Of a stretch of 64,000 nt of DNA, positions 1-64,000 are shown piece by piece. The stretch is from Octopus vulgaris (lineage: Eukaryota), in NCBI GenBank assembly GCA_951406725.2, contig OX597818.1, positions 20,832,001 to 20,896,000 on the forward strand, given 5' to 3'. Within the stretch, counting starts at the first letter, position 1; every line of letters starts with the position of its first letter. The notes beneath the pieces are model-generated. The model saw only the letters and a program-made list of their open reading frames with translations, ran no database searches and was not told where the DNA came from. A program made the translations under genes and the position numbers.

Positions 1-514
1 TCACAAGAAAACAACATGCCCCAACCCCCATCAACACATATACCAAAACACAGGAAATATACTCACAACTATCACAGACACACCTACAGCAACACCAACC
101 CCTCTATCGTCATCATGAACAGCTCCACCAACACTACTCCAGCTGCATCAACCGACCAATAGCAACAAGCAGCCACACAAACACCAAACTTCGTGCTAGT
201 GAGAAGGACCAACAAACAAGTGTTAGATCTCGAATGAAGGATGTCAAGAGAGAAGGTGTGATCTTTGGCACCAGCACCTTTCAAGTATCAGAAACACTAG
301 TGTTGGTGCGAATGCCTATAGAGTCATAAAAAATATTAGGAGAATTTCCCTCAAGACGTGGAACCCCTAATGTAAAATACACGTGCAGGCTTTTAAGGAG
401 GTTCCCAGAGGAAGCCCGACAACTCATGGTCATTGAGCCACCTGACCTCCAGTAGCACCACCCGGGGCTAAGTAGACACCCTTTTGAGTCTTCTCAAAAT
501 TTTGTCCGGTCATC

Positions 515-1135
515 ATGGCGTGTTTAAGAGTAGGTAGTACAAATGTTCATGGCGTGGGGTCGCCCTGGATGCAGGGTCACCTCTTCAAGTTACTAGCTAT
601 GGATGTGACAACCGTCAGCGAAAGTAGGACTTCTGACACATGCGATCTAACTTTGATTTTCGATGATTTTGAGAGCTTCGCATCTTTTAGTCGCCTGGAA
701 TGGGAGGCGCGGTGGCAGTGCTGTTGTGGAAAGGCCTGTATTTCGAGGTACGGATGATCTTGCTGAACTCGGAAGGTAAGTTGGTGTTCCTTGATGTGAG
801 CGAAAGCGAAGGTGGTGCTTTCAAACCAGTCGCTGTGTACGCCTCAGCTGGGGTGGGGCAACCAGATTTCTTCAGGCGTTTGCAGGTTTTCTTTGGAATG
901 TCTCACTCGTTAGTTCTGGTGGGCGATTGGAACGCCATCTTGGACGCACAGCTGGATTGGGTGGGGCAGGATGCAAAAGCCTCACAAACCTGCTCAGTCG
1001 CTTCCAATTAGCTGACATGAGCTAACAGTATCAGGTCTTCCAGATCGTATCTAGATAGAGTAGTTTGTAGGCCTGCAGATAGAAGTAGCATGTTGTCCAC
1101 AGCTCAAAGTCGTCGGCTACACAGACCATAATTTT
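515..1135 (+). pseudogene. L1/Tx1-type non-LTR retrotransposon ORF2 APE endonuclease remnant (frameshifted); 1-480 is probably the T/P-rich tail of ORF1
   Basis: Translated motifs in APE order across frames: STNVHG (N-terminal N-x-x-G), VAVYA, LVLVGDWNAILD (GDFN motif), RSYLDRV (~1043) and YTDH (~1118). Frameshift near 700-757, stop at 1011. Confidence 0.8.
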
Positions 1136-1639
1136 TCAATGCCAGGTACGAAGGTTCTAAGATACAAGGGGATGAAAGCCACTCGACGGGCCCGAGTGGC
1201 GGAGGTGCAGCGTGACAACAAAGCCACAATTTGATATTTGACGGGCTGGACGGGTGCATGCTACACGAATCCAAGCATATGTGTACGGAATTTCAGCGGC
1301 CTTAGTTACAAATGAAGTATTAATGATTTGGTATGAATGCATCGATATATTATAAAATGAACACGCGATAATTCATTAAACGGAAGACACTCGAATGCAC
1401 TAGGTTGATAAAAATAAAGATAGACTAAAAGTTGATGAAAATGTGATGATCACAAGCCACAAGTGTTATTGAAAATGACTACTGTAAGATTCTCTAGGAT
1501 TTATTTGTTCGAACAAATCGTTTAATCGAGACACAGCGATCAAATATGATCATAATAAACGTTGTACGGTACAACCAGCCGTTACACACCAGCGAGTATA
1601 CCTTGGTAACATGTACGATGCGTTCGCTAATTGTTTTAG

Positions 1640-1905
1640 GTGCTTATATGGCTGCGAGCAGACGTACACATCTCTCAGCCTCTTGAGATTTTTTACTCAG
1701 CTGCTCGTCTAAGATGTAAAAACTGGAGGAAGAGTGAGCTGTACCAACACCAGGCTGGTGTTCATTTGCAACTGATTGAAATGGGGCAACGTGAAATCAA
1801 ATGCCTTGCTCGATGACACAACGCATCACCTAGTTCAGGAATCATACTCACGACTTTATGTTCGTGAGCCCAACATCCCTAAAACCTAGGGAATGTATCT
1901 TCACC
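1640..1905 (-). mobile_element. Degenerate tRNA-derived SINE related to the copy at 57161
   Basis: Reverse complement gives a tRNA-like head followed by a CORE-like gagcaaggcattt block; similar decayed copy at about 8460-8612 (-). Confidence 0.5.
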
Positions 1906-2010
1906 ATAATTAAAATGAATAAAGGAAAATATGTAAGACAATAGATTTTACCGAGTTATATGATAGCAAAGTTAGAATAAAATAAACATGAAACAAGCGC
2001 GGGCATGGCT

Positions 2011-2812
2011 AGAGGCGCATGTAGGGCTGAGTGGTTAGAAAACTCGCTTTGCAACCAAGTGGTTTGGGGTTCAGTCACACTGCGTGGCACCATGGGCAAG
2101 TACCTTGCATTATCAGGGCGGCCGATCAATGCGTTGCGAGTGAATTTGGTAGACGGGAATTGTGTGGAGGCCCGTTGTATGTAAGGCGGCGAGCTGGCAG
2201 AAACGTTAGCACGTCGGGCGAAATACTTAGCGGTATTTCGTCTGCCGCTACGTTCTGAGTTCAAATTCCGCCGAGGTCGACTTTGCCTTTCATTCTTTCG
2301 GGGTCAATTAAATAAGTACCAGTTACGCACTGGGGTTGATATAATCGACTTAATCCGTTTGTCTGTCCTTGTTTGTTCTCTCTCTGTTTAGCCCCTTGTG
2401 GGTAGTAAAGAAATAGAAATAAGTATTTCGTCTGTCTTTACGTTCTGAGCTCAAATTCCGCCGAGGTCGACTTTGTCTTTCATCCTTTCGGGGTCGATAA
2501 ATTAAGTACCTCCCCCAAAATTTCGGGCTTTGTGCCTAAAATAGAAAAGATACTTATATGTCTCTGTGTGAGCGCGCGCGCGAGTATGTATGTATGTATG
2601 TTTGTGTGTATGTGTGTGTGTAAATGTCATTGTGTTTGTGTTTACTCCTCACCCCACGTCGCTTGGCAACCGGTGTTGGTTTGCTTGGGTCACCGTAACT
2701 TAACGGTTCGGCAAAAAGAGGAGCTATAGAATATGTACTAGATTTACCGTAAGCACTTCAAGGTGGTGCCCCAGGGTGGCTCTAACTGTAACTGAATCAA
2801 AAGATAAAAGGC
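2011..2812 (+). mobile_element. SINE family A copy with a family B dimer nested in its central microsatellite
   Basis: Head at 2011-2180 and tail at 2630-2812 match the reference copy 46383-46815; interrupted by 2183-2550. Confidence 0.8.
2183..2550 (+). mobile_element. SINE family B, dimeric form
   Basis: Head aggcggcgagctggcagaa, B-box gagttcaaattcc, body gactttgcctttcatcctttcggggtcgataaa; a second unit restarts at gtatttcgtctg (~2422). Confidence 0.85.
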
Positions 2813-2860
2813 AAAATATCTGGACTTGACCAGATAAACGAGAAAACAATGAGACATATA

Positions 2861-3081
2861 TTTTATCTTTTTCTTTTGCTTGCTTCATTCATTAGACTGC
2901 GACCATGCTGGAGCATCGCTTTGATGAGCTTCAGTCGAACAAATCAACCCCAGGATTTATTTTTCTATAAGCCTAGCACTTATTCTATCGGTTCCTTTTG
3001 CCGAACCGCTAAGCTACTGGAACGTAAACACAACAATACCGGTTCTTAAGCAATTGTGAGGGACAAACACACACACACATG

Positions 3082-3120
<39 letters not shown>

Positions 3121-3275
3121 GTATACGACGGGCTTCTTAGTGTTTCCGTCTACCAAATCCAGTCATAAGGTTTTGGTCGGCGCGAGGCTACAGTAGGAGA
3201 CACTTTCTCAAGGTGCCACGCAGTGGGACTGAACCCGAAATTATGTGGTTGGGAAACAAGCTTCTTACCACACAT
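2861..3275 (-). mobile_element. SINE family A copy
   Basis: Reverse-complement match to 46383-46815, with an internal (CA)n tract. Confidence 0.85.
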
Positions 3276-3606
3276 CCACGATATAGTGGTGTTATTTCTT
3301 TTGTTTTAGCAGGAGTGGGAATAAGACCATTTGCTGTTGTGCATGAGATTCAGAAGCAGCGAAACTATAGCAAAACTGAACACTTGTCTGTAAGAATCCT
3401 TCACAAAGTCCTTGAAGAGTTGAGGAGACATGATGCCATTTAAATCTCGTGACATTAATACTGCTGATTTGAGCAACAGAGAGCTTTTTATGATGATGAT
3501 GATGATGATGATGAAGAGGTGGTGGTGGTGGTGGTGGTTTTAGAGACGACGATGACGATGGTAAGGAGGTGGAGGATGACGACGATGATAATAACGACAA
3601 TGATTT

Positions 3607-3682
<76 letters not shown>

Positions 3683-3884
3683 CTTAGATGGAGAAAAACT
3701 GGTGCTAGCGAGATATCACTAAGGACACAGACAATTTGGTGTAAGAATCACGAAACCTGTTTTATCAAGTGAATAGATTCCCAAAGTGTCTGATGGTTAA
3801 ATAATGACACTTGTTAACCTATAGACACGGTTTAATTTACATGATTAATAGGGAACGTTGTAAAAAATTCTACTACTAATAATA

Positions 3885-4305
3885 ATCTTTTCTACTAAAG
3901 ACACAAGGCCTGAAATTTAGGGGAGGGGATAGTCCATTACATCGACTCCAGTACACAACTGGTACTTATTTTATCGACCCCCGAAAGGATGAAAGGTAAC
4001 GTCGACCTCGGCGGAATTTGAACCCAAAACGTAAAAACGGATGAAATACCGGCAATCATTTCGCCCGGCGTGCTAATGATTCTGCTAGCCCGCCGCCTTA
4101 GTAATAGTAATAAAAATTCTTTCTATTATAGGCACATTGCCTGAAATATTTCACAGAGAGGCCTTGTCGATCGTGTCGACCCCAGTGCTCGATTAATGAC
4201 CATGTAGAGGTCCCTTTGTTGTCATTTTAATGATTCCAAAAGGGTGAAAGACAAAGTCGACTTCAGCAAAATCTGAACTCAGACCGTAAAGACGGATGAA
4301 ATGCC
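3885..4305 (-). mobile_element. Two SINE family B copies
   Basis: Reverse-complement matches (gaaaggatgaaagg...gtcgacctcggcggaatttgaac) at 3885-4100 and about 4115-4305. Confidence 0.75.
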
Positions 4306-4324
4306 GTGAAGATTATAATATGCC

Positions 4325-4425
<101 letters not shown>

Positions 4426-4441
4426 TGTGTGTGTGTCTGTC

Positions 4442-4493
<52 letters not shown>

Positions 4494-4526
4494 GTGATAC
4501 TATTCATGTATGGGTAATCACTCATA

Positions 4527-5796
4527 TCAGGCCATTAAGAATGAAATGTGCGATTTTGAACTAAAAGTTTATTTTACCTTATCTCAACAAAAAGCAATGC
4601 AATTATCAAAGTATGCACCTAAATTATCACACAAATTTGCCATTTTATCGGTTGCTTATTTATGCCGGCAGCGAAGAATTCTGGAGAGCAAAGGTGACGA
4701 AATCATGAATGGCCGTTTTTACTTCATCTTCAGATTTGAAGTTTTTTTCCTTCTATAGAGTTGTCTAATGCCTGGAAAACGTGATAGTCAGTTGGTGCGA
4801 GGTCTGGTGGATATGGTGGATGACACAGTACTTCTAAGTTCAGTTCCTGCAACTTGAGTTGCGTTCTTTGTGCAACATATGGTTGAGCATTGTCTTGCTA
4901 GAGAATTGGCCTGTCTCTGTTGACCAATCTCGGTTGTTTAATTGCAAACTCACTCATCATCTCATCCAATTGGCTGATGTATACATCCGCTGTAATTGAC
5001 TTACTAGGTCTCATGAATCTGTAGTGGATGACACTAGCGCTGGACCACCAAACAGACACCATTAACCTTTTTAATGAATATTCTTTTTTGGATTGTGTTT
5101 TAGCACATCGTCTATATACAAAAACCGTTCAGAACGTTTGCTATTGTTGAAAAGAATCCATTTTTCATCACACGTAACAATACGACACAAAAATGGTTCG
5201 CCTTTATGCTGTGACAACAAAGAACAGCAAGACGACGTGTCATTTAATGCTCATTCAGTTCGTGTTGTACCCACTTGTCCAGCGTCTCTACCTTGCCGAT
5301 TTGTTTCAGATGGTACAATACAACTGAAATCGAAACATCAAACCTTGCTGCTAACTCACGCGTAGTTTGAGATGTATCCGCTTCCACTACAGTTTCCAGC
5401 TCATCATTATCTATCTTGGTTTCAGGTCTACTACGGGGCTGATTTTCTAGAGTAAAGTCACTAAACTAGAACTTGTCAAACCCTCGACGTGCAGTGCGCT
5501 CATTCGCCACATCACATCTTCACCAATGTTTCAATCTGTCTGGAATGCATTGGTTCCACGACGGAACTTATATTCTTAAACAACACGGATTTTTTTATCT
5601 ATCCATGGGTTCACAAAAATTGATTTACAAGAGAAAACTCACAATCTAAACAGACACTATGAATTGCATTTCGAAAAGTGATGATGTAGCTCTTCAATGT
5701 TGTAAAACAAAGAATTGTCAGGATAAAACATTAGAAGTTAACAACTGTCAAACTTAGTGCATAAGAAAATCGAACATTTCATTCTTAATGACCTCA
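4527..5796 (-). mobile_element. Near full-length decayed mariner (DD34D-type) transposon
   Basis: About 30-bp TIRs (tcaggccattaagaatgaaatgtgcgatttt / aaaatcgaacatttcattcttaatgacctca) flanked by TA. Minus-strand motifs in order: KWVQHEL (WVPHEL), RIVTCDEKW, *QDNAQP and HPPYPPDLAPTDYH; contains stops. Confidence 0.9.
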
Positions 5797-6529
5797 TATA
5801 TAAAATACATGAGATATCCACGTCTGGAACGCCACTGGTCTGTTTGATCCAACTGGCCTGCTTGATCAGTACCAATGCAAACCAATGTGATATGGGCTAA
5901 ACAACAACAGTAAAAGTAACGGAACTGCTCACCCCTCAATTTGTGGGTCGTTACTTTGTGGATATAGAGATTTCAAGAGTGTACAATATGTACACTAGTA
6001 TGTATGCCTACATGCAAAAACATGCGTATAGTCACTCATTCAGATACACTCACCCAAACATACATGCATGCTCTCGCTATACACCTCTTGTGCACTTCTT
6101 CTGTCCCCATTACATTTTCACACATACACACACATACAATGCGCACGCACATACAACACGCACGCACATACAACACGCACGTACGCACACACATATACAC
6201 AAGTATGCATACCTACATGCAGAAAAGCGTGTAGCCACTCATTCATATACACCCACCCAAACATACATACATGCTCACACTATACACCTCTTACGCACGT
6301 CTTCTATCTCCGAACGCCTAAGTTATGGGGGCGTAAACAAACCAACACCGATTGTCAGGTGGTGTGAGACACACATGCATGCGCACACATATGCACACAC
6401 ACACACATTAATACGATGGGGTTTTACACAGCGCTCGCGTGCCATATTCACTCACAAAGCCCGGGATTACAGTGAAGACACTTTCCTAAAGTGGGACTGA
6501 ACCCGAAACTGCGTAGTTCCAAAACGAGT

Positions 6530-6573
<44 letters not shown>

Positions 6574-6784
6574 CTTCGCACCCATCATACAAGCACATGT
6601 ATATTCATATATATCTCCACATATAACCCAGTATATTTACAGACACACATACATGTGTGTGTAATATACATGCGTGTATCTATATATATATATGTGTGTG
6701 TGTGTGCATGTGTATATATGTATGCATGTGTGTGTAATATGTATGTATATATATATATATACAAAGGCATATATACATATATAT

Positions 6785-6823
<39 letters not shown>

Positions 6824-6908
6824 AAACCTTTGTATATATATGTATATATGCCTTTGTATATATATATATACATACGTGTATTACACACATATATATATAT
6901 ATATATAT

Positions 6909-6945
<37 letters not shown>

Positions 6946-7892
6946 GTGTAAAATATGTATATATATATATACGTATATTACACACATGTCTATATATATA
7001 TATTACACATACACACACACATACACACATAAAGTATCCGTATGTGTGTGTGTGCGTTAAGTTTACGAGCGTGTGCATGCATTTACACACACGCACACAC
7101 ATAAATGCAACACACACTGACATACATACATGCTCTTTTTATTATACTTGCGTGCGTGTGTCTGTGTGTGTTATCTTTGTGCGTACACGTGCTCGTTCGT
7201 AAACGCGCATGCGCCCGTCGTCGACTATTATAGTTATATGAAACAGTGCAATGCTACAATAGAAAAGGTGCCCGTTACGCATGAATAATGAAACCGTTTC
7301 CTCTGAACTATTCATGAAAGCTTTGACATTGTGATTCACTGAAAGAGTTTCGGTTACGCATCAATGGAAATCTGTTTTGATTGAGCGACCAATGAAAGGT
7401 TTATGTTGCCTTTCAAGAGAAAATGGTCCGTCACGCATGAATAATGAACTGTTTTGAATGAACTGTCAATGGAAAAAAGTTCGGTTTGTTTCTGAGGCAC
7501 AAGACCCTGTGTTTTGTGTTTCTGTATTTCTGCTATTTATTTTACGGGACCGTGGGAAGGAGGAAAATCCACGATGAATCCCTGCAGGTCTTGACCTTAC
7601 AATCTAAGAAGACCAACAAGTGAGACTCTATGCAGTCGTTCAGCAAGCTAGAAATGGCAGTTAATCCCCGTCAGAACGGAAATGGATAATGCAGTCTTAT
7701 ATGCTCGTTTATTGCCATAGAACAGCAACTATGTTACTTTCAAGGGTTTATTTGAACGAATCTAGTTCTTATTCTTTTAAACTTTGGTATTATTCTGTCG
7801 GTGTCTTTGGCCGAACGCGTAAGTTATGGGGACGTAAACAAATCAACACCGGTTGTCAGGTGGTGTGAGACACTCATGCATGCGCACACATA

Positions 7893-7923
<31 letters not shown>

Positions 7924-8105
7924 TAATACGATGGGCTTTTACACAGCGCTCGTGTGCCATATTCACTCACAAAGCCCAGGATTACAGTGAAGACACTTTC
8001 CCAAAGTGGAACTGAACCTGAAACTGCGTAGTTACAAAACGAGTTTCCTAACAAGACAATAACTTTGGAGCTCAAGATAAATGTGTGTATATATATATAT
8101 ATATA

Positions 8106-8308
8106 TATAATCAAAATAAGCAACAAGTATATCTTTGGTAATTTGGTACAATCGTTTCATGCTACTTCATTTTATTAAAATTACCTAAGATATACTTGTT
8201 GCTTATTTTGATTATAATCACCCCATGGATTTATATGGATAATACCATACAAAATTCTGGTGCCTCTGACTCAAGTACCATATTCATCTGAATCTAAATT
8301 TTGCTGAA

Positions 8309-8312
<4 letters not shown>
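8106..8312 (+). mobile_element. Truncated PLE-type pseudo-LTR element with inverted 5' copy, between (TA)n tracts
   Basis: About 39-bp inverted repeat 8106-8217; tail ttataatcacccc...tctggtgc...aagtac shared with 27916-28035; the inverted arm retains GAAAcgattgta (3' half of an HHR). Confidence 0.6.
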
Positions 8313-8341
<29 letters not shown>

Positions 8342-8929
8342 CTCTTTGAAGGTTTAAACATATTTATCTAAATTCTCATCAGTAACTTCACAACTCGCCA
8401 TCACTTTATATTATATCACAGTATCTACCAGATTCTCGAATGTTGTAATACTTCACTGGTTACGAGCAGGTCAACATTCCCTCCTGATCGGAAAGCTATT
8501 CCATCAGGAGGTAACCCATTTACAGCTGGGTGAAATGGAACAAAACATAACACAACAGAATCGAACCCATGATCTAGCGATCGTGAGTACAAAGCCCTAA
8601 CCACGCACCTTTACTTGCATTATATATATATGATATTTAGGAAAACCCATAAATTTAAAGTCACATGTTGAGATAAATGTTCCGGCTTTGCTGAAGTTGG
8701 TTTTCATTTTTCTTTTTAATTATTTTTGTAGCGTTGCAGATATTAGATAGATAGGGATGGATAAATACTAGTAATGCAGAATTGAATAAGCAGTAGTGAG
8801 AACAAGACTCGGTCACTGGAAAAATACTTGTAAAAATAAACACAATAAGAAGAGACTAGGCAAGAGTCATACTTACCCTAAAGAAAAGTAGTAAAAAATA
8901 ATTTTACACATTCACTTTATTAACCTTTC

Positions 8930-9745
8930 CAGTCTAGGCACAAACCTGAAATTTTGGGGCAAGGGGCTAGTTGATGACATCGACCCCAGTTTTCAACTGG
9001 TACTTATTTCATGCACTCCGAAAAGATGAACGGCAAAGTCGACCTCAGCGGAATTTGAGCTCAGGATGTGAAGACGGATGAAATGCTACTGGGTATTTTG
9101 TTAGGCGTGCTTACGATTCTTATTTCTTTATTGCCCACAAGGGGGTAAACATAGAGGGGACAAACAAGGACAGACAAAAGGATTAAGTCGATTATATCGA
9201 CCCCAGTGCATAACTAGTACTTAATTTATCGGCCCCGAAAGGATGAAAGGCAAAGTCGACCTCGGCGGAATTTTGAACTCAGAACGTAGCGGCAGACGAA
9301 ATACCTATTTCTTTACTACCCACAAGGGGCTAAACCCAGAGGGGACAAACAAGGACGGACAAACGGATTAAGTCGATTACATCAACCCCAGTGCGTAACT
9401 GGTACTTAATTTATCGACCCCGAAAGGATGAAAGGCAAAGTCGACCTCGGCGGAATTTGAACTCAGAATGTAACGGCAGACGAAATACCGCTATAAATTT
9501 CGCCCGGCGTACTAACAATTCTGCCTGCTCACCACCTTTGGTTTCAAATTTTGAGACAAGACTAGCGATTTCAGTGGAGGGGATAAGTCAATTACATCGC
9601 CCCTCTGTGTTCAACTGATACTTATTTTATCGACTGCGATAGGACAAAAGGTAAAGTCAACCTCAGTAGAATTGAAACTCAGAACGTCAAGACGGACGAA
9701 ATGCAACTAAGCATTTTGTCCGATTCTGCCAGTTGGCCGCCTTTC
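8930..9745 (-). mobile_element. Cluster of nested and tandem SINE family B copies
   Basis: Four repeats of gaaaggatgaaaggcaaagtcgacctcggcggaatttgaactcag. Confidence 0.85.
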
Positions 9746-10456
9746 CACTCATTTTAATAAGTCCTCAGATAACTGCCCATTGCTTGCACGTGAACTAATC
9801 CATGTTTAACGTGATTGAATTAGTTCATGTTGACGAGGAAAGATAACGCGTCTATTTTCTGCTGGTATTTAATTATTTTGCTCCTTTGCTTCCTTTTGCT
9901 TTTCCTTGATTTTCTTTTGTCTTATCATTTTTGTTGATTTTTTTTTTTTGTTTTCTATGTTGTTTGTAAACTTAGAGGAAAATATTCAACAGGAAATTAT
10001 GTATAATATATATTTCGTAAATGTTTCTTTTCAATACATTCTTTTTTATCTCAGAGCGGAGGCTTCCTTACCAAATCGTCAAAACTTTATCAGAGAAATA
10101 GTGTTGTGTAACAATATTATTAACTAAATCAAAAAACAAAATGTCGTTAACAGTGAATATTGCTTGCATATTGCATCATAAATTGGACATTATCCCAACA
10201 GCTAAAAACTTATCAGTAGCTTAAAACCGCCATTTTCAACATTTTCTTTCGTGTTGATATAAATAATGACTCTTTTAAGAATGATTAAGGAACGTCAGCA
10301 CATACACACACACACACACACACATACACACACACACACACACACATATCAAAACCGCCATTTTAAACATCATTTTCTTTCGTATTGATATTAGTAAATG
10401 ACTTTTTAAGAATGATTAACAGATGCCTTATATATAAATGTATCTATCTATCTATC

Positions 10457-10487
<31 letters not shown>

Positions 10488-10533
10488 AGGTATATACATA
10501 TGCATAATATATATATACATATATTATTGTCTG

Positions 10534-10712
<179 letters not shown>

Positions 10713-10873
10713 ACATATTGTATTGTATTGGCATCCTTTCTGTCTCGGGAGACAATGGAGTTGCGCATTTTTTTTTCTAGTCTAGTCCGGCTTTTATATT
10801 TCATATATATATATATATATATTTGCATGTTTGTATATTATTTATGTATTAATATATATATAAATATAAATAA

Positions 10874-10926
<53 letters not shown>

Positions 10927-11089
10927 AACACACACACAGGCGAAGGCGTGGCTGTTGCTTCCCAACAACATAGATCCAGGTTCAGTCCTACTGCGTGACG
11001 CCTTGGGCAAGTGTCTTTTGCTATAGCCTCGGGTCGACCAAAGCCTTGATAGTGGATTTTGGTAGACGGAAACTGAAAGAAGGCCGTCG

Positions 11090-11269
11090 AATATCCGACT
11101 CGGAATTGACACTCCGGGCTCGCGCCATTTCCGCTCTACCGGTCACTCTTTACAACACCTGTCCGTGTTCGGATTGTCTTTGCACAAGGGCCATCTGGAC
11201 TTCCGTTTGCGCCGTGAACAGGGATTAATCTTCTCTCTATGCTTCTTTGCGCCACATGGGCTCAACTCT
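11090..11269 (+). pseudogene. Penelope-like element GIY-YIG endonuclease C-terminal fragment (5'-truncated, joined to a SINE A 5' half)
   Basis: Frame from 11090 reads NIRLGIDTPGSRHFRSTGHSLQHLSVFGLSLHKGHLDFRLRREQGLIFSLCFFAPHGLNS, matching the PLE C-terminal pattern HF...HS...R..EQ.LIF.L...P.GLN; followed by a pyrimidine-rich 3' region. Confidence 0.8.
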
Positions 11270-12114
11270 ACCCCCCCCCCTCGCCTCTCCCCCACACCTA
11301 CTTTTTCCCACCCACCTCTCCTCTCTTGCTCCGACTCCTACTTCTTCTCTTCACTCCTACTCTCCTCTCTTCTCTTCACTCTTACCCACCTTCTCCTTCC
11401 CCCTTCCTCGTCACCCCTCCCTCGTAAGTCCACCCTACCCCTACACATTCCAACACCACCTTCCCTATCCTTCCCATAAACGTAACAAAATCTGTAATTT
11501 AGAACAAAATATTGAATTAAACAGAAAAAAGACAAGAAAAAATACTAACTCATGTGCCGACTATCTGTCTCAAGTGAACATTATATATTTATATAGTAGT
11601 ATCATTTACGTATTGATGAAAGGCGGCGAGCTGGCAGGTGGATTTTGCCTTTTATCCTTTCGTGTCGAGAAAATAAGTACTAGTTGAACATTGAGGTCGA
11701 TGTAATCGATTTATCCACTATTCCTAACTTGCTGGCCTTGTGCCAAAATTTGAAATCATTATTATGTGTTGACGAATGCCTTATAGTTATTGTTTCAAAG
11801 TTTCACTAGCCCGTGAAAGAAATTTCTTAGTCTATTTTAACGGGTTCATAAATCGAAGAACTAATTAATATTAATATGATAGATCAGTTTCATTAAACGT
11901 ATTGATTATGTATAGGATGCTATCATATAGGGATGAACAGGATATAGACAGAAATATATATATGTATATATATATATATATAGATATAGATATAATATAT
12001 ATATATATATAACAGCCACAACCACACACACACACACGTGCTATCATTACACACATACACACATACACACACACACACACCTGCGCGCACGCACATATCC
12101 ACACTTACACACAC

Positions 12115-12386
12115 ATGCCTCCTCTTGCACTCTCCTGTCTTTCAAAGAACTTTTTCTTCACCTATTCCCTTCCGGTCATTCAAAATGTGACCGCGTGTGT
12201 ACCGTTGGCGATTATTTTTCCTCCGTCTTCCCTTCTTTGGATCTTTCCTTTTCCTATGTTTCTGACGAAGAGCTCCACTCGAAACGTTAAACCCTCCTTC
12301 TTTCCTGAGCTTCCAATAACACTATACTTGTTCCACGTCCTCGCGTTGTTGTATTTTCTCTTTGTGTTTTCATGTTTGGATTAACT
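12115..12386 (+). mobile_element. PLE pseudo-LTR / 3' end ending in (TA)n
   Basis: Downstream of the GIY-YIG fragment on the same strand, carries a minimal HHR, and has a homologous copy at 57598-57812 (-). Confidence 0.7.
12258..12292 (+). ncRNA. Minimal type I hammerhead ribozyme (PLE type)
   Basis: guuu-CUGACGA-a-gag(cucca)cuc-GAAAC-GUU^-aaac: helix I guuu/aaac, helix II gag/cuc, helix III reduced to the palindrome AACGUU. Confidence 0.7.
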
Positions 12387-12571
12387 ATATATATATATAA
12401 ATCCTTAAAATCCTTTAAAATGTTTTAGCCCGAAGGCCGCGGCCATGCTGGGGCACCACCGCTGAACTGAATATAGTTGAAATTTACAGAAAAACAAAAA
12501 ACGAAGACACACACACACACACAGATATATATACATACATACATACATACATACATACATACATACATACA

Positions 12572-12642
<71 letters not shown>

Positions 12643-12649
12643 CAGTGTA

Positions 12650-13532
12650 GGACAAAAGACCCCAGAACAAAAGCTCCACGGTTATATTTTTCGGTTATTC
12701 TTTTTTTTGTTTTTTTTTTCAACTTTTACTTGTTTCAGTCATTAGACTGTGGCCATGCTGGGGCACCGCCTTCAGTCGAAGAAATCGACCTCAGGATTTA
12801 TGCTGGAGTACCGCCTTGAAGAATTTTTAGTTGAACGTATCGACGCCAGAATTTTTTTAAATCTTTACTTGTTGCAGTTACTAGACTGCGGCCATGCTGG
12901 GGCATCGCCTTGAAGAATTTTTGTCGCAGAAAAATCAGCATTTTGAGATTTAAAGTTAAAGTCTTTTTTTTTTTCTACTCTCAGCACATACAGATTAATG
13001 AGAACGAGCTGACCGTTGAAGGTCTAACAGAATTATGGCCCCGAAGGCTTGTCATTCAAATGTTCTTATCGTTTTTATGTTTCTACACATTTCTTGAAGT
13101 AAATACTTTCCCTTTTGTTAGAATTCAGACAATATGTACATTGAGCAGTAAAGAGTCTTGTGTTCTGTTAGTCTATTCTATTTATTTATTTTCGATTGAA
13201 TATATTTTGTCTACTTAAAAATTGGAATTTTGGAAAATAAAAGGTTTTTTTTACAACCGCGATTTCCGTTGTTGTTTACGTGAAATTATTTTAAAAAATT
13301 TTTTAGAAATTTAGCTGTTTTTTTTAGCATGCGGAGGGACCTTCCAGACTTCATGCTCTGGTTGAAAATCATAAAAAAAATTGTGGGGCCGATACATTCG
13401 ACTAAAATTTCTTCAAGGTGGTGCCCCAGCATGGCCACAGTCTAATGACAGTAGCATGTAAGAAGAAAAAGGGACACAAAAAACAACCGAAAAATATAAC
13501 CGTGGGACTTTTGTCCAAGAGGGCTTTTGTCC
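12650..13532. mobile_element. Non-autonomous DNA transposon / MITE with about 50-bp imperfect TIRs; SINE A tails inside
   Basis: Left ggacaaaagacccc...ccacggttatatttttcggtt versus right aaccgaaaaatataaccgtggg...cttttgtcc; repeated acaaaag subunits. Confidence 0.65.
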
Positions 13533-13554
13533 GGATCCCATATTTATATATATA

Positions 13555-13943
13555 CTAGCAGTATCGCCCGGCGTTGCTCAGGTTTGTAAGGGAAATAACT
13601 ATAAAGCATTTTTAGAGAGTTATAGCCAAAAAATAGCAAAAAAATGGAAAAAAAATTATGGTAAATTTTTTTTTGAGAGTAAAAAAAGGTTGAGTTGCGT
13701 CCCCTAGACAGTCTGTGGTTTGTTTTTTTTTGATTCTCGACCCCATGTCGAATTTATCGATTTTTTTCAGAACTGGGGTTAACTTTTCAAAATTTTCGCT
13801 GCGTTAGTTTTGAATTATGACATTGGGCTATGTGTGTGTCAAGTTTCATCAGAATCGGTTGAAAGCCGTGGTCAGGGTGAGGGTACGAGAAAACAGACAC
13901 ACAGAAACACGCACAGACAAACTGCCGTTTATATATAGAGAGA
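13555..13943 (-). mobile_element. Non-autonomous Helitron
   Basis: Minus strand begins TC(tctctatatataaa) after an A and ends gcaacgccgggcgatactgCTAG before a T; no TSD, as expected for Helitron termini. Confidence 0.75.
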
Positions 13944-13944
13944 T

Positions 13945-14347
13945 ATAACAATCGTTACTTATTTATATTTTATTCACCTATCTCGGAACACATACTCAGT
14001 TGGGTCAAATTGTCTGCATGCACTACAGGAATAGCATTCACCCGGTATTTCTGTACCAAGGTTGATATTTATATAATATCGTTGTATGTGTTTATTATTC
14101 CGACCTCACGAGGTGCCTCAATTTAAGTACCTAAATCAACTGAATCTTACTGATATATATATATTATATTAAATTAGAGACAAAACCACTATTAGGCAAA
14201 TCAAACAATGAAAAACTTAAGCCAATACATATGATTAATTTATATAACAATCGTTACTTATTTATATTTTATTCACGTATCTCGGAACACATACTCAATT
14301 GGGTCAAATTGTCTGCATGCACTACAGGAATAGCATTCACCCGGTAT

Positions 14348-14406
<59 letters not shown>

Positions 14407-14795
14407 TAAGATTCAGTTGATTTAGGTACTTAAATTGGAGGCACCTCGTGAGGTCGGAATAATAAACACATACAACGATATTATATGAATATCAACCTTG
14501 GTACAGAAATTAATTTATATTATTTAGATATATAACAAAATTATTTTAAAAATTAAAAAATTAAAAAAATGTGTGATATTAATTATATATTTTTTAATAA
14601 TTTTGTTATATATTTAAATAATATAAATTAATCATATGTATTGGCTAAAGTTTTTCATTGTTTGATTTGCCTAATAGTGGTTTTGTCCCTAATTTAATAT
14701 AATATAATATTTTACTATAAAATTGGATTCAATCCTAAATCTGATTTTTCCCTGTAAGTTTGGATTTATTCCCTAATATTTATTATTATATATAT
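13945..14795. repeat. Mosaic of direct and inverted duplications of PLE-type element ends
   Basis: A 13945-14053 repeats directly at 14244-14353; B 14047-14155 is inverted at 14401-14510; C 14160-14243 is inverted at about 14622-14705. Confidence 0.8.
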
Positions 14796-14977
14796 AAATC
14801 GTCCGTAAAAAACATAAATCCGAAAGAAGCACATTCTAAAATATAGTGCAGTATATATTAAAAATGGGGAAGTCCGGTTTATGGGGTTACCATAGGTTTC
14901 CCGTCTATAAAAGTAATCTCATAAACCGGCCTTCCCCATTTTTAATATATATATCTATGTATCCATATACATATGTC

Positions 14978-15056
<79 letters not shown>

Positions 15057-15669
15057 GTATACACACATACATACATACATACAAACATACATACATACAT
15101 ACATACATACATACATACATACATACATACATACATACATACATACATACATTCGAGTGAGCTCGTAAATGAAAAACAAGGTAAAAGAAATAGAAGACGA
15201 GTAACAGAGATAGAGTAATATGTTTTTTTTTTAAGATGTAAAAACATCACAAGAAAACTATTGCTCAGAGTTTCACGTTCCTATTCGTCGGACAGTTGTG
15301 ATCAAAATTGGAATACAATTGTAGTGATACATGTAATATATGATTCTATATAATCCAATTTGACGAATAAGCTAACAGTTGGGCGCGTTGGAGGTCTAAA
15401 TTGAACAGTAAAATATAAATATTTTATATTATATAATATCGAAAAACCTTGATTGATGAAGGGAGTAATGCATGTCCAGAAGAGATTAATTGAGAATTAA
15501 TAATTAATAGAGACGTAAGTTAATTTTTATAAATTTAAAAACCATGGGTTGAAGAAGTTCCTAGGTTGAAAAATTCGATTACGGGTTTATGGTACATACA
15601 CACACACACACACACATGACAGAAGTAAATAGACACCCATAAAACAACCTCGTTTTGTGTTTATTTTAA

Positions 15670-16204
15670 CTACCAAATTTTGTCGCAACTCTTTTCATTC
15701 GCAATTCCTCGCTCAAAATTCATTGCTAGGAGCGCCAGGACCCATCAGTCATAAACAAGCTCGTCAATTGTTCGGCGACCGTCCTCAAAGATCAGTTCAA
15801 GAATTTTCGTGATTCTTTCATTTGTTCGAGAGGTCGACGGTCACCCTGAACGAGATTGATCTTCAAGCGACAAGTGACCATTCCTAAAGCGCAATCATGT
15901 GTTTTTTCCCGTGGCAGCGTCCTTGGAAGCTGTTTGAAAGCATGATAACTGTTTCGGCCGCCGTTTTCCCCAGCAGAAATCAAAATCTCACGGAAGCATG
16001 CTGTTCTTTCGTTTCAGCCATCACACGGGAGATAAGCAATGCAAAACAAAGGCGTCATCGTGTGACAGCACAGCTTCACACGACGACACCGGTCAGCAGA
16101 CTGATGCCTGAGGGTTGCATCAAGTAGTTTCTAACAGTGGAAGCCCGAACTACAACAGGCTTGTTCCACAGAGAACCTTCCCGGTTACTTTTGGGTACCC
16201 CTTG
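15670..16204 (-). mobile_element. Mariner 5' fragment (one end plus decayed HTH region)
   Basis: Minus strand starts TA-caagggtacccaaaagtaaccggg; peptide remnants EDGRRTIDEL and MKRVATKF. Confidence 0.6.
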
Positions 16205-16358
16205 TATATGTATGTATGTGTGTGTGTGTATTAAATTCTATATTAAAATACTATTTTAATATACCAATTTTAATATATAATTTATCTTGGTACATTTTTC
16301 TCCATTGTTATATTACACAGTATTAAAATACTAAAGGGACTTTCGAATCACTCTATAG

Positions 16359-16389
<31 letters not shown>

Positions 16390-16429
16390 CATACATACAT
16401 ACATACATACATAAATATATATATATATA

Positions 16430-16844
16430 CTCTTTACTCTTTTACTTGTTTCAGTCATTTGACTGCGGCCATGCTGGAGCACCGCCTTAAATCGAGCAAC
16501 TCGACCCCGGGACTTATTCTTTTGTAAGCCCAGTACTTATTCTATCGGTCTCTTTTGCCGAACTGCTAAGTAACGGGGACATAAACACATCAGCATCGGT
16601 TGTCAAGCAATGCTAGGGGGACAAACACAGACACGCAAACACACACACGCATATATATACACATATATATATACGTATATATATACATATATACAACGGG
16701 CTTCTTTCAGTTTCTGTCTACCAAATCCACTCACAAGGCTTTGGTCGGCCCGAGGCTATAGTAGAAGACACTTGCCCAAGGTGCTACGCAGAGGGATTGA
16801 ACCCGGAACCATGTGGTTGGTATTAGCACACAGCCACTCCTGCG

Positions 16845-16847
<3 letters not shown>
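16430..16847 (-). mobile_element. SINE family A, near full length
   Basis: Reverse-complement match to 46383-46815. Confidence 0.9.
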
Positions 16848-16885
<38 letters not shown>

Positions 16886-17388
16886 GCTTAGAAATAAATC
16901 TTCTAGCCATATGCTGAAGACGGGAGACCCTTTGGGCAGACCCAGAAATTAGCTAAAACAGAACTATCTATCTTATTAAAAATTTCCGTTGGCTTGTTGC
17001 GTCGAATTCAACACGTGTTTGTGACTTCTTTGAATGGTGAAACGATTTAGCGTCTTTTTCTCAGCAAATGGCCAGAAAATTTTTTTCTAAGCTCTTATTA
17101 TTATTATACATATGATTTTCACCTTAATCGGTTTCATTTTATATGTATGCATGTGTTTATAAATATACATATATTTTTATTCTACATATATACCAATCGT
17201 TGAGCTATTGAAAATAATTGCTGTCCTTTATTCTCTATAATGTGTTACGTAACTTCCCACGTACACTAATTGCCAAAGCTACACTACTAAATGATCTATT
17301 TTGATGTGGACATCGTTTGATGCATAAATAAGTAGATAAATACGTGTATGTGTGGGTGTGTATAGTCACACACGCACACATACACACG

Positions 17389-17446
<58 letters not shown>

Positions 17447-17501
17447 AAGAGAGAGAGATAGAAAGAGAGAGAGATGTAGTATACATTATAATATGTATAT
17501 C

Positions 17502-17572
<71 letters not shown>

Positions 17573-17573
<1 letters not shown>

Positions 17574-20157
17574 CTTTCTTTATTGGCCACACAGGGCTGA
17601 ACATAGAATGGAAAAATTACAATGTAGAGTTTTTCTTTTCAAGGGGAGCGAAAACAAAAAAAAGTAAAAAAAAAAAACATAATTAGGAACAACGATCAGA
17701 AGGAATCAAAATCGTTTAGGATATACACAAAAAAAGAGTTGAAATAATACAAAAAGTTCCCCAAAATTGGGGAGGTTTATCCCTGGAAAGAAAAACTTAC
17801 GAAAAGACCATGGTAACCTCGGGCAATAATAGCACATATTAACACATTTATTTACAAGTAAGTAACTCTCTGTTTTAAATGTTTTGGGTTTTTTCCAGTT
17901 CACAGGATCATGCTCAAGGTGGTTTCATCATTCACACGTGCCATCCATCTTTTTTTTAAACATTCGTTAGACGAAACTTGCCTCTCTACTCTCACCTTCC
18001 TTTTCAAGTATACTTGAAAAGTTGATGAGAGATTGACCAGAGAGGAAAGTGTTTGTCTCTAATCCTTTCAGACGCGTCCACCAGATACATTCTTTCGCCA
18101 TAGCCACAAGTACGATGAAAATAACTCTTCCTTCCCGTTTGAAGGAAGGAGGCGCGACAATATTGACGATAGACTCAGCTGATAAACCGACTCGTCTCAC
18201 ACGTGACAGCAGTCATTCAACATAAGCCCACAGGTCGGAAATGGTTGGACACTGAACGAGTGCGTGCAGAACGGTTTCATCGCTTTGACCGCATCTCAGG
18301 CAGGTTGGCCCCGTGTCTCTCGAGCCGTGCATGTAGAGCTTATCCCGAACGGGTAGCGCTTCTCGTTAGCACTGCCAAGTCAGGAATCTCTGGAAGTTGT
18401 CCATAGGTCCCAGCCCGAAAGTCGTCTTGAACAGGCGGGTCAGGTATTCCTCGTTGACGCCCAGGTTCGCTCCGAGATCGTCGTCGTACCTTCCCTCCAC
18501 TAATCCGCTATAGGATGCTTTGGTTGTGATGCAGTCGTTCAAGGTCAACCCGGGACAGCAGAGTTGCTCCAGATTAACGCGACACACGCGGTGCCATTCG
18601 CCCTTCCTCGGCCTCTTCTTATTTCTTTACTGCCCATAAGGGACTACACACAGAGGGGACAAACAAGGAAAGACAAACGGATTAAATCGATTTTTATGCG
18701 TAACTGGTACTTATTTAATCGGCCCCGAAAGGATGAAAGGCGAAGTCGACCTCGGTGGAATTTGAACCCAGAACGTAAAGACAGACGAAACAACGCTAAT
18801 CATTTCGCCCGGTGTGCTAATGTTTCTGCCAACTCACCGCCTCTTCTTGATCCACGACTGCATCTCGGTCATGTTGGCGTCGTTTTTATTGTCTTTTGTG
18901 TTGAAGATGGTGTGGGTAGCAAGAGTTTTTTCCAGGTTTGGGTAGTGGTTGTTGTTGTTGCTGTTCTTGATTTTTGGCGACAGTTGGACAATCATTTTTC
19001 AGATGTGTCTCGCTGTTGCACAAATAGCACCGTGACCTCCTGCCCTTCACCACTACATACAACTTGTGTCCTTATGCTAATTGAATATTTGTGGGTAATT
19101 TATCTATCGATTCTTGATCGATTTGTAAAAGTATATCGACCTTTTTACCTACCCTAAAATATTAGCTTTCTCCATTTCGAAGCAGATGGCAGATAGCAAA
19201 CATCGTGTCTCTACCTCTGGAGGCACATTCTTTATTGTTACCTTCGTCACTCTTTGTCCAAGACAGCTGGGTATCATTATCAACTTGTCTGTACGAAGAG
19301 TGAATGTAGAAAATTCTTTTACTAATTTTCACTGTGGAAATGAACTTGAACACTGGCAAATTTATGCCACCAATTGATGTATTCTTTATGTGGCCATAGA
19401 GGGCGAAGGCATTTTCAATCTTTTCCTGTGCTGCGTTTTCGGGGTTTTTTTGGGGGGGACTCAATATTTTGTAGATGATGGTTTTTTGTGTTTGTTCTAA
19501 AATGTTTTGCGGCATGTGTAAGTGTAAGCTTCGCCTTCTTTGCGGAGTAGTGTTTTTGTTTCCTTTATTTGTTGGGCAGTGAACGATACAATTGTTTTTT
19601 TGTTTTTGTTATATCGCTTCAGTGAAATTTGTTTTTTCTTTTGTGGTGGTGGTGATAGTGTTGGTTACAGAGGTGTCAGTTGTAGCAGTTGAAGGTGAAG
19701 TTGTAGTGGTAGTATTGGTATTTTCTTTTGTGGAGGTCATGGTCGATGACTTTGCGACGATATCGCTGTTGTTGTTGGTGTTGGTGGTGGTGGTGTTGGC
19801 ATCCATGTTTACATTTGCATTTGTTTGAGATTTCTCTTTTCTTTCCCTTTTTCATGAAGTTGTGGTGAAGGCAGTGTAAGGAAATCAATGTCAAACGAGT
19901 TGCCAAGGAGACTGGCGTTCTTTACAAGATTGTTTTTTTGGCTTGAGAATGCCATTGTCGAATCAAAAATGGCTAAGAAAGCCGAAAACCAATTCCCAAA
20001 ATCAGGAAACACGCCATGCAGGGCAGGTTTCCTATGCAAACAATTTACACGATCGAATCTATTAGTTGTTGCACAACTTTTACATAAAAAAATACACACT
20101 TTTGAACGCAAATAAAAGCAAACTTACTCAGAGTCGATGTGACTATCGTCCGTCCAC
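17573..20157 (-). mobile_element. Internally deleted L1/Tx1-type LINE with both ends retained, flanked by (GATA)n
   Basis: 5' UTR, T-rich ORF1 start and zinc knuckle CYLCNSETHLKNDC (~18988-19029), joined near 18875 to the ORF2 C-terminus WQC*REALPVRDKL...CLRCGQSDETVLHALVQC...KECIWWTR; 3' UTR ends ccaataagaaag; EN and RT are absent. Confidence 0.85.
18621..18842 (-). mobile_element. SINE family B monomer inserted into the Tx1 ORF2 remnant
   Basis: Flanked by duplicated ctcttctt; removing it restores the frame MQSWIKKRPRKGEWHRVCRVNLEQL. Confidence 0.85.
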
Positions 20158-20247
<90 letters not shown>

Positions 20248-20249
20248 TG

Positions 20250-20459
20250 TAGGGGTGCTGAAAAGTTCACGGCTTTGAGGGTGTTACGAAAGGCCTAGTT
20301 GGAGGACCAACTTTCCGAGTTCTTTTACAGGGCTACGAAAATCTGAAGGACGGCTGCAATAAGTGCGTGAATCTGAGAGGGGAATATGTTGAATAAAATC
20401 ATAATTAACTGATCCTCCTGTATTTTCTTTTTCTAAAAGACAAGAACTTTTCAGCACTC
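20250..20459 (+). mobile_element. Mariner-derived MITE
   Basis: TIRs gggtgctgaaaagttc / gaacttttcagcactc; internal transposase end CNKCVNLRGEYVE*. Confidence 0.75.
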
Positions 20460-20539
20460 ACTTGTATGTATGTATGTATGTATGTATGTATGTATGTATG
20501 TATGTATGTATGTATGTATGTATGTATGTATATTTATGA

Positions 20540-21098
20540 ATAAGGATAATATCGATATTATCAAGTGGCCAGCATGGGAATAAATACCATACAAAGGTAA
20601 TAATTTTTTACAACTATAAATAAGGGTATCTGAGAGACACCACCATGCCGAAATAGCAGTCAAATCCCTGATTCTAAAAACCACCTAAAATGTTCATATC
20701 GCACCACGAGATAAGACAGAGAGACAAAATAAACTAGCAAAAAGATATTACTGGATAATTCAAGATCCTGGATTTCTAGCTTTGCTTCAAGTAAGCTCTG
20801 CTTTCATCAGTTGAATATACCAGATGGGCACATAAATACAAATATATATATACAGAACACACGTTATACTTATATATACGAACGTCCATACATACATATA
20901 TATGTACGTATGTACAAGGCCAGATTCAAATTGCCCGCCAACCACCTCGTAAGCGCGATATGGTCAAAATAAACACCGCAGTGAATATAGTGACGAATTA
21001 TATAAATTTATAAGGATAATATCGATATTATCAAGTGGCCAGCATGGGAATAAATACCATACAAAGGTAATAAATTTTTACAACAATAAATAAGGGTA
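20540..21098 (-). mobile_element. Non-coding HHR-bearing element with about 90-bp terminal direct repeat (470-nt period)
   Basis: taaggataatatcgatattatcaagtggcc...aagggtat at 20541 and 21011; HHR between them; ends at a (CATA)n tract. Confidence 0.65.
20758..20816 (-). ncRNA. Type I hammerhead ribozyme candidate
   Basis: auucaa-CUGAUGA-a-agc..gcuu(acuug)aagc..gcu-a-GAAA-ucc a gg-AUC^-uugaau: 6-bp helix I, quasi-palindromic helix III, A.A at the base of helix II. Confidence 0.65.
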
Positions 21099-21398
21099 TT
21101 ATAGGCCTACATAGCTTTGGTTTATATTTTTACATTCTTACGGTACATTCTAAGGTAAAAGTCACACAACATTCTGTATTATACTACAACACTTGGGATA
21201 ACCACAGTGGCGATCGAAAACCAAACCTAGGTTAAGGGTTTGCTAGCTGACGTCATCCGTAGATGGGTTAATTTCAAGGAAATTAAATCCATTAGATTTC
21301 AAATGGACTATATAATACTGCTGCCGGGAGTTGACGCACAAATCGTCGTAAAGTCGATCGGCCGTAAGTCGAATAGGTCGTAAGTCGACGACGACGTG

Positions 21399-21490
<92 letters not shown>

Positions 21491-21778
21491 TGTGCGTGTG
21501 TGTGTGTGCTTGTGCGTGTGTGTGTGCGTGCGCGCGGGCGTGTCTTTGTGTTTATGTTTGTCTCCACCCAGGCTTGACAACCAGTATTGGTTTCTTTACG
21601 TCCCGCTAACTTAGCGGTTCGGCAATAAGAGCCCGACAGAGTAAGTATCAGGCTTTAAAAAAAAGGAAGTACTGAGGTCGATTCATTCGACTACACGTTC
21701 TTCAAGACAATGCTCCAGCATGGCCGCAGTCTAATGATTGAAACAGTGGAAGATGTGTGTATATATATATATATACAT

Positions 21779-21988
21779 ACTCTCTTACTCTAGTACTTGT
21801 TTCAGTCATTTGACTGCGGCCATGCTGGAGCACCGCCTTTAGTCGAACAAATCGACCATAGGACTTATTCTTTGTAAGCTTATTACTTATTCTACCGGTC
21901 AATTTTTCCGAACCGCTAAGTTACGGGGATGTAAACACACCACCATCGGTTGTCAAATGATGTTGGGGAGACAAACACAGACACACAA

Positions 21989-22033
<45 letters not shown>

Positions 22034-22159
22034 CACGACGGGATTCTTTCAGTTTCTGTCTACTAAATCTACTCACAAGGCTTTGGTTGGCCCGAGGTTA
22101 AGAAGACACTTGCCCAAGGTGCCACGCAGCTACTTACCACACAGCCACTCCTGCGCCTA
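21779..22159 (-). mobile_element. SINE family A copy, tail-to-tail with a 3' half copy at 21535-21752 (+)
   Basis: Match to the family A reference copy. Confidence 0.85.
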
Positions 22160-22165
22160 TATATG

Positions 22166-22229
<64 letters not shown>

Positions 22230-23102
22230 TGAGGGAGAGAGAGGGAGAGAGAGAGATATGCTTATATATATATATACATAGAGAGAGAGGGAGAGACAGA
22301 CAGACAGGCTGACAGAAATGTGTCTGTGTGGTTGTGTGGGTGTTTGGGTGTGTGGTGTGTGTGTGTGTGAGTATATTTATATATATATAAGCAATCTGAC
22401 AGAATATACACGGTTCTACTTGCATCAAAGGCTAACTAATGAGAGCCAACTAAGTCAACATAACGTCACTTTGATTGTTGAGCCTGTATTTTTCTCTTCT
22501 GGGGGCCATAATCTTTAGAATATTTTAGAGAGAAGACGAGGAATATCATGTGATCTATTGTAGCTTACGTAATTTTATGCACATGTTTATGTTCGTGTGT
22601 GCATGTACAAGTGGACATAGTGTCTGTGTGTGTGTGTGTGTGTATGTCTGTGTGTATATGTGTGCGTATGTGTGTTTGTATGTTTGTGTATATATCTATG
22701 TTTGTGTGTGAGCATATGTATGTACCTAAAATAAAACTCTATTATAAGGGAAATGAGGTTTGTTGATGTTCATGCCTGCCCTAACACAAATTGGTTAGAG
22801 CTCACATCGATAGTTCAGCTGTCTTTGGGTGGGTCGGTGGGTGGGTGCGACTTTACCCCTTAGCCATCAGGGGATCGATGATAAAATAAACGTATATATA
22901 CCTATGCCTGTGTGCATGTATATATACATACATAAGTATTTTTCATTTTTTATATGTATATATACACATACAAACATAAATATATGCCTATGTACATGTA
23001 TATAAATATATACACATGCATATACATAACATATATATATATATATATATGTATGTAAATATATATATACACATACATATACATATATATATATATATAT
23101 TC

Positions 23103-23134
<32 letters not shown>

Positions 23135-23157
23135 ATATGTATGTATATATGTATGTA

Positions 23158-23214
<57 letters not shown>

Positions 23215-23235
23215 ATATGTATGTATGTATATATA

Positions 23236-23288
<53 letters not shown>

Positions 23289-23667
23289 TGCATGTATGCA
23301 TACACATACATATATATATAAAGAAGGATTGTACTTATCAGCAAAGGGAGAGAGTAAAAAAAAATGCCGACCAGTATTGGGGTTATGCCGGTCGTTCTTT
23401 GAACATTAATGTTCTGTTATTAATGCTATTTAGTCATATAGCATTTAAAAGCAGGACATTTGCATTGCAAAGCCCATTTAGAGTTTTCTTTTGATACTCT
23501 CTCTATTTCATATCATCGCTTATTTCTCCTCCTCTTTCTTCACCTTCTTGCTCTGTGCCCATCACCCTTTTAGTCTCCGCCCATCTCTCTTTCTCTCTCT
23601 CTCTCTCTCTTTCTCATTCTGTCTCTCTCCTGTTTCTTCGCCTCCTCTTGCAATCTGTTTCACCCTC

Positions 23668-23820
<153 letters not shown>

Positions 23821-23837
23821 GTCTGTCAGTCTGCCCG

Positions 23838-23882
<45 letters not shown>

Positions 23883-23949
23883 TTATCTATCTTTCTATCT
23901 ATATTTTTATCTGTCCATCGGTCTATCTGTCCATCTATCTATCTGTCTG

Positions 23950-24000
<51 letters not shown>

Positions 24001-24573
24001 ATCTTTTTATCTAGCTATCTTTCTATCTATCTATCTATCTACCTACCTATCTGTCTTTCTATATATCTATTTATCTATCTATATATATATTTCTCTCTCT
24101 CTCTCTCTGTTTGTCTGTCTGTCTTTCTATCTATGGATATAAACGCCAACGATCGAACTTCTACGTAGTCATCGACCTGCTAGAAATGACCCCCAAAACT
24201 CCTTCAAATCACACCCTAACATCTTTATTATAAAAAGGATATGTCAGATAACATAGTCCTACATACTCTTAGAAAGAGATATTCCCAACGGGAATACTTT
24301 TGGTCGCAGGTCTGCTCTCTTAAGGTTGGCTTGTGTCTAATCAACAACAAAAACAACAGCAATAAGCTACATATACCAATCCAATGTGGAAAGCTCTATG
24401 CAGTCACTTGGCTTGCTAAAAATAATTGTCAAATTACCACAAATCTTAGCCAAAATGTAGTCGATATTATAGTCAGCCGGATTTGATGGTCACGATCGAA
24501 TTATGATAGTGACTAAACGAAATCAACTAACTACGGTTTTCTCAATCAAATGTCTACGTTTACATGTGTGTGT

Positions 24574-24654
<81 letters not shown>

Positions 24655-24771
24655 CACGTGCATCTTCATATCTGAATAAATTTTATTTCTGATCTTTCTA
24701 ATCATTCATCTAGCATGTGTGTATGTATGCATATATCTAGGTATATACATGCGCATACATATGTGTGTGTA

Positions 24772-24823
<52 letters not shown>

Positions 24824-24901
24824 TATATACACACTCTCACAGACAAACACACAAATGGACAAAGATTATTGGATAGAGAAGCAAATTGTGTCTGTAAGTG
24901 A

Positions 24902-24941
<40 letters not shown>

Positions 24942-25749
24942 CAAGAAGAAGGAAAGTATGAGGTTGAACGATAGTGGGAGCGGAAAGAAAAATAAAAACA
25001 AAAAAAGAATTTGCTCACGAAGTAAGGTATCAAAAAAAATTTAACAAGAAAAATAGGGCAGAAAATTTTTTTAAATATAGAAAAATACAGGAAGAAATAC
25101 AAAGTAAGTAATAAGAACGTTATCTATCGTGGGTGGGGAGAATAAATATGAAGATGAGAAACACAAGTAATGAAAAATAAAGATTGAAAATATATGAATG
25201 TGGACCAAAGCGAAAAAATGAGTGAAAGAATGGGGGGGAGGGAGAAAAATATCAGAAAAAAATCGAGGAAGTTCAGAGAGAAATAGTAAAAATCCATATA
25301 AATAAGAAAAAAGAAAGCTATAAAAGTGCCAGAAAATCAAGGAAAAACCAAGGGAAATCAAAGAATATCAAATAAAGTCTAGGAAAATCAAAGAATTTGA
25401 AAGAATTTTTTGAGATAAAAATCGAAAAAACTACCAAGAAAAAAATGTTAATATTTTGAGATTGTGAATAAGCTATGATGTGTTCTGTCGAATAAGTACA
25501 TTGCAAGCATAACCAACGAAGTGATTCCGACTTCCGATTTCCGGTGGTAAGCATCATTTGGAAAAGGCATGCGCGTACCAACTTCACAAAATATTTCTTA
25601 TTCTACGTATAACATAGTCACTCTTTCCTAATCTGTGAAGGAACGGCTCGCATTCTTGACTCTTTCAGATCAGTGTTAATAATGTCTATCATCATTGCCT
25701 TCTGTAAATGTGTGTATGTTACACACACACACACATATATATATATTCA

Positions 25750-25785
<36 letters not shown>

Positions 25786-25830
25786 CATATGTGCGTGTGT
25801 GTATGTATAAATATATATATATATATACAC

Positions 25831-25865
<35 letters not shown>

Positions 25866-25975
25866 ACACGCATACATACATATATCACATACACACACTT
25901 GTGTGTATATGTGAATGTGTGTGAGTGTATATATATATATATATATATGTTTGTATATGTATATATATATGTATA

Positions 25976-26145
<170 letters not shown>

Positions 26146-26661
26146 TGCATTTATATCCTTGAAGTCCGTTTATGTGAAACGTTTTTGAGTGCACTCAGAA
26201 AAGCCCCCATGCCATTTATTCCGGCTACTGCTTATTGCTTCCATCTTCCAGAGTATATTTATGGGAATGCTATTAGTCTGATGCCGGTATAGCGTAGGAT
26301 GAATATAGTAATAACAAGATATTTGGAGGGAAATTCCTCAATCCTTTAATGCATTACTACGTACGTTCCACAATAAGATATTACAAATATGATTTGCAAA
26401 ATTCATGGATTTTAAAGGGAATAGAAATACGTGTTCCTTTCTTCAGGCAAAAGTTGAAAAAGCTCTTATTACGATATGCATTTATATATACGTATGTATA
26501 TCTATTTTTATGAGTATTTGTACACATTTGGAGGATCCTTTTTGTCTTAAATTGGTGCGTATAATGTTTAATATCATTACACACGCGCGCGTACGTACAC
26601 ACACACACAAAGACTCAGCATGTATATAAAGCGTTTGTTTTATAAGTTTGTTCAGAATTGC

Positions 26662-26973
26662 CTATCTTAGGTACATCTCATTGACAAGAGTCAATAAACT
26701 CGAAACATTGATGTCTGGGATTCCTGATAGATGGTGATACTGAACAAACGGGATGTTTTCACACCTTTTTACCATAAGAGAGATACTTTCTCCACAGTAA
26801 TTGCAATGAATTTGCCTTTTAGCAGTTGAAATATGGCACAGATATATTTTAACTAACCTAAATTTGGCTGGAATCTCCTTAAGTACGCCCTGCAGTTCAT
26901 CAGGGCCGTGGCTTCTACCTGAATCTACTCTTGGGAATGTCCTTCTTATCTGTTTCTTTATTCCAGTTTGCAC
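26662..26973 (-). pseudogene. Possible decayed LINE (CR1/L2-like) pre-RT fragment
   Basis: Only SHGPDELQGVLKE resembles the PGPD...LKE motif that precedes non-LTR RT domains. Confidence 0.35.
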
Positions 26974-27227
26974 TGTCTTTGTAAATAGATTAAATTGATC
27001 TAGCGTTATGATCTATAATTGGTGAAGCATGTCGGCTTCACACTACAGATACACGATAGCATGCCGTTCTTATAACTGAAAAATTCTTGTATTAATCCTG
27101 GAACGATGATTATATATGTATAGGCGCAGATGTGGCTGTGTGGTAAGTGTCTTCTACTATAGCCCGGGCCGGCCAAAGCCTTGTGAGATTTGATAGACGA
27201 ATACTGAAAGAAACCCGTTGGGTATGT

Positions 27228-27267
<40 letters not shown>

Positions 27268-27511
27268 GTGTGTGCGTGTGCATTTGTGCTTGTTTTTCTT
27301 CCCAAGCACCGCTTAACATCCGGTATTGGTGTATTGATGTCCCTATAACTTAGAAAAGGTTCTCTAAAAATTTCGGGGCTGTTCTAATCTATATGAATTA
27401 TTCCGATATGCTTAAATACACACGTATATGCAGACACACGAGCTCGCACACATATCACACATACACATGAGATACACGCACACACATTTATACATACATA
27501 CATACATACAT

Positions 27512-27596
<85 letters not shown>

Positions 27597-27626
27597 CGAG
27601 AAAAAAGCAACAGGAATGGATTAGTT

Positions 27627-27717
27627 TTTTAGTACAATTGTTTCATACAAAGACAGGCTTTATTAAAAGCTGCAAATATTGTAGCAAATACAAGTGTCCC
27701 GTACTCATCAGCTAAAA
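27627..27717 (-). ncRNA. Type I hammerhead ribozyme (mirror copy in the left palindrome arm)
   Basis: Reverse complement of 27794-27884. Confidence 0.7.
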
Positions 27718-27793
27718 CACATATGAGTTCTCCAAACATCTTAGTGGGTGAGGCTACACTCACCCACTAAGATGTTTGGAGAACTCATATGTG

Positions 27794-27884
27794 TTTTAGC
27801 TGATGAGTACGGGACACTTGTATTTGCTACAATATTTGCAGCTTTTAATAAAGCCTGTCTTTGTATGAAACAATTGTACTAAAA
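27794..27884 (+). ncRNA. Type I hammerhead ribozyme with long helix II
   Basis: uuuuag-CUGAUGA-guacgggaca...ugucuuuguau-GAAA-caauu-GUA^-cuaaaa: 6-bp helix I, palindromic ACAAUUGU helix III, predicted cleavage after 27878. Confidence 0.75.
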
Positions 27885-28031
27885 AACTAATCCATTCCTG
27901 TTGCTTTTTTCTCGTTTATAATCACCCCACATTATTGTATGGTTAATACCATATAGTTTTCTGGTGCATCTAAGTTAAGTACGGCATTCAAGTGAATTCA
28001 TTAGAACTGACTTGAATCTTAATTGCTTTTA

Positions 28032-28068
<37 letters not shown>

Positions 28069-28409
28069 AGAGAGAGAGGGGGAGAGAGAGAAGCAACTTG
28101 TTTTAAATCTCTGAGCGAGAGATATACAGTAACAGTACCAAATAGTAATGTTTATATGCCAACAGAATGTGGCAGTCCTATAAAGGACGATGTTACTGTT
28201 GTTATAGTCCCAGGAAAACATCTTTTCCAGCTGGCTATCGACACAGAGTTTGTGTCCGTATAACATTCGCAAGGGAGGTCATCGCTTCAATCTCTAGACA
28301 AACGTGATACTCACAGACCCAGGGTTTCCATGTGGTTACCTGTCCTCAGTGTGAGACAATTACAGGGTAGTGACAAAAGCTTTCTCCACTCGCAAATGCT
28401 ATATATTCT

Positions 28410-28517
28410 AAGTTTAGTCCTACCGCGTGGCACCTTTGCCAAATGTCTTCTGCGGGCCGACAAAAACCTTCTGAGGGGATTTGGTAGGCGGAAACTGAAA
28501 GAAGTCCGTCGTGTGTG

Positions 28518-28565
<48 letters not shown>

Positions 28566-28783
28566 TGTGTCTTTGTGTCTGTGTTTGGTCCCCCCCATCA
28601 CCGCTTGACATCCGGTGTTGGTGTGTTTACGTCCCCGTAACTTAGCGGCTCGGTAAAAGAAATCGATAGAATAAGTGCCAAGCTATAAAAAATATATATT
28701 CTCTGGGGTCGATTCGTTCGACAAATTCTTCAAGACGGTGCCCCAGTATGGACGCAGTATAATGACTGAAACAAGTAGAAGAT
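28410..28783 (+). mobile_element. SINE family A, 5'-truncated
   Basis: Match to the family A reference copy with internal (TA)n. Confidence 0.8.
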
Positions 28784-28859
28784 TACTGAGCTGAATTTTA
28801 GATCAGGTTGATGGACTTTGTTGAGCTAAAAGATTAAAACATGCGGCGGTATTAATGTT

Positions 28860-28907
28860 GGTGGTGGTGGCGGTGGTGGTAGTATTGGTGGTGGTGGTGG
28901 TGGTGGT

Positions 28908-28945
<38 letters not shown>

Positions 28946-29075
28946 TGGTGGTGGTGGTGGTGGTGGTGGTGGTGGAGGAGGAGGAGAACTTCGTAGCGGC
29001 GGCGGCGGCGGCGGCGGCGGCGGTGGTGTTGACGGTGGTGGTGTTGACGGCGGCGGCGATTGTGGTGCTGGTGAT
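28860..29075. repeat. GC-rich compound (GGT)n/(GGC)n trinucleotide tract
   Basis: Seen directly in the sequence. Confidence 0.9.
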
Positions 29076-29594
29076 GGAGAGTAGGTGATATGCAACCAAA
29101 TTACCCCCTGATAACACTACCGCGTCTTCACACATACACACGTACACACACACACACACACACACGCGCACACGCGCGCGCGTGCACCCACACACACATA
29201 CACACACACAAACTTCAGATTAAAACAAAACATAAAAAAACAATAATCATTCCATGGCCACCTCACAAACATCCAGCCAGCTTTTGCTCAAACATCAAAT
29301 AGATTGTGAATAGAAAAGGGGGAAAAAAATAGGAAAGCAACAAAGATAAAGAGAAAAGAGGGAGGAGATGGATAGTTTGAAAGAGAAGATAAAAAAATGA
29401 AAACGGTACTTCATTTATATACGTATATGTTTGTGTGTATTAGTGTGTGCATGTGTGTGTGTGTATGTGTGTGTATTATGTGTGTGTGTGTTATGTGTTT
29501 TGTGTGTTTTGTGGTTGTTGTTCTTAATATGAAAGAAGCATCGAAACATCAAACACGAAAGATAGGTTTGTGTCGTTTATTCTTAGCAGAAGAT

Positions 29595-29621
29595 GAAGGA
29601 AGAGGAAGCAGAAGAGGAAGC

Positions 29622-29654
<33 letters not shown>

Positions 29655-29700
29655 AGAAGAAGAAGAAGAAGAAGAAGAAGAAGAAGAAGAAGAGGAGGAA

Positions 29701-29735
<35 letters not shown>

Positions 29736-29924
29736 AGAAGAAGAAGAAGAAGAAGAAGAAGAAGAAGAAGAAGAAGAAGAGAAGAAGAAGAAGAAGAAGA
29801 AGAAGAAGAAGAAGAAGAAGAAGAAGAAGAAGAAGAAGAAGAAGAAGAAGAAGAAGAAGAAGAAGAAGAAGAAGAAGAAGAAGAAGAAGAAGAAGAAGAA
29901 GAAGAAGAAGAAGAAGAAGAAGAA
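29595..29924. repeat. (GAA)n polypurine tract of about 330 bp
   Basis: Seen directly; one phase slip near 29780. Confidence 0.95.
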
Positions 29925-30225
29925 GCGGTACCAGAAACAAGGGCAAAACAACGAAGAAAACAACAACAGACACAATGAAAAAGCAAAAAAAAAAAGAGAC
30001 TAATAAACAAATAAACGACAGGTAAATAAATATATAAATAACATTAATGATTGAATGATTAAAAAAAAAACAATCGGAGGTAATGAAAGAAAAAAAACGT
30101 AGAGTGAAACAGATATATCGTTGCTGATTCCATAACGAGGCTGCACTTAAATCCTGTATAGTTCTGCAGCTGCAATTTTATAAATGACTCTTTCACTCCT
30201 TTTCTATCTCACTCCTCCCTCTTTC

Positions 30226-30275
<50 letters not shown>

Positions 30276-30454
30276 ACTATTTATCTATCTATTTCTTTCT
30301 TTCTTTCTCCCTCTCTGCGCACTTTACGTTCTATTGCAATGTTTCACTGTTTCTCGAAGCACGTAACCATATATCCACCCATTCCATTGTATCTGTATAT
30401 ATTAATTTATCTACCACAGATATACAAACAGACAGACAGATATATAAATGATAT

Positions 30455-30603
<149 letters not shown>

Positions 30604-30769
30604 TATATATATATAAATACATATATATGCATACACACACACACACATATATATATATGCATATATATGCATACACATATTTATATATATATGCATGTAT
30701 GTATCCATACATGCATGTGTATATGTTTATACATATATACATATACATGCATTCACACATGCACAAACA

Positions 30770-30802
<33 letters not shown>

Positions 30803-31135
30803 GATACATACACACCTGCCGTGTAAACAGACGTTTTAAATTCGGAAACGTTATATTTCCTCTTCCTCTTGCTTCTCTTAATCCTTTTTCTTCTCTTCGA
30901 TAAAAAAGAAAATCACCGAAAACATTAGATTCTCTTCTGTTTCTTCTTCTCGCATATCTCCCTTCTACATTCATCTGATTGTTGTTTTTGCGCTATATAT
31001 TTCTATACTTTTTCACCCACGTGCTTTCCTTTATCTGACTTTATGCAGTATTTGTTTGTTTATCTCTTACTACTTCCTACTCCTACTCGTGTTATTTGAG
31101 TGATTCATTTACTTATGTATGTGTGTGTACATACA

Positions 31136-31221
<86 letters not shown>

Positions 31222-31361
31222 ATACAAACATATACATATATATATATATATACTGTCTCTTAAACCTATCTATAGATATGTATATAAGACAGTGGGTAAT
31301 TCATTTTAGTACCACTAAATTGAACTTCTCTCCCCTGTGAACTCGGAAATAACTTCCCTAA

Positions 31362-31401
<40 letters not shown>

Positions 31402-31615
31402 CAATAATAATTCTCTAAACGAGATATAGACAGTAACTGCTCCATAACATAAGGGACATTAGCCATTTGAATGTGGCTAGGGACAGGGCAGGGCGGTGGG
31501 GGTGTTACTGATGCATTTAGCCCCAGGTGATCATCAACGTCACCAGATAGGCTGACACCATCACGGTGTCCTCTATCCTGCAAAGGGAGATCATTCCCCG
31601 AAGAAGCGGATGCCA

Positions 31616-31660
31616 CATACGGACCCAGGTTTCAAGGTATTTGCCTATCATCAACGTATG
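31616..31660 (-). ncRNA. Type I hammerhead ribozyme, C3U core variant
   Basis: cauacg-UUGAUGA-u-agg(caaaua)ccu-u-GAAA-cc ug g-GUC^-cguaug: perfect 6-bp helix I and GUC triplet. Confidence 0.7.
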
Positions 31661-31772
31661 GCAGGCATATCATTGAACGACATTATCCACGATAGGTACA
31701 TATAGGACTAAATATTAAAATTATCAAAATTAATACCTTCAATTCTTATTCCAAATCATATACTTTACATTA

Positions 31773-31882
31773 TATATACTACGCGCGTTTCATGACAACA
31801 TATTCCTCGATATTGCTGAAATAGAGGTCTCAAAATACAACACCATATTAAAACGATTATATTGCCAATCTTCAGGTCTAGA
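31773..31882 (-). ncRNA. Type I hammerhead candidate with very long helix II
   Basis: CUGAAGA-u-uggcaauaua...uauguuguca-u-GAAA-cgcgc-GUA^: 10-bp helix II base, palindromic ACGCGCGU helix III; helix I imperfect (ucuagac/guauaua). Confidence 0.55.
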
Positions 31883-32018
31883 TTATATTAACTTATTTTG
31901 CTATTTACATCCTATATAAAGACATTACAAACTAAAAGTAAATAAGTAGAAGTTGTTGGAATAATTTTACTTTAGTAAATAATGGACAGAGATGTGGAAT
32001 AAAAGTAGGGGAAAAATG

Positions 32019-32051
<33 letters not shown>

Positions 32052-32054
<3 letters not shown>

Positions 32055-32440
32055 TGCAGGCGTGACTGTGTCATAAGAAGTTTGCTTTCCGACCACGTGG
32101 TTCCGAATTCAGTCCCACTGCGTGGCACCTTAGACAAGTGTCTTCTACTATAGCCTAGCGTCGATTTGTGAGCGGATTTGGGAGGCAGAAACTGAAAGAA
32201 GCCCGTTGTATGTGTGTGTGAGTGTGCGCGTGCGTGTGTGTGTGTGTGTACAGTTATATCTCTATATGTGTACGAGAGTCTGAGTTTGCCCCATCAGTGC
32301 TTGACAACCGGTGTTGGTGTGTTTGCGTACCCGTGAACTAACGGCTCCGTAGATAGGTACTGGAGTCGATTCGTTCGACTAAAATTCTTCAAGGAGATGC
32401 CCCACCATAGCCGCTGTTTAATGACTGAAACAAATAAAAA
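32052..32440 (+). mobile_element. SINE family A copy
   Basis: Match to the reference copy; other copies at 33255-33790 (-), 37078-37275 (-), 45268-45620 (+), 47660-48172 (+) and 62600-63100. Confidence 0.85.
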
Positions 32441-32499
32441 AATAAACGATATGTATAAAAAAATTAAAGGCTATATATATATATATATATATGATATTA

Positions 32500-32585
<86 letters not shown>

Positions 32586-32586
32586 G

Positions 32587-32621
<35 letters not shown>

Positions 32622-32622
32622 G

Positions 32623-32660
<38 letters not shown>

Positions 32661-33588
32661 ATATATAAATGATATATATAATTATATGCGATATGTATGT
32701 GTACGTGTGCGTGATTGCGGTCGGACATGCCTAAATGACTGAAATTTTTTATGCAATTAATCGAATTTTCATAGTGGGCCATAAATTATGAGAGATCAAT
32801 ATATTGTCACTAATATAGTACTGTGGCAAAGCTACACGTTTCAGTTACGTAATAAAATGAAATAATTGTTGTACTTACACTGAGTCTTGTGTCATATCGT
32901 TTTTTTAATGCATAAAAGTCGGCTTGAAACTGCAGGAAATTATATTTATTAAATGTATTGGGAAATGATCACAAATCGATTTATTGACCTTTGAATCTAT
33001 ATTCGATCGATTTAGAACAGTTTCTCTCGTAGAGGAAACTAATAAATTATCTTGTATGTTTTCTGAAAGTAGAATGCTGCTATCATTTTCTTCAACTCGC
33101 CACATTTCAGTCAACATCCTGTATAAGAGTATATAGCGGTAAATTATAGTCATAAATTTGTGGTGTTTGTATATTCTTTTATTCTTTTATTCATTTACTT
33201 GTTTCATTCACTTGACTGCGACCATGCTGGATATATATATATATATATATATATAATTGTTTCAGTTATTGAACTGCGGCCTTGCTACGACACTTCCTTG
33301 AAGACTTTAGTCGACTAATTCGACCCCACTAATTAATTTTTTAGTCAGGTACATATTTTATCAGTGTCTTTTGATGAATCTCTAAGTTACGAGGACGTAA
33401 ACAAATCAACACCGGTCGTCAAGCGGTGGTAGGAAATGAACACGAACACACACACATACATATGTACGTACACACACAAATGCACGCATACGCACACAGT
33501 CATATATATATATATATATATATATAAGTACATTATATATGTGTGTGTGCGTGTATGTGTGTATGTGTATATGTTTGTATGTGTGTGT

Positions 33589-33634
<46 letters not shown>

Positions 33635-34944
33635 AGGGCGTGCTTCCATACAGTTTCCGTCTACCAAATTCACTCACACGGTATTGTCGGCCTGGAGTAT
33701 ACTAGAAGACACATGCCCAAGAGGCTACACAGTACGCCTGAATTCGAAACTTCGCGTTTCCAAAACGGGCTTCTCAGCCACACATGTATGTCTGCACAAG
33801 TATTGCATTTAGAACGATGGAGGGATATCCAATTCATAAATTTTATAATGTTTTATCAGTTACTGGTTTCTACGAGTTTCATAACGACTCAGAAACCGTC
33901 TCTTCAGATAATCTTCTCATTGTCGACAGAGTGAGTGTAACGTCTGTTATTGAAGCATCTTCAACATCATCGTTATTGCTGTCATTTGTATCTGCTGATC
34001 CGGTCCTTTCAACACCATAAACAAGATAACTAATTCTTCACCTGTTGAGATGTTTCGACACACTTCAGACTGATCTTATATCACCATAACATGAAGTGGG
34101 ACGCAACTACAGCTGTTAAACCAGGCTTCAAGAATCAATTAATGATCGCGGAAATCTTAATATTGTCCCACGGTTTTAAATAGCCTCCAGTAAGAAATAT
34201 AATTTTCTAGGTAAGATTGTTTACCTTTATGGATGACAATAAATGTGAAAAACGACCATTCTGATTAAAGTGTATGTAATGCTGAAGTCGCATGTCTGAA
34301 TAACTGTTTTTGCCAGAAAACACCTCAATTTGATGGCGGTTTTTTCTGACAACTGCCTTAGGGGCAGTGCAAGTGCCAGCAACCAGTTATGCGATAAATA
34401 TCTCCAGTCCTCCAGATTTTCGTTCTGTTTTTATGAGTTATTGAAAGTGTCTTCGCAAACAATTATCTGAAAGTCTTTTCTCTGGTCAGTAGAATTTTCT
34501 TTTGTCACGTCTTAACATGCTAAAAGTTCCCTTAATTGTAATCTTTGAATTATTCGCTCCCGCTTATTTTTGTCGGTTTTCAGGGCGAAAGTCACTTTCT
34601 GGAAGAACTTTGTAATACATCTCAATGTCGTCTGATTAGTAAATGATATAAGAACCATAAACCTGTAGAATTTCATACAATACTGTACGTGTATGTGGAC
34701 GAGTACAGTTATTATTTATTTCATATTTTTTTTGTCAAGCTTCTTAAATTTGATATATTTAACATTCCATCAAAATAGGGTTGAACTATTCTCTATTCTC
34801 CTGTCGTTAATGAAACATCATGGCAATGACATCCTTACTCTCTAAATCATCATTAGGCCACGAGATTGCTATTTTGATTTCTTCTTTCTCGAGACAAGTC
34901 TGGATATTTAGCTGCAGTTCCATCGCCATCCTTTCCTGGTTTAG

Positions 34945-34994
34945 TAGAGTGAATGCTTCATTCTAGAAATAACTAGAATGAAGCATTCACTCTA
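34945..34994. repeat. Perfect 22-bp inverted repeat with 6-nt loop
   Basis: tagagtgaatgcttcattctag-aaataa-ctagaatgaagcattcactcta. Confidence 0.9.
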
Positions 34995-36254
34995 GCTTCT
35001 CTGATCAATTCATAAACGAATATGATTTTAACGCATCCAAACGCTTCATAAAGACCAGAACGTGACATGCGATTTTAACCCAAAGCTCAGTAATAACATA
35101 TTCATGAGGTCATAAGATAATAACTGTGTATCCATAATTCATGTTCTGCCTGGTTCAAGTGCTTTTATTAATGTGTTTCGTCGTGGCAATCAGTTAACTT
35201 AACTTCAATGATATTCTTCAATTACTTAACTGGATTCATACATTTCGACATTGACTTTCATTCACTTTGAATTGCTTACAACTTGAAAGATACAGGTTAA
35301 AAATTTTATTGTGTCAATTACTGGCTAATGTAATCGATAATGAAAATAATAAAATAGCGTCCATTCATCTATATACTAATTTTATCTACAGTAGCCTTGC
35401 CATCTTTTTGTGTATCAGGAACAACATTGTTCAACGTGATCTTTTATTGGGTGTGTTATTTTTTAACTTACTGTTGAACTCTGTTCAAGCAGATCAATAA
35501 TTAACAACATTCCAGCTGTATCCAGCCTTTCTTTTATACATACACTAACCAGTGTCGTTTTTAAAGACGGTAGGCGCAGTGGTTTGAGTAATATTTGGCT
35601 GTTATTTCCGGCAGGTTGAGTGGTTTATTCACTTTAACGAAGGAATGAATATAAAAATCGTCGCCGATGTGATTTGAGCGCGTAACAACGACATGTCGTT
35701 AAATACCACAACTCGTCGAAATTAACACCAATGAGAATAATGAGCTAGCGAGAGAGTTGCTGTATTGATGTTCGATTAGCTAGAAATAACAGTCAAAATA
35801 TCCTTCAAAATGAAATGACACATTAGATAATGTAGCCCAACAAACACACAGAAGAAAGTAAGGTCACTGTTGGGATACCTTTGAACAGAGGACTACAGCA
35901 AGGGTTAAACAAAAATGAAAGCATAATTACAATGATTCACCCAGAGAGATTCTATTTAGTCGTGTTAGATCAACTTGTTAGAAACAGTACTCAGATCAAC
36001 TCCAATGAAGCGTATACTAGATAACATAATCTTCTTTTAAACAGGAGCGATATATCCAAAATTGGTAAAACTAAAAATTGTCGAGGATAAATTAAATTTA
36101 TCTTTGTTACTGAATATGTTATTGTTATTTAATTTCTGAATGGTTTTGCTGCCGTTTGTTTATGTAGTTCCATTTTTTATACATCAGTTTGTACTAAGAT
36201 AGAGACACGAGTAAAGTTAATAATAGAGAAACGAAAATAAAACTTTGGAAACAG

Positions 36255-36540
36255 CAACGCCGCCATAACATGAGCGTGCTTTCAAGAGAGATAATTAGAG
36301 AGATAATCAATGACTGTTACGATCGCAATACTTCATGTAAAGTAAATGAAATAATCCAGAATCCTTGTCCGGTACCGGATCGATCCCAAAATCTAATCCG
36401 ATCGTGCCAGTCACGAGGTCAAACATCCCCTAAAGTTTCATCCGAATCCATCCAGCGGTTCTTGAAATATCTTGTCTAAGGATAAACAAAAATAACACGA
36501 TTGAAAACAATACTTCCGCCTTCGCTAAGGCGGACGTAAT
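36255..36540 (+). mobile_element. Helentron/DINE-like non-autonomous element, 3' part (probable 5' part of the same family at 39185-39300)
   Basis: Terminal hairpin tccgcctt-cgct-aaggcgga; aaagtttcatccgaatcc block like that in the 13.6 kb Helitron; aacaagag...cctccgcc start at 39185. Confidence 0.55.
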
Positions 36541-36544
36541 GAAG

Positions 36545-36684
<140 letters not shown>

Positions 36685-37288
36685 TAGCTGAAAGACAAAA
36701 AAATGTAAGCATCTATAAACAGTGTACTGGTGCCATGAGAAATATTTGCATATTATGACCGTCTGTCTTTACGTTCTGGGTTCAAATTCTCTCGAAGACG
36801 ACTTTGCCTTTCGTCCTTTTGGAGTCGATAAATTAAGTACCAGTTGTGTACTGGAGTAGATCTAATCAACTGGCCACCACCCCACAAAAATTTGAGGCCT
36901 AGAAAAGTATATTGTGATATTTACAGATTATAGAAAGTAACGTAACACCAATGACTATAATCCAACCAAAATATCTCAGTTACAACAAACGTAAACAGAA
37001 TTACTATTTAACCTAAAAATACATCGTACATATTCAAAGAACCTTCTTGGTTTAGTGGTACGGAATGTTCTTCTGGTATTCTTTTATTCTTTTACTTGTT
37101 TCAGTCATTTGACGGTGGCCATACTGAAGCACCACACTTTAGTCGAAGAAATTGACTCCTGGACTTATTCCCTGTAAGCTTGGTGCTTATTCTATCAGTC
37201 TCTACTGCCGAACAGCTAAATTATAGGGACGCAAACGCACCAACATCGGTTGTCAAGCAATGGTGGTGGTGGGACAAACACACGCGCG

Positions 37289-37436
<148 letters not shown>

Positions 37437-37599
37437 AAATAAGAGGGATGACCACTAAAGTGGACACCCAATATGCTAAACATAGACGTCAAATCGCCAT
37501 TACCACGAAGAATGTGTTCCCAAGAAAAATATCTCGGCAAAACGCCAAAATGTGAAAATGAGCAAGACAAATGAAAACATACGAAATAAAAACGATTAC

Positions 37600-37673
37600 C
37601 TACGTACCATTGGTTTCACTTGTTAATATCTACGTATATAAACACGCACACATCTGCAAGATCATCAGCGTAG
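37600..37673 (-). ncRNA. Type I hammerhead ribozyme
   Basis: cuacg-CUGAUGA-u-cuug...ugcgugu(uuau)auacgua...caag-u-GAAA-cca a ug-GUA^-cguag. Confidence 0.75.
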
Positions 37674-38129
37674 TCTGTCGCTTACAAAACACAATTTCCA
37701 GAACTAGATACAGAACGCTCAACCGAAATCGATCATGTATAAAGTTCTACAAATTATATTTGGGTGTATTTTTTCAAATGCTTTCACCTTGGCGCGCTGA
37801 GGACGGAAATTACTCTGCAGTTAATAAATTTCAGCTGCCAATTTACCGATTAGAGAACATTTTTTTATTTCAAATTAAATAATAAGTGTAGAAATTGATG
37901 TTAATCAATTAAAACCAGTGGCTTAGCATATTTAAAAATCTGAAGATTAAAAATTGCGTTACATACAGATTAAGAGGGATGACCACTAAAGTGGACACCC
38001 AATATGCTAAACATAAACGTTAAATCGCCATTACCACGAAGAATGTGTTCCCAAGAAAAAATCTCGACAAAACGCCAAAATGTAAAAATAAGCAAGACAA
38101 ATGAAAACATACGAAATAAAAACGATTAC

Positions 38130-38203
38130 CTACGTACCATTGGTTTCACTTGTTAATATCTACGTATATAAATACGCACACATCTGCAAGATCATCAGTG
38201 TAG
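38130..38203 (-). ncRNA. Type I hammerhead ribozyme, second tandem copy
   Basis: As 37600-37673 but helix I is cuaca/cguag (core-proximal A.C mismatch) and a G.U becomes A-U in distal helix II. Confidence 0.65.
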
Positions 38204-38448
38204 TCTGTCGCTTAGAAAATACAATTTCCAGAACTAGATACAGAACGCTCAACCAAAATCTTTCACTCCTTCTCTCTTTCTCTCTCACTCCCTCACTTTC
38301 TCTCTCACTCTCTCCTTCTCTTTCACACTCTCTCACTCCCTCTCTCTTACTTCCTCTCTCTCCTCCTCTCTCTCGCTTTTACTTCAAAGAAGTGCGACGC
38401 ACACAACAGGTACGTACAAAAACAAAAAGTTACCGTATTAATATTATT

Positions 38449-38502
<54 letters not shown>

Positions 38503-38503
<1 letters not shown>

Positions 38504-39057
38504 GCCCTGATGCAGTACCACACAGTGACTCTCATGGCTTCTGATTTTAACTGATTGGAAGTGTTATCATGTACATTGTTTTGTCTTGGTATAAAAGATG
38601 GGCTACAGCAAATATTCTGCTCAATACCACAGATTTGCTTGTCAGTTGCTTGACCATAACCAGTTGAGCATGTCCCTTAGCGACTGACAATATGTGCATC
38701 TCTGATCACGAGCAGAAGTAGCGGGGGAGCATCATAGCCATGTGTTGAGAGGGATTCTTTGGGGTTTGAATAATTCACCTCTAGAAACATGGGTGGTTCG
38801 TTCAACATCCTTAAACAACCCTTATTCAGGGACCTTTTGAGTGGGATGGGTTACTCGACCAGAAGAAAATTCTAAGTGGGCCCCACCTGCAAGGTCATGT
38901 GCTGTTTATCTTGATATGAAATCATCATGTCGCACACATATGGCTGTGATGCATGTGCCTAGTGTACCCTTATCAGACAGGTAGTCATGATGGGTATACT
39001 GGGCTTTGTATATTTTACCCCAGTGTCACTTTGATGGCGTGCACTGCTCTCTCACTC
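38503..39057. mobile_element. About 555-bp non-coding insertion within an (AAT)n microsatellite
   Basis: Higher-GC complex sequence bounded sharply by (AAT)n on both sides; no long ORF and no TIR seen. Confidence 0.55.
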
Positions 39058-39999
39058 AATAATAATAATGATAATAATAACAATGGTGTCAAATGACCAG
39101 GGCCAGTGATTTTATGGGAGGGGTAAGTCGATTACATCGATCCCAGTATTCGACTTTGCCTTTCATAATAACAGTAATAATATTAACAAGAGCTCTCACA
39201 GAGCGCAAACCTCCGCCAACCTAATACCAACGCCCTCTCAACGATTAACTGGAGATGATTTTCAAAATGAGAATATCTGAAATAAAATTCTTCAATGAAT
39301 ATCATGAGACCTTTTGGTTTTCTCTTCTCTGGTCTTCCTTTAGTAATCCTGTTGTTTTAGATCGATGTATAGAATTATGTATATATGTAAGTATACTGTA
39401 AAGTGTTAAAATGTATGTATAATCTCCTAATATAATAACGAGCGTTACACACACAAGCACATAAATCCATACAAAGCCATCTTTACTTTCCAGCCATAAG
39501 GTCACACATTTCCGAAGGAAGTGAATACGTCATCGTATAGAATACACCTATGATGTAAATACCACATATTTTCATTACTACTACTTATTTTATTAACTGT
39601 CAAAGAATGAAAGTAAAAATCGACATTGTTGAGATTTAAACTCAGAAAGTAAAACTTCATAACTAAAAACCGTATTTTATCTGATGTTCTGACTAATCTG
39701 CCGTGTCAGCAATGGAGTGCAAACTGAAGATTGTGCAACATATTCTTAATATAAGACAAAATGAACCGAATTAAACCTATATCGAAAACTTCAATTGTAG
39801 GATACGACATTTTCAGTAGAGACGAAAATTTAAGTGCCATAAGGCATTGAAACCTGAACGTTGTATAATGGCTTTGCATTTATGTAATGCATCTTTGTAT
39901 AGGATAGTTTAGCTCATTAGCATTCAGATTACTCTGTCAAATGTGATGTTTATTTCGTCTCATTGTTTTGAATTAATCTTGCATTATCGTGTATCTTCG

Positions 40000-40392
40000 A
40001 AGGCGGTGAGCTGGCAGAAACGTTAGCACGCCGGGCGAAATGATTAGCGGTTTTTCGTCTGCCGTTACGTTTTGAGTTCAAATTCCGTCGAGGTCGACTC
40101 TGCCTTTCATCCTTTCGGGGTCGATTAAATAAGCACTAGTTACGCACTAGGGTCGATGTAATCGACTTAATCCGTTTGTTTGTCCTTGTTTGTCCTCTCT
40201 GTGTTTAGCCCCTTGTGGGTAGTAAAGAAATAGGTATTTCGTCTGTCTTTACGTTCTGAGTTCAAATTCCGCCGAGGTCGACTTTGCCTTTCATCCTATC
40301 GGAATCGATAAATTAAGTACCAGTTGCGTACTGGGATCGATCTAATCGACTGGCTCCTCTCCCCAAATTTCGGGCCTAGAGGAGAAAAGATT
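40000..40392 (+). mobile_element. SINE family B, dimeric form
   Basis: Same two-unit architecture and junction (gaaataggtatttcgtctg) as 2183-2550. Confidence 0.85.
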
Positions 40393-41130
40393 ATCGTATA
40401 TCTTCGAGATTTCAATAATGTGACTGTATATTTTTGGAATGACGTTGTTGGCTATTTGTGTGAGGCTGGATCTGGTTGGTTGGAACATAAAATAGGTAGA
40501 ATATTTGGGCCAGATATGGCTGGTTTGAATAGTAAATGGTTAAAGAGAGTTGCACCGATTAACTAAACACTACTTACTTATTTACAGCAAGGTCAGAATG
40601 ACGGTCGTCAGTCAGTCGGAGACGGCGTCAGTAGGCTAACACTTTATCGATTCTATCTTTGGCGAGACAACTGATTGGAACGTTATAAAACAAAACGAAA
40701 ATAAATAAAAATGGAGATGTCTAAGGGACACAACTAAAGTATTAAAAACTGCTCAAGGTAAATAACTGTCGTAAGGAAGTTAAGAGTTAACTCCCTTGTT
40801 TCAAAACTGTTTATTATACTATTTTATTAACGGAAACGTTTGACTACAACTTTGTCTGCAAGCGAAGATCATATTTTCCGCGCTAGCATGAAAAATAAGT
40901 TTCTGTGGGATTGATTCCTAATTTCTTAAAATAATCTCCTTTCTTAATTGTCATTAGGCTTTTATTTTTCTGCGTCTGAACGCGCGTAGCTTAATGATTA
41001 GGAGTTCAATTTCTGGACTGGGCACATCTTTGTGTCTTAACTCTGAGTAAGAAATTTCATTTTTTCGTTGCTTCAGTCTACTCACCTAGAAATGAGTATC
41101 ATCTGAGCCCTCTCTCTGTCTCTCCCTCTG

Positions 41131-41164
<34 letters not shown>

Positions 41165-42194
41165 CAGTTATCTCACCCTTCATGTACCGCTGGATCAAAG
41201 GGTCGAAGGGTCGAGAAGAGGATGCCTGTGTCTGCTCGCTAAAACAGAAGCACCTAAATCAATTAGGGAACCATACTTGTTCGAGTATCCTTTTGAATGT
41301 ATCATTGAGTAAATAACCCCCTACCTATGATATATTTTACACATATGATTTATAAATATTTTCAAACGGGGAGCAGAATTTGAACGTCGTGGCGTATTAG
41401 TGGCACATGGGATACTGACTGTGCAATTAAGATTCAATTTCCAGAAGTGCAAGTTACCCTTATTTCGCTAAGTTGCTGTTGATGCTGTTATATTTAACCC
41501 CCACCATCCGGTGTATTTTTATACCCAAGCCTACATTACCGGTGTCCTTTTTTAAAATGTGTAAATGTATGGTTTTAAAGAGATTTGGTTGCTATTTCTA
41601 GCAGGGTGAGCGACCACATAGAAGTATCTTCTTGGTGTGAGGACCCTTCGAATGCAGATTGCGTGTGTGTGTGTGTGTGTGCATGCGTTCGCACCCCGTG
41701 CGTGTGTGTGTGTGTGTGAAAAGAGTATGCGTATTGTGCGTATGTATGTTTGCATATATTTGTCAGTATGGGACCGTGTAGTGTGGTGGATGAAAGGATA
41801 ATCTTCCAAACATATCCTCCTCCACCCTATATTCATTCCTCCCCCTTAACCACCACCTCAGACATACTGAAGTACTTTAAAAACTCATCAATCATAGCTG
41901 GTTACTGAAATGAAAAGGATGTAGAAATTATTCATTGTGCCTCTACATTTCTCTGTGTGTGTGTGTGTGTGTGTGCGCGCTTTCGTATGCATGCATGCGT
42001 ACGTGCACGGTTACGTGTAGCTAATACTGTCTGCCCCATTTTCTACAACGACAAGCACCACAAATGTCTTCTGAACTAACGAATGGGCCATTAGGTGATC
42101 GCTCGACTTGTTAATAATAACAGCCAAAACAGCCAATTCTTTCTTAAACGGCATCTCTACCCTCTTATGCAAAAAAAGACACAGAAAATATAAT

Positions 42195-42225
<31 letters not shown>

Positions 42226-42227
<2 letters not shown>

Positions 42228-42450
42228 CGGGAAGCTTACGAAAATAAACAAAAGACGAAGGCAGGTGGAGTACAAACAAACAATTGTATTAGTATGGCGC
42301 TCAGGAATAGAAATAAAACAAGTCTTTTACGTTTCGAGCCTACGCTCTTCAACAGAAAGATACACAGAAAAGAAACACGGAGAGAAACAAGGAGAGAAAA
42401 AAAATTGCATGCAGGAGCTAACGAATTAACATGGCGGTCTGATTTCGGCC
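42226..42450 (-). mobile_element. PLE-type pseudo-LTR fragment with HHR-like motif at 42323-42360
   Basis: ucuuu-CUGUUGA-a-gagc(guag)gcuc-GAAAC-GUA^-aaaga (A6U core variant); ends in (TA)n; homologous to 51070-51243. Confidence 0.65.
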
Positions 42451-42452
42451 AT

Positions 42453-42543
<91 letters not shown>

Positions 42544-42632
42544 TGTACACACACAGATATAGATACACACATACACGCACACACATTTATATATGTATGT
42601 GTGTGTGTATGAATACATACATTATATATATA

Positions 42633-42798
42633 TAGGCGAAGGAGTGGCTGTGTGGTAAGTAGCTTGCTAACCAAGCACATGGCTCCAGTTTCAGTCCTAC
42701 TTAGGCGAATGTCTTCTACTATAGCCTCGAGCCGACCAAAGTCTTGTGAGTGGATTTGGTAGATGGAAACTGAAAGAAGCCCATCGTATACATATATC

Positions 42799-42858
<60 letters not shown>

Positions 42859-43212
42859 TATGTCTGTGTTTGTCCCCCCACCATCGCTTGACAACCGATG
42901 CTGGAGCACCGCCTTTAGTCAAGCAAATCGACCCCAGGACTTATTCTTTGTAAGCCTAGTACTTATTCTATCGGTCTCTCTTGCCGAACCGCTAAGTTAC
43001 GAGGGCGTAAACACACCAGCATCGGTTGCCAAATGCAGATACACAAACATATGTATACATACATATATACAGCGGGCTTCTTTCAGTTTCCGTTCACCAA
43101 ATTCACTCACAAGGCTTTGGTCGGCCCGAGGCTGTAGCAGAAGACACTTGCCCAAGGTGCCACGCAGTGGGACTGAACCCGGAATCATATGGTAAGCAAG
43201 CTACTTACCACA
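42633..43212. mobile_element. Two SINE A copies fused in opposite orientation at about 42900
   Basis: Plus-strand copy to 42900 (accgatgctgg) runs directly into a minus-strand copy (atgctggagcaccgcc) at the shared atgctgg. Confidence 0.75.
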
Positions 43213-43700
43213 TACCTACGAAATCTCTGTATCTCTCTACCTTTCTCTCGATCCTTTTTTTTTTTATATATATATACCTGTCTATCCGTCCGTTCGTTTG
43301 TCTGTTCACATCTCCACTTACATCATACCTTCCAAACCCTCTCTATATCGCTCTCCCTCATTCCATATTACCTGACTTCCACTGACTTTCCTTCCTTCTT
43401 CTCTCTCCCTCTCCCTCTCTTTTTTTCATCCTATTACACTGTCGTTCTAATCACTCTGTCACCTTAATCCTTCTTTTCACCCACCACCACCACCACCACC
43501 ACCACTCCCTCCTTCTTTACCTTACCACTTTCACCCTCCCAATCTTTCACCTTATCACTCACATTCCCTTTCCGTTTGACACTCTCACTCTCACAACACC
43601 TCTAAATCTCTCATTCAAATCATACTTATCTGTCTTTCTCTCACCTCCCACAACCACTCCATCTCTCTCTCTCTCACACACACATACGCACACACACACA

Positions 43701-43738
<38 letters not shown>

Positions 43739-43764
43739 TCTCCCACAGCCACTACCACTCCGTC

Positions 43765-44266
43765 TCTCTTCTTCTTCTACTTCTCCTTCTTCTTCTTTTT
43801 CTTCGCCTCCTCCTCCCCCTCCCACTCCCCATCCTTCTTCTCCTTCTTCTTCTCCTTCTTCTTCTTCGCCTCCTCCTCCTTCCCCTCCCCCTCCTCCTCC
43901 TTCTTCTCGTCCTCCTCCTCCTTCTTCTCGTCCTCCTCCTCCTTCTTCTTCTTCTTCTCCGCCTCCTCCTCCTCCTTCTTCTTCTCCCTCTTCTTCTTCC
44001 TCTTCTTCTTCTTCTTCCTCTTCTTCTTCCCCTTCTTCCTCTTCTTCTTCCCCTTCTTCCTCTTCTTCTTCCTCTTCTTCTTCCCCTTCCTCTTCTTCTT
44101 CCCTTTCCTCTTCTTCTTCCCCTTCCTCTTCTTCTTCCCCTTCCTCTTCCTCTTCTGCTTCCTCTTCCTCTTCTTCTTCTTCTTCTTCTTCTTCTTCTTC
44201 TTCTTCTTCTTCTTCTTCTTCTTCTTCTTCTTCTTCTTCTTCTTCTTCTCCTCCTTCTTCTTCTTC
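43765..44266. repeat. Polypyrimidine (CTT/CCT)n tract of about 500 bp
   Basis: Seen directly in the sequence. Confidence 0.95.
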
Positions 44267-44597
44267 ACCTCATCTTTTCTCCTTTTCCACTGACCGACAT
44301 ATTTCCTGTTATTCTCAAATCAGAACATTCTGGAAAGCTCGATTTCAGTCTTATTGTTTCTATAAGAAGATTTACAAAGTAATTTAATGTTGTTTTTTTT
44401 TTACTTTGCTTATGTTTTAATTCTTTATTTTTTTTTTTTTTTTCTATTTAATTCTTTTGAAGGAGAATGATTTATTTTACGTCATGTTTGTATTATGTTA
44501 GACTGTTTATTTTTCTTTCTCTATTTTAAAAGGTTCTACAATCAAAATTAACCTTTACTTTACCTTCGCCTTCTCTTGCTCCCTCACACACACACTG

Positions 44598-44898
44598 TGG
44601 AGGCACATGGCCTAGTGGTTAGAGCAGTGGACTCGTGCTCGAGGGATCGCGGGTTCGAGTCTCAGACCGGGTGATGTGTGTGTTTATGAGCGAAACACCT
44701 AAGCTCCACGCGGCTCCGGCAGAAGGTAATGGCGAATTTCTGCTGACTCTTTCGCCATAACTTTCTCTCGCTCTTTCCTCCTGCATCTTGCGGCTCACCT
44801 GCGACGGATCGGTGTCCCGTCCAAATGGGGAACCTATACCCCAAGGAAACCGGGAAACCGGCCCGCATGAGCCAGGCGTGGCTCGAGAAGGAACAAAC
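44598..44898 (+). mobile_element. tRNA-derived SINE family C, full length
   Basis: A box tggcctagtgg, B box ggttcgagtc; 3' region cctgcgacggatcggtgtcccgtcca...ggaaaccggg. Confidence 0.8.
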
Positions 44899-45231
44899 TC
44901 ACACACACACACGTCGCTTCATTCAAATAAAAGTCCTTATTCTTTTTCTTTCTCTATATATCTGGCGAAATCCGTCCACATGTTCGTTTTGTTGTTCAGG
45001 GAGAACTCTATTTTTACCATGGAATCTATTGACAAAATGTAATCATGTATAGATGTGAAACTTATATCCACAACTCATTCTCCACACATGCCCTCTATGT
45101 AAGGTGAAGGCATGGCTGTGAGATTAATAGCACGCTTTGTAACCTACAGGTTTCGGGTTCAGTTCCACTTCGAGGTACCTTGAACAACTGGCTGGTACTA
45201 TAGCTCCGGATGTTGCGAAATGCCTTGTGTG

Positions 45232-45270
<39 letters not shown>

Positions 45271-46382
45271 CGTGACTGTGTGGTAAGAAGTTTGCTTCCC
45301 AATCCTGGGTTCAGTCCCACTACGTGGTACCTTGGGCAAATGTCTTCTACTATATCCTCAGGCCGACAAAAGCCTTGTGAGTGGATTTGATTGACGGAAA
45401 CTAGGACAAGTCTGTCGTATATATGTGTATGTGTGTTTGTTCACCCTCACCATTTGGCAACCGTTGTTGGTGCGTTTACGTCCTTGTAACGTAGCGTTAC
45501 GGCAAAAGAGACCGATAGAAATAGTACTAAGCTTAAAAGAAAAACAGAAAAGAAGTACTGGAGTCGATTCGTTCGACTAAAAATTCCCCAAGGCGGGAAA
45601 CAAATAAAGTATAAAAGACATGAGCAAACCTGTGCCTGTGTACAAAGATATATTAGACAAATTCCTTAATACATTTTCATGAGAATTTTCTGTTAATGTA
45701 ACGTAAACGGCTTTCTTTCTTTCTTTCCTTCTTCCTTTCCTTCTTTCTTTCTTTCTTTCATTCTCTCTTCCTTTCTTTCTTTCTTTCTTTCACAACCTTG
45801 TCAGCCTATTTTTACTAAATTCTCTTCCCTAGTCTCGACAACTTAACCACTTTCCTCTGGGTTTTTTCTGTTTTCCATTTTTTTTTTTCATTTTTTAAAT
45901 TTTCTAATTAATTTGAACTTTTGTTCTTTTTGTTGTTCCTTTTTAGGCATAAATCACTTTTTCTATAGAAGTATTTACCTTAAAACTTCATATAGAACCC
46001 GAAGGACACACAGGTGATTATAGTACTTACGTTCAAATCTACCAGAACGTATTAAGAATAGATGAGCAAGTCATCATTTCGAATCTCGATATTCACAGTG
46101 CATATAACAATTTATTATCAGTTAACAGATATTAGCACTGATCAGGGAACAGCTTGTTCGCTGAAATTATAAACAAAGCCATCGGTTGCTTTTTTTAGAT
46201 TCAATGGCCCGAGTACTTTTCGTAACACCAGTGTCCTGGAATCCCTTGTACTAATGAACCGAGTGTTATGAACATATGGCCGTTGTAAAGGTAAAGCAAT
46301 TCGCTAGTGACGAACACAACAGTGATTAGCCTACTTACGTTCGATTCTATTGAATTTATTAGGAATAAATATATAAATATAT

Positions 46383-46539
46383 AGGCGCAGGAGTGGCTGT
46401 GTGGTAAGTAGCATGCTTACCAACCACATGGTTCTGGGTTCAGTCCCACTGCGTGGTACCTTGGGCAAGTGTCTTCAACTATAGCCTCGGGCCGACCAAA
46501 GCCGTAGACGGAAACTGAAAGAAGCCCGTCGTATATATG

Positions 46540-46596
<57 letters not shown>

Positions 46597-46815
46597 TTAT
46601 ATGTTTGTGTGTCTGTGTTTGTCCCCCCAACATCGCTTGACAACCGATGCTGGTGTGTTTACGTCCCCGTAACTTAGCGGTTCGGCAAAAGAGACCGATA
46701 GAATAAGTACTAGGCTTACAAAGAATAAGTCCTTCAGTTGATTTGCTCGACTAAAGGCGGTGCTCCAGCATGGCCGCAGTCAAATGACTGAAACAAGTAA
46801 ACGAGTAAAAGAGTA
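46383..46815 (+). mobile_element. SINE family A reference copy: tRNA-like head, CORE-like block, internal microsatellite, conserved tail
   Basis: A box tggctgtgtgg, B box gggttcagtccc, accttgggcaagtgtctt, (TA)n/(TG)n centre, tail gactgaaacaagtaaa; more than 15 homologues in the window. Confidence 0.9.
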
Positions 46816-46992
46816 AATCACCGTCCCACGTAGAAAGGCTCTTTTTTTTTTAATCAAAATCAAGATCTAAATTAGAGATAGCATGAATACATACATGGTA
46901 TTCGGCTGCAAAATTTGTTGGGGGTTTGTTGTTGTTTTTTTTCTTTTTCTGCCTAATTTTAATACGCAAACAACAGTAATGCAATAAAGATT

Positions 46993-47582
46993 ATAGTAAT
47001 ACCTCACTTTATGGGATATTACGAAACCCCCGTGTTCACGAGTTTTATTTTTTAGTTCATATTTGTATGGTGAGATGAAATTTTTCAAGCGAAAGATCAA
47101 AATTTTGAATGAAGTGCAAATGTTTCTACTGCCATAACAAATGCTTCTGCGTGTTACCGAAAAATTTATTGAGAGCGAAAAAAAAAAACTTCTAAGCAAA
47201 CAACTCTAGACTTGTTTTTTAAAAAGAAATCTACAAGCCCGTCTACGAGTGCTTGTGAATCGCCGATTGCGTCTACAAGTGATGGTATGCGCGAGTCTAG
47301 TGCGAATGAAAGTGTTTCAAAAAATAATTATAATGATAATAATTGTTTTATTATAAATAATCTTGATATTCTTTTTACTTCACATAAGATATTCTTTACA
47401 TTCTGCTGTTGTTTTATTACCATATATTTACGAATATTATAAATTGTTTTAAGTAAAATATTTTTTCTGGGAACGAATTATGATTTATAACATTGCTACT
47501 ATGGGAAATTATCTGCTTTACGAATTTTCGCTTTACGAGCTGTCTCCGGGAACAAATTAACTCATATATCGAGCATTACTGT
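46993..47582. mobile_element. Possible decayed pogo/Tigger-like MITE
   Basis: Right end reads TA-CAGTAATGCTCGA on the minus strand; the left end is only weakly similar. Confidence 0.35.
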
Positions 47583-47797
47583 ATTTTTTTTTTTAGATTA
47601 TTTCTTTTATTTGTTTCCTCATAACTTTCAGAAAACTGAATTCGTTATAATGAAATTTCCTGTGTAGCAAGAAGCTTGCTTTCCAACTACATAGCTCCAG
47701 GTTCAGTCCCATTATGTGGCACCTTGAGCAAGTGTCTTCTACTGTAGCCGACCAAAGCTTTGAGAGTGGATTTGGTAGTAGACGGGAAAGGAGCCTG

Positions 47798-47955
<158 letters not shown>

Positions 47956-49124
47956 ATGTGTGTCATTTTTGTCCCCCACCACCGCTTAGCAACCCATGTT
48001 TACGTTCTCGTAACGTAGCGGTTCGGCAAAAGAGAATGATAGAATAAGTACCAAACTTAAGGGGGAAAATAAGTGATGGGGTCGATTCATTCGACTAAAA
48101 ATTCTTCAAGGCGGTGTCCCAGTCTAATGACTGGGGTGTCGTAGTCTAATGACTGAGGCAAAAGACAAAAGATATCTTCAGATGCTACTCATTGAAAAGT
48201 GAAGGAAATTGGAATATGATGATTACTTAATGCACTTTATATATACACATTATACACTTTATGCACAATTTTATAGACTTTAATACGCAGCACTCTCCCT
48301 CTTTCTCTCTCATTCTTCACCTTCCCCTCTTTCTCTCTTTTTTTTTTTTTTTTCGCCCTTCGACTTTCATTTCAACTAATCACGTGAAAGCGTTACAAAC
48401 GAGCTAAAAGAACTTAATTAAAAATAAATTACACATTTCATTTACTACCACCCTTTCCCTTCCCTGCCATACCCTCCCATCCTCCCCACCCCCCTACCTA
48501 CATCCTCTCTTCCCCTTCCACTTCAACTAATCACGTGGAAGCGTTACCGACGGGTTAAGTAACGGAAGAACAAGCAGAATTATTAGTATCGCATTTTTTA
48601 ACAAATAGATAAAATTATTTTCAAAGAGTGGATCTCGAAGCACACATAAAGTAATAAATAAGACATTATACTTTAAGCATAGAGCCTGAAATGTTTGTGG
48701 AGCGTGCAATTCGAGCACTTGACTGGTACTTGTTTTAACGACCCTGAAAGGGTGGAAGACAAAATCGACCTCGATGCCGTTTGAACTCAGAACGTAACGC
48801 CGCTAAGCATTTTGTGCGGTGCGGTAACGATTCTAAGATTATTGGTTCTAAGATTTCGTCTTGTCTGCTCATTTTCAATCTTTTGTACTCTTAAAATTGC
48901 AAAACCCTATAGTTGGATAGTCATGGCTGGAACACCTTTCAATATGGGTTTACTCAATCAGAGCTGATTTAGGGCCAAACAACTACAGTAGCAATAACAA
49001 CAATAAAAATGCCAACAAGACTTAAGAGGCAAAACATCTTCGACCATGCGCCTGCTTGATCAGGCTTCAGTTATGGTTTAAACAATTCCACAACTAACAT
49101 TAAAAACTGAGAAAATTTGATTCT

Positions 49125-49247
49125 ACTTTAGCGTGCGGTCTGCCACTATATCTGTAGTCTGCGCTGTGAAAGGACCCGATCTGGGTTAGGATTATGTTTA
49201 GATTGCACGGTAAAGTGTAAATGGCCAAGCAGACTGCACGCTAAAGT
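49125..49247. mobile_element. Small MITE-like element with 19-bp TIRs
   Basis: actttagcgtgcggtctgc / gcagactgcacgctaaagt (1 mismatch); a related end lies at about 60335. Confidence 0.6.
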
Positions 49248-49272
49248 GACGCCGAAAATTCTTTCTCGCCTC

Positions 49273-49344
<72 letters not shown>

Positions 49345-49787
49345 GTCTGTCTATCTATCTACTTCAATCTCTTTCTTTGTCTCCCTCTCTCTCCCTCTCC
49401 TCCTCTCTTTCTCTCAGATTAAAAGAGAAACAGATACATCAGTAAAAATGGTGGTGTTGATGGTAGTGGTGGTGGTGATGGTAGTGGTGGTGGTGATGGT
49501 GGTGCCAGTAGTATACACGCCAAACTGTCAAATGTCAGTCATTATTAATTTGAAACTGTACTCTGGTTCTTTTTGTTTTAATTAATATTTATAGAATCTA
49601 AAATATTATCTAATTTTTACTTTGGCCTTCCCCACTTCTCCGCTCAAGTGGAGGGGAAGAGGAGATCCGAAGTGATATTTTAATATATGTTGTTGATAAA
49701 GAAGTCATGTCGTCAGTTTAACACCTAGCCTTGGGTAGCATGTGGTGTTGGTGCAACGGTATACATACATACATACATACATACATA

Positions 49788-50412
49788 GAAATAAGAAACA
49801 AGAAATAACAACCTACAGTATGGTAGAAGCAATAACCACTCATAATAAAAAGGACTACTGGTAGAATATCCCAGTAAAAGCCTCAATGAAATGTAAACAT
49901 AATGGACCTGACATAGTAATTGGGCATAGAGAAAAGAAACTTTACAGTTGTGGAAATCAGCTGCCGGGCGGATGCTAAAGATCAACGAAAAAGAAAATAC
50001 TAATGCTGAACTATTGAGGTATCTACAGCTACTCTATCCAGATTACAAGATCAGATTTATATCTGTAATTATTGGGGCACTGGGACATGTAACACAATGT
50101 CTGAAAACCAGTCTTGAGACATTAAACCTCTCAAAACTAAAAAGGAAAAATTAGACTTCTCAAAACCAGAAGACTACAGATCCAAGCCATCACTGGAATT
50201 TTAAAAATCTGTAAAACTTTCCAGAGGTTCATCAGTTAAGTACATATGAGCATGTCTAGACATGCAGCTGCATGCATGAGAATACATACATAAAACAAAC
50301 ATACAAATCTGCACATATACATACATACAAAAATACCCTGTTGGTGTTGTTGAAATTCCAATGAAGGAGCCTTGAATCTAGGTTAGAAACCGGCTCTTAA
50401 ACTGAATAATGA
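49788..50412 (+). mobile_element. R4/Dong-like non-LTR retrotransposon 3' end (restriction-like endonuclease remnant plus 3' UTR) within (CATA)n
   Basis: CKHNGPDIVI...VVEISC...INEKENTNAELL...FISVIIGALG...RRLQIQAITGILKICKTF fits the PD-(D/E)xK RLE C-terminus; CATA repeats on both sides. Confidence 0.8.
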
Positions 50413-50428
50413 CATACATACATACATA

Positions 50429-50490
<62 letters not shown>

Positions 50491-50492
<2 letters not shown>

Positions 50493-50970
50493 GTAAATCC
50501 TCGAGTATTGTCCGCCTTTGAGTCTAATATGCAGGGGATTTTTAGGTGGGGTGTACCTCTGAAAAACCTAAACCTTGTGGATAATACGCACCCCTTCTCT
50601 AACTTGAGTCAAGGGTGTCTATATAACGTCCTTGGTTTGTAAAAATATATACGGTAACGTCCTTTATTATTATTGTATATATAACATAATGCAAACGTGT
50701 AGCTTTTCTGTGCATTTTGTTTGCAAAAAACAAAGAAATAGCAGTAATAACGTTTAATAAATATTGCTTACTGCAAGTTATGGATGATTCTTTTATGACT
50801 TCATTGCTTTCAGGCTTAGTTTAAGGTATTTTCGCATCCGACATCACAAAATGCATCTGAATAAACATTGGTGGACGGCAAATAGCGACTTGAACATTGG
50901 TTAGAAAATAATTTTCATTTTTAACCTTTAAATTTTGGGAATAAAATGCGGATTATACTCGAGGATTTAC

Positions 50971-50972
<2 letters not shown>
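50491..50972. mobile_element. Tc1/mariner-superfamily (pogo-like) MITE in (TA)n
   Basis: TIR ccgtaaatcctcgagta (17 bp perfect, about 25 bp with 2 mismatches), TA flanks. Confidence 0.85.
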
Positions 50973-51029
<57 letters not shown>

Positions 51030-51032
<3 letters not shown>

Positions 51033-51244
51033 TCTTAATCCGGATAACGCCAAGTATTTCTGCTAGTATAATGGATCGCTAGCCACTACACTTTCTTTAT
51101 TTTTCTCCTTGTTTCTTTCTGTGTTCCTTTCTATGGAAGAGCGTAGGCTCGAAACGTTGAAGACTTTTTCACTTCTCAAGCGTTAAACTAATACATCTGT
51201 TTGTTGTCTACATCACCTGTCTTCGTCTTTTGTGTTTTTTGTAA

Positions 51245-51325
<81 letters not shown>

Positions 51326-51546
51326 AGCATTCACAAAAAACACATAAGACGAAGACAGGTGGTGTAGACAACAAACAGATGTATTAGTTTAACGCTCGAG
51401 AAGTGAAAAAGTCTTCAACGTTTCGAGCCTACGCTCTTCCATAGAAAGGAACACAGAAAGAAACAAGGAGAAAAAATAAAGAAAGTGTAGTGGCTAGCGA
51501 TCCATTATACTAGCAGAAATACTTGGCGTTATCCGGGTTAAAGAAA
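51030..51546. repeat. About 215-bp inverted repeat around (TA)n: PLE-type pseudo-LTR plus Helitron 3' terminus
   Basis: 51030-51243 is the reverse complement of 51331-51546 with few differences; core-mutated HHR-like motifs (CUAUGGA) at 51126-51163 (+) and 51412-51449 (-). Confidence 0.9.
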
Positions 51547-51784
51547 ATAATGAAATTTAAAAACCTCTTCTAGATTACGCAGGTCTCAACTGCTAGTAGC
51601 TGAGATACCAACTTTCTATGTAACTCTACAACCGATGCCAACATAGAACATAAACATTAAGTGAAATGTGAAAAGAAACTTTCCAAGTCGTATATTATAT
51701 AAAGTAAATACACGTTTGTCTAACTTATTTTGTAACCAAAAAAAAAACAGGTACAGATTATAAACAATGAAAAGTAGTGCATAG

Positions 51785-51823
<39 letters not shown>

Positions 51824-53890
51824 ACAGCGAATATATCACGTTATTGTTTCACTTTTATATACACAGTTATACATTCATGTATGTCAGTCGAAAAGTGAAA
51901 GTGTAATAGTAATACTTTAACACTCAATGGTTTTACACTTCTGTGGACCTACTATTCATGTAAGTGTTTTCTGTCTTGCTATGTTTATCACTGAGAATGT
52001 AGAGGTTCTTTTCATCTCCAACTCAAGAACATCCAACATACAGCTGATCATGTGAGAAGCAAGGTTGAAGGAAGTTAAGTCCCATAACCTTTAGTGATTG
52101 CCCTTGTGCTTTGTTGACAGACATTGCAAAGCTAAGTTTGACAGGAAACCGCAGTCTCTTGAACTGAAAGGGGAGATAATCTGAGATGAGAGGTATCCTT
52201 GGAATGAAGACATTCTCACCCATCATATTGCTATGATGAAGAGGTTTCACAGCTGCATAGGTGACTTGCACATTTGTGCCTCTGTCAGAGTGGCGTCCCA
52301 GTGTGCATAATCTTCCAGAAGACTTCTGAGATGGCAAGCCTAATGATATGCTTGACATACTGTGTTATCAACCACAAGTAAGGCTGTAAATGATGTGGGT
52401 CCCTTGACATGGTGTAATAGAAGCCTTAGATAGTAGCACTCTGAGTAGTTGGGATGGACAACATAGACTCTACCAAGTGTGTCTGATTTCTTGATTCCCG
52501 GATGATGTGTGAGTGCTCCAAGTGCATGTCTTTTCCATTTGTTTTGGTACCAGGTATAGAACTGTGGAACTTCATTGTATAGCAGTCTTGTAGTAAATTC
52601 ATCATCTTGACAGAGCTTGGAGAATGCTGTGAGTATGGCATTTTTGGGAGCTTCCGTTTGTATTTGGACTGTGTCTGTCAGTCTGCTGCCTCTGAGATCG
52701 AGGACAATGTCACGCTTGTCATGTTCTTGCCCAACCAGAAGCACAGCTATTTCATTTGCAGTTGGTGCATTAAACCTCCCTCCATGTTGACCAGATGGTT
52801 TCTTGTCTGATCTGATAACTGCCTTGTAATCCATGGAGTCAGGTGGAATTGTTTCAAGTGCAGTCTTGAAGCTTCTGATCAGGTTGTTATGTAGCATCTT
52901 TTGTAGAGACACTACAATGTTCATCTTGATGCCGGAAATGTTCTTGCATGTCTCTTGCCTTTTTTGTTGAGAATCACCCATAAAATATATTTGAAGGAAT
53001 TTTGGTGATTCATTTGACAAAGGTGGTAGAGAGCCAATCTGATGATAAATCTGACCCTGGACCTTAAAAGTTTGCATGAATCCTGGCTCAGTTAAATATT
53101 TTGTGGCTCCAAAGGATGTCATCTGTAGTGCAACATTGTACTGTCTAATTTTGTTCTGGAAGTGCTTGGAATCTTAGTCAGGTGATGACAACAGTTTCTT
53201 CAATGGTTCTGGAGGTTGGGGGATTGCAGGGAGTTTAACCTTTCCACCACGGCAGCACAGTGCAGATGTCTCTCCAGACTACTTCTTTGCTTTACAATGT
53301 ATGCACTCAGTTGTCATTGCACCAATGGAAACTCTTGTGTCATCTGCATAATGAACTGCTGGATCATAATTGAAAGCTGCTTCATAGAAGTTGCTTCTCT
53401 GAGTTGTTGCAACTGCTCTTCGTTCTGCAGTGGAGATCCTATTCCTTGTCAGTCATCCATACCTCTGTTCATCACTTTGAGATACTCGGACTTTTGTAGT
53501 GTACAGTCTGTTTGTTTCTTGGCATGCTTTCCTTTCTGCAGCTGTCTCTCTTTCCCTGGACAGAGACATTCTTTTGACTGACCTTGATATTGTAAACAAA
53601 TTGGGATAACTACAGATTTCTGCCCCCCACCCATCGACTTTGGATGATCATAACTCTCAGAAAATTGGATATTTTTAAATAAAATTTTATACGAATATGT
53701 GTTATATCATGTACATTCTTCTGAATATACAACATTTTGCGGGGTAAGCGTTTTAGGAAGGGATGAGGAATTTCTGAAAATTCATCGGAGTCCACTTCAA
53801 TTCGTCTTCACTTTCAAGGAAAATGGATATTTTTTAATGATATTCTCTACAAATATACCTCGGACTATGTAGATTCCGAGGACATAATAA
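51510..53890 (-). mobile_element. Internally deleted Helitron (5' boundary uncertain)
   Basis: 3' end cccggataacgccaagtatttctgCTAG|t at 51510; RepHel remnants inside. Confidence 0.85.
51925..53400 (-). pseudogene. Helitron Rep/helicase remnant
   Basis: IGAMTTECIHCKA..CCRGGKVKLP, MTSFGA..FKVQGQIYHQIGSL, GRFNAPT..RDIVL, YYLRLLLHHVKGPTSF and the Pif1 C-terminus FPVKLSFAMSVNKAQGQSL..FSHDQLYVGCS; Rep catalytic core and most helicase motifs are deleted; stops and frameshifts. Confidence 0.9.
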
Positions 53891-54520
53891 TTGTGGTGAA
53901 AGAGTACAGAAGGGGTGGGGCGATCCCTGCTGTACTCTTTCACTACAACTTTCTCTCACTCTTTCTTCCTGTTTCCGTTGTACCTGTATTTCAAAGTGCC
54001 AGCCTTGTCACACTGTGTGTCACCCTGGTTCTCCCCGAGAACTACGTTAAAGGTACACGTGTCTGTGAAGTGATCACTTTCGTTGATCAGATCAACTGGA
54101 ACACTCGTCGTCGTAACTGACGGAGTGCTACGTATATATATATATATATATGGGGTGTTTAGGATAAGTATGTGTGTGTAAAAGTATATATAATCTTTCT
54201 ATTTTTGAATGCTGTAATCCAAACTAGGAAAACACGCGGATTTGACGTGACAGTTTTTTCGGAATTGGGTGGTGATAATGGGGAATAACAGTGGAACAAC
54301 ACACGCACACACACACAGAGGGAGAGTGAGAGAGACATACATACACACATACATACACACATATATACATACATACATACATACATACATACATACATAC
54401 ATACATACATACATACATACATACATACATACATGTTGGATAAGTAGAAACATGACGATAGATTGTTTGCAGTGTATGTCAGAACGTATTTGAATCAATG
54501 TGAACGTATGTGTAGGTGAA

Positions 54521-54551
<31 letters not shown>

Positions 54552-54735
54552 TGGATACGGAGAAAGAGACGGAGACACGGAGGGAGGGAGGTGTGGAGAG
54601 TTATATTTTCTCAACAAACAAACATCACAGGTGTTTGCTCACGTTTATACCTGCTAACCTCAAGTAAAAATATTCACCATGTAAGTCACTTTAAAACCTC
54701 ACCCCTACATACTACCATATCACTACTACTACTAT

Positions 54736-55260
<525 letters not shown>

Positions 55261-55369
55261 CTATACCATTATCACCAGCAACGAATATCACTACCGTCAT
55301 CATTTAGCTGGGAACTAGTATGGCAGTGGTGATGATGCCATGTCGTCTGCTGTTGACTTTTTTTAACCT

Positions 55370-55530
55370 ACAGGATGAAAGCTTCTTCACAAATGAACTC
55401 CAAGCTCTGCAATACCGATGGAAGAAGTGTGTAGACTGCAAGGGGGACTATGCTGAAAATTAAACCTCATTTAGTCACATTCCAAGAGAGTGTCTTGATC
55501 AGCCTATGAACTTTTTCAGCCGGCTCTGGT
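55370..55530 (+). mobile_element. Mariner 3' fragment
   Basis: QDESFFTNELQALQYRWKKCVDCKGDYAEN* followed by a TIR-like gaactttttcagcc. Confidence 0.7.
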
Positions 55531-55680
55531 ATCTATTTAATTTAGCGATATCTAATGTTACTTACTTAGTGATATCTAATTTAATTAATACACGCTACCA
55601 ATCATTGCACTGTTATGCCAATTATGGCAGACCGGTTTGACTCTTACTAAGTTTGAGCATGTTTTAAATAACGTAAGCTA

Positions 55681-56248
55681 TTGGGTTGTCCGGAAAGTTC
55701 GTGCCGATTTTTAAAGGGAAAAAAAAGGTCAATAAATACTTGCCATTACGTTTTTAATCAACCAAATTTGAACCATTTTGTTGCACAGTGCGTCTCCATC
55801 TTTCCTTTAACTTGAAAATATCCTCTTCCCAGAATTGAGGTGGTTTCATGGCAAAGAATTCATCAAGGTATCTTTTTACGTCATCCAAGGAATTGAAATT
55901 TTTACCATTAAGACTATTCTGCTGAGACCTGAATAAGTGGAAATCTGAAAGAGCAATATCTGGTGAATATGAAGGGTTGGGTAACACGTATCAGCCGAGC
56001 TGCAGCAAATTTTTGTCTGGTTCCCAAAGCATCAAGTGCCGAAAATGAACTTTCATATCTTCCATTTTAAAAGGTTACAGAATTAACACAGGTTATAGGA
56101 ACATAAACCTTCTTCCACGAAAAGATAGCTTAAACTGTGCTCTAAATGGAGGTGTAGTCAAATCCTATTTTATGGACTCAACCATGTTCTAAAATAAGTC
56201 GAAAGGGTAAGCTACTATAAATCGGCATGAACTTTCCGGACAACCCAA
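55681..56248 (-). mobile_element. Internally deleted mariner
   Basis: 30-bp TIRs ttgggttgtccggaaagttcRtgccgattt (1 mismatch), TA flanks; ORF 55754-55987 carries PSYSPDIALSDFHLF. Confidence 0.92.
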
Positions 56249-57160
56249 TATATTCTGTTTGTCATAAAAAAAGACAAGAATACGCTATCAATTAGTTTAT
56301 AAACAGGTAAAAATGCCGGTGCTAGTGAGATTAGCTTCTATTGTCTGAGTCACAGAAAAGAAATAACGTAGTTTAGCCACGGAAAGAAGTTTAGGCCAGT
56401 TTGTCCCTTCTTTTTCTGTCTTACCATGTAAACCTCCCCGTGTTAAGCCACTCCTTCCAAACTACATCTTGTCCGAGACGAATGTCTGTCCATATTCCCT
56501 CGCTTTGTTTCATCCGGTAATTTTTCTCTTCAGTAGTTTTTTTACAAGTTCATACCTGGTTTCCTTTCTTGTGTACGTTGCTCAGGAAACACTGTTTCAC
56601 ACACTTTTTTTTGTTTATATGTATGTATGTGTTTTTATTTATTTAGTTTTTCTCTTAAGGCTTAAGGTTGTATCATGCGCAGGGACAGAAATAATCGGAC
56701 TGAATACCCGATCGCGCGATTAAACCATTGGGAGTGAAGGACTCCTAGCCTTTGTTAGGGCATCCTTCTAGGAGAAGATAAGTCAGGTAACTGGGATAAC
56801 TCCGACATAAAACCTGCGACTCGGTGGTTAGCGATGATGTTGACTTGTTCTTCTTTTCGGATTATGGCTGCTGTTACTTAGTGAGTGGGATTGACTCAGT
56901 GCACAGCCTTTCCTCACTTAAAAAAATCTTCTTGCACAGGCATTGCACGATAACAACATTGTTCATGATTGTTGATGGTGCTGTGAGTCTCAACTGAATG
57001 GCTGGCTGTAGCCTTAAAAAACAAATAAAAGTCACATTCGATCTCAGTACCAATAAGAGTTAAGCTTCGTGCAATGGCCATACTTGATAACGAGGGGGCA
57101 GCCATCATGTATGTATGTATGTATGTATGTATGTATGTATGTATGTATGTATGTATGTAT

Positions 57161-58036
57161 GAAGGCGCATGGCTTAGTAATAAGCGTATTCGGCTCACGA
57201 CCCTAAGGTCGTGAGTTCGATACTCGGTGGTGCGTTGCGACCTTGAGCAAGACACTTTATTTCACATTGCTCCAATCCACTCAGCTGGCAAAAAGGAGTA
57301 GTACCTGTATTTCAAAAGAGCCAGCCTTGTCACATTCTGTGTCACGCTGAATCTCCCTGAGAGCTACGTTAAGGGTACGCGTGTCTGTGAAGTACTTTAT
57401 TAGCCTGGAGAGATCGTTCCATATAGGCGCTTAGAGCATGAAAGCACACACACACACACATAGATCGTGGCAGACGAAAATCGTCTGCATGGGTGCTGGA
57501 ATTCCAATATCACGTGATTTCATTTCTACTGGCAATCATCAGAGGAAAGCATCCGGTTACTGCTTCCGCCGCGAATAATTACTATATATATATATATAGT
57601 TAATCCAAACATGAAAACACAAAGAGAAAACACAACAACGCGAGGACGTGGAACAAGTATAGTGTTATTGGACGCTCAGGAAAGGAAGGAAAGAAGGAGA
57701 TTTAACGTTTCGAGCGGAGCACTTCGTCAGAAATATAGAAAAAAAAGAAAGTTCCAAGGAAGGGAGAACGGAGAAAAAAAATCGCCAACGATACACACGC
57801 AGCGGTCACATATTGGTGCTTATATATATATATATATATATCTATTTATATATATATATATATATATTCTTTTATTCTTTTACTTGTTTCAGTCATTTGA
57901 CTGCGGCCATGCCGGAGCATCCGCTTTTAATCGAGCAAATCGACTAAACAAATCGCTTTGGACATTAATTTCACGAGCACTGTTCAATTGATTGGATCAA
58001 CTGGACCACTCGTCGTCGTAAGCGACGGAATGCCAG
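57161..58036 (+). mobile_element. tRNA-derived CORE-like SINE family D, split by insertions at about 57400-57960
   Basis: Head gaaggcgcatggcttagt, B box gagttcgatac, ccttgagcaagacacttt; tail gatcaactgga..ctcgtcgtcgtaa resumes at about 57965; contiguous homologue at 53980-54128. Confidence 0.7.
57598..57812 (-). mobile_element. PLE pseudo-LTR 3' end with minimal HHR at 57700-57734
   Basis: Homologous to 12185-12386; auuu-CUGACGA-a-gug(cuccg)cuc-GAAAC-GUU^-aaau; flanked by (TA)n. Confidence 0.7.
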
Positions 58037-58112
58037 GATATGTATGTATAGTGGATTCCCCCGTCAGCTTTGAAATATGACGGTCTGACAGTCAATATTC
58101 TAGCCGTCAGAA

Positions 58113-58520
58113 TGCGGTGAACTGGCAGAATTGTTAGCACGCTGGTCAAAATGCTTAGCGGCATTTCGTCCGTCTTTACGTTCTGAGTTCAAATAGCGCC
58201 GAGCTCGACTTTGCCTTTTATCCTCTGGGGTCGATAAAATAAGCATCAGTTGAGCACTGGGGAGGTGTGGGCGATGTAATCGACCTAACTCGAACTTGCT
58301 GACCTTGTGCCAAAATTGGAAGCCGATATTTACAGAAGATAAGGCGATGATTTGGCTGAATCGTTAACACGCCGGACAAAATCATCAGCCGCATTTTGTC
58401 TGTCCTTACTTCTGTGTTCAAATTCCACCGAGGTCGACTTTGCCGATATCCTGTCGGGTATCGATAAAATAAGTATTTGTTAATCACTGAGGTCGATGTA
58501 ATCGACTTACACCTTACCCC
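58113..58520 (+). mobile_element. Two tandem SINE family B copies
   Basis: Heads at 58113 and 58341 with B boxes gttcaaat. Confidence 0.75.
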
Positions 58521-58524
58521 GAAA

Positions 58525-58981
<457 letters not shown>

Positions 58982-59734
58982 GTGCAGAATTAGACACACT
59001 ATGGAAATGCTGATGTCAGAAAGTTAGTACAAATGTTTGCCACAAACTCAATTAAAAATATGTCTCAGGGTTTATCATTAGATTTCTCCATCTCCTGGTT
59101 AGTTGCATTCGTCCTATTTTAGCCGAGATATACAGTGTTGGCTAAAAACACAATTCTATAGTTTTTATAATTCGTTAGGGGAACGGAACGAAATACTGTT
59201 AACATATCAGTAATTTTAATGTGTGTGTATGTTTGTGTGTGCGTGTGTGTATCTGTGTGTATCTGTACGTATGTGAATGTGTGTGTGCGTGATGTGTGCA
59301 ATTACATGTTGATGTGCAATTGCGTATCTGAGTGTAAATGTGTGCATGCGTGCGTATAAAGACCTGTGTGTGTGTATATATATATATATATATGCATATA
59401 CACACACACATACATACATATATATACTTATATATATACACATACACACACATACACACACACACACACGGTTTGACAGAAAGACCTACATACACGTGCA
59501 TGTGGTGCACGCTTTTTTGTTTCTTCATTGGTCAGTAACAAAAATGCTGTCATCGTAACGGGCTGTCAAGTTCATTGTGGCGATAAAGAAAGGTGGCGAT
59601 GGAGAGGGGTGGGCGTGGCTGGAAGGAGGCCGATCGGTAGGGACAGCGGCGACGGATGTGGTGGTAGCAGTGGTGGAAGTGACGGCTTGTTTAATGACAG
59701 GGCCTTACTGGGCAGACACAGAGGGAAAGAGGGA

Positions 59735-59795
<61 letters not shown>

Positions 59796-60746
59796 AGGAA
59801 TACACCCGTACATGTACATTTACATGCACATTGGAAGTGGTAAGTGAAACCGGTGGAGGAGGTGGGGTGGGGATGGGGGTGGATGGGGTGGGGTGCGTGG
59901 TCTTGGTGGTGGTGGTGGTGGTTGCAGCCACAGTGACAGCAGTCCGGCAATATCAACAGTCACTCTATTTCTTCAGCAGAGACAACTATAAATAACAATT
60001 GCAGCTATTTGTATATCGCCACCACCACCACCACCACCACCACTTACAACAATAATAACAACACCATCAAAACTACTACGACCACTCCATCACCGCCATC
60101 AGTAACAACAACACAAGGTAACGACGAAGCCTCTGCTCGAAATAGTTGCCAATTCTACCTCAAATCACACACCTTACTTGCCTTGGCGAAAGTAAAGGGC
60201 ACACTAGATTATACAGTACAGCAACAACAACAAAAAAACACTGCAAGGAAAGGATAGTCACGGTTGGAATTCCGTGGATCATTGGTCTGCTCCATCGGGA
60301 TTTAGCTCTATAAAGTGCTAAATAACAACTGCACACAGACTGCACGCTACATAGTGCAGGGAGTGTAACATACCCAAATTGCACACTGTATTTCCTCCGA
60401 AGTAAGGCACGGGGAAGACCGAATTTACTCGTGTATAAAACGCACATGTGTATAAGTCGCACGCGTGTATAAGTCGCACCCCTAATTCTGTGATAAATCG
60501 GTACAAATTTTTTCTCTTCATAGTTTTGGCTTTGCTCCCGTCATTAACTCCACCTTTTTTCTTTCTTTTTTTTTTTTTTCCTTTTTTCTCAATTAAAATC
60601 AAGTATATAATAAGTCCCACAGATCGTGGAATAGGCCTGAATGTGTGGAGTACATCTTGTTCGTTTCACTATCAGAGGTCTGCATGGTCAAGGCTGACCT
60701 GGGGCTAAACAACAATATCATCATCAGCGCCATCATCACCACCACC

Positions 60747-60780
<34 letters not shown>

Positions 60781-61354
60781 TCATCAACAACAACAACAAC
60801 AACCTCAAGAACATTAGCAGCAGTGGCGGCAGCGGCAGACAACAACAAAAAGCAAAGTAAAGCGGAAAAGCAGCACCACATCAACAACAACAACAACACT
60901 TGTAAGATTATCAACAACAACAACAGCATTAACTTCATTATCGTCATCAGTAACAACAACAACAACAAGCGCAGAAACATCAGCAACAGCATTGGCAGCA
61001 ACAACAACAACAAACAATAATAGCAATACTTACTAGCCTCTGCAACAACAATTTCATCAATAACGACAGCAATTCAATAAAGGGACTTCTATGTGGTGGT
61101 TTGACTTGCCAGAAAGAGCAGCCAAAAATCTCACTCAAAAATCCCACATTCGATAATGTAATCCGAGATACAGCGTGTCTGGGAAAGGATAAAAAGCGGG
61201 CCGAGGCACGGGTGGAATGTCTTTTGATCGCTGGTCTGCCTGTGAAGAATCGACCTGGTTCTAAACAACCAACAACAACAACCAGCAACAGCTACAACAA
61301 CATCAATAACATCTACTAATACTACCACTACTGCTGCTGCTGCTGCTGCTGCTG

Positions 61355-61404
<50 letters not shown>

Positions 61405-61956
61405 GAGTAACAAATTAGAGATGAGGAAGATAAAGGAGTCAATGCATCCAATTCTAAATCTTGAGGTAAATATATTTAATGTTCACTTTTTTTTTTGTTT
61501 TGTTTTATTTTGTTTTACTCTTGGTCTATTTTTTCCGACTTTTAAAAAAAATTTTTACAACGTGATTTCGAGTTAAGTCCCTCCGTATGGCACCTTGCGC
61601 AAGTGTCTTCAAATATGGCTTCGGGTAATCAATGCGTATGAGTAAATTTGGTAGATGGAAATTGTATGGAAGCTCATCGGATATGTATGCATGTATTATG
61701 TATGTATGCATGTATGCATGTATGTATGTATGTGTGTATGTATGTATGTATGTATGTATATATGTATGTATGTATGTATGCATGCATGTATGTATGTATG
61801 TATGTATGTATGCATGTATGTATGCATGTATGTATATTTGTATGTATGTATGTATGTATGTATGTATGCATGTATGTACGTATGTATGTATGTATGTTTG
61901 TATGTATGTATGTATGTATGTATGTATGTATGTATGTATGTATGTATGTATGTATG

Positions 61957-62550
61957 TCATTTTATTTCCAGATGTCTTGCCAATAGAGAAAGAGCCGGTT
62001 CCTAACCTTGACCTAAGGCTCCTTTAATGGAATTTCAACATCAACAACAGGGTATTTTTGGTATGTATGTATGTATGTATGTATGTATGTATGTATGTAT
62101 GTATGTATGTATGTATGTATGTGTATGTATGTATGCATGTATGTGCAGATTTGTATGTTTTATTTTATGTCTTCTCATGCACATACTTGCATCTAGGCAT
62201 GCTCATATATACTTAAATAATAAACTTCTGAAAAGTTTTACAGATTTTTACAGTTCCAGTGATGGCTTGGATTTGTAGTCTACGAATCAGCTTTCCCCTT
62301 CCTGGTTTTGAGAACCTTGTATTTAGGCAGTGTGTTACATATCTCAGTGCCCCATTAATTGTATGTATGTATGTATGTATGTCATTATTCAGTTTTATTT
62401 CAAGATTTCTTGCCAATTGAGAAAGAGCCGGTTCCTAACCTAGTCCGAAGGCTCCTTCAATGGAATTTCAACACCATCAACGGGGTATTTGTGCATGTGT
62501 GTATATATATGTGTAGTATTTGGAGTCGGTGCATGTGTAGATTTGTATAT
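61957..62550 (-). mobile_element. Two tandem 5'-truncated R4/Dong-like 3' ends within (TATG)n
   Basis: 61957-62360 encodes INGALRYVTHCL..RRLQIQAITGTVKICKTFQKF; 62382-62550 is 3' UTR only; both are homologous to 49788-50412. Confidence 0.8.
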
Positions 62551-63104
62551 ATGTATGTGTTATATGTGTATATGTATGTATGTATGTATGTTTGCGTATG
62601 TATCTTTGGTTTGTCGCCCCCTCCGTTTGACAACCGGTATCGGTTTGTTCACGTCTCCGTAACCTATCAGTTCGGCAAAAGATACCAAAAGGATAAATAG
62701 GAAACTTAGAAATAAGTGCTCGACTAAACCTCGCAAGACAGTGCCCCAGCATGGCCGCAGTCAAATGACTGAAACAAGTAAAAGATAAACAAGTTTAGAA
62801 GGAAATGTTCCGCAAATATTCCTCGTGTTGAAACGCATGTATGTCTTCTATATCAGCAATATTTGCTACATCTGTCCCAGATAGTCTTACCTATGGATGG
62901 CATTTCTTTTATCTTTTACTTGATTCTGTCATTAGGTTGCGGCCATGCTGGGGCACCGCCTCGCAGAATTTTTAGTCGAATGAATGGTCACCGGTACTTT
63001 TTTTTAAGCCTGGTACTTACTCTATCGGTCACTGTTGCCGAACTGCTAAGTTACGAGGGCGTAAACACACTAATACCGACTGTCCAGCGGTAGTGAGGGA
63101 CAAA

Positions 63105-63139
<35 letters not shown>

Positions 63140-63140
63140 T

Positions 63141-63174
<34 letters not shown>

Positions 63175-63647
63175 GAGAGAGAGAGATAGAGAGACAGACA
63201 GACAGACAGAAAGAAAGAAAGAGAGAGACAGAGAGAGAGAGAAGAATAGAAAGATTTATGCATATGCGTATATGTCTACCTTATTTTTTCATATGTATAT
63301 GTGTATGTGTGTGACTCTATACGTTAGCATCTGTGTACGTATGCATGTGTCTATTTATGAATTTAAGTTCCCGTTCTATTTCTCAAATTTCAATCCAACA
63401 GAGATAGTGCCTTACTCCAAAACAGAAACGAATCTCTTTGAAATTTAGCCATCAACTATCCCATTAACAAAACCTCACTCTGATTCTGCCGGTCACTGTC
63501 TTAGTGTACTTACTTCCAACATCTCAAAGGCAATGGAGATAGCCTTTACTAAGATGTCCTGTAACACAATGATTTTCACTTTCCTCCGTAATGATCAGAT
63601 CGTACCCAACCATCTTAAAACGTAATGGATAAACTAAATAAAGCAGT

Positions 63648-63678
<31 letters not shown>

Positions 63679-64000
63679 AGAAAACAAGACGATGTGGTTA
63701 AAGTTGAAAGCCTTTGATTATAAGTCAGCTTAATCAGGTCTGACCAAAGATTGAACAACAACAAACACTAAATCAACTCTAAATCGACACTAAGGTTCGT
63801 TTACATCTTCCTTCTTTCATTAACGACGACTTGCTCTAAGCGACTAACGACTCTTACATCTATGAAGATGAAACACTCCTAACTCTTCCTTAGCATACAA
63901 CACACAGACATCACCCACATGTAGTCTAAATACCTTGTGCTGGGCTGAACAGTCGAGTCACCATCAATACATCGTTCAAAAGGAAAGATTGTCAAAAGAC

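Follow-up and report, generated by a model that had tools for sequence, protein, structure and literature searches.

A 530-nt non-coding tandem family of probable non-LTR retrozyme type, with Penelope-like insertion marks, in Octopus vulgaris

Results

An insert of 821 nt on the minus strand of an Octopus vulgaris chromosome sequence (37440-38260 of the 64,000-nucleotide stretch of contig OX597818.1 analysed here, hereafter the window) consists of 1.55 units of a 530-nt non-coding unit. The insert most probably belongs to the class of animal non-LTR retrozymes, as a retrozyme-type, multi-copy element (our estimate is a probability of about 0.85). The complete mechanism, in which a predicted self-cleaved and re-ligated RNA circle would serve as the template, has slightly better than even odds, and the family is likely to be a non-autonomous parasite of Penelope-like elements (PLEs).

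Structure and coding capacity of the insert

The features of the insert and of its left flank are the following:

37440..38260, minus strand: whole insert; its 5' end, at 38260, marks a truncation and not the end of the family, other copies continuing from 38252-38260 into 37731-37735
37971..38260, minus strand: copy A, the upstream repeat, with six changes at positions where at least 93% of the family depth has the letter of copy B
37440..37730, minus strand: copy B, the downstream repeat, nearer to the family majority than copy A
37731..37872, minus strand: part of the unit that occurs once at this locus, covered in all four sequencing runs surveyed and linked to its neighbours on either side by contigs distinct from this locus
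37873..37970, minus strand: tail-like segment of about 90-98 nt separating the family's two TA-flanked 3' ends, with loose ends before 37969 and before 37881/37873
37976..38000, minus strand: GC-rich hairpin directly preceding the first of the 3' ends, found again in copy B at 37445-37469
38120..38213, minus strand: hammerhead A (type I); its core begins at 38198, the predicted cut falls between 38135 and 38134, and 38199 carries a C1.1.A2.1 mismatch
37590..37683, minus strand: hammerhead B (type I); its core begins at 37668, the predicted cut falls between 37605 and 37604, and helix I is intact
37605..38134, minus strand: predicted double-cleavage monomer, 530 nt, 33% GC
37304..37430, no strand assigned: (TA)n microsatellite abutting the 3' end of the insert; TA-run loose ends of the family lie at the equivalent site, 37969

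Copies A and B are direct repeats of 290 and 291 nt, 96% alike, which differ by 10 substitutions and 1 indel. A sequence-only reading of the window had described a tandem of about 1.5 units, with direct repeats of about 290 bp that each carry a GUA-cleaving hammerhead on the minus strand, the two hammerheads being exactly 530 nt apart; this layout was confirmed. The part that occurs once, 37731..37872, would be the start of the unit, following the second 3' end of the family.

The longest ATG open reading frame of the unit (103 aa) is located on the plus strand, opposite to the hammerheads. It has no Pfam family and no homologue among proteins of similar length; a coding function for it was rejected on these grounds, in agreement with the earlier claim that the element has no credible coding capacity. 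No match to reverse transcriptase (RT) or GIY-YIG was found among the 105 open frames of the window and none was evident in the six frames of the insert, which does not carry the RT plus GIY-YIG ORF of an autonomous EN+ PLE.

The (TA)n run at 37304-37430 is the likely integration target. It forms the tail of a dispersed SINE-like repeat (37084-37330, many copies in the window), so that the insert lies inside the tail of another repeat. A search of the flanks for target-site duplications, which in animal non-LTR retrozymes exceed 4 bp when present, yielded a single shared 8-mer, of simple sequence, and no clear duplication around the insert. The window has no tRNA gene, and no convincing Pol III A or B box was recognized in the insert by comparison with the consensus. 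A scan for bacterial promoters stayed at chance level and is not relevant here. Exact-pattern scans of metagenome contigs and of viral contigs gave no match, and the window itself has one locus of the 530-nt family.

Hammerhead motifs and predicted folding

The CUGAUGA cores of the minus-strand hammerheads start at 38198 (A) and 37668 (B), and the GAAA-CC-AAU-GG-UA strands end at 38135 (A) and 37605 (B), leaving exactly 530 nt between the two GUA sites. The motifs have the canonical type I core, CUGANGA / GAAA / UH with helices I-III, but in both of them a U.U mismatch at 10.1-11.1 replaces the canonical G10.1-C11.1 pair. Each motif combines this U.U with a long helix II and a 3-bp helix III closed by an AAU loop; internal loops are present in helices I and II.

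A type I descriptor matched none of 20,000 dinucleotide shuffles of the unit. In the whole window it matched four times, two of these matches being hammerheads A and B, against three matches in 40 shuffled windows. Rfam gave no hammerhead match at A or B, neither at the gathering score nor at E<=10, and the long helix II is a likely reason. A plus-strand CUGAGGA..GAAA arrangement at 37798 was rejected as a hammerhead: it leaves no room for helix II and is not matched by the descriptor.

At 38199, next to the cut, copy A has a C1.1.A2.1 mismatch; copy B and 95-99% of the family depth have a C-G pair there. A mismatch at the pair next to the cut impairs hammerhead cleavage. Hammerhead A is thus probably impaired, and one of the two predicted cuts is probably weak, for single ribozymes and for a dimer alike. 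When each motif was folded alone, the minimum free energy (MFE) structure of B was the hammerhead; the hammerhead fold of A lay 0.6 kcal/mol above its MFE. The release of a monomer from this copy by double cleavage, as proposed from the letters, is therefore doubtful, and the copy is probably a poor monomer source because its upstream hammerhead carries a private mismatch beside the cut.

In the ensemble of the whole insert, helix I formed with a predicted frequency of about 0 for A and 0.09 for B; in the circle the values were 0.02-0.03. Self-pairing of the helix III strand in a dimer is predicted at -8.2 kcal/mol. Folded as a circle, the 530-nt monomer was 65% paired with z = -3.7 against 60 shuffles, which is a prediction only; four control stretches gave z = -1.8 to +0.6. 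The tail-like segment 37873-37970 is predicted to pair back with 38000-38012.

The unit in sequencing runs

Part of the searched stretch was matched by 20 of the 24 runs listed, none of which contained half of its words and none of which was listed as RNA; matches with a share below 0.2 in runs that were not aligned are left out of account. Contigs of four runs (X1, X3, X12 and X16) were aligned to one unit, taken as 37731-38270 (540 nt). The DNA run X1, from organism A, gave 2,524 contigs on the unit and the DNA run X3, from organism B, gave 3,030; most of them, 1,624 and 1,961 respectively, were less than 95% alike to it, and all 30 bins along the unit were covered. Judged from these alignments, the 530-nt unit is a large, diverged multi-copy family. 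This disposes of a single-copy unit, an outcome that the sequence-only reading had named as one that would count against it. The other such outcome, copies always attached to a PLE ORF, was not observed either: a share of 0.01 of the contigs in both X1 and X3 continues into unlike sequence, and no attached PLE ORF was seen among them, the contigs being short enough for rare ORF-linked copies to escape.

Among 15 of the 54 joints recorded within the unit, seven led from 38252-38260 back to 37731-37735, two led back by 455 and 488, one skipped 98 and five changed strand; three of the five strand changes were present in both X1 and X3. The junction at 37970 was bridged in all four runs by pieces with 11-22 other letters, and the one at 37870 was bridged in X3 and X12. 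Since contigs of the family bridge all junctions of the 530-nt ring, the period belongs to the family as a whole, and the insert is truncated at 38260.

The runs X16 and X12, which were guessed to be RNA and are possibly DNA, gave 212 and 20 contigs on the unit; the Spearman correlation of their depth profiles with that of X3 was 0.95 and 0.32, respectively, and no accumulation of ends was listed. In all four runs the summed contig depth, a weak measure, peaked at 37875-37946, several-fold over the hammerhead region; this segment may be common to other families or to the helper PLE, or may come from very short copies. Summed depth, which is neither a copy number nor a basis for ranking the parts of the unit, was lowest at 37731-37874, where the locus is more diverged; as a hint only, the low value would fit 5' truncation.

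3' ends of the family and Penelope-type marks

Among 24 of the 502 loose ends recorded, flanks made of TA runs preceded 37969 in 24 contigs of X1, and preceded 37881 in 16 contigs of X1 and 23 of X3. One X12 contig departed at 37873 into a TA-rich flank. TA-flanked 3' ends of the family fall at no fewer than two sites, which lie 165 and about 255-262 nt downstream of the cut and some 90 nt from each other. Variable 5' ends and one fixed 3' end had been expected: the variable 5' truncation and the position of the 3' end at TA held, and the single 3' end did not.

An anole PLE is described as starting reverse transcription at two internal sites downstream of its hammerhead, the stretch between them being an optional tail (PMC11167929). 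The two-ended pattern found here bears a resemblance to this Penelope 'tail', and is best kept at that, given a segment of about 90-98 nt compared with the 30-40 nt in descriptions of the PLE tail. PLE insertions are reported to favour (TA)n, to be truncated at the 5' end and to contain partial tandems and inverted 5' pieces (PMC8557442); the octopus insert shows the partial tandem, the 5' truncation and the microsatellite or AT-rich target. A helper PLE in the octopus is plausible, because 31 recently active Penelope-like families are reported for O. vulgaris (PMC13282606).

Variation in the hammerheads and between the copies

Variation in the hammerheads was examined over 32 pairs set by hand and 40 of the 98 variants, taken unphased. 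Within this set, variants touched five of the 32 pairs and all five pair in their variant form, and the 13 core letters had no variant. The main case is a helix I swap of C-G to U-A, whose two changes had shares of 71% and 73% in X1, and 85% and 65% in X3. The others are a G.U to A-U change in distal helix I, a G.G to U-A change in helix II, an A-U to G.U change and a G at 2.1. CpG decay is an unlikely cause of the helix I swap: at the CpG of 38200/38199 one change has a 71-96% share and the other 5% or less. Compensatory change thus keeps the helices paired in a family that is non-coding, which points to selection for folding or cleavage. A difference between the copies that preserves distal helix II (G.U to A-U), on which the earlier reading drew, is real (37643/38173), with both letters common in the family (41-83% share).

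At 11 of the 20 positions compared inside the repeat, A and B have in common a letter that is not the majority one, at three of them a letter with 2% or less of the family depth. At six of the 20, only copy A differs from a letter that makes up at least 93% of the family depth; this excess of private changes in copy A was not significant (6 of 10, p = 0.75). Because they share rare non-majority letters, the two copies derive from one source variant, either one molecule or a near-identical tandem, and their decay is later.

Other elements in the window

Elements of this kind are frequent in this DNA. About 17 kb from the insert, at 20529-21099 on the minus strand, lies an unrelated partial tandem, a 1.2-mer of a 470-nt unit with terminal direct repeats of about 100 bp (94%). 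The only hammerhead of this tandem is of type I, with its core at 20810, A.A at 10.1-11.1 and a predicted AUC cut after 20764. The 3' end of the tandem is at (TGTA)n, a 477-nt stretch folded as a circle gave z = -5.9, and the layout is like that of the 530-nt insert.

At 27591-27920 there is a near-perfect palindrome of 330 nt (98%), with a hammerhead-like core in each arm (+27800, -27711) and the left end at (TA)n; it resembles the inverted 5' pieces that PLE insertions carry head to head. Its right flank is in part about 70% alike to 8169-8338. On the minus strand at about 28310-28355 (core at 28349) there is one more motif like a type I hammerhead, with a perfect 6-bp helix I and a GUC triplet; its isolated MFE structure is not the hammerhead fold.

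The minus strand also carries an open frame of 148 aa at 19165-19608 that has no Pfam match and that, by eye, we take to resemble a piece of a non-LTR ORF1/gag. Broken Helitron Rep/helicase frames occupy 52026-53173 (minus strand), their best match being an Octopus bimaculoides protein (83% over 48% of the query), and a transposase fragment lies at 4901-5128 (minus strand; Pfam Transposase_1, PF01359, E 4e-16).

Discussion

Comparison with known retrozymes and Penelope-like elements

Animal non-LTR retrozymes have been described with units of 220-245 nt in corals, 350-390 nt in mussels and 330/350 nt in the axolotl (Cervera and de la Pena 2020, PMC7229834). The octopus family resembles the elements of that report in being a non-coding tandem with one type I hammerhead per unit, GC below 50%, many copies and a self-paired predicted circle. 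The U.U at the base of helix II in the octopus hammerheads also has a counterpart there, in axolotl HHR_Amex2. This U.U variant with a 2-bp helix III was 22% cleaved in an hour as a monomer and cleaved better as a dimer, and its repeat gives circles (PMC7229834).

The differences concern length, structure and host. At 530 nt the octopus unit exceeds the 150-450 nt given in PMC7229834 and falls inside the 51-972 bp of a 2026 preprint (Li, Clavereau and Pollet, 10.64898/2026.07.22.740005). Compared with the retrozymes of PMC7229834, it is found as a 1.55-mer at (TA)n, with an extended helix II and a hammerhead that is predicted to be sequestered in the circle; its host is a cephalopod. No cephalopod retrozyme was found in the literature searched, which had few subscription papers; 235 Rfam hammerhead hits are reported for the giant squid (PMC6962438).

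The preprint presents non-LTR retrozymes as proposed derivatives of PLE pseudo-LTRs that use PLE enzymes, with monomer, dimer and multimer copies. There this link is drawn from co-occurrence and sequence trees, mostly of vertebrates and with no mollusc, whereas the octopus link is drawn from the TA target, the two 3' ends, the 5' truncation and the inversions. The octopus family shares with EN+ PLEs, as described for Poseidon PAc (PMC11167929) and for Neptune and Naiad (PMC8557442), the partial tandem, a hammerhead upstream of two 3' ends, an AT-rich or (TA)n target and inverted junctions. It differs from them in having no RT/GIY-YIG ORF in its unit, a tail-like segment longer than theirs, and a hammerhead nearer to the canonical than to the minimal form. 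By these testable features the 530-nt family would be a further animal non-LTR retrozyme, of a kind that corals, mussels, amphibians and many more animals are already known to have.

Proposed mechanism and alternative explanations

In the proposed mechanism, read-through transcripts of intact tandem copies would cleave at GUA, either as monomers or, through the near-palindromic helix III, as dimers, and the 530-nt monomer would be closed by a host ligase. A helper PLE would nick (TA)n and prime reverse transcription at an internal position of the RNA (165 or about 255-262 nt downstream of the cut). Its enzyme would cross the cleavage site twice and stop after 1.55 turns, and the genomic copy would have decayed after insertion. 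Reverse transcription from 37440 would have crossed the cut sites 37605 and 38135, and the template would therefore be a circle closed by re-ligation or a tandem transcript left uncleaved. DNA alone cannot separate these two; the junction of a circle has the same sequence as that between tandem genomic units. We favour the circle. The sequence-only reading had taken an insert longer than one unit as what reverse transcription around a circle would leave; its assignment to the retrozyme-type class is supported, but such an insert does not require a circle, an uncleaved tandem giving the same DNA.

The reading closest to this one keeps the same PLE-dependent, non-autonomous family and replaces the template by an uncleaved read-through transcript of a tandem source: the hammerhead would be inherited from a PLE pseudo-LTR, few or no circles would be made, and the 1.55-mer would be a 5'-truncated partial tandem. 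We regard it as rather unlikely. It predicts the DNA that is observed, including the shared rare letters if the source tandem was homogeneous. The hammerhead fold is predicted to be a minor species in long contexts, and helix I in the circle as well, which speaks against the circle; in most circles of animal retrozymes the ribozyme is predicted to stay free (PMC7229834). In the anole PLE studied in vitro, unprocessed RNA was the dominant substrate, hammerhead mutants did not lower insertion and no reads are reported to end at the cut (PMC11167929). Only one of nine Xenopus dimers cleaved in vitro, the other eight showing no cleavage (preprint 10.64898/2026.07.22.740005), and non-autonomous Chlamys elements that have no hammerhead are also arranged head-to-tail (PMC8557442). 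The re-ligated circle is nevertheless favoured because compensatory change conserves the helices in a non-coding unit, because that unit folds well, and because relatives of this kind in coral, mussel and axolotl accumulate abundantly as circles, which RtcB closes in vitro (PMC7229834). In addition, copies made from linear tandems could presumably only shorten, so that copies longer than one unit must be regenerated somehow.

The insert could also consist of two pseudo-LTR pieces from an ORF-bearing autonomous PLE that template switching has stacked, in which case 530 nt would not be a unit of its own. PLE insertions do form partial tandems with pseudo-LTR hammerheads, tails and inversions, and the palindrome at 27591-27920 is such a head-to-head hammerhead pair within the window. 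This is improbable, given that diverged copies from two organisms share these 530-nt junctions and that 1% of the contigs run into unlike sequence; against it stand also the lack of RT or GIY-YIG in the frames of the window and of the insert, and a 3-bp helix III with a two-part helix I, unlike the minimal PLE motifs. Very improbable is a local event that simply duplicated 290 bp within or next to single-copy or decayed sequence. The window has this sole locus of the family, and the rare letters shared by A and B would suit such an origin, but the contigs number thousands and are diverged, and the period and both junctions recur in other copies.

Significance of the octopus family

To a specialist, a retrozyme-type element in one more animal is unsurprising in itself, and its value is that of a test case. 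With the Penelope-type ends it becomes possible to test what enzyme mobilizes animal retrozymes, and whether a circle is its template. It is possible, with something short of even odds, that octopus genomes hold several unrelated retrozyme families, such as those of 530 nt and 470 nt described here, which make RNA circles that are copied by Penelope-like enzymes primed at (TA)n or (TGTA)n from two internal starts. If this is true, the ends of thousands of copies would be a direct genomic record of PLE machinery reverse-transcribing ribozyme-made circles, a step that the retrozyme papers have proposed without demonstration.
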